36,739 nucleotides of DNA, from positions 1-36,739 of the forward strand of contig JAZDNF010000014.1 in the NCBI GenBank assembly GCA_043800255.1, read 5' to 3'. Below are positions 1 to 36,739 of the stretch, in pieces (within the stretch, counting starts at the first letter, position 1; each line of letters opens with the position of its first letter). The position numbers and the translations under genes were made by a program. The notes beneath the pieces are model-generated. The model had not been told where the DNA came from, made no database searches, and worked only from the letters and a program-made list of their open reading frames with translations. This DNA comes from Candidatus Altiarchaeota archaeon (GTDB taxonomy: Archaea > Altiarchaeota > Altiarchaeia > IMC4 > SCGC-AAA252-I15).

Positions 1-1137
1 GACTTCTCCACCGTATTCTAGGTCTTTGCCGTGCTCTAACTTGACGTTTGATGTCGTATCATAGACTATCAAAGACGCTGTCGCTACCTGATCTGCTTCC
101 TCAGCGTAGATACCAGCAATCTCAATATCATCCACAATACCGTTCGCCATCTTCGAAACCTGGGCCTGCACAACAGTCCCGTCAGGCTTCTCAATATCAA
201 GCAATATTCCGGCAACCTGGAACTCCGCACTGTAAATCAGATGGTCAATCTTGAACTTATACCCAAGATACTCGCTCGTATAACCTTCACTGGATATGTC
301 ATCCAAGACCTTACCCTTAGCCAGGTAAATCTCATCATTGCTCTTAATGTCCTTAACATAGTACTCCTCACCAAACAGGATGAACTTGCCCCTCCACTCG
401 AAATCAACAGCAGAAGCAGCATCATCACCAATCAAAGACATCGGAACATCATCAGTATCAACGATGTAATCGACTGTCTTCTTTTGGAGTTTGAGCACTA
501 GGCTCTCTGCGTCATCCCTGTAGAGTCCGTACTCGTACCAGGTCATGTTGCTGTAGTCTACGAAGATTGACTCCTCGAAATCGTGTGAGGGGTTCTCCAG
601 AGACGTCAGACAGAGGGTGGCACAGAATAGGCAGTGCACGTTGTTGTACGTGGCTTCCTGCAGTATTCCTGATTCAGCTCTCTGCTGTGTGTCACATGCC
701 AGGCTGTAGGATATGAATTCCCCTGGCTGATACCTTGGGGCATCAGTGTGGAATGTCAATCCTATGTTGTCATCGTAGAAGGCGGTGCTCAGTGTGCCCA
801 GGGAAGCAGCATTCTGCTTGAATTTTCCTGTGGCTCCTAATGCAGAGACGCCTATGGTCACCTGACCTGCAGCCTCTCCTGAAACGCCTACTTCCGTAGA
901 CTTCGTGGCATACGCCAAATTTCCAACAGTTGCAGCGATATTACCAGCCGCAACAGCATCAGTGGCCATACCCTTCTCTCCCACCACAATCTGGACCATC
1001 GGATTATAGTCCGCATCGTAGAAGAAGTCCTTAGTAAGACCACTCGTGTCCAAACCAGCACTAACAGCTCCAGACAATGCTGCGCCCAGCATAATAGCGC
1101 CTGTAGCAATCGTGCCGATTCCTCTCAGACTTTTCAT
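1..1137 (-). CDS. S-layer family surface protein (hamus-subunit-like candidate), 3' end beyond window
   Basis: My translation from ATG 1137 stays open to position 1: MKSLRGIGTIATGAIMLGAALSGAVSA (signal peptide), then GLDTSGLTKDFFYDADYNPMVQIVVGEKGMATDAVAAGNIAATVGNLAY, matching the S_layer_N pattern (IVVG..A..D...A..IAA). Acidic, beta-rich remainder; GGAGGT SD upstream. Confidence 0.85.
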   Translation of the reverse strand, partial: MKSLRGIGTIATGAIMLGAALSGAVSAGLDTSGLTKDFFYDADYNPMVQIVVGEKGMATDAVAAGNIAATVGNLAYATKSTEVGVSGEAAGQVTIGVSALGATGKFKQNAASLGTLSTAFYDDNIGLTFHTDAPRYQPGEFISYSLACDTQQRAESGILQEATYNNVHCLFCATLCLTSLENPSHDFEESIFVDYSNMTWYEYGLYRDDAESLVLKLQKKTVDYIVDTDDVPMSLIGDDAASAVDFEWRGKFILFGEEYYVKDIKSNDEIYLAKGKVLDDISSEGYTSEYLGYKFKIDHLIYSAEFQVAGILLDIEKPDGTVVQAQVSKMANGIVDDIEIAGIYAEEADQVATASLIVYDTTSNVKLEHGKDLEYGGEV

Positions 1138-1145
1138 ATCTTTTT

Positions 1146-1151
1146 ACCTCC
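1146..1151 (-). promoter_or_regulatory. Shine-Dalgarno of the S-layer gene
   Basis: GGAGGT 8 nt upstream of ATG 1137. Confidence 0.8.
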
Positions 1152-1216
1152 TTTGTTTATTGTTATAAATGGTTCAGGATATACCCTGAACGGCATCTAT
1201 GTATTAAGTATCAGTG

Positions 1217-1225
1217 TATATATAA
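1217..1225 (-). promoter_or_regulatory. Candidate TATA box of the S-layer gene
   Basis: TTATATATA on the minus strand in AT-rich intergenic DNA. Confidence 0.55.
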
Positions 1226-1268
1226 CTACAGTCGAACAGAATGGCAGTTTCCCTTAGTTTAGTCAAAT

Positions 1269-1310
1269 AAGGTTCGATAGACCTTCTTTTTTCTAAAAAA
1301 GGTTCGATAG
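1269..1310. repeat. 12-bp direct repeat AAGGTTCGATAG x2 (30-bp period) with overlapping hairpins
   Basis: Copies at 1269-1280 and 1299-1310; ACCTT at 1281-1285 is complementary to the AAGGT of either copy. Confidence 0.8.
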
Positions 1311-1319
1311 GACGTATAT

Positions 1320-2294
1320 TCATGAGAAAACCCATTCTTTCAATTTAATCCAATTCCGCCTGCCCTGTTTCCTCCGTTCCACGATATTCCGCCTCTCAAG
1401 ACGCTTCATAATATCAGACAAGGAAGCCTTTGGTATATGCGTTGTATTATAGATTGAAGCCTGGGTTATCTCATCCTCAGCCTCCTCCAGGATTCTGACA
1501 ATCCTGAGCTCGTTCTCCCCGTCAAGCATGTTTATGACAGAATCCTTGACCTTCCGGCGTCCGGCTTCTTCGGTCTTCTGCGCCGGCTCAGCAGGCTTTG
1601 GCTCGTCTGCTTTCGTTTCGACAGCCTTTTCCTGGGGCTTTGAGTCGGCAGCCGTAGTCTTCCTAGACAGGCTCCTCCTTATGATTAGGATCAGGACGGA
1701 TACTATGAAAAGAACGAAAACCGCTACTGGGATAAAACTGCTGTCCGGTCGGAGGGACATCCCCTCGCCGCTGAACGTATAGTTCAAGGTGAAGTTAAAG
1801 TGGTCTGTTTCAGGGTAAACGTAGATTCCGTTGACCTCAGGGCTGAAAGGCACCTTAGGCTCCCACTCTATGATGGTCGAATTCGTAGGCAAGCCTATCT
1901 TTACAATCGTCCTGCTGGGAGTCGTCGGAATGGAGAATCTCAGAGTCCAAACGTCCTTGCTCTTCCCAGTGATGTAGGAACTCTCATAGCTTAAGGTCAG
2001 CTCCCGGTTCCTGTCTTGGAATGATGAAAAGTACAGTTTCAGCAGATTAAAGCCGTCTGAGGGCTCGATCTCGTAGCTGACAGAATTTGTCGGGTCAACA
2101 ACCCTGACATTTTCAACGTCTGAGGGTATGGCAACCGTGTCCTCTTTGGCATAGCCCGGTACGATAATCTTCTCCTCTATGCTAACGTGACCGCTATTAT
2201 CGACCTGTGCGTTGTAGTTGGATATTACCGCCGCCTCACAGTAGGATGAGAGTGCCAAAAAAGCCAAGAATACTTGAAAGCCGGGGTATCTCAT
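1320..2294 (-). CDS. Membrane-anchored winged-helix transcriptional regulator (COG2512-like)
   Basis: Signal peptide, extracellular beta-rich domain, TM helix (FIPVAVFVLFIVSVLILII), charged linker, C-terminal wHTH (ITQASIYNTTHIPKASLSDIMKRLERRNIVERRKQGRRNWI). Confidence 0.8.
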   Translation of the reverse strand: MRYPGFQVFLAFLALSSYCEAAVISNYNAQVDNSGHVSIEEKIIVPGYAKEDTVAIPSDVENVRVVDPTNSVSYEIEPSDGFNLLKLYFSSFQDRNRELTLSYESSYITGKSKDVWTLRFSIPTTPSRTIVKIGLPTNSTIIEWEPKVPFSPEVNGIYVYPETDHFNFTLNYTFSGEGMSLRPDSSFIPVAVFVLFIVSVLILIIRRSLSRKTTAADSKPQEKAVETKADEPKPAEPAQKTEEAGRRKVKDSVINMLDGENELRIVRILEEAEDEITQASIYNTTHIPKASLSDIMKRLERRNIVERRKQGRRNWIKLKEWVFS

Positions 2295-2322
2295 GTTATA
2301 TAATTGATGATTCTATAAAATA

Positions 2323-2823
2323 TCAGCCGTCTAGGAGCCGCTTGTATGCTTTAGCCCGTTCGTCCTCTTTAAGCATCGACAGAATCCTCGTGGAAAGGCT
2401 CTGGCTTATTTCGCTGGCGTCGGCGAGAATCGACTGCATCTCATCCATGTTCAGTGTTACCCCTTCGGGCTCTATCAGCTCTATCGCAGACGGGCCGTAC
2501 CGCATAACTATGTTCAGAAACCACCTGAAATCCCTTGCCAGGAGCCTGACCTCGACAACGCCGGAGTAGAACTTCTTTGCCTTGTCCTCCTGGAGCTCGT
2601 ACATTTTGACCTCCAGCAGGTCCATGTTCGGCTCAGAACCCATCCTGTTGAATATCATGTTCTTGAGGGCCGTCTCAGATGCCTCTCTGTCATTGCCCTG
2701 AACCTCCAGGAAAAGCCGTCCAAGCACTGCCCCCTCTTTCAGCCTGCCGTCTATGTCGAGGTTCTCGTTGAATGTCTTCTCGAGTATTGGTTTGTCGCTC
2801 ACGGTATTAATTATCCCTGACAA
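2323..2823 (-). CDS. Conserved archaeal hypothetical protein (start may be GTG 2802)
   Basis: Protein-like ORF with a YGPSAIELIEP motif I recognise from uncharacterised archaeal proteins. Confidence 0.7.
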   Translation of the reverse strand: MSGIINTVSDKPILEKTFNENLDIDGRLKEGAVLGRLFLEVQGNDREASETALKNMIFNRMGSEPNMDLLEVKMYELQEDKAKKFYSGVVEVRLLARDFRWFLNIVMRYGPSAIELIEPEGVTLNMDEMQSILADASEISQSLSTRILSMLKEDERAKAYKRLLDG

Positions 2824-2832
2824 TAGATAAAT

Positions 2833-3267
2833 ATGAAACCCGTATCAGACATCAGGCTCAGATGGTATGATGACACAAGGCTGCAGGAGGACAGCCCGAG
2901 GAAGCTGATCGAGATTTTCCTGGAGTCCGTTGGGATAAGCTCGGAGACCGCGACAGACATGCTGGAGGCCCTGTTCATCGCGAAATCGGAGGGCAGAAGC
3001 CTTACTACCTCCGAGATAAAGTCCATGGTAGAGGATATGAGGGGGAAACGGAAGGCGCCGGGGGGCCTTACCGAGCGGAACATCCAGATATGGCTTAAAT
3101 ACTTCAGGGACATAAAGCTTGTGGGCAGGGTGAAGAGCAGGCACATGTTCCTCAACAACAGGCTGCCGAGCGAGCTGTTCGACGACTACACCAGAGCGAT
3201 AATCGATGAGAGCGTGTCCTACACCATAAGAAGCCTGCAGAAGATCGAGAAAGCCTATGACCTATAA
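2833..3267 (+). CDS. Hypothetical protein, probable winged-helix fold
   Basis: LTTSEI...LTERNIQIWLKYFRDIKLVGRVKSRHM resembles a wHTH; overlaps the ttuA start. Confidence 0.65.
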   Translation: MKPVSDIRLRWYDDTRLQEDSPRKLIEIFLESVGISSETATDMLEALFIAKSEGRSLTTSEIKSMVEDMRGKRKAPGGLTERNIQIWLKYFRDIKLVGRVKSRHMFLNNRLPSELFDDYTRAIIDESVSYTIRSLQKIEKAYDL

Positions 3268-4198
3268 GTGCACAAAGTGCGGTAAAGGCAAGCCGATAAT
3301 AGAGTTGAGATATAACAGGCAGACCCTGTGCAAAAGCTGCTTTAACGAGCTCTTTGAGAGGAGAGTCAGGAGGACAATAAGGAAGGGCAGGCTGCTGGAG
3401 CCAACTGACAAGGTTGCTGTCGGATTATCAGGGGGGAAGGATTCTACAGTCACTTTACACATGCTGAAAAAGCTGACGTCCAGGATGCCAAAATCCAGCC
3501 TTGCTGCCATAATAGTTGACGAGGGCATCAGAGGATACAGGGGAGCGGCTATTAAGGCTGCGAAGAGGGTCTGCGAGGCTGAGGATGTGGGATATCACAT
3601 CTTCTCCGTGAAGGACGAGTACGGCCTCACCATGGACCAGATAGCAAAAAAAGACAGGAACGTGCCTGCCTGCAGTTACTGCGGCGTCATAAGGAGGAGA
3701 ATCCTGAACGACAAGGCGAGGGCGTTAGGATGCGACAGGATGGCGACAGGCCACAACCTCGACGACGAGATACAGACCACGTTGATGAACATCATAAGGG
3801 GGGACATTAGGAGGATAGCGAGGATGGGCTCCTCGGTGGGAGTCATTAAGAACAACAAGTTCGTCCAGAGGATTAAGCCTCTGAGAGAAACGCCTGAGAA
3901 GGAGAGTGCAGTCTACGCTCTTGTTAACGGCCTTGGCGCTGAATTCTCGGAATGCCCTTACTCTTATGACGCTTTCAGGAAGACCGTGAGGGACGCGCTC
4001 AACAACATCGAAGAAAAGCATCCGGGAAGCAAGTTCCAGCTTCTGAGGACAACCGATGAACTGATTGGGCTGACTAGAATGCAGTACGACTTCAAGGTTG
4101 GGCCAGGCCTCTGTGAAAAATGCGGCGAACCTGCAGCTGAAAAAGTCTGTAAGACCTGCCAGATGGTCGAAAGGATTAAGACGATGAGCTCATCGTAG
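3257..4198 (+). CDS. ttuA: tRNA 2-thiolation protein TtuA/Ncs6 (TIGR00269 family)
   Basis: N- and C-terminal CxxC zinc fingers, PP-loop SGGKDS, CSYC, GHNLDD. Confidence 0.9.
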   Translation: MTYKCTKCGKGKPIIELRYNRQTLCKSCFNELFERRVRRTIRKGRLLEPTDKVAVGLSGGKDSTVTLHMLKKLTSRMPKSSLAAIIVDEGIRGYRGAAIKAAKRVCEAEDVGYHIFSVKDEYGLTMDQIAKKDRNVPACSYCGVIRRRILNDKARALGCDRMATGHNLDDEIQTTLMNIIRGDIRRIARMGSSVGVIKNNKFVQRIKPLRETPEKESAVYALVNGLGAEFSECPYSYDAFRKTVRDALNNIEEKHPGSKFQLLRTTDELIGLTRMQYDFKVGPGLCEKCGEPAAEKVCKTCQMVERIKTMSSS

Positions 4199-4402
4199 GT
4201 TCCGCATGCCGATTATCATGAGCACTATCCCCACGGCGGTTGCGATGCTGTCCCCTATAAGCCATTTGACGACATAGTGCCCTTCGATGAACAGCCTGTT
4301 AAGCTCGTGCGACACTTTGACCATCTGCACGTAGAATACCATGTAAAAGATTACAGAGGATATGAATACCTGAATCCACCCCCACGTTTTCCTGTTCATC
4401 AC
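4190..4402 (-). CDS. Small two-TM membrane protein
   Basis: Two hydrophobic segments; start overlaps the hel308 stop. Confidence 0.6.
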   Translation of the reverse strand: MMNRKTWGWIQVFISSVIFYMVFYVQMVKVSHELNRLFIEGHYVVKWLIGDSIATAVGIVLMIIGMRNLR

Positions 4403-6471
4403 AGCTCCTCCAGTATGCTCTCAGAGACCTTCTTGCCGAGTATCTCGTCCAATAATCTTCTGTCAGCCTTCTTTATGTCGTCAGGCGTCCTTATGCCCCT
4501 GTCATAGAGCCTGCGGGCCCTCGCCCTGCCGATGCCTCTGATGCTGACAAGAGGTATCAGCTCCTTCCGTATGCCGTATCTCACCCTGAGGCCGAGCTTC
4601 TTGAGCTCCACGACAGATTTCCTCAGCTTTCTTATCCTCGCCACCTCCCCCGCAGAATAGCACAGCCAGTCTATTATCTGAACCCTCTGGTACAGCTGCC
4701 CCGGGGCGACGTTGTACTTTTCGAGCAGGAGGTCTTCGGACTTCTCGTCAACCCAGTCCTCGAACATTCTTGCGGTTTTGAACCTGTTCAAGAAAGTCCA
4801 GTCCAGGTCGAAGCCTCCCAGATCCCTGAGCATCTTATCCTCTAGGCTGTACGCTTCGCTCCACAGGGCGGATTCTTCCGACGATTTCACCCTTAGATGG
4901 GGCATCTCAGCTGCATCGGAGAGTATCTCCAACAGCGAGATTGCGTCGAACTTGGACCTCGCTTCCGACTCCTCCAGCATCCTCACATAGTTGTAAGCTG
5001 TGAGAGGGTCTATGTAAAGCTCGGAGACCCTTGCCCCAAGCTCTGTCGGAATGAGAAAGCGGCCGTTCCTTAGGATAAGGCCCCAACCTATCAGGTCGTC
5101 TATTATCTTCTGCACCGTCTCCTCGAACTCCCTGTCGAACCCGAACTGATGGCCGAAGAATGTTGAGGAGAAAAACTCCAGCAGGGCCTCGAATGTTCTC
5201 GTGTATGCCGACGCCACGGAAGCCAGCGTGTGGAATCTGAGCGTCGGCTCAACCCCCAACTGGGAGTGGATGTCCTCAGGCACTCCGTTCACGTAATGCT
5301 CCACTATGAACTCACTCTCAGATTCGTTCTTGGCCAGGGTGAGTGCGTTCCCAAATGAGTCGAACTTCGGGCGGCCGGCCCTTCCAGCCTGCTGCTTGTA
5401 CTCGAGAACGGGGATATAATGCAGACCGTCTACGCTGTACCTTTTGACGTCCCTCAGTATCACGGTCCTCGACGGGAGGTTCACGCCCGCGGCAAGGGTC
5501 GGAGTTGCGACGATAACCCTTATCAACCCGGCCTTGAAAGCATCCTCAACGAGGATTCTCTGATTGTTTACCAGGCCGGCATGATGGAATGCGACCCCCA
5601 TTTTAACGCAGTCAGAAAGGCGCCTGCACTGCTGGGTGGGACTGCCTATCGAGGAGACTATATCGTCTGAAAGCCTCTGGAGGGCTTCTGAGTCCAACTG
5701 CAGCTTCAGGCCTGCTCCCAGCTTTTCTGCGACAGATTCAGCGCTCTTTCTGGAGTTCACGAACACCATCACCTGACCGCCCTCCGCCAGGTTTTCTTTT
5801 ACATTGTCCTTAAGCCCTTCGAAGCCGCTGGAGACAAGCACCTTCTCGTCAAGGGGGACTGGACGCCAGCTCGATTGGACTAGTTCTGCATTAAGCCATT
5901 CAGCCAGCTCGGATGCGTTCCCAATCGTTGCCGAAAGCCCCAATATCTGCAGTGTGGGGAACATCCGCCTCAGCTTTGCTATCATTATCTCATACACTGG
6001 GCCTCGGTCGGATGAGATCATATGAATCTCGTCCATAACAAGCAGCGAGACATTGGAGAACCACTCCGGTTTGACCCGCAGGATTGAATCGCATTTTTCG
6101 GCTGTTGCAACGAGTATGTCAAAATCAAGCAGGCCTTTGTATTTCCTCGAATCCAGGTCCCCAACCTCCAGCCGCACCTTGAATCCCATGCCATCGTATT
6201 TTTTGAAGTCCCTGTATTTTTCAAAGGCAAGCGCACGCAGGGGGACGATATAGACCACACGCTTCCCGCTTTCCAATGCCTTGACCATGCCAAGCTCTGC
6301 TGTGAACGTCTTCCCAGACGCCGTTGGAGTGCACAAGACTATGCTCTTCCCCTCCAGCAGCCCATGGCGTACGGCATCCTCCTGAGGGGGGTAAAGCTGC
6401 GATATGCCCTCAGAGCTGAAGGCTTCGACGAACCGTTTCCCAATGTTTATGTCACTTACCTGCATCCTCAA
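4399..6471 (-). CDS. hel308: Ski2-like ATP-dependent DNA helicase Hel308/Hjm
   Basis: PTASGKT, DEIH, HHAGL, TPTLAAGVNLP, QAGRAGRP, C-terminal HhH (IRGIGRARAR). Confidence 0.93.
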   Translation of the reverse strand: MRMQVSDINIGKRFVEAFSSEGISQLYPPQEDAVRHGLLEGKSIVLCTPTASGKTFTAELGMVKALESGKRVVYIVPLRALAFEKYRDFKKYDGMGFKVRLEVGDLDSRKYKGLLDFDILVATAEKCDSILRVKPEWFSNVSLLVMDEIHMISSDRGPVYEIMIAKLRRMFPTLQILGLSATIGNASELAEWLNAELVQSSWRPVPLDEKVLVSSGFEGLKDNVKENLAEGGQVMVFVNSRKSAESVAEKLGAGLKLQLDSEALQRLSDDIVSSIGSPTQQCRRLSDCVKMGVAFHHAGLVNNQRILVEDAFKAGLIRVIVATPTLAAGVNLPSRTVILRDVKRYSVDGLHYIPVLEYKQQAGRAGRPKFDSFGNALTLAKNESESEFIVEHYVNGVPEDIHSQLGVEPTLRFHTLASVASAYTRTFEALLEFFSSTFFGHQFGFDREFEETVQKIIDDLIGWGLILRNGRFLIPTELGARVSELYIDPLTAYNYVRMLEESEARSKFDAISLLEILSDAAEMPHLRVKSSEESALWSEAYSLEDKMLRDLGGFDLDWTFLNRFKTARMFEDWVDEKSEDLLLEKYNVAPGQLYQRVQIIDWLCYSAGEVARIRKLRKSVVELKKLGLRVRYGIRKELIPLVSIRGIGRARARRLYDRGIRTPDDIKKADRRLLDEILGKKVSESILEEL

Positions 6472-6961
6472 TCATCAGTTGCTCCAATTTTAGTCTGGAA
6501 CTCGGCTTCGGCTTCTCCTTCGGAAAGCCGATGGCTAAGACAGCCATCAGCTCAAGAGTGCTGCCGACTCCCAGCATCTCGTTGACCTTCTCCTTCCTGT
6601 TCAGGATTTCGCCAAGCCATACTGCCCCTAAGCCTAAAGAGTGTGCCTCAAGGAGCATGTTCTGGATACAGGCTCCAACAGCCTGGACATCCTTTGTCCT
6701 GTCATATCCTGAATCCGCGTCAAAGTAGACTGCTATGCACAATGGAGCAGCCAGTATGATGCCCCCGTATTTCGTGCACTTTGAGACTGCCTCCCTCCTC
6801 GTAGGGTCTTTCAGCATCAGGAACCTCCACGGCTGGTTGTTCAAGCCTGATGGAGCCCACCGTCCAGCCTCCAGTATCTTAGCAGCCAGAGAGTCGTTGA
6901 CCTCCCTGTCCTCGAATGCCCTAACACTCCTCCTCGATTGAATAGTCTCTAGAATCTCCAA
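6452..6961 (-). CDS. Nitroreductase family protein
   Basis: RRSVRAF, APSGLNNQPWRF, QNMLLEAHSLGLGAVW. Confidence 0.92.
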   Translation of the reverse strand: MEILETIQSRRSVRAFEDREVNDSLAAKILEAGRWAPSGLNNQPWRFLMLKDPTRREAVSKCTKYGGIILAAPLCIAVYFDADSGYDRTKDVQAVGACIQNMLLEAHSLGLGAVWLGEILNRKEKVNEMLGVGSTLELMAVLAIGFPKEKPKPSSRLKLEQLMIEDAGK

Positions 6962-6965
6962 TTTC

Positions 6966-7457
6966 TTACTTCCTGAGCTGGCTTTTAACGTAGGGTATCA
7001 GGCCGCCGTCATCCATAAGCTTCGCCAGAAAATCGGGCATAGGCTTGAACCCATAATCTTTTCTGTTGGATACGTCGTGGATTACTCCGTTCTTGAAGTC
7101 GACTTCAACGGTGTCGCCCTCCCTGGAGGATACCTTGCACTCAACCAGCGGGAGGCCCAAGTTTATAGAGTTTCGGTAGAATATCCTGGCAAAGGATTCT
7201 GCGATGACACAGGATATGCCAAGACCAAGCAATGCCTTGGGAGCGTGCTCCCTGCTGCTCCCGCATCCGAAATTTTTGCCGCTGACTATGATATCGCCTT
7301 TCTTAACAGTTTTAGTGAACTCGGGCCTCACCTTCTCGAAAGCGTGAGCAGCCAGAAACCTGTTATCAGCGGAAACAAGGTATTCTGCAGGTATGATCTG
7401 GTCAGTGTCAACATTGTCCCCAAAACGCCATACCCTGCCCATTATCCTGGATTTCAT
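6966..7457 (-). CDS. leuD: 3-isopropylmalate dehydratase small subunit
   Basis: DNVDTDQIIP, NFGCGSSREHA; the YLVS loop resembles IPMI (YLVY) rather than homoaconitase (YLRT). Confidence 0.88.
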   Translation of the reverse strand: MKSRIMGRVWRFGDNVDTDQIIPAEYLVSADNRFLAAHAFEKVRPEFTKTVKKGDIIVSGKNFGCGSSREHAPKALLGLGISCVIAESFARIFYRNSINLGLPLVECKVSSREGDTVEVDFKNGVIHDVSNRKDYGFKPMPDFLAKLMDDGGLIPYVKSQLRK

Positions 7458-7518
7458 GGTATATAATAGCCTGAAGAATAAAAGAATAGACTTTTATATA
7501 TAGGATATTATTGGTTAA

Positions 7519-7923
7519 TTGAGAATGGAAAGAAAACAGGTTCAGAGGGTATTGGTTTCCGCCTTTGCCGGAATTGTCGCAGGTATTGCGACACGCTTGA
7601 TTCTTCACAGCCAGTCCATGCAACTTATCCCTCATCTGATTGGCTTATATGTTTTCTATGGACTTCTGGGAGTGTATTTTTATACGATAATACCCTGCGT
7701 CCATGGGAACAGAAGAGAGGAGATGATTGTCGGCCTTTTGCTAGGTGTCCTAGCATCTTCTAAGACCATCTCAGGCATTATTCTCTCAATTTCCATCCCA
7801 CTGGGGACAATACCGGGTTTGGGAGGGATACCGATAGCCAGTATGATCGGCGAGATGGTAACAACCATACTTGAGATAACTGTCGGGTTTATAGCAGTGG
7901 CTGAGACGTACCGTAAGCTTTAG
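7519..7923 (+). CDS. Hypothetical four-TM membrane protein (ATG likely 7525)
   Basis: Hydrophobic ORF filling the leuD-leuC gap, with an AT-rich TATA-containing upstream region. Confidence 0.7.
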   Translation: MRMERKQVQRVLVSAFAGIVAGIATRLILHSQSMQLIPHLIGLYVFYGLLGVYFYTIIPCVHGNRREEMIVGLLLGVLASSKTISGIILSISIPLGTIPGLGGIPIASMIGEMVTTILEITVGFIAVAETYRKL

Positions 7924-9167
7924 AGTCTGTTCGGGTCTGTGATTTTTCCTTTTAGTGCGCTTGCCGCAACGACTGCGGGATTGGCCAAGTACACTTTCGA
8001 GTTCTTGTGTCCCATCCTGCCTATGAAGTTTCTGTTGGTGCTTGACACGCACACTTCGCCTTCGGCGAGGACGCCCATGTAGCCTCCGAGGCAGGCTCCG
8101 CATGTGGGTCCGGAGACGTATGCGTCAGCTTTCATGAAAACGTCCAACAGCCCTTCGCGCATGGCCTGCTCGTATATTCTCTTAGAGGCTGGGACCACGA
8201 TCATCCTCACCCGGGGATGAATCGTCTTGCCCTTGATTATTTTGGCTGCAATTCTCAGGTCTTCTATCCTTCCGTTCGTGCAGCTTCCCAGGTAAGCCTG
8301 GTCTATTCTGACGTTCAGGTCCTTGGCTGGGATAGTGTTCTCAGGCAGGAAAGGCTGGGCTACCGTGCAGGGAATCTTGTTGAGGTCATATTCGAAAGTC
8401 TCACAGTAGACAGCATCCTTGTCAGCTCCGACCTTCTCGTATTTACCCCTGACTCTCCCTTTGAGATAGGCGTCGACCTTCTTGTCTGCGGGGAAGATGC
8501 CAGCCTTCCCGCCGGCCTCGATCGCCATGTTCGCTATCGTTATTCTGTCAGGGAGGCTCAGATGCCTTATCGCATCGCCATGATATTCCATGGCCTTGTA
8601 CAAGGATCCTGAGACTCCGATGTCGCCTATGATGTGCAGTATTATGTCCTTTCCCATGACCCATTTCTTAGGCTTCCCGTTGAGGATGAACTTCTGGGTC
8701 TCGGGAACCTTGAACCATAATTTTCCCAACGCCATGACAGCGGCAGCCTCGGTCGAGCCGATGCCGGTTGCAAAGCACCCTAACGCGCCGTAGGTGCACG
8801 TGTGGCTGTCGGCTCCCACGATAAGCCTCCCTGGGGCTGCGAAACCCTCCTCTATCATGAGCTGGTGGCATACGCCGCCCCTGCCGACCTCAAAATAGTT
8901 CCTGACCTTGTACCTTTCGGCAAAAGTTTTCATAGCCTTCGCCTGCTCTGCTGAGGCTACGTCCTTGTTCGGCACATAGTGGTCCGGTATGAGGACTACT
9001 GTATCCTTTCTCGGCTTTGTCTTGAACTGCTCGAAGGCCTTGAAGGCCGGGAGCCCGGTAACATCGTTTACCATGACATAGTCAACGCTGGCTTCCACGA
9101 TGTCGCCAGGGGTTACTGACTTTTTTCCTGCCTTCTCCGCCAGAATCTTCTCTGAAATGGTGGCCAT
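7920..9167 (-). CDS. leuC: 3-isopropylmalate dehydratase large subunit (LeuC/HacA family)
   Basis: DSHTCT, GSCTNGR, CGACLG, STNRNF Fe-S motifs. Confidence 0.88.
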   Translation of the reverse strand: MATISEKILAEKAGKKSVTPGDIVEASVDYVMVNDVTGLPAFKAFEQFKTKPRKDTVVLIPDHYVPNKDVASAEQAKAMKTFAERYKVRNYFEVGRGGVCHQLMIEEGFAAPGRLIVGADSHTCTYGALGCFATGIGSTEAAAVMALGKLWFKVPETQKFILNGKPKKWVMGKDIILHIIGDIGVSGSLYKAMEYHGDAIRHLSLPDRITIANMAIEAGGKAGIFPADKKVDAYLKGRVRGKYEKVGADKDAVYCETFEYDLNKIPCTVAQPFLPENTIPAKDLNVRIDQAYLGSCTNGRIEDLRIAAKIIKGKTIHPRVRMIVVPASKRIYEQAMREGLLDVFMKADAYVSGPTCGACLGGYMGVLAEGEVCVSSTNRNFIGRMGHKNSKVYLANPAVVAASALKGKITDPNRL

Positions 9168-9225
9168 AATAGTCTTGATTTTTATTTATTAGCGCAGATA
9201 ATAAATAACCTCCAGTTTGGGTGAT

Positions 9226-10443
9226 ATGATGTTTGACAGCATACGAACCTTAGACGATTTTGACTTCAAGGGGAAAAAAGTTCTGCTGCGCCTTGACCTT
9301 AATTCTCCGCTTGATCCTGACACGAAAGATTTTCTTGACGACCGACGTTTCATATCCCATAGGGATACCATACTCGAACTCCTGAAGAAGAAGGCGAAGA
9401 TTGCGATACTGGCGCACCAGGGCAGGCCGGGCGATGACGACTTCGTCACGTTGGAGAATCACGCGAAAAAGCTTTCTGAGGTGATAGGGCACGATGTTAA
9501 ATACGTCGACTCCATCTTCGGGAAAGGGGCCAACGACGCCGTCAATGCTTTGAAGCCTGGCGAGATTATTATGCTCGAGAACACGAGGTTCTACTCTGAG
9601 GAGGTTCTGAAGAGGCCTGCAGACGTCCAGGCTAAGACGATATTCGTTAAAAAGCTTGCTCCGCTATTTGACGTCTTCGTCAACGACGCCTTCGCGGTCG
9701 CTCACAGGTCGCAGCCGTCTGTCGTAGGATTTCCCATGGTAATGCCTGCAGTCGCCGGGAGGCTGATGGAGAAAGAGGTCAGCACGATACTTGGGACCCT
9801 GAAGAAACCGAAGAAGCCGGTCACGTTCATACTCGGAGGTACTAAGGCGGATGACAGCATAAAGGTCGCGAGGCAGGCGTTAGAGCATAATGACTGCAGA
9901 ATCCTGACAGGCGGAGTCGTTGGTAACATCTTCCTGGCTGCCAAAGGCTACAGGCTGGGCGAGCCTAGCATCGAATTCATCAGGGGTAAGAAGATGTCGG
10001 ATCAGATTGACGTCGCGAAGGAGATACTCAACAAATATGGCGAGAAGATCGTAACCCCGGTCGACGTCGCACTCGACAGGAACAACGAGCGGGTTGAAAT
10101 CCCGGTCGGAGACCTGCCGCAGAATTATAGGATATCTGACATAGGCAAGGAGACTGTGAAAAAGTACGTTGACATCATAAACAGCTCCGGCACGGTCTTC
10201 GCAAACGGAGCGTTAGGCGTTTTCGAGGACAAGAACTTCGCATTCGGGACTGAGAGCATAATAAGGGCCATCGCAGACTCAAAAGCCTTTTCAGTGATAG
10301 GCGGCGGTCACACTGTGGCTGCGGCGCGGCAGCTCGATGTCGGCGACAAGATAGACCACATCTCAAGCGGGGGAGGAGCCTGCATGGACCTTCTGGCGGG
10401 GGAGAAGCTTCCAGGCATAGAGGCCCTCAGAAAGGATAAATAA
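9226..10443 (+). CDS. pgk: Phosphoglycerate kinase
   Basis: LRLDLNSP, HQGRPG, LENTRF, NDAFAVAHRSQPS, GGGHT, SSGGGA; GGTGA SD. Confidence 0.96.
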   Translation: MMFDSIRTLDDFDFKGKKVLLRLDLNSPLDPDTKDFLDDRRFISHRDTILELLKKKAKIAILAHQGRPGDDDFVTLENHAKKLSEVIGHDVKYVDSIFGKGANDAVNALKPGEIIMLENTRFYSEEVLKRPADVQAKTIFVKKLAPLFDVFVNDAFAVAHRSQPSVVGFPMVMPAVAGRLMEKEVSTILGTLKKPKKPVTFILGGTKADDSIKVARQALEHNDCRILTGGVVGNIFLAAKGYRLGEPSIEFIRGKKMSDQIDVAKEILNKYGEKIVTPVDVALDRNNERVEIPVGDLPQNYRISDIGKETVKKYVDIINSSGTVFANGALGVFEDKNFAFGTESIIRAIADSKAFSVIGGGHTVAAARQLDVGDKIDHISSGGGACMDLLAGEKLPGIEALRKDK

Positions 10444-10468
10444 GGATAAAAGGAATAATTGAGAGAAA

Positions 10469-11650
10469 ATGTTCAAGATAGGTGAGGCATTGATAGGAAA
10501 AGGCAATGAGGTTGCGCACATCGACCTCATGATAGGCGACAAGGAAGGCTGCGTCGGACAGGCGTTTGCCAACGGAATAGCGGAACTGTCGAAGGGTCAC
10601 ACTCCGATCCTGGGCGTCATAAGGCCTAACCTGCCTGCCAAACCGTACACGCTCATCGTCCCAAAGGTCACAGTAAAGGACCTTGACGATGCTGGCAAAA
10701 TCTTCGGGCCGGCGCAGGCTGCAGTAGCCAAAGCGGTTGCAGATGCTGTTGAGGAGGGAACCATACCAAAGGACAAGATAGACGAGTGGGTCATAGTGGC
10801 AAGCGTGTTCGTCCACCCGAAGGCAACCAATTTCAGGCGCATATACCAGTACAACTACGGCGCCACGAAGCTGGCGCTTTCCAGGGCGCTTACTGATTAC
10901 CCAACGTGGGATAAGATACTGTTCGACAAGGACAGGGCGACGCATCCGATAATGGGCTTCAAGGTTCCGAGGCTGTGGAGGCCGCCGTACCTTCAGATTG
11001 CAATAGACAATCCAAACGCACAGCATGCGATGAAAGTCCTGAATGAGATACCAGAAAGCGACAACATAATAATAGAGGCGGGCACGCCCCTGATAAAGCA
11101 GGAGGGCGTCAAGATCATAAGCCAGATGAGAGAGCTCATGCCGAACATGTTCGTCATCGCCGACCTCAAGACCATGGACGTAGGGAACGTCGAAGTCGAC
11201 ATAGCATTCGACGAGACTGCGGATGCGGTTGCCGTCGCAGGACAGGCTCCGACAGAGGTCATAGACAAATTCATATACGAGGCCAAGCGGATGGGCATAT
11301 ACTCCATAGTCGACACCATAAACGTCAAAGACCCCATCAAACTCCTGAAGTCCCTGAAGGAGCTTCCTGACATCGTCGAACTGCACAGAGGCATCGACGA
11401 GGAAGGTAGCAAGGAGCACGAATGGGAAATGATAAAGAAGATCAAGACGTCCTTCAAGGAGAAGAAGATTCTGATTTCTGTCGCAGGAGGGATCGAGCCT
11501 AACAACGCATTGGATGCGATAAAGCACGGCGCGGACATCATCGTCGTCGGAAGGTACATAACCCAGTCAAAGGACGTTGAAAGGTCTGTCAGGGCTTTCC
11601 TGTCGCTGATGCAGGGCGACATCGACCTCAAAAGAAGTCACGTTGAGTAG
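10469..11650 (+). CDS. fae-hps: Bifunctional formaldehyde-activating enzyme / 3-hexulose-6-phosphate synthase
   Basis: Fae domain (GEALIGKGNEVAHIDL, FGPAQAAVAKAV, YNYGATK) fused to HPS (LQIAID, EAGTPLIK, DLKTMD, VAGG). Confidence 0.93.
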   Translation: MFKIGEALIGKGNEVAHIDLMIGDKEGCVGQAFANGIAELSKGHTPILGVIRPNLPAKPYTLIVPKVTVKDLDDAGKIFGPAQAAVAKAVADAVEEGTIPKDKIDEWVIVASVFVHPKATNFRRIYQYNYGATKLALSRALTDYPTWDKILFDKDRATHPIMGFKVPRLWRPPYLQIAIDNPNAQHAMKVLNEIPESDNIIIEAGTPLIKQEGVKIISQMRELMPNMFVIADLKTMDVGNVEVDIAFDETADAVAVAGQAPTEVIDKFIYEAKRMGIYSIVDTINVKDPIKLLKSLKELPDIVELHRGIDEEGSKEHEWEMIKKIKTSFKEKKILISVAGGIEPNNALDAIKHGADIIVVGRYITQSKDVERSVRAFLSLMQGDIDLKRSHVE

Positions 11651-12090
11651 GCTAGTATAGCGATTCCTACGGTCGACAGCCACACCACAGGCAGGAAAGG
11701 CACGGCGCCGCCGTCGCCAAACTTTCTCAGCAGGGGATTCAGCAGCTCCTTTGAAAACAGCAGGATTACATAGTAGGCTAGAATCAGCTGCGGGCTCAGC
11801 ATTGAGGATACTGCGGCAACAGCAGCCAAATCCATAATCGACAGGCTGACACGGTTGCCGAGAAACTTCGTGACGATGACAAAGAAGGCGACTATCATAA
11901 GCCATTTTACGATAACCATCATTTCCCCTGAGTAGGTGACTGCATCGTAAAGCAGCACAACTAGGGTATAAGCAGCCCACACTTCGGCGAAATCCCTCTG
12001 GGCCGACATTCTCCTGATGTCGCTGAGCGCTGCAACCGTGAGGCTGCCGAGGAGGAAAACCAGCCCAAGAATCTGAATCTGAAATTCCAC
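11638..12090 (-). CDS. Prepilin peptidase (A24)-like multi-TM protein with atypical motif
   Basis: First-Asp context AALSDIRR, second Asp in LSIMDL (where GxGD is expected), C-terminal VPFLP. Confidence 0.6.
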   Translation of the reverse strand: MEFQIQILGLVFLLGSLTVAALSDIRRMSAQRDFAEVWAAYTLVVLLYDAVTYSGEMMVIVKWLMIVAFFVIVTKFLGNRVSLSIMDLAAVAAVSSMLSPQLILAYYVILLFSKELLNPLLRKFGDGGAVPFLPVVWLSTVGIAILAYST

Positions 12091-12136
12091 AATAATTTTT
12101 AAGCACTAATGGGTAATATTTGTGATAAACTTAAAA

Positions 12137-12799
12137 ATGAACGGTAAATCCTTAGGAACAGCATTGTTTTCTGTGGTCATGCTAGCCTCGCTGACGGCTG
12201 GTGCTGACCCGGAGACTTACGTTTCAGGCTGGCAGCCTTACGCGCTCATTGCGACACTAGTAGTCCCATACTATCTCATAATCAGGAGGAAGGACCCTCT
12301 CGAGGTGAGAGGAGTCTACTACAACAACGCCACTGGGAGAATACAGCTTGTCGTGAAAAACCAGCAGGACAGGCAGCTTTTTTTGAGAACCTCCCTCCGG
12401 AGGGTCGAGAGGAGGGTCGCATGCTCTTGGAAGGTCTCCCCGGACGAGAGGATAGACTACGCCATCGACCTCCCGATGATTCCTGGAAAAGTCGAGACGC
12501 TTAGAAAATCGTACACGCTGCTGGCGAAAGACGACAGCGTTCTCTCGCTCGAACCGTCTGACACTTGCGTCCTAGACTACAGGCCGATGGATAGCATCTC
12601 CCAGGGAGATGAGATAAATGTCAGGATATACCACGGACTTGGAAAGTCACGGAGATGCCTGGAGCACATAACGAAGCTCCAATTCAGGTTGTGCTTGGGC
12701 CGCAGCCTTGGCATGAGCTGCGCAGACAAGAACTCTGGTCTGAGCCTCGCTCCCACACGGATGGAAGGTGAAGGCATCATCCAGCGGTTTGCCTCATAA
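12137..12799 (+). CDS. Hypothetical membrane-anchored protein
   Basis: Two N-terminal hydrophobic segments followed by a beta-rich soluble domain. Confidence 0.6.
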   Translation: MNGKSLGTALFSVVMLASLTAGADPETYVSGWQPYALIATLVVPYYLIIRRKDPLEVRGVYYNNATGRIQLVVKNQQDRQLFLRTSLRRVERRVACSWKVSPDERIDYAIDLPMIPGKVETLRKSYTLLAKDDSVLSLEPSDTCVLDYRPMDSISQGDEINVRIYHGLGKSRRCLEHITKLQFRLCLGRSLGMSCADKNSGLSLAPTRMEGEGIIQRFAS

Positions 12800-12800
12800 G

Positions 12801-13490
12801 ATGAACCTGATAAAATCCATCCTCGAGGGCCGCTCTGACGAATGGATTCACCAGAGATTCACGAAATATGGGAAGGGAGAGTTCAAGGGGCCGTCCGTTG
12901 ATGTTAAGGTTTCTAAGGACGTAAAGTTGAGCGCGACTGTAGATTATGTGACGCTGCTGGAGTGGGTTGCGGCAAAGAACTGCAGCGATGATCTGAACGT
13001 AAACGGTACGATAATCGCGAAAGAGGATCTTAAGGGAAAAATCGACGCCTTCGAAGTCGGAAGGACGTCGAACAAGAAAGGCGTATACACTGCCGAGGTT
13101 TCCGGCACGATTAAAGCCGAAGCCCTCAGAGAAGCCTATGATAGGATTCCCGGAGCCTACTTCCTGCTGAACCTGACGTCAAAGGGCTGTAAAATCAAAA
13201 CAAAGACAAAGCTTCCGAAGCCAGGCTCTGGCCCTGACACAGGCTTTTGCACTGCGACCTTTGACATCGGAGCGCTTGCAGACATCAAGGGCGAGATTTT
13301 CTTCGACCATGCTGGCGACTTCAGGGAGGCTTCAGCATCGCACATTTACATTATCAAAGAGCTTGCTGCTCCCGCAGGCGTCAAAGACCCTGCGAGAATA
13401 CGGCTCGAAGCCAAGAGGAAAGGCAGAATCGTGAGAACGGTCAAAGCAGACGGCGTAACTAAGGTAACTGAAAATGAATTCTCGGTTTAG
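12801..13490 (+). CDS. Conserved hypothetical protein (DPANN-like family)
   Basis: MNLIKSILEGRSDEWIHQRFTKYGKGEF...AKRKGRIVR resembles uncharacterised DPANN proteins (from recall); ATG 2 nt after the previous stop. Confidence 0.7.
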   Translation: MNLIKSILEGRSDEWIHQRFTKYGKGEFKGPSVDVKVSKDVKLSATVDYVTLLEWVAAKNCSDDLNVNGTIIAKEDLKGKIDAFEVGRTSNKKGVYTAEVSGTIKAEALREAYDRIPGAYFLLNLTSKGCKIKTKTKLPKPGSGPDTGFCTATFDIGALADIKGEIFFDHAGDFREASASHIYIIKELAAPAGVKDPARIRLEAKRKGRIVRTVKADGVTKVTENEFSV

Positions 13491-13498
13491 TGGGATGT

Positions 13499-13571
13499 AG
13501 CCTCACACTAACGTCCGGTCTCACAGTTTGGAATACACCACACTCGAACCAGATTGACCCTATGTGAGGCT
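13499..13571. ncRNA. Candidate structured intergenic RNA (73 nt)
   Basis: 9-bp closing stem AGCCTCACA/TGTGAGGCT with an inner GGTC/GACC helix. Confidence 0.35.
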
Positions 13572-13643
13572 GTTAATATACCGTAGTACAGGTTAAAAAG
13601 TAGGATATTTATTCCATGAGAGCGTATATTATTCCCACAGAAG

Positions 13644-14741
13644 ATGGCCAAAGAGAGAAGCGTTATCCGAAAGAGGTACTCTGAGGATGATATCCGCGCC
13701 AATGCTGAGAGGATGAAAGGCCGTGATATTGAGCTTCCAACTCAGATGGAGCTCGCAAACTACAGGGCTGAGAAGCTGGACATGGACTTCCAGGTCGGAG
13801 ACAACCGTTGGGTTAAAAAGATACAGGACAAGCATCTGACCAGGAACATGTACATCGTCTTCGGCTCCCCAGGCTCTGGGAAGGACACTGTCAGAGAGCA
13901 CGTCCTAAAGGAGGACGGCATCGAAGGCTTCGTGAAGGACACGACCAGAGCGCTCAGAAAAAAGGAGCTTTTCAAACTTGAGGAAGACGACAGAGGATAT
14001 TTGGCTGATGGAACTGCACCTCGGGAATTCATTCGCATAATCAATGAAAAGGTAAATGACTATAACAGCAAACGCGAGAACAGAGGAAAAGAAGCACCTC
14101 ATCTTCCTAAGGAGTCGCCTATTAAAAAGATAGATAATGGGAAATGGGAGATTGGTAGGCGAGAGGATAAACTAGTGTTCGAAGTAGAGGACACTAAAGA
14201 GGGATTAAAGACCTATTGGAAAAATGAATTTGAGGGAATTTCCTACAACTTCCACCCAACCAAGATAGAAGAGGACACAGACAAGCTGGCCGACGCCAGG
14301 AAGAAAGGCCTCCTGTCCTACAAGTACAACAACCATTACTACTGGTTCGACGCTGAAAAACTGTATGAGAAGCTTTCTGAGGGAAAAAAGATCGTGCTCG
14401 TGGTCGGAGGGGGAACGCCCCAGGAGGCTGAGGAGCTTAAGGATCTTGTGCCAGACGTTACGACAATGTTCGTATCGCCTCCTGAGGAGAAGGGTAGGAA
14501 GCCTGTTGACGTTATCGTAGACAGGTACGTGAACAGGTGCAAGCAGGACGGCACTCTGGAAAGAAGCCCCGATGTTGTGGAGCAGAGGAAGAGGATAATA
14601 CGGGACAACTATAATGCGGGCGTGCGGGTTGCAGATCATGTGATATGGAATCCCTCAGAGCCTGATGAGAAGAAAAGAGGTTTGGAAGGGGCGAAACAGA
14701 TTATGGGGATAATAAGGGAGCGGCAGGCGCAGGAAGGATAA
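13644..14741 (+). CDS. Guanylate kinase-like P-loop protein with internal insertion
   Basis: [30 protein letters not shown] and MFVSPP occur in Gmk order; about 87-aa insert and about 65-aa N-terminal extension. Confidence 0.7.
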
Positions 14742-14797
14742 AAACCTGCTTTTTACCTTCAAATACCATATTTGCTTTAAATTTTCTGGTGAATCAA

Positions 14798-16084
14798 ATG
14801 AGCAAGATAAGATCTGTAAAAGCTAGGGAAGTTCTGGATTCAAGAGGTAACCCGACTGTCGAAGTTGATATTGAAGCCGACGGTAACAGGGTAAGGGCCA
14901 TGGTGCCCTCAGGAGCGTCAACCGGAGTGCATGAAGCCCTTGAGCTGAGGGATGGGGACAAGAAAAGGTATCTCGGCAAGGGCGTGACAAAGGCCGTCAC
15001 AAACGTCAACAAAATCATAGCCCCGAAGGTTGTCGGCATGGACTGCACACAGCAGGAGGCAGTCGACAAGATCATGCTAGACCTCGACGGCACAGACAAG
15101 AAGGAGAAGCTGGGGGCCAACGCCATACTGTCAGTCAGCATGGCAGTGTGCAAGGCCGGGGCCATGACAACGGAGACGCCGCTGTACAAGTACATGGCAA
15201 AGCTCGCCGGGAAGAAGGGAGTAACCCTTCCCGTGCCGCAGTTGAACGTCATAAACGGCGGAAGGCACGCCGGCAAGGAGAACGACATACAGGAGAACAT
15301 GTTCATGCCAGTGGGCGCGAAATCATTCAAGGAGGGCATCAGGATGGGCGCCGAAGTTTATCACACTCTCAGGAAGATGCTGAAGGAGAAGTTCGGACCC
15401 TCTGCAACACACTTGGGCGACGAGGGAGGCTTCGTCCCGCCGTTCGACACGCCATATGAGAGGCTGGATTTCATGTTGAAGGCGGCTGAAGAGGCTGGCT
15501 ATGCTAAGGAGATGGCAATCGCCTTGGACCCTGCTTCGTCTGAGTTCTACTACGGGAAGGAGGGAGTCTACAGGATAGGGGAGAAGGCTTACAAGAGCGA
15601 TGAGATTGTGGACTTCTACAGGGAGCTGTCAGAGACCTATCCTATAGTCTCTATAGAGGACGGCATGGCAGAGGATGACTGGGACGGCTGGGCCCTGCTC
15701 GTGAAAGAGATAGGGGGGAAGGTCCAGATCACAGGAGATGACCTGCTGGTTACGAACGTGAGGAGGATAGAGAAGGCCATCAAGTTGAACGCAGTCAACG
15801 CTCTGCTCCTTAAGGTCAACCAGATAGGGTCTGTGACCGAGTCCATAAATGCCGCCAACATGACGTTCAAGAAAGGCTGGAGCGTCACAGTCTCGCACAG
15901 GAGCGGCGAAACGGAGGACTCGTTCATAGCCGACCTCTCCGTAGGCCTGGACTGCGGCCAGCTAAAGACTGGAGCGCCTGCGAGAAGCGAGAGGCTCGCA
16001 AAGTACAACCAGCTTTTGAGGATCGAGGAGGAACTCGGCAGCAGAGCAGCCTATCCTGGCAGGAAGTTCAGAGGGCCGCACTAG
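14798..16084 (+). CDS. eno: Enolase
   Basis: [48 protein letters not shown]. Confidence 0.97.
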
Positions 16085-16087
16085 CCT

Positions 16088-16381
16088 ATGACAGGCTGGG
16101 AGAGGATACGCAAAGGCATAGATGCCAGAAAACTTGCAAACAATCCTGAACTGGGGATACGGTTCGATATCCTAAGATTGGAAGCAGGGCTGATTGACGT
16201 CCCGCACGTGCACGACGGCTTCGAATGGGTTTACGTGCTGGAAGGCTCGTTCGAAGACCAGAACGGAGTCCACAAGCAGGGAGACTTCATAGAGAACTAC
16301 CAAGGCCAGAAGCACTGGGTTAAGTCAGATGATGGCTGTAAGATTCTTATAGTATGGACTGGCAGCGTCAGCAAAGCTTAG
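16088..16381 (+). CDS. Cupin domain protein (ChrR-like)
   Basis: PHVHDGFEWVYVLEG...GDF...H cupin motifs. Confidence 0.8.
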   Translation: MTGWERIRKGIDARKLANNPELGIRFDILRLEAGLIDVPHVHDGFEWVYVLEGSFEDQNGVHKQGDFIENYQGQKHWVKSDDGCKILIVWTGSVSKA

Positions 16382-17094
16382 GACCTTCTCCTGCCGCCGC
16401 CCCTCCTCCGCATCTTAGACCTTCTCTGCCGCTGCATTTCCTGAAGCTCGAGCATGTAAGGCTGCGGCTCAGCTTCTGAGATGAACTCCTCAAGCCTGCC
16501 CTCGAAGGCCTCCTTAACGCCCCTCTCCTTCAGGACTTCCCTGGCAAGTATCCAGTAGATGAGCGCGAGAGCGTTCTTGCCCTTGTTGTTTGAGGGTATG
16601 CAGTAGTCGATCTTCTTGAGTCGCGTGTTTGAATCGCATATTCCAATTATTGAAATGCCGACGTCCGACGCCTCCTTCACAGCCTGCTGGTCTGCCGTCG
16701 GGTCTGTGACAATCAGAATCTTAGGCTCCATATAGGATTTTATGTTAGGGTTTGTGAGCGTTCCTGACACAAAACGGTCTATGAATGACCTGCAGCCAGT
16801 ATACTTGTAGAACATCTCGATAGGCTTTCTCCCGTAGACCCTGTTGGAGACGACTAGAACGTCCCCAGGAGCGTATGATGCTATGAACTTCGCCGCTATC
16901 CTTATCCGCTCGTCTATCTTCTGTATGTCGAACACGCAGAGCTTGTCGGGACGTATCTTGTAGATGAAAGGCCTCATGTCCGCTGTCTTGTACTTCAAGC
17001 CAACGTGGACTCCGTTCGACAGGTAGTCGTCTATTGAAACCAGCAGATTCGAAGAATCCTTCACGTCCTCTGTGTTCTCTTCTTCAGCCATCAT
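16378..17094 (-). CDS. rps2: 30S ribosomal protein S2 (uS2)
   Basis: YLSNGVHVG, RFVSGTLTNP, IPSNNKG; Arg-rich tail. Confidence 0.95.
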   Translation of the reverse strand: MMAEEENTEDVKDSSNLLVSIDDYLSNGVHVGLKYKTADMRPFIYKIRPDKLCVFDIQKIDERIRIAAKFIASYAPGDVLVVSNRVYGRKPIEMFYKYTGCRSFIDRFVSGTLTNPNIKSYMEPKILIVTDPTADQQAVKEASDVGISIIGICDSNTRLKKIDYCIPSNNKGKNALALIYWILAREVLKERGVKEAFEGRLEEFISEAEPQPYMLELQEMQRQRRSKMRRRGGGRRRS

Positions 17095-17265
17095 TTACCT
17101 CTTAACTGTGATAGGCAGGACATCCTTCTCGAACTCCAGCTTAGCTATCTCAAGGGCGTTCATCTTTTCTTTAGGCAGTTTAACGAGGATGGGAGCGCCC
17201 ATCTTGATCTGCAATGCCCTCGCACCGATAAGCCTTGCCTTCTCGAAACGCGTGTATTCCTCCAT
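17095..17265 (-). CDS. rpoK: RNA polymerase subunit Rpo6 (K), not in ORF track
   Basis: My translation, 56 aa: [29 protein letters not shown]...LPITVKR. Confidence 0.95.
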
Positions 17266-17266
17266 T

Positions 17267-17464
17267 TTAAAACTTCTTAAACCTCATTATCTCATCTATG
17301 AGATCCGAATGCGATATGAACATCCTCCTGCAGCAGTATCTGTCGAAGCCCAGATCGTCCAGAACCTTTTTGGGCTTCTCCCCGGCCTTGACCCTCTTCT
17401 GGTAGTCCTCCCATGACTGCGCTACCGGCTTGCCGCAGCTGAAACATCGTATAGGTATTATCAT
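17267..17464 (-). CDS. rpoN: RNA polymerase subunit Rpo10 (N)
   Basis: [12 protein letters not shown]...RYCCRRM. Confidence 0.96.
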
Positions 17465-17470
17465 AGTCAA

Positions 17471-17890
17471 TCACCTGTATGATTTCTGCCTCTTATGGCG
17501 GGGACCCTTGCTGCTCTGGCTGGGCTTGTGAACCTCAGTCTGCCTGGAGTCCCCCGCTATCAACGTCCTGTTGAAATCATGATACTTCTGCAGCAGCGAG
17601 TCGCCGCCTGACCACTCAACCAAGCCGCGGGCTATCGCTGAGGCTATCGCATCAGCCTGCCCAAGCTGCCCGCCACCTCGGGATGTGATCTCGATGTTAA
17701 TCTTGCCCAGGTCAACGTGGTCTGATGCTATCATCATCGCCTCCTGTATCTTCATCCTGGCGAATTCTGTGCTGTAGCTGTCAAGCAGGATGGAGTTTAC
17801 CCTGACTACGCCCTTGCCTTCGGATATTGTCGCCCTCGCCAGGGCAGTTTTCCGCTTGCCTGCGCTTTGAACGATCTTGTTAGCCATCAC
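17471..17890 (-). CDS. rps9: 30S ribosomal protein S9 (uS9)
   Basis: GKRKTALARA, GGGQLGQADA, QKSYR C-terminus. Confidence 0.96.
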   Translation of the reverse strand: MMANKIVQSAGKRKTALARATISEGKGVVRVNSILLDSYSTEFARMKIQEAMMIASDHVDLGKINIEITSRGGGQLGQADAIASAIARGLVEWSGGDSLLQKYHDFNRTLIAGDSRQTEVHKPSQSSKGPRHKRQKSYR

Positions 17891-18330
17891 CAGGACCCTC
17901 CGATGAACTTACATATCTCACCCACGGTTAAAAAATTAGCGTCTTCTCTGACATTCGCGCCGATTTTTACAGGCTTCTCCTTTTTGATGTCGACGCTGTG
18001 CTTTTCTTTTATCACTTCCATCGGCGTTCCAATGTATACCATGACCTTCTTGTATGCTTCGATGCCTCTTGACTTGTTCCACGGCAACATGCCGCGTATG
18101 GTCTTGCGCACGAACCTGTCAGGCCTCTTCTGGTGGTAGGGCCCCTTGGTTACCGCGCTCTTGCTCTTGCGTTCAAGCCTGCTCGCATACTGATGGAGGA
18201 TTTCATCCCTCCTGCCGACGACAACAGCCTTCTCGGCGTTCACCACTATGACATTCTCGCCGAGCAACGCCTTCTTCGCAGCATAAGAGGACATCCTCCC
18301 CAGAACCTGACCGTCAGCATCTATTATCAT
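17887..18330 (-). CDS. rpl13: 50S ribosomal protein L13 (uL13)
   Basis: IIDADGQVLGRMSS, VVNAEKAV, RKTIRGMLP. Confidence 0.96.
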   Translation of the reverse strand: MIIDADGQVLGRMSSYAAKKALLGENVIVVNAEKAVVVGRRDEILHQYASRLERKSKSAVTKGPYHQKRPDRFVRKTIRGMLPWNKSRGIEAYKKVMVYIGTPMEVIKEKHSVDIKKEKPVKIGANVREDANFLTVGEICKFIGGSW

Positions 18331-18331
18331 T

Positions 18332-18697
18332 TTATCCTATGATTTTCACCCCAGAACCTTTGCTGTTTTTTTCCATCAGCTCTTTCAAGGTCAGAACCTT
18401 CCCTCCCGCGGCTTCTATGCTCTTCTTAGCGGCATTCGAGAAGTTGAAGGCTGCCACATTAACGGTATGGCTGAGCCTACTGTTCCCCAGCACATTGCCT
18501 GGGACGACGATGGTATCGCCCTCCTTCGTATGCTTGTCTATCCTGTATAGGTTAACTTCAGGACGGTTTCTCCTGCTCTTCGACAGCCTGTCGGCTACGG
18601 CATTCCATATCAGAGCCTCCTCCTCTTTCGCAAGCTTCCTCAAATCCTGAACAAGCTTCACCCGTACCGGGTTCTCGTACTCTACTGTTCTGACCAT
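18332..18697 (-). CDS. rpl18e: 50S ribosomal protein L18e
   Basis: VNLYRI, IVVPGNVLG, FSNAAKKSIEAAGG. Confidence 0.95.
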   Translation of the reverse strand: MVRTVEYENPVRVKLVQDLRKLAKEEEALIWNAVADRLSKSRRNRPEVNLYRIDKHTKEGDTIVVPGNVLGNSRLSHTVNVAAFNFSNAAKKSIEAAGGKVLTLKELMEKNSKGSGVKIIG

Positions 18698-18748
18698 TGT
18701 AGGGTTATTTTCTTTCCGTCAACGCTTTCTTTTTTTAAAAGAAAGGGT

Positions 18749-18832
18749 TGCGGGGGACGAGGTTTGAACTCGCGTAGGCCTACGCCACACGGCCCTCAAC
18801 CGTGCCCCTTTGACCAGCTCGGGCACCCCCGC
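18749..18832 (-). tRNA. tRNA-Leu(GAG)
   Basis: GCGGGGGTGCCCGAGCTGGTCAAAGGGG CACGG TTGAGGG CCGTG, long variable arm, GTTCAAAC T-loop; no encoded CCA. Confidence 0.95.
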
Positions 18833-18872
18833 ACGTGATTTAGGCGGACGCTGAGGGTTCAATTCCCCGCCG

Positions 18873-19481
18873 TCATTTTATTGCCTTCTCAAGTTCTTCC
18901 AAGTTTTTTTCGAATGATTCGAATGCCGCCCTCACAAGTTCTTTGAGAGACAGCTGACCGTATGATTCTACGATGAAATCGTATGTTCCCTTGGCTGTTT
19001 CATCGTATGCTGCGAGACCGCCCTGCCATTTTATGTGTTCGAAGCCTTTGCCGAGTCTGGCGTGAGCCTCAAGCTTTATCTCCTGGCTTGGCGCTAATTT
19101 CACAAGCTGCATTTCATCGTATACCGGCTTCACCTTAGGGTCTTCCGACTTAAGGTCCGCACTGTAGACCGTCTTAGGGCCTTTGACATCCAATGTCAGG
19201 ATTACAGTACACTTGCCGCAGCCCTTGCCCTCGCAGGTGCATTCTGCCGGCAGATTGTACGTCTTCAAATCTGTTGTCAATGGGACGAGACCCAATCTGT
19301 GAGCAAGTGTCTCATCGTTCATTATTGAGGAGTTGTTGTAGATGTCAACCTTTTCTATCGCAATTATCGGCACGGCGGATATGATACTCCTCCGGATGGC
19401 ATTTGCGTACTGGGAATTTATGCCACCTATCGTAAAGCTCATGCGGTTGTCCTTTGCCTTCACGTTTGTTATCTTCATCAT
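18873..19481 (-). CDS. rpoD: RNA polymerase subunit Rpo3 (D)
   Basis: [37 protein letters not shown]. Confidence 0.95.
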
Positions 19482-20086
19482 ACTCTCCTACCTCTCTTGC
19501 CTCCCTTCGCCCTGCATCCATCGTGGGGCATCGGGGTTACATCGTCAATGCGCCCGATTTTCAGGCCGCTCCTGGATATGGCTCTGATGGCTGCTTGAGC
19601 GCCTTTTCCAGGGTATCTTGGGCCCTGATGGCCGCCTGGAGCCCTTACCAGGATGTCGATTCCTATGATGCCTTTGTCTTTTAGGTCTTCCGCTATCTGC
19701 GACGCTGCCTGCATCGCAGCGTAAGGTGATGATTCCTCACGGTCTGATTTCACAATCTGGCCGCCGGACCTTATGCTGACTGTCTCAGCGCCGGTCATGT
19801 CCGTGACATGCAGTATTGTGTTGTTCTTAGACGAGTATATGTGGAGTTTGCCCCAGAGTCCCCTGAACTCCCGCTCATGCCTCTCGGGCTTAGGCTTCTG
19901 CGCGTCTTTGGATTTCACGTCCTCTGTCTTCGCTTCAGCAGCCTCTAGCTTACCCTTCTTGTCCTCTTGTTCAGACTCTTTCGCTTCAGGCTTCTCCTTA
20001 GCTGCCTTTGCCTTTTTCTCTTTCTTAGGGGCCTTCTTCTCCTTGGCCTTCCCCTCCTTAGTCTTTTCTGTCTTCTCCTTCTTCAT
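19478..20086 (-). CDS. rps11: 30S ribosomal protein S11 (uS11) with K/E-rich N-terminal extension
   Basis: [39 protein letters not shown]. Confidence 0.95.
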
Positions 20087-20693
20087 TTCCTCTCTTCGCC
20101 TCTTCTTTCACGGCTTCCTCTCCGGCCTGCTTCACTTCTTTGGGTTTCTCTGCTTCAACTTTGATTCCCGTTCCAGTAGCATCGGGCTTCTCAGCCTGCT
20201 TCTTTTTCGCAGATGCGATGACGAAGCCCTCAACCAGTCTCACGCTTTCCTCCTCGTCTTTTGAGACCTTGTAGCTTGGGACATTTACTATGTTATCGCC
20301 GACAACCACTTTCTTGTGGACGATCAACTGCCTAGCCTGCTTAGGCGTGTTGGCCAGGCCTTTTTTGAACACGAGAGTCTGAAGCCTTCTCTCCAGCAGG
20401 TCTTCAACAGTCAAGGTCAGGATATCCTCCAATGAGTTTGAAGTCGTAACCCCCATCCTGTTCAGCTTCTTTATCAGTTTCTCGGCCTCCTTCTTCGACT
20501 CCTCCTTTGCCGAGCCTAGAAGCAGCCTAGCCTGCTGCCTGAATCTGGCTATGGTGGATTTCGCCCGCCAGACCTCCCTCTTGTTGCTGAGCCCGTATTT
20601 TTTCGACAGCTCATTCTCGGATATTATCCGCTCAGCCTTCCACGGGTGGGTTGGCGCAGAATACTTCCTCCGTTGTTTTCTAGGATCTCCCAT
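20058..20693 (-). CDS. rps4: 30S ribosomal protein S4 (uS4)
   Basis: [29 protein letters not shown]. Confidence 0.96.
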
Positions 20694-20699
20694 AGTCTA

Positions 20700-21260
20700 T
20701 CATTCCTTCTTTTCGGCCTTAGCAGCTGCCGCCGCCGCAAGCTGCTTCTTCCTTGATACTCCGACGGCTGGGCCATGTCTGAATGTCGACCTTGTGCGCT
20801 GGCCTCTGACTGGCAGGCCGAATGAGTGCCTCATCCCCTTGTAGGATCTCATCTTCTTGTGCCTGTCGATGTCTCCTCGCTGGGCCATGTCAAGTTCAGG
20901 GCCTATGAGATGAAGATTCTCTCCTGTCTCAATATTCGAGCGCCTGTTCATCATATGCGGCGGCACGTGCTTGCTGAGGTTGCTCAGAGTCTCCTCGATT
21001 TTTTCGATTTCCTTGTCAGACAATGTGCCAAGCTTCCTCCCCTTCTCAAAGTTTAATATGGAGGACACCTTTTTAGCCATCTGCAGGCCGATGCCCTTTA
21101 TCTTAGTTATGGCCGTTGTGACAGACTGGTTACCTTCCAAGACCACGCCAGAAACCCTGACCCTATGCTTGAAATCAGCATCAAACTGTTCAGGGCTTGC
21201 GGCCGCCTCTTTCGGCTTTTCCTCCCTCACCTTCTTAGGTTTCTTCTCCGTCTTATCCAT
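20700..21260 (-). CDS. rps13: 30S ribosomal protein S13 (uS13)
   Basis: IKGIG, SYKGMRH..GLPVRGQRTRS. Confidence 0.96.
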   Translation of the reverse strand: MDKTEKKPKKVREEKPKEAAASPEQFDADFKHRVRVSGVVLEGNQSVTTAITKIKGIGLQMAKKVSSILNFEKGRKLGTLSDKEIEKIEETLSNLSKHVPPHMMNRRSNIETGENLHLIGPELDMAQRGDIDRHKKMRSYKGMRHSFGLPVRGQRTRSTFRHGPAVGVSRKKQLAAAAAAKAEKKE

Positions 21261-21297
21261 CTTATCCTATAGCACCCAACCAGAGTATACTATTTTA

Positions 21298-21408
21298 CGC
21301 CGAGGTTGAGATTTGAACTCAAGTGTCCCCGAAGGAACACGGGCTCACTTGTCTTTTTAACGTGAAAACTCAAGGCCCGCGCATTAATCCGTGCTCTGCC
21401 ACCTCGGC
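21298..21408 (-). tRNA. tRNA-Ser(TGA) with 23-nt canonical intron (21346-21368)
   Basis: GCCGAGG/CCTCGGC acceptor, CGGGC-CTTGAG|intron|A-GCCCG, long variable arm; BHB central helix CTTG/CAAG with bulges AGT and TGA. Confidence 0.93.
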
Positions 21409-21515
21409 ATGAAATGGCGAGGCTGGCGACCTCTTAGGTCGAGTTCGCCTCGGCACGTGAGATTTCTCGTCTAGGGTTTTTTTAACCCGACTAAACCACA
21501 AGGGCTGAGTTATGA

Positions 21516-21537
21516 TTTAATATTCTTGTCTATATAA
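21516..21537. promoter_or_regulatory. Overlapping divergent TATA boxes (r-protein operon and MBL gene)
   Basis: TTATATA on minus (21531-21537) and TTTAATA on plus (21516-21522) upstream of ATG 21543. Confidence 0.5.
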
Positions 21538-21542
21538 GTTAC

Positions 21543-22160
21543 ATGATTCTTTCAGTCCTGTCGGATTCCTCGTCCTCAAACTCTTACATAGTCGGAGACG
21601 GTGACTGCGCCATAATAGACGCGGGCATGAATCCTTCCAAGGTCCTGGAGAAAATCAATGAAATACATATTATGCATTATGTATTTATAAATACGCACTG
21701 CCACTTTGACCATGTCGGATTCCTCCAAAATCTGGGGGAAAGCGAGGTTATGATGCACTATCTGGATGCTGAAGCTGTGGAGAAGGCTGATGAGGGCAGG
21801 ATACTGTCCAGCCTCTTTGGAACCTGCTTAAAGCCCATCAAGGTGAGCAGGAAGCTTGAGGACGGCGAAAGAATACGCCTGGGGAAGATGATATTGGAGG
21901 TAGTTCACACGCCGGGGCACACGCCGGGGAGCATGTGCCTTTACGAGCCTGAAACGAAGTCGCTGTTCACCGGCGACACACTCTTCAAGGACGGCGTCGG
22001 CAGGACCGACTTCCCTGGGGGGAGCTTCAAGCAGTTAAAAGAGTCCGTTGAGAAGCTCGTTGAACTGCATGACAGCAGAGGCGTTGGCATCATCTACCCA
22101 GGACACGGCCAAATTGGAAAAGGAGAGGCTATCAGAAAAGTTTATGACATGATTTTCTGA
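21543..22160 (+). CDS. MBL-fold metallo-hydrolase (glyoxalase II-like)
   Basis: THCHFDH, HTPGHTPG, FTGD, YPGHG. Confidence 0.9.
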   Translation: MILSVLSDSSSSNSYIVGDGDCAIIDAGMNPSKVLEKINEIHIMHYVFINTHCHFDHVGFLQNLGESEVMMHYLDAEAVEKADEGRILSSLFGTCLKPIKVSRKLEDGERIRLGKMILEVVHTPGHTPGSMCLYEPETKSLFTGDTLFKDGVGRTDFPGGSFKQLKESVEKLVELHDSRGVGIIYPGHGQIGKGEAIRKVYDMIF

Positions 22161-22162
22161 AA

Positions 22163-22807
22163 ATGAGAGCAGTATTGTTCGACCTGGATGGGGTGCTGGT
22201 TGATACTGAGGTCATCTCGAGAGAAGCCTCTGACAGGGTTCTTAAAGAGGTTGGCATATCGCAGACAGACGAGGAAAGGAAGAAAGTCTTCGGCAGGAGA
22301 ACCTTTGAGAACTATAAGGCAGCCATAGAAGCCAGAGGCCTTGACATCGACCCCCAGAAACTCGTGGATAAGAAGAACGAGCTATTCAAGAAGATGATAA
22401 GGGGGAGGTTGAAGCCGCTGCCCGGCATAGGAAAGCTGCTGGCCTCCCTAAAAGAGGCAGGCTACAAGCTTGCTGTCGTCTCCTCCAGCCCCGAAGGGAG
22501 AGTCTATGCGACACTCGATGAAGTGAAACTTACCAGCAAGTTCGACGCTATCGTCACAGGCGACTGCTGCGTTAAAGGCAAGCCGAACCCGGAGCCTTTT
22601 CTAGTAGCAGCCAAGAGGATAGGAGTCAGGCCGAGCGAGTGCGTGGTCGTGGAGGATGCTGAAATCGGCGTCGAAGCCGCGAAAGCCGCTGGGATGAAAG
22701 TCATAGCAGTGAAAAGCCCCAACACCTTCGGACAGAACCTGAACAAAGCGGACATGGTATTAGACGGCACTGAGAAGCTCACTCTTAGGATAGTGGAGGG
22801 TGGGTGA
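22163..22807 (+). CDS. HAD family phosphatase (beta-PGM-like)
   Basis: FDLDGVLVDT, VSSS, KPNPE, VVEDA. Confidence 0.9.
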   Translation: MRAVLFDLDGVLVDTEVISREASDRVLKEVGISQTDEERKKVFGRRTFENYKAAIEARGLDIDPQKLVDKKNELFKKMIRGRLKPLPGIGKLLASLKEAGYKLAVVSSSPEGRVYATLDEVKLTSKFDAIVTGDCCVKGKPNPEPFLVAAKRIGVRPSECVVVEDAEIGVEAAKAAGMKVIAVKSPNTFGQNLNKADMVLDGTEKLTLRIVEGG

Positions 22808-23919
22808 TGGAATGCTCATATCATATGCCAACGAGGATGGTGTTCGGATGCGACAGCCTGTCCCAGCTCGACGGGATTGTGAGACCATTCGAACCCGGGA
22901 AGATTCTACTGGTCACAGGCGGGTCGGCGATGAAAAAGCTGAGAGTGACTGATAGGATAGTATCCCTGCTTGGAGACTATGATGTTTCAGTCTTCGACGG
23001 TGTCGAATCCAATCCCTCGGTGGAGACTGTCGATTCCGCAACCAAAGAGGCTTCGGACTGCAACATGATTATCGGATTAGGAGGCGGCTCGGTTTTAGAC
23101 GCTGGCAAAGTCATTGCCTTGTTAGCTGTCAACGGCGGCTCAGCTTCAGGCTGTCTGACAGGCAGGAAAGTGGAAAAGAAGGGCTTGCCTTTTATTGCAG
23201 TCCCCACCACATCGGGCACCGGCTCCGAGGTCACTGGAATCTCAGTCCTCACAGACAAAAAAATCAAAAACAAAGAAAGTTTCAGGAGTGATCTCATATA
23301 CCCTGACGTCGCCCTAGTAGACCCGATGCTAACGGTCACTATGCCGCCTAAGGTTACTGCTGCTTCAGGGTTGGACGCCCTGACACACGCTTTCGAATCT
23401 TACGTTTCAAAAAAAGCCTCCCCAATCACGGAAGCATTCTCACTGGCGTCTGCCCAAATCGTGTGGGATAATATATTGGAGGCTTACAATGAGGGAAGTA
23501 ACGTCACTGCAAGGGCTAACATGTCACTCGGCAGTATGCTAGCCGGTCTAGCATTCAGCAACTGCGGGTGCGGTGCCTGCCACGGCATCTCCTACCCCCT
23601 CACTTTTGATTTTGGAGTGGAACACGGCATCGCATGCGCGATTCTGCTACCCCACATTATAAGATTCAACATGGACGCTTCCGGGAAGAAGTATGAGAGG
23701 CTGGCAAAGACGGTAGGGTTAAAGTCCGCCTCGGATTTAATAAGAGAGACTGCGCAATTATGTGAATCCTTAGGAGTTCCAAAACTCAGCGAGGTCGGAG
23801 TCAAACCCGACGACATCCCAAAAATCATCGACAAAAGCTTCTCAGGGTCGATGAAATGCAACCCCCGAGAGGCGACAAAAGAGAACCTAACAGAGCTTCT
23901 CAAGAGGATGATAAGATGA
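22807..23919 (+). CDS. Iron-containing alcohol dehydrogenase
   Basis: GGGSVLDAGK, PTTSGTGSE, DALTHAFE, H...HG metal ligands. Confidence 0.9.
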   Translation: MECSYHMPTRMVFGCDSLSQLDGIVRPFEPGKILLVTGGSAMKKLRVTDRIVSLLGDYDVSVFDGVESNPSVETVDSATKEASDCNMIIGLGGGSVLDAGKVIALLAVNGGSASGCLTGRKVEKKGLPFIAVPTTSGTGSEVTGISVLTDKKIKNKESFRSDLIYPDVALVDPMLTVTMPPKVTAASGLDALTHAFESYVSKKASPITEAFSLASAQIVWDNILEAYNEGSNVTARANMSLGSMLAGLAFSNCGCGACHGISYPLTFDFGVEHGIACAILLPHIIRFNMDASGKKYERLAKTVGLKSASDLIRETAQLCESLGVPKLSEVGVKPDDIPKIIDKSFSGSMKCNPREATKENLTELLKRMIR

Positions 23920-25625
23920 GAATTGCGATACTGGACAAGGACAGGTGCAAGCCCAAGGACTGTAATTACCTTTGCATTAGGATGTGCCCTATAGTGAAAA
24001 CTGGGGGAGAGGCTATCGTAGTCGATGATGAGACGAAGAAGCCGGTCATTTCGGAGGACATGTGCACCGGATGCGGCATCTGCGTGAAAAAATGCCCCTT
24101 CGAAGCCATCACCATAATCAACCTCCCTGAAGAGCTGGGAGACCCGGTCCACCAGTTCGGAGTCAACGGGTTCCGACTGTATAATCTGCCGGTGCCGAAG
24201 AAGGGCGTCGTCGGCCTGGTGGGGGCGAACGGCATAGGGAAGACAACGGCGTTGAAGATACTCTCAGGAGAATTGAAACCCAACCTGGGAGCGGAAGCCG
24301 ACTGGTCTGACATCATGGAGAGGTTCAGAGGCAACGAGATACAGAATCACGTAGAAGCCCTGTCGGAGAAGAGGATAAAAGCAGTCTACAAGCCACAGTA
24401 TGTTGACGCCATACCAAGGCACTATCCTGGCAAAGTTAAAGAGCTGCTGGAGAAGGCTGATGAGAGAGGATGCTATAAGGATATCGTCAGCAGGCTGGAG
24501 ATAGGATCATCCCTCCAGAAGGACATAACAGAATTGAGCGGGGGCGAACTGCAGAGGGTTGCCATCACAGCGTGCCTATCAAGGGACGCTGACATCTACC
24601 TGTTGGACGAGCCTTCAAGCTACCTTGATGTGAGAGAAAGGTTGAACGTGGCGAGGCTCATAAGAAGCCTCAACGACAGATACATCATGGTGGTCGAACA
24701 CGACCTCATCGTATTAGACTACCTGTCAGACTACGTGCACGTCACCTTCGGAACCAGCGGAGCATACGGGATAATATCGAACATCAAAGGCGTCAGGGTC
24801 GGCATAAACGAGTACTTGGGAGGCTTCCTGAAGAGCGAGAACATGCGCTTCAGGAAGGAGATAAAATTCGACGTCAAGCCGCCGAAGGACACCGTACGGA
24901 GGGAGACGCTGGTGGAGTATCCTGAGATTGGGAAAAAATTTGACAGGTTCACGCTTAAGGTGGAGGCTGGCGCAGTATACAAGCCAAACATCCTGGGCAT
25001 ACTCGGGCCGAACGCGACAGGCAAGACGACATTTGCGAAGATACTGGCAGGAGAGCTGAAACCCGATGGCGAAGAGCTTAAGCTAAACGTCAGAATATCC
25101 TACAAGCCGCAGTACATCAGAACGTCTGATGAGCCTGTCGCAACCCTGAAGATAAAAAACGAGCTTGTGGAAACATTCAGGCTTCACAACCTGATGGACA
25201 GGACGCTGTCGCAGCTGAGCGGGGGCGAACTGCAGAGAGTCGCGATAGCAGACTGCCTATCAAGGGACGCGCATGTCTACCTTTTAGATGAGCCGTCAGC
25301 CTACCTTGACATCGAAGAACGCCTCTCCCTTTCGAAGCTCCTGAAGAAGTTCGCATACGATAATGACACCTCTGTGATGGTCATAGACCACGACATCCTG
25401 CTGGTAGACTACCTGTCCGAGGAGATGATGGTCTTCGCAGGAACGCCCGGAGTCGAAGGCCACGCAGGCAAGCCCACCAATTTGAAGAGGGGGATGAACG
25501 CGTTCCTGAAGCAGATGGACGTGACATTCAGAAGAGACCCTGAATCAGGAAGGCCGAGAGCCAACAAGCAGGAATCCGTGAAAGACAGGGAACAGAGAAG
25601 CAGGGGAGAATACTACTACGCCTAG
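23916..25625 (+). CDS. Ribosome recycling ATPase ABCE1 (Rli1)
   Basis: N-terminal Fe-S domain (CTGCGICVKKCP), two NBDs with LSGGELQR, C-terminal GEYYY. Confidence 0.96.
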   Translation: MRIAILDKDRCKPKDCNYLCIRMCPIVKTGGEAIVVDDETKKPVISEDMCTGCGICVKKCPFEAITIINLPEELGDPVHQFGVNGFRLYNLPVPKKGVVGLVGANGIGKTTALKILSGELKPNLGAEADWSDIMERFRGNEIQNHVEALSEKRIKAVYKPQYVDAIPRHYPGKVKELLEKADERGCYKDIVSRLEIGSSLQKDITELSGGELQRVAITACLSRDADIYLLDEPSSYLDVRERLNVARLIRSLNDRYIMVVEHDLIVLDYLSDYVHVTFGTSGAYGIISNIKGVRVGINEYLGGFLKSENMRFRKEIKFDVKPPKDTVRRETLVEYPEIGKKFDRFTLKVEAGAVYKPNILGILGPNATGKTTFAKILAGELKPDGEELKLNVRISYKPQYIRTSDEPVATLKIKNELVETFRLHNLMDRTLSQLSGGELQRVAIADCLSRDAHVYLLDEPSAYLDIEERLSLSKLLKKFAYDNDTSVMVIDHDILLVDYLSEEMMVFAGTPGVEGHAGKPTNLKRGMNAFLKQMDVTFRRDPESGRPRANKQESVKDREQRSRGEYYYA

Positions 25626-26920
25626 GGAGTCAGCCGTGTCCTGTCCCGTGGGAAGAGGACGCACTCTCTGATGTTGTCAACGCCGGTTAAGGTCTCGGTT
25701 ATCCTCTCAGCGCCGATGCTCCACCCTCCGTGAGGCGGCATACCGTACCTGAATGCTCTCAGGTAGAATTCGAAGTTATCAGGGTTCAGGCCTCTTGACT
25801 TTATCGCCTGCACAAGCTGGTCGACATCGTGTATGCGCTGGGCTCCGGAGGCGAGCTCTAAGCCAGAATAAAGCATGTCGAACGCTCCGCAGATTTTGGG
25901 GTTGCCGTCCAACGGCCGGGAATAGAATGCCCTTATCTCCGTAGGCCAGTGTGTTATGAAGAATGGGTCCTTGAACTCCGAGCATATCAGCTTCTCAGCC
26001 TCGGTTGTGAGGTCGCTGCCCCACTTCAGCTTCAAACCCTTCTTGTCAAGCAGGCTCAGGACTTCGTCGTATGTTATCCTCTGGAAGGGAAGCTCAGGCA
26101 CTTTAAGGTCTCTGCCGAGGGCTTCCAATTCCCTGCCGCATTCTTCCGAGACCTTGGAGAAGATGTGATGGGTGACTCCCTCAAGCTCCTCAAGAACATC
26201 CTCCTCATCCTTGATGTAAGCCTTCTCGATGTCCATCTGATAGACTTCATTCAGATGTTTGGTGGTGTTATGAAGCTCGGCCCTGAAGACGGGCATCGTT
26301 ATCATAACCTTGTCAAAGCCTGAACCCATCAGCATCTGCTTGTAAAGCTGGGGAGACTGAGCCAGAAAAGCCTCCTTCTCGAAGTAGGTTATTGCAAACA
26401 GGTCCGTCCCGCCCTCGGAGGCCGCGGCGATTATGCTCGGCGGGTTTATCTCGATGAATCCTCTCCCTATGAAGAACTCCCTGAACGCCTCCTGAACCTT
26501 AGACCTGATCTTGAATATTGCCCCAACCCCCGGCCTGCGGACGTCCATGAACCTGCTGTTAAGCCTGGTGTCCAAATCAGCTGGAACCTTGCCTGTAACG
26601 TCCAACGGAAGAGGCGACGCGGAAGAGGCGATGAGATTTACCTCTGAGGGAAATATCTCGATGCCGCCCGGAGCCTGCTTGTTCCTCTTCACGGTCCCTT
26701 TGACCTGGACTACGGACTCCTTGCTGTAGGAGTCTATAGAATTTAGGACGCTCTCGCCTGTCACGCCCTTCTTGGCAATCACTTGGACAAGGCCGCCGCG
26801 GTCCCTCAGGAGTATGAATTTCAGCCTGCCGAGGTCTCTTACCTCGTGCACCCAACCTGCGAGGATGACGTCTGAGCCGTCTTCAAGCGATTCCAGTTCG
26901 TTCGAGTAGTGGGATCTCAT
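25622..26920 (-). CDS. aspS: Aspartyl-tRNA synthetase, archaeal, probably non-discriminating
   Basis: GWVHEVRDLG, NKQAPGG (Pro in L1 loop), LAQSPQLYKQ, GMPPHGG, FPRD. Confidence 0.93.
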   Translation of the reverse strand: MRSHYSNELESLEDGSDVILAGWVHEVRDLGRLKFILLRDRGGLVQVIAKKGVTGESVLNSIDSYSKESVVQVKGTVKRNKQAPGGIEIFPSEVNLIASSASPLPLDVTGKVPADLDTRLNSRFMDVRRPGVGAIFKIRSKVQEAFREFFIGRGFIEINPPSIIAAASEGGTDLFAITYFEKEAFLAQSPQLYKQMLMGSGFDKVMITMPVFRAELHNTTKHLNEVYQMDIEKAYIKDEEDVLEELEGVTHHIFSKVSEECGRELEALGRDLKVPELPFQRITYDEVLSLLDKKGLKLKWGSDLTTEAEKLICSEFKDPFFITHWPTEIRAFYSRPLDGNPKICGAFDMLYSGLELASGAQRIHDVDQLVQAIKSRGLNPDNFEFYLRAFRYGMPPHGGWSIGAERITETLTGVDNIRECVLFPRDRTRLTP

Positions 26921-26921
26921 A

Positions 26922-27410
26922 TTAGTTGAATACGATGTCAACAGGATGCTCTGATAGGGAGGTTATGACCCTCTTAAGGTCGTCATATCCCATCCTCAGC
27001 CTGCTTTTGTCAGCCTCTCTCAGCCTTATCCGCCGCAGCGTCGTTCCGTCTGACCGCAACACCCTGTTTATCTCCACGACCTTCGCCGGAGCCGCGAGGC
27101 TGACGACCATCTCATCAAAGTTGCCGGTGCCTATTATCCTGACAGGCTTGCCCAGCCTCTTCGAGATGTTCTTTATGTTAGTCCCGTCCCTGCCGATGAG
27201 CTTGCCGACCTTCTCGTTTGAGACGAGGACTATGATTGAACTCTCAGTCTCGATCGAACGCTCGAACCCTATGTCCTCGAAATCCATCTCAAACAGTATC
27301 TTGGAAAGCTCAACGTCTATCTCTGATATCTTTCCCTCCTGAAGATTCTTCTCGCACATTCTGCAGAGCAGGCCTGTTTTCGCACAAACCTCGCATATTG
27401 GCAACGACAT
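26922..27410 (-). CDS. NusA-like KH protein with N-terminal Cys4 motif (archaeal paralog)
   Basis: PICEVCAKTGLLCRMC, KH GKLIGRDG. Confidence 0.8.
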   Translation of the reverse strand: MSLPICEVCAKTGLLCRMCEKNLQEGKISEIDVELSKILFEMDFEDIGFERSIETESSIIVLVSNEKVGKLIGRDGTNIKNISKRLGKPVRIIGTGNFDEMVVSLAAPAKVVEINRVLRSDGTTLRRIRLREADKSRLRMGYDDLKRVITSLSEHPVDIVFN

Positions 27411-27417
27411 CTTTTAT

Positions 27418-27753
27418 TCAAGACTTGGAGAGGGTTATCTCTATGGCCGAAACCTTGATAAGCCCCTCATCGCCCTGAATCTCCTCCGTGGAGATTTCTA
27501 TCTTAGTGGGCACAATACCTGGGATGAATCTCTGTCTGACAACCTCCGCGGTGTCAACGGCCCTGCTTATCGCCTTACCCCTCGCCTTTATCACGACCTC
27601 GCTCTCGCCGTTGTTGAACTGCGTGACGACGGCAAGAACGTAGCTCATTATACCCTTCTTGCCGATAAAGACTACGTTGTCGTCTCTGCCTTTGCCTGCG
27701 TACTCAACTGGTCCCTCATCATAAACCGAGCTTTCGTCTTCCATCGGGTTCAC
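27418..27753 (-). CDS. albA: Chromatin protein Alba
   Basis: [34 protein letters not shown]. Confidence 0.95.
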
Positions 27754-27754
27754 C

Positions 27755-27940
27755 TCATTGTGTTACTTTTATCGCCCCTACAGGGCATCCGGCCTCGCAC
27801 GCCATGCACAGCACACAGCTGTCCTTGTCGCCGGTCACCTTGAGCTTGTCATCAACCAGAGAGTAGAGGTTCACCGGGCACGCGTTCACGCACGCACCGC
27901 AGGTTATGCACTTATCGTTGTCGACTTTTATGCTAGCCAT
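27755..27940 (-). CDS. 2[4Fe-4S] ferredoxin
   Basis: Two CxxCxxCxxxCP motifs. Confidence 0.92.
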
Positions 27941-28505
27941 CCCGTATATCCTTTAAAGTGACGAACAGGTAGTACTTGCTTTCGCCCTTAAGCTCCTCCT
28001 TTATCTTGTCAACTAGGACTTTGACAGGGTCGGGCATGCTTTTTACTCTTTCTGCCATATCAGCGAAGCTCTCGAACGGCTTGATATCCCTCTCCGCCAG
28101 TATGTCGGTCCTGTGCCTCTTCCCTATCCTCGGAAGAATCTCGAGCTTGTGCTGCCTTGTGCTTATTATGCTGGCAGTGTTGTAGAATTTTATGAAATCC
28201 GCCTCCCTCGCCAGCACTATCTTGTTCAGGACGTCCGGAATCTCTGACTTGGCTGTAGGCGTCAGCCAATCATATTTTATGCGCCTCTCTATGTGGTCGA
28301 CCTTGTCACGTGTGCCCTCCCCTATGTAGACCCGCTCTCCGACCTCGAAAGTCTGACCGTCCTTTGGAGTCAGCTCCAGAAGGGAGAAGAAGCTCTCGCC
28401 GATAGCCTGCGCCAGGGGTTTCCGTTTGTGCAGGGGCACCTCGGATTTGCCCTTCAGGAGATAATCTAAGATGTAAACGTATTCGTCCTTGTTCACAGTA
28501 ACCAC
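27933..28505 (-). CDS. DUF655 putative RNA-binding protein
   Basis: ILDYL, AQAIGESFFSLLEL, HKLEILPRIGK; follows rpoF. Confidence 0.9.
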   Translation of the reverse strand: MVTVNKDEYVYILDYLLKGKSEVPLHKRKPLAQAIGESFFSLLELTPKDGQTFEVGERVYIGEGTRDKVDHIERRIKYDWLTPTAKSEIPDVLNKIVLAREADFIKFYNTASIISTRQHKLEILPRIGKRHRTDILAERDIKPFESFADMAERVKSMPDPVKVLVDKIKEELKGESKYYLFVTLKDIRDG

Positions 28506-28513
28506 CCCATTGC

Positions 28514-28858
28514 TTACTTATATTGGTTGACGAGGTCTATAATCTTTTTGATTTCAGACTCCTCGTGCCTGAAACGCTCCTTTGAGAAGATGGCCCTCAC
28601 ATCATCCACGTCCTCAGGCATTATGTCAACGATCTTCACAGCCCTCTCAGGAGTGAGATTAAGGCCTAATTCCAGCAGTTTTTTCTTCAGGGACTCTGAA
28701 TCTCTGACGTTGAGCTTCGACGTCGCCTTGGCATGGTCCAACGCCCTCTTCTGCTCGTAGAGAGGCTCCTTCTCCTCGGCCTTGTATTCCTTCTTCTTGT
28801 CCTCGAGTATGCTCTTCACTTGTGCAAGTGCAACAGGTTCCTCACTGATTACTTTCAT
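28514..28858 (-). CDS. rpoF: RNA polymerase subunit Rpo4 (F)
   Basis: YEQKRALDH, AVKIVDIMP; L21e-RpoF-DUF655 synteny. Confidence 0.92.
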   Translation of the reverse strand: MKVISEEPVALAQVKSILEDKKKEYKAEEKEPLYEQKRALDHAKATSKLNVRDSESLKKKLLELGLNLTPERAVKIVDIMPEDVDDVRAIFSKERFRHEESEIKKIIDLVNQYK

Positions 28859-28860
28859 TC

Positions 28861-29148
28861 TTATGCCTCCAGCTTCTTCAGATGCTCTGGTGTGACGAGA
28901 ATCCTCTTCCTGCTTCCGCCGTCCCTGATTTCAAGGTAGTATGCTCTCCCCTGGGAGCCGACAATCATGCCGGTCTTGCCCTGGAATTTCGGATAAGGCA
29001 TGGAACTGTACGATGAATCCAGGACTATGGAGGCCTTGTCGCCCTCCTTGAACTTCTGCATGTACTTTCTTATGCTCACCCTCCGACGGCTCTTCAAGCC
29101 CTTCTTCAGGTTTCTGGTCCTCCTACGCATCCCATGCGAGCCTTTCAT
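28861..29148 (-). CDS. rpl21e: 50S ribosomal protein L21e
   Basis: SHGMRRRTR, FQGKTG, PEHL. Confidence 0.95.
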   Translation of the reverse strand: MKGSHGMRRRTRNLKKGLKSRRRVSIRKYMQKFKEGDKASIVLDSSYSSMPYPKFQGKTGMIVGSQGRAYYLEIRDGGSRKRILVTPEHLKKLEA

Positions 29149-29207
29149 GTCATATCCTCCAGAGAGTAAAATACTTTGAATTGTTAGAATAAAAACTATC
29201 GGTCGGC

Positions 29208-32200
29208 CTATTTTATCGCCACGGTGACCTTTTCGCCCTCGAAATCGAAGGTTAAGCCTTCGATTCTGTCAGCTGGCCCTATTTTGTCGGCCCTGACCTC
29301 GTTTTTTATGTACTCTGCGTGGGCTTTCAATACCCTGTCAACGCTCTTCCCTTTGGAGATCAGCACATTGATCCTGTCAAGCTCCTCCAGATTCCTTTTT
29401 TTCCTGAGCTCCTGGACGTTTCTGATGATGTCTCTCGCTAGAGCCTCGTCCATGAGGCTCTCATCCCTTTTTGCGTCTATGCTCACAAGGCCGTTACAAT
29501 TCTCAACGTTGAATGCCGAGCATCTCATGCCTTCAGGGGAGTTTATCCTCACTTCCAGTATCATCTCAGGCTTTATTGTGTATGCACCTAAGCTTAGGGG
29601 CGTCTTCTTCTCGAATGCCTCCCTGAGCCTGCCGGCGTTCTCCTTGAAGAGTTTGACGACCTTTGGCGTGTCCTTCCCGAATGCCGGGCCGAGCTCCTTG
29701 AAATTGGGGACGACCTCGTATTCTACGCCTGCTATGCTGTCAGCGTAGTCGACTGATTTGCAGTTGAGCTGTTTTTTTATCACATCCTCGAAGCTTCTCA
29801 CAGCCTCCCTGACGTTCTCGTCACCTGACACGGTGACACTCCGCAAAGGATGCCTCAGTTTTATGCCAGCCTCCTGCCTGAGGCTGCTGCCTGCCTCGAA
29901 CATCTTCCTGACAATCCTCATCTGCAGCTCAAGCTCTGGCTCTGTTTTCCCGGCCTCGGGCCAGCCCTGCAGGTGGACGCTCTCGCCTGGGTTGAACTTT
30001 TGGAATATCTCCTCTGCCATGAACGGCGCGAGAGGAGCCATGGCAACGGAAAGCTTTCTTGTGACCTCCAGCAGCGTCAGATACGCTGACAGCTTTTTGG
30101 GGTGCATCCTGCCCATGTCCTCAAGCCATAGCCTGTCCCTTATCAGCTTGATGTACCATCTCGACAGGTCCTCTACTATGAAATCCGAGATGTCCTTCAC
30201 CATAATGTGATAATTGTTGGACTCCATTGACGCTTCCAGCTTCAACACCAGGCTGTTGGCAGACGACAGTATCCACCTGTCCTCTACGCTGTAGTCAGGT
30301 TTCCCGTATTTCTTCGTCGCGTCAAATTCGTCCAAAACCATGTACCTGACCATGAAACTGTAGCAGTTCCACAGTGTCCTCAGCATCGGGATGACCGACT
30401 CATTGAGGCTCTCGACCCCGAACCGTTTCACGTTCCATGGAGCGGTCTGGCACATGTGAATCCTCACCGCATCAGCCCCGGCGGTGTTGAAAAGCTCCCA
30501 CGGGTCTACGATGTTGTTGTTGCTTTTGCTCATCTTCTCGCCCTTGTCGTCCAATAGTAGGCCGCCGACAACGCAGTTCTTGTAGGCCGGCTTGTCGAAC
30601 AATATGGTTGAAAGAGCCAGCAGCGTATAAAACCATCCTCTCGTCTGGTCTGTGGCCTCGCTTATGAAATCGTAGGGGAACGAGCTTTCAAAGAGCTTTT
30701 TGTTCTCGAAAGGATAATGGAACTGCGCGAAGGTCGCTGCCCCGGAATCGTACCAGCAGTCTATCACATAATCCACCCTGGACATCTCCCCCCCGCATTC
30801 GCATTTGAGCTTTATTTTGTCGACATAGGGCCTGTGAAGGTCTGAGTCCTCCTCAACTTTTCCTACGGCGCTCTCGATGAGCTCCTTCCTCGAGCCCACC
30901 ACCTTAACCTTGCTGCAGTTGCACTTCCAGATTGGCAGCGGCGTGCCCCAGAACCTGTTCCTCGAGAGCGACCAGTCTTTGATGTTCTCAAGCCAGTTCC
31001 CGAACCTGCCTGCTTTCATGTGCTCAGGGTACCAGTTTATCGTCTGGTTGTTCTTCAGCAGCTTGTCCCTCATCAGTTCCATGCCGATGAACCAGGACTC
31101 CATCGCATAGTAGAGGAGCGGCGTCTGGCATCTCCAGCAGAAGGGATAATCGTGCTTGTAAGGGTATTTCGCAACCAGGTAGCCCATCTCATCCAGTATC
31201 CTTATGATCTTCTCATCAGCGTCCTTCGCGAAGAGGCCTTCAAGTTCCGGGATATCTTTTGTGAATTTCCCGCTCTCGTCTATCGGGTTGACCAGAGGCA
31301 GGTCATTGTCCTTCCCCGCATTGTAGTCGTCCTCGCCGAACGCCGGCGCGATGTGGACTATGCCTGTGCCCTCCTCTATGGTGACGAAGTCTCCGACTAT
31401 TATCCTCCACGCAGGCTTGTCCAGTTTGTTCACAAAGTGGTTGAAGAGCGGATGGTACTCTAAGCCCTCAAGCTCCTTTCCAGGCATCTCCTCCAGAATC
31501 TCAGCCTCAGGGAACTTCTTCTCAGCCAGCTCCCTGGCGAGGACGTACTTTTCTCCCCGGTATAGGATGACCGCATACTTCACTGAGGGGTTCACAGCCA
31601 ACGCTAGGTTCGATAGCAGAGTCCACGGCGTCGTAGTCCATGCGAGGAAACTGTAATCCTTCTCCTTGGCCCTGAAGGCGACTATGACAGTCTCCTCCTC
31701 CACCTCCTTGTAGCCTAATGCCACCTCGTGGCTGCTCAGGGGCGTGCCGCATCTCGGACAGTAGGGGACGACCTTGTGGCCCTCATATAGCAGATTCTTC
31801 TGGTGTATCTCCTTCAGAGACCACCATACTGACTCAATGTAGTCGTTGTCCATGGTTATGTAAGGCTCCTTGAGGTCGACCCAGTATGCCATCCTCTCCG
31901 TCAGGAGGTCCCACTCTTGTATGTGGCTGAAGACGCTGTTCCTGCACTCTTCAACGAACCTGTCGACGCCGTACTCCATAATCTCCTTCTTGGAGTTCAA
32001 TTTCAGCTTCTTCTCAATCTGGACTTCAACAGGGAGGCCGTGACAGTCCCAGCCGGCCTTTCTCGGCACAGAGCATCCCCGCATGTAATTGTACCTGTTG
32101 ACCAGGTCCTTGAAGACTCTGACTTCTACATGATGGAGAGCAGGCGGAGCATTCGCTGTCGGCGGGCCCTCAAGGAAGGAGAAAAGCCTGCCCGTTCTCC

Positions 32201-32294
32201 TCTCCAGGGTCTTCTCAGGCACCCTCTCTCTCTTCCAGCAGCTCAGGACTCTCTCCTCCAGCTCCTTAGGGTTGTATTCTCCAACAGGTTCCAT
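29208..32294 (-). CDS. ileS: Isoleucyl-tRNA synthetase (type 2, ALHH motif)
   Basis: GPPTAN..ALHH, GWDCHGLP, WTTTPWT, SRNRFWGTP, DQTRGWF, KMSKS. Confidence 0.96.
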   Translation of the reverse strand: MEPVGEYNPKELEERVLSCWKRERVPEKTLERRTGRLFSFLEGPPTANAPPALHHVEVRVFKDLVNRYNYMRGCSVPRKAGWDCHGLPVEVQIEKKLKLNSKKEIMEYGVDRFVEECRNSVFSHIQEWDLLTERMAYWVDLKEPYITMDNDYIESVWWSLKEIHQKNLLYEGHKVVPYCPRCGTPLSSHEVALGYKEVEEETVIVAFRAKEKDYSFLAWTTTPWTLLSNLALAVNPSVKYAVILYRGEKYVLARELAEKKFPEAEILEEMPGKELEGLEYHPLFNHFVNKLDKPAWRIIVGDFVTIEEGTGIVHIAPAFGEDDYNAGKDNDLPLVNPIDESGKFTKDIPELEGLFAKDADEKIIRILDEMGYLVAKYPYKHDYPFCWRCQTPLLYYAMESWFIGMELMRDKLLKNNQTINWYPEHMKAGRFGNWLENIKDWSLSRNRFWGTPLPIWKCNCSKVKVVGSRKELIESAVGKVEEDSDLHRPYVDKIKLKCECGGEMSRVDYVIDCWYDSGAATFAQFHYPFENKKLFESSFPYDFISEATDQTRGWFYTLLALSTILFDKPAYKNCVVGGLLLDDKGEKMSKSNNNIVDPWELFNTAGADAVRIHMCQTAPWNVKRFGVESLNESVIPMLRTLWNCYSFMVRYMVLDEFDATKKYGKPDYSVEDRWILSSANSLVLKLEASMESNNYHIMVKDISDFIVEDLSRWYIKLIRDRLWLEDMGRMHPKKLSAYLTLLEVTRKLSVAMAPLAPFMAEEIFQKFNPGESVHLQGWPEAGKTEPELELQMRIVRKMFEAGSSLRQEAGIKLRHPLRSVTVSGDENVREAVRSFEDVIKKQLNCKSVDYADSIAGVEYEVVPNFKELGPAFGKDTPKVVKLFKENAGRLREAFEKKTPLSLGAYTIKPEMILEVRINSPEGMRCSAFNVENCNGLVSIDAKRDESLMDEALARDIIRNVQELRKKRNLEELDRINVLISKGKSVDRVLKAHAEYIKNEVRADKIGPADRIEGLTFDFEGEKVTVAIK

Positions 32295-32390
32295 TTTAAG
32301 AAGACTTAATATTTAATCGCGTTGGTTTATAATGTTCACTATTTATACCGTTTTCCAAGTTTTAAGCGTTCTATCCCATCTTTATTACCT

Positions 32391-33335
32391 ATGGAACTGC
32401 CGTGGACTGAGAAGTACAGGCCTAAGAAACTTGATGACATAGTCGGCCAGGATGCCATAGTAGAGCGGCTTAAGGCCTACGTGAAGGCCAAGTCCATGCC
32501 CCACCTCTGCTTCGCAGGGCCTGCGGGAGTGGGCAAGACTACCGCAGCCATGTGCATAGCGTCAGAGCTTTTTGGGGACATCTCCCACGATTGGCTGGAG
32601 CTGAACGCCTCCGATGAGAGGGGCATCGACGTCGTCAGAACCAAGATAAAGGATTTCGCGAGGACTAGGCCGATAGGTGGGGACTTCAAGATAATATTCA
32701 TGGACGAGTCCGACTCGCTCACGCCTGAAGCGCAGAACGCCCTGCGCAGGACCATGGAATCCTACACCAAAACGTGCAGGTTCATACTAAGCTGCAACTA
32801 TTCCTCAAAGATTATCGAACCCATACAGAGCAGGTGCGCGATATTCAGGTTCAAGAGGCTTACGAAGGAGTCGGTATCAGACTACCTGAGGGACATACTC
32901 AAAAAAGAGAATGTGGAGTACACTGACGGCGGCATAGGATCCATAATCTATGTCGCAGAGGGCGACATGAGGCGCGCCATAAACCTGCTGCAGTCCTGCG
33001 CAACATACGGCGCAGTCAGCGAGGAGAACGTCTACAAGACAGCCACCCAGGCGAGGCCTGACGACATAAAGGACCTGATGAACCTGGCTCTCGCAGGGAA
33101 GTTCTTGGACGCCAGGAACCTGCTGGACAAGCTGATGCTCTCACACGGCCTCTCAGGGGAGGACATACTGCTGCAGATGAACCGCGAGGCCATGAACCTC
33201 AAAGTTGACGACAAAATCAAGGTCAAAATCATAGACCTCGTCGGAGAGTCTAACTTCACGCTCGTCGAAGGCGCCAACGAGAGGATACAGTTGGAGGCTC
33301 TGCTGGCCAGGATAATGTCTTTGAACATAAAATGA
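32391..33335 (+). CDS. rfcS: Replication factor C small subunit (no intein)
   Basis: PWTEKYRP, GPAGVGKT, ELNASDERG, AQNALRRTME, SRC. Confidence 0.96.
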   Translation: MELPWTEKYRPKKLDDIVGQDAIVERLKAYVKAKSMPHLCFAGPAGVGKTTAAMCIASELFGDISHDWLELNASDERGIDVVRTKIKDFARTRPIGGDFKIIFMDESDSLTPEAQNALRRTMESYTKTCRFILSCNYSSKIIEPIQSRCAIFRFKRLTKESVSDYLRDILKKENVEYTDGGIGSIIYVAEGDMRRAINLLQSCATYGAVSEENVYKTATQARPDDIKDLMNLALAGKFLDARNLLDKLMLSHGLSGEDILLQMNREAMNLKVDDKIKVKIIDLVGESNFTLVEGANERIQLEALLARIMSLNIK

Positions 33336-34606
33336 CAGGCCTCTTCGGCACATCAGGAATCAGGCGCAAGATTTCGGAACTGCCGCCTGAGTTCGCGGTC
33401 AACCTGGGGAGGGCGTTAGGCGCATACGCAAAGTCGGAGAATGTTGTCGTCGGACGGGACACCAGAAAATCAGGCCCGCTGCTGGAATCATCATTCATCT
33501 CCGGGCTGCTGTCAGCAGGCAAGAATGTCTTGGAACTGGGAGTCGTCCCAACGCCAACCGTGGGAGTCGGAACCTCAGAGCACGGCGCAGGGGTCATGAT
33601 AACAGCATCCCACAATCCTCCTGAGTACAACGGCTTCAAGTTCTGGGACAAAAATGGGGCTTTCTCCAAAAACCAGGAGGAAGAGCTTGAGAGCGTATTC
33701 ATAGGGAAAAAGTTCGCCGAAGGCAAACCTGGGGAGGTTCGAAGGGGGGAGTACATCAGGGAGCACATCAAGCTCATACTCAGAAGGGTTGGAACCGCGG
33801 AGGACGTCAAAGTCATGTTAGACTGCTCCGGAGGGTCTGGCTCTACAGTAACCCCATTGCTCCTGGAGGAGATGGGATGCAAGGTGAAGGTGATAAACGA
33901 CAACAGGGACGGCAGATTCCCCCATCCGCTGGAGCCTACGAAGGAGAACCTGGAGGACACCTGCAGCATAGTAAAAAAAGAGGGCGTTGACATCGCGTTC
34001 GCCCACGACGGCGACGCTGACAGGACGTGCGCGATAGACGGCAACGGGAATCTGATAGAGTGGGACACCTTCCTGACAGTGCTGGCCTCACAGAGCAAGA
34101 AGGTTGTGACAACAGTTGACGCTTCCATGCGGATCGAGGAATTCTGCGACAAAGTCTACAGGGTCCCAGTAGGCGACGTCGCAGTCGCTGACGGCATACG
34201 CAAGTACGGAGCAGGCTTCGGGGGCGAACCCAGCGGGACTTACATCTTCCCGGACGTTCACATATTCCCCGATGGCATAGCGACCGTCGGCAAGGCTTTG
34301 AAACTTGCCGCAGAGGGCGTATTCTACAAACTGGTCGAGGAAATCCCGACCTATCCGATGGAGAGGGTGAAGATCCCCTGCAGGCAGGCTGACAAGCAGA
34401 AGATCATGGGCAACCTGGAGAAAAATTTGAAAGGACTGGACTACTCCGACATCGATGGAATCCGAATACAAGAAGACGACGGGTGGATTCTCATCAGGCC
34501 CTCAGGGACGGAAGACTATGTCAGGATAACGGCAGAAGCGAAGACGCAGAAAAAACTGGACGAACTGGTGAAGAAAGGCAAACAGTGGATCAAAGAATCA
34601 TGTTAG
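33332..34606 (+). CDS. glmM: Phosphoglucosamine/phosphomannomutase family phosphohexomutase
   Basis: FGTSGIR, TASHNP, DGDADR, GEPSG, RPSGTE. Confidence 0.88.
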   Translation: MTGLFGTSGIRRKISELPPEFAVNLGRALGAYAKSENVVVGRDTRKSGPLLESSFISGLLSAGKNVLELGVVPTPTVGVGTSEHGAGVMITASHNPPEYNGFKFWDKNGAFSKNQEEELESVFIGKKFAEGKPGEVRRGEYIREHIKLILRRVGTAEDVKVMLDCSGGSGSTVTPLLLEEMGCKVKVINDNRDGRFPHPLEPTKENLEDTCSIVKKEGVDIAFAHDGDADRTCAIDGNGNLIEWDTFLTVLASQSKKVVTTVDASMRIEEFCDKVYRVPVGDVAVADGIRKYGAGFGGEPSGTYIFPDVHIFPDGIATVGKALKLAAEGVFYKLVEEIPTYPMERVKIPCRQADKQKIMGNLEKNLKGLDYSDIDGIRIQEDDGWILIRPSGTEDYVRITAEAKTQKKLDELVKKGKQWIKESC

Positions 34607-35013
34607 GTGTCGCAGACTACTTGGGCTATCCAGTTCCCGTTTTCTTCTTTTATTAAAAGTTCGTGATATGTTACGGCCTTCACCTCGGAGTTGAACCTGA
34701 ACTTTCCTGTAAGCTTCTCGCAGTCGAAAGATGCTGTCAGCCTGTTCCCCTCGACTCTGACGGAGAAGTTCCCGGACACCAGGTTTTCGGCGTAGAGCAG
34801 GTACAGGAGCTCGGAAAGCCAGTCATGCAGTAATGTTTCATTGTCCTTCGCCTCCAGGCGGACCTCCCTTCGACCGACCCTCTCGACGTTATAGTCTCCG
34901 AACATCGCGGTGAACATCGCGTTAGCGGCGTTGGAAAAACACTCTCCGATGCTTTTGCCATAGGCCCTGAACTTCAGGTCTCCTGTGCGCTCCAGAAACT
35001 CGAAACCTTTCAT
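34603..35013 (-). CDS. Archease (RtcB cofactor)
   Basis: FEFLERTGD, LHDWLSELLY, EVKAVTYH, C-terminal VVCDT; GGTGA SD. Confidence 0.9.
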   Translation of the reverse strand: MKGFEFLERTGDLKFRAYGKSIGECFSNAANAMFTAMFGDYNVERVGRREVRLEAKDNETLLHDWLSELLYLLYAENLVSGNFSVRVEGNRLTASFDCEKLTGKFRFNSEVKAVTYHELLIKEENGNWIAQVVCDT

Positions 35014-35022
35014 GTGAAGAAT

Positions 35023-35095
35023 CACCAGTCAGCACTAAGAAACCTTTGGTTTCTTGTGCGCGGTAACCGCTGCGCGGTTCCCCGCGAGACTGGTG
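35023..35095 (-). ncRNA. Three-way-junction RNA overlapping the archease SD
   Basis: P1 CACCAGTC/GACTGGTG; P2 GCGG..AACCGC-GCA-GCGGTT.CCGC; P3 GCACAAGAAACC-AAA-GGTTTCTT.GTGC. Confidence 0.65.
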
Positions 35096-35123
35096 GAATG
35101 GTGCGTTTCAAAAGTAGCCTGGA

Positions 35124-35309
35124 CTACAAGTCCTTGTCGAGGACTTCCAGTATCGGGGTCTTTACGACGGCCTTGCCACCTCTGGGCTCGGCCAGAACCC
35201 TCTCGCATACCAGGCATTTGACGACGGTTGACGCGCAGCCGAATATCACCTGCTCGTTCCCGCAGTCGTTGCATGTTACCCTCAGGAATCTGCTCTTAGT
35301 GTCTCCCAT
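35124..35309 (-). CDS. rps27e: 30S ribosomal protein S27e
   Basis: [18 protein letters not shown]...CLVC...PRGGKA. Confidence 0.95.
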
Positions 35310-35310
35310 T

Positions 35311-35595
35311 TTAGCTCTTTACCTCGGTAGTCTTCTTTGTCCTGGCTTTGTAGTGCTTCTGATGGGACTTGCCGCATACCTTGCACTTGAGGAGCAGGAC
35401 AACCCTCTTCCCCACCTTGTAAACCGGCTTTTTCGGAGTACGCGGAGAGCCACCGTATCCTCTCTTGACTTCGGTGTACTTACGCCTGCCCCTTGTCATC
35501 GTCCGCTCCTTTCCCTTTTTTGCAACCCTGACCTGGTGTTCAGTGTGCTTGTTGCAGTGCGGACAATGCGTTCTCAAAGTCTGTGGGACTTTCAT
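35311..35595 (-). CDS. rpl44e: 50S ribosomal protein L44e (eL42)
   Basis: [20 protein letters not shown]. Confidence 0.95.
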
Positions 35596-35637
35596 CTTGA
35601 ATGTATCTTAAGAATAGGGCAGTTTAGTATAAAAAGG

Positions 35638-36141
35638 CTAGAGTCTTTCAGCGTATCCTCTCTCGATGAGTATCCTCGCGTTTTCTGCCGGCAGCTGAAC
35701 AACGACATCCTTGGTGAACGGACCGTAGTCATTCATGTCAGGGCCGACTATGGAGGGGACTGCCTTCAGTATCTTCACCATCAGTTTCTCCGAAACGGGT
35801 GGAGGCTCCTCAGCCTCCTCTTCGACCACTTTCTGCTCTATTATGGACTTCCTGTGGGACTTCAGGACTCCGACAACGCGGTCGTAGAAGTCTTTCTCGA
35901 GGGGGATTATGTTCGACGGAGTCGCAGCGTAGTCCTCTGTGCGGAGGGAGTGCATGACTACCTTGTTCTTCCTCCGCTCGTAGATGTCATCAATAAGCGT
36001 TGCAAGGTATTTGCCATGCGACTCCTCGACCTTTGAGACGAGCTCCTTAACGTCCGCGTAGAAGGTCTCGGGAATCTTCTGCAGTGTCGGGGAGTTCTTC
36101 TCGCTCCGGTATATTCTGACAATGTCCTCGTAGGTTAGCAT
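35638..36141 (-). CDS. GINS complex subunit (Gins51-type)
   Basis: EKNSPTLQKIPETFY, RRKNK, C-terminal B domain VGPDMNDYGPF...NARILIERGYAE. Confidence 0.85.
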   Translation of the reverse strand: MLTYEDIVRIYRSEKNSPTLQKIPETFYADVKELVSKVEESHGKYLATLIDDIYERRKNKVVMHSLRTEDYAATPSNIIPLEKDFYDRVVGVLKSHRKSIIEQKVVEEEAEEPPPVSEKLMVKILKAVPSIVGPDMNDYGPFTKDVVVQLPAENARILIERGYAERL

Positions 36142-36142
36142 C

Positions 36143-36739
36143 TTACAGGTATGATGTTCCAGATTTCCCGTACTCGGGGCTTATGACCGCGTCCTTTTCC
36201 ATGCCCTTCCACACGCTGCCGTAGCGCTCGTGCAGCTGGTACTCTATCGGCTTAGACTCTTCTATGCTCTCCTTTATGTGCTTAGCCTCTATGTATTCTG
36301 ACTTCTCAAGTATCGCGAAATCGCCGCCCATCCTGACAACGCCCCCCAAGTCCCTAAGCCTGAGGGTGAGCGACCCACGTGCGTCGTCTATGACCTTGGC
36401 CCTCTTCCTGGCCTCCTCTACTATGAGCTCCACAGCCTCCCTCGTGGCGTGAGGTATCTTTCCGTCCTTGATTATCTCTTGAGCGATGAACCGCGCCATC
36501 AGGTTCTGGTTCTCGTCTGTGTCGGCTATGAAAGTCTCCAGCAGGATTTCGTATCCGTTGCCCAGTATTCTTGACCTCAATGGAGAGAGCAGATCCTGAA
36601 CGTCTCGTATGTTGCATGCTCCTACGAATATGAAGTCGCAGGGCACGTCCTCGACTTTGACTGAGGCGCCGGCCGACTGCGGGTTCCTCCCTATTATGGG
36701 AAACTTCCTCTCCTGCATCGCGGTGAGGATGAAATTCTG
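36143..36739 (-). CDS. LonB-type AAA+ ATPase, 5' end beyond window, no protease domain
   Basis: Open to the window edge (QNFILTAMQERKFPI..., VPCDFIFVGACN, LRSRILGNGYE, LTLRLRDLGG). Confidence 0.85.
   Translation of the reverse strand, partial: QNFILTAMQERKFPIIGRNPQSAGASVKVEDVPCDFIFVGACNIRDVQDLLSPLRSRILGNGYEILLETFIADTDENQNLMARFIAQEIIKDGKIPHATREAVELIVEEARKRAKVIDDARGSLTLRLRDLGGVVRMGGDFAILEKSEYIEAKHIKESIEESKPIEYQLHERYGSVWKGMEKDAVISPEYGKSGTSYL

Follow-up and report, generated by a model that had tools for sequence, protein, structure and literature searches.

Why should the start codon of an archaeal archease gene be preceded by a compact three-armed RNA that hides its ribosome-binding site? The question is raised by a 36,739-nucleotide stretch of a contig (hereafter, the window) from a Candidatus Altiarchaeota archaeon, in which a sequence-only reading had described such a junction. 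It was interpreted as a cis element acting on archease, with a REP-like repeat as the alternative. Part of that interpretation was supported by our analysis: the Shine-Dalgarno (SD) word is sequestered in silico, and the dispersed-repeat alternative came close to the answer, whereas the idea of a cis element evolved for archease was not upheld. The junction is very probably two layers of selfish DNA, an IS200/IS605-derived remnant and a repeat nested within it, inserted into an old operon, and not a dedicated RNA device.

The archease leader and its predicted fold

Three genes are arranged in a row on the minus strand of the window. The first encodes ribosomal protein L44e (35311-35595; PF00935) and is followed by the gene for ribosomal protein S27e (35124-35309, stop codon 35124-35126; PF01667, E 4.5e-22) and by archease (34603-35013, 136 aa plus stop; PF01951, E 3e-37). 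These Pfam matches agree with the gene names assigned earlier from the letters, and the archease N-terminus is comparable with that of relatives. The spacer between S27e and archease measures 110 nt (35014-35123); the 73 nt previously given for this interval is the length of the junction itself.

Folding of the minus strand from 35095 to 35023 reproduced the three helices that had been proposed. P1, the closing helix, has 8 bp (35088-35095 paired with 35023-35030), P2 (35060-35085) has 4+6 bp and P3 (35032-35059) has 4+8 bp. The minimum free energy of the 85-nt stretch was -42.3 kcal/mol (z -7.32), and none of 200 dinucleotide shuffles, with a mean of -21.6 kcal/mol, was as stable as the native sequence. 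The predicted three-armed fold before archease is therefore confirmed as real. The plus strand is nearly as stable (-40.5 kcal/mol, z -5.5) because the arms are palindromes. A search of positions 34500-35700 against Rfam 15 at a permissive threshold returned no family at the element, the lone sub-threshold match being an unrelated Histone3 hit (E 3.5, 35421-35477). Several known RNA classes were considered and set aside. ARAGORN calls no tRNA at the junction, a hammerhead or other ribozyme core was ruled out by eye with only 2+0+1 unpaired junction bases, and the boxes of C/D-box and H/ACA RNAs were, also by eye, absent in register.

The burial of the SD word was likewise borne out. The SD-like word for archease, GGTGA (35022-35026, minus strand), lies 8 nt 5' of the ATG (35011-35013), and four of its five bases fall within the 3' strand of P1. 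The 16S rRNA, from which the anti-SD would be read directly, is absent from this assembly, and the SD word was identified in its place via the enrichment of upstream words. Among 611 genes with an unambiguous ATG, GGTGA was found at -16..-6 of 39 starts as compared to 3 at -40..-28, and is the SD-like word of this genome; the corresponding counts for GGTGG were 11 and 4. The ensemble cost of opening the archease GGTGA was 9.8 kcal/mol, compared to a median of about 2.9 kcal/mol among 39 other GGTGA-led genes, only one of which had a higher cost, with all values computed at 37 C in 150-nt contexts for a groundwater organism that lives colder. The mean unpaired probability of the archease SD was 0.18, and 9 of the 39 genes were lower or equal. 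This is a poor measure because the unpaired final A dominates it, and it was replaced by the ensemble opening cost.

Sequestration of the archease SD in P1 is real in silico, and archease translation, which would now depend on an SD-like word locked in P1, is probably damped. We read this burial of the ribosome-binding site as a side effect of an insertion that would have given archease an SD locked in a helix. On paper, the junction resembles RNA thermometers and other SD-sequestering leaders, in that the SD, 8 nt from the start codon, is predicted to be paired within a stable helix. Unlike such leaders, it is not conserved with the gene, its sequestering helix shows no covariation, and the same structure is present at unrelated loci.

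The alternative that survives best is an exapted translational attenuator: the insertion came first, and the junction now sets the archease level, P1 being melted by temperature, by a protein or by the ribosome translating S27e. The high opening cost is in its favor, and position 35022 has been counted on both sides. This position reads A in the window copy and G in the repeat family. The A creates the preferred GGTGA and removes a possible ninth P1 pair, whereas a G would supply the ninth pair together with the weaker GGTGG. This A could be a first adaptive repair, or drift. However, it is private to this assembly, as the family G was found in every covering contig from four DNA runs, including three contigs that bridge the archease and S27e flanks.

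The gene row of relatives also bears on this alternative. Archease is present in 20 of the 21 family genomes, and S27e and L44e are directly upstream of it at 17 of 19 relatives' loci. Measured between the final aligned codon of S27e and the first archease residue in the alignment, the distance is 115 nt here; it is 7-24 nt in 11 of 17 relatives, several of which have touching stop and start codons, 41-62 nt in three, and 135, 526 and 843 nt in the other three, where the span holds other material. The element was found in none of these 17 orthologous spacers, all from distant relatives (archease at most 48% identical), which is difficult to reconcile with a leader kept for regulation. The short spacers and the absence of the element from all 17 relatives indicate that the element is an insertion, and the near-abutting S27e and archease genes of relatives indicate that the tight row is ancestral. 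The insertion broke up a row of translationally coupled genes, conserved throughout this Altiarchaeota family, and it represents a natural experiment on operon tolerance.

Retention of the element at the locus, in contrast, can be taken in support of an attenuator. Related-strain contigs that are about 3% diverged (73 differences in 2201 nt) keep the element at the archease locus, and this was the case in all such contigs from three public groundwater DNA runs. The insertion therefore predates those strains. No joint skipping the element, such as an empty site would give, was present among the contigs of four DNA runs, which counts against the mobile-DNA reading. Judging from the letters at the borders, the sequence before insertion may have been ...TGAAA|TG..., with the ATG kept, or ...T|TG..., with a TTG start.

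Copies of the element and their ends

The reading that proposed a cis element had itself held that copies at unrelated loci would point to a dispersed repeat. BLAST of the whole assembly returned a second copy (G000:C7:299001-299097) at 93-94% identity. The unit shared by the two copies is 98 nt long (35013-35110, minus strand) and extends from a TGAAA word located 15 nt 5' of P1 to a ...CACA tail. The second copy follows a 298-aa ORF without a Pfam match and lies 82 nt before a GNAT acetyltransferase gene. In a metagenome contig carrying the other copy, the alignment extends over exactly 35013-35110 and the flanks are unlike on both sides, and a third context of the composite was found in a metagenome contig. 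A further copy, 78% identical, is present in a relative (G017) beside pilin-like and membrane ORFs.

The pairing of these copies differs between the closing helix and the two arms. In the copy of the relative, P2 and P3 are preserved through three compensatory changes and P1 gains none. Over the three sequences available, P1 shows no double-sided change and two of its nine pairs are broken in other copies. A P1 that is not maintained by compensatory change argues against an attenuator, as does the same composite standing before the GNAT gene with no adjoining ATG. Taken together with the 17 leaders that have no element, these observations led us to reject the proposal that the junction evolved as a cis element for coupling or attenuating archease, and they make an attenuator acquired after insertion improbable.

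A covariance model, R1, was built from the three copies (window, C7 and G017) and used to search for more distant members. In the genome of the window it gave 23 matches at E<=10, of which some are a single place matched on each strand, and 16 of the 21 family genomes had matches at E<=0.1. By eye, approximately 20 loci of this genome belong to one hairpin family, which comprises two long types together with minimal and fragment forms. The long copies carry two similar 9-bp hairpins with 3-4-nt loops and arms CCACCRGTC / GACYGGTGG, and are bordered by a T/A-rich hexamer on the left and by a TTCTTSACA tail on the right. The minimal form, seen at C15:130895 and C7:178010, consists of the left flank, a single uninterrupted hairpin with a 3-nt loop, and the right tail. 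The window element corresponds to this minimal form, the loop of its hairpin being enlarged by 54 bases.

Each part of the window copy outside these extra bases has a counterpart in the family, and all are read on the minus strand. The left-end (LE) type flank (35096-35110) contains a target-like TGAAA word (35106-35110) and 10 nt leading to the hairpin foot; the same flank, with few changes, also precedes the first hairpin of the 'type B' long copies and of both minimal copies. The 5' strand of P1 (35088-35095) corresponds to the 5' arm of a transposon-end hairpin, with the family motif CCACCRGTC, and the 3' strand (35023-35030) to its 3' arm, with the motif GACYGGTGG. The right-end (RE) tail (35013-35022) carries the motif TTCTTSACA, and its last A is the A of the archease ATG. 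From this correspondence, we read the 98-nt unit as a putative terminal-only, non-autonomous element of IS200/IS605 type, similar to the PATEs discussed below, with a nested module. The earlier REP-like alternative is correct insofar as the repeat is dispersed; it missed the IS200/IS605 derivation of the family and the second repeat nested in this copy.

The surroundings of the copies share little. Around the approximately 20 copies lie housekeeping genes that are unrelated to one another and may point either way. The left terminus, on the hexamer side, and the right terminus, ending in ...SACA, are not complementary, and terminal inverted repeats are thus absent. No target duplication was found in the flanks of nine type A and five type B copies, which differ on both sides. 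All left ends abut T(W/G)AAA-like words, and the word could equally belong to the element. A TGAAA word is present at both borders of the window copy and not at those of the C7 copy, and was read as chance or target. The base four before the foot of the right hairpin is C in copies with a ...GACA tail and G in copies with a ...CACA tail, a single suggestive co-variation.

Transposase link and a probable two-layer origin

An 18-nt right-end motif was used to assess how widely these ends are distributed. Among the 80 matches listed, 60 were in archaeal MAGs, several of which had 3-7 copies. The archaeal MAGs among the matches listed include Woesearchaeota, Nanoarchaeota, Aenigmatarchaeota, some labelled Methanosarcinales and one Hodarchaeaceae, and these archaeal matches, often several in one genome, carry the partner arm and the same overall layout. 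The remaining 20 matches listed are bacterial, lack the partner arm and fit chance, which by our own estimate would give about 140 matches in 596 Gb on both strands. In five small archaeal genomes the motif occurred 1-7 times per genome, and a reversed control did not occur. One IS200-type end family is common to Altiarchaeota, many DPANN MAGs and an Asgard MAG. A single match in IMG/VR falls in a coding stretch without a hairpin partner and was taken as chance, not as viral carriage.

The same ends also flank a transposase gene. In a Woesearchaeota MAG (L210), a left hairpin is followed by a 169-aa ORF and by a right hairpin with the same tail as the window family, and the ORF matches Y1_Tnp (PF01797; E 7.4e-21, 75 bits). 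In a second MAG (L211), the same right end follows a Y1-like C-terminus at the edge of a contig. The element that carries the transposase together with exactly this tail comes from another phylum-level group, outside the family of the window. Closer to the window, Y1_Tnp genes are present in 14 of 49 genomes of its order, and in one of these (G039) the gene lies between hairpins with closely similar arms and a different tail. The assembly of the window, which is 93% complete, gave no match to the Y1 transposase (PF01797) or to a TnpB-type domain (PF07282), so that a mobilising enzyme is missing from it, a point against the mobile-DNA reading. Repeats and insertion sequences are often left unassembled.

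These ends suggest the following origin for the junction. The first layer would be P1 with its flanks, about 15 nt at the 5' end and 10 nt at the 3' end, and it would derive from an IS200/IS605-type element as a terminal-only form. It could have formed when two similar end hairpins recombined, the core being lost and the left flank and right tail being fused around a single hairpin. The second layer, P2 plus P3, would be a 54-nt miniature repeat of two mirrored bulged hairpins, placed in the loop of the first-layer hairpin. The composite would then have landed downstream of the S27e stop codon and immediately up against the archease ATG, its last A becoming the A of that codon. We infer this order of events, and a Y1 transposase provided in trans would have used the end hairpins as its sites on single-stranded DNA; the target word and cleavage points were read from alignment boundaries only. 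In full copies the right-end hairpin is preceded by sequence that the terminal-only form does not have. It is therefore doubtful that this form is still mobile, although the composite exists in two to three copies.

IS200/IS605 elements such as IS608 and ISDra2 encode a Y1 HUH transposase that acts on single-stranded DNA by 'peel and paste'. As these elements are outlined in PMC7290912, the window family shares with them same-strand subterminal hairpins, a short tail after the right hairpin and apparent insertion beside a conserved word without duplication. The Y1_Tnp gene between the same ends in L210 is a further likeness. The window copy differs in having a single hairpin and no transposase. 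Bacterial REP/BIME repeats with their RAYT genes are similar as dispersed intergenic palindromes of HUH-transposase ancestry, and transcribed REP hairpins can alter the mRNA stability or translation of a neighboring gene. The window family, however, has no RAYT-like gene, consists of longer composite repeats and belongs to an archaeal lineage.

The closest parallel is with the PATEs of Haloquadratum walsbyi and Natronomonas, described by Dyall-Smith et al. 2011 (PMC3119063) as non-coding elements with end palindromes and IS605-related ends. According to that description, 52-bp terminal-only PATEs arise by deletion between two near-terminal palindromes. SMR-A repeats are said there to insert within PATE palindromes, having mirror ends, no target duplication and an unknown mechanism, and one Haloquadratum strain without intact IS200-type genes still retains PATE copies. 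To the extent covered by that account, PATEs and the window family share a non-coding length, the absence of terminal inverted repeats and of target duplication, palindromes near both ends and a collapsed one-palindrome form. They differ in lineage, which is Altiarchaeota here, the same ends recurring in DPANN and in a single Asgard MAG, and in the TATA-like word at the left end. The likeness is one of description, and the sequences may be unrelated. By analogy, the junction is the same two-layer arrangement as Haloquadratum PATE plus SMR-A, in another archaeal lineage. In a MITE census, Ca. Altiarchaeum hamiconexum is reported as the archaeon with the highest density of MITEs (PMC11602168).

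Two further explanations treat the repeats as host features. In one, the family is a set of small non-coding RNA genes, with the T/A-rich hexamer on the left as a TATA box and the hairpins as the RNA. In most copies, also in other phyla, the first hairpin is indeed preceded at 8-12 nt by a conserved TWWAAA-like hexamer, and the structures are very stable. However, a transcription start about 25 nt past the hexamer would fall inside the first hairpin, the copies lie in either orientation relative to their neighbors, a common T-run after the element is absent, and both strands fold alike. With no matching Rfam family, and with the same ends flanking a transposase gene, we consider RNA genes to be very unlikely.

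In the other, the repeats are DNA sites used by the host, such as an operator, a nucleoid-protein site or a domesticated system of REP/RAYT type, and not a transposon relic. Palindromes of 9-3-9 form have the right shape for dimeric DNA binders, and at least eight loci have the TATA-box-like hexamer 27-34 nt before the start codon of a divergent neighbor, in keeping with the tendency of this IS200-type end family to have its left end next to TATA-like words at that distance from neighboring start codons. Against such a role, the neighboring genes have no common function, the window and C7 copies have no divergent neighbor at the left end, a Y1/RAYT-like gene is absent from this genome, and elsewhere the same ends flank an IS200-type transposase. 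A host site thus has as little to recommend it as RNA genes. The junction very probably originated as stacked mobile DNA, a known kind that is new for this lineage, and it is not a dedicated archease riboregulator. A strong z-score for the fold of a single locus is no evidence for a riboregulator, and it is important for annotation that stable, 'designed-looking' leader junctions in archaea can be stacked mobile repeats.

The nested module and tRNA genes

The bases that interrupt the end hairpin form a module in their own right. The nested module (35032-35085, minus strand) is 54 nt long, has two-fold symmetry and sits in the 3-nt loop of the end hairpin; the palindrome core quoted in the sequence-only reading is its tip. 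A covariance model for it, R2, scored 62.8 bits (E 1e-12) on 35032-35085 and matched the opposite strand too. The architecture is 3 bp, a 1-nt bulge, 8-9 bp and a 3-5-nt loop, followed by the mirror image. It is common to 14 copies from 12 genomes, the sequences of which are very different. Over these copies 96.8% of cells pair, as compared to 26-47% in slid controls, and 16 of the 23 pairs change on both sides. R2 matches both strands at 6 of 11 loci in the genome of the window, and this alike reading of the two strands points to a constraint on the DNA or on both transcripts.

At E<=1e-6, R2 matches 18 of the 21 family genomes. A strict scan, restricted to modules with perfect Watson-Crick pairing, found 16 in the genome of the window and none in each of three shuffles, although it misses the slightly irregular copy in the window itself. 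Eleven of the 16 are inside or within 200 nt of a tRNA gene called by ARAGORN, and these zones make up 1% of the genome. A loose scan that allowed G-T pairs and one mismatch was uninformative, with 203 matches as compared to 160 in a shuffled genome.

The sites occupied by the module near tRNA genes follow a pattern. At 8 of 14 relatives' loci outside the R2 training set, and in training copies as well, a T-arm-like hairpin is split right after GTTCRAA, and the split T-arm is often part of a partial duplicate of the 3' part of an adjacent intact tRNA gene. Other homes are a D-loop (C11:42211), an anticodon loop of a 5' duplicate, at the canonical position for an intron (L051), a small hairpin in a tRNA intron (L289), tRNA introns of this genome (C5:16259 and C8:278868) and other palindromes. 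Our reading of the literature on tRNA introns of Altiarchaeota and on T-loop or miniature palindromic repeats yielded no description of the module, which is no proof of absence.

The tie to tRNA introns invites a self-referential loop, in which the tRNA splicing endonuclease would cut the element as a BHB intron or processing site and RtcB with archease would rejoin the ends; we give this almost no credence, since the one weak motif that brackets the whole element, whose central 4-bp helix has the letters of that in the tRNA-Met intron here, and the module-like double hairpins inside two tRNA introns are set against a bracket with three G-T pairs and an inner helix of only 2 bp that is absent from the C7 copy, a cut that would remove the archease start codon, no motif at the module borders in the window or in four T-loop copies, and a scan so unspecific that it also matched the D-arm and T-arm of control tRNAs.

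The module may instead belong to a class of mobile elements of its own. We tentatively propose, as a possibility that we would not yet favor, that P2 plus P3 represents an undescribed class of miniature mobile elements of 48-57 nt in Altiarchaeota and, by architecture, also in DPANN. Such elements would land in the loops of stem-loops and could feed non-canonical tRNA introns. They might move as RNA, via the splicing endonuclease and RtcB-archease, or via a hairpin-recognising DNA enzyme, and the archease copy would be a by-product of the machinery that archease serves. Modules may survive where the host hairpin is dispensable, as in partial tRNA duplicates beside an intact gene and in dead transposon ends. 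Because of the strong tie between the module and tRNA genes, it becomes possible to test how odd interruptions of tRNA genes arose and spread in uncultivated archaea, and the tRNA-linked module is a more interesting lead than the archease junction.

Among the repeats described in PMC3119063, SMR-A is the nearest counterpart of P2 plus P3. Both are small non-coding repeats whose ends are mirror images and which lack a target duplication, and SMR-A sits in the near-terminal palindromes of PATE and IS605 elements. The likeness is again one of description, and the module differs in being about 48-57 nt long as compared to about 110 nt for SMR-A and in consisting of two bulged hairpins. Its commonest home, tRNA T-loop-like hairpins by tRNA genes, is not reported for SMR-A in the passages on these repeats. 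Within the end-hairpin family, the module lies in the hairpin loop of the window, C7 and G017 copies, and other, unrelated-looking double hairpins occupy the end hairpins of four more copies in the genome of the window and of Woesearchaeota copies.

Two-hairpin modules at tRNA genes

Modules with the architecture of P2+P3, the 54-nt pair of hairpins nested in the repeat element upstream of archease, are concentrated at tRNA genes of the contig's own genome (G000). A scan of this genome for perfect Watson-Crick modules gave 16 strict hits, 11 of which lie inside or at most 200 nt from a predicted tRNA gene, whereas tRNA zones (gene plus 200 nt) make up only 1% of the genome. The same strict scan of three shuffled genomes gave no hits. 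Modules of this architecture in G000 include, as part of a longer list, C16:32927-32978, C8:278996-279043, C7:325188-325237, C7:156452-156507, C11:42211-42265, C8:132966-133015 and C13:14719-14767.

In relatives, a T-arm is interrupted by the module directly 3' of GTTCRAA, and the split T-arm lies in a partial copy derived from the 3' part of the adjoining intact tRNA gene. This was observed at the extracted loci L047:100-240, L054:1470-1760, L061:1500-1690 (minus strand), L046:280-520 (minus strand) and L277 and, in the genome G018, at L281. At the G018 locus, tandem repeats of the unit "half T-arm, module, other half, spacer" lie 101 nt apart. This layout would be obtained by tandem duplication followed by insertion; integration of a circle of ~100 bp would produce it equally well.

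tRNA introns and their prediction

Of the 32 plausible tRNA genes of G000, 25 were predicted by ARAGORN, run with introns allowed, to contain an intron of 23-113 nt near position 37-41 (for example C11:96624-96757, C5:18255-18417 and C16:32755-32923). Four more predictions, whose introns measure 165-1102 nt, look spurious. A GAAAGAAAG-type hairpin is common to many of the predicted introns, and a module-like double hairpin is present inside two (C5:16194-16380 and C8:278800-278991). The "tRNA-Ser" with a 165-nt intron called in intron mode at C11:47317-47570 is actually a repeat copy, a pitfall for automatic annotation.

The archease junction and direct repeats in the window

A weak bulge-helix-bulge-like bracket (window 35003-35014 with 35109-35120, minus strand) encloses the whole archease-leader element. 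Its central 4-bp helix is letter-identical to one in a G000 tRNA-Met intron. The second copy of the element, on C7 (299001-299097), lacks it, and the bracket is probably a chance occurrence. The S27e-archease spacer of another relative, G013, is likewise expanded (135 nt; L087:1367-1501) and contains an unrelated 10-bp palindrome; this junction may have been struck independently by a different hairpin element. Elsewhere in the window, two 125-nt direct repeats (24535-24659 and 25216-25340) are 74% identical and lie 681 nt apart; a related but shorter word occurs at 24221.

IS200-type elements and their left ends

The left border of the IS200-type repeats carries a T/A-rich hexamer that resembles TTTATA or TTTTAA when read outward. 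At eight left ends in G000 (C5:72000, C11:47465, C11:106110, C7:21543, C2:4120, C8:120078, C7:178058 and C11:111168), this hexamer lies 27-34 nt upstream of the divergent neighbour's start codon, a distance that matches that of an archaeal TATA box from a leaderless start. Either TATA boxes are the target of the repeat or the element brings a TATA box along.

The copy at C9:8620-8772 (L238) differs from those at C5:71839, C8:141535 and C11:47304 in that its inner part, double hairpin included, has the opposite orientation within the shared outer inverted repeat. A Woesearchaeota MAG (L210:1500-2180, minus strand) carries an IS200-type element of ~680 nt that appears to be complete: the left hairpin is followed by a Y1 transposase ORF of 169 aa and then by the right hairpin with its tail. 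The same ends recur among DPANN archaea, in many MAGs, and in a single Hodarchaeaceae MAG (L170).
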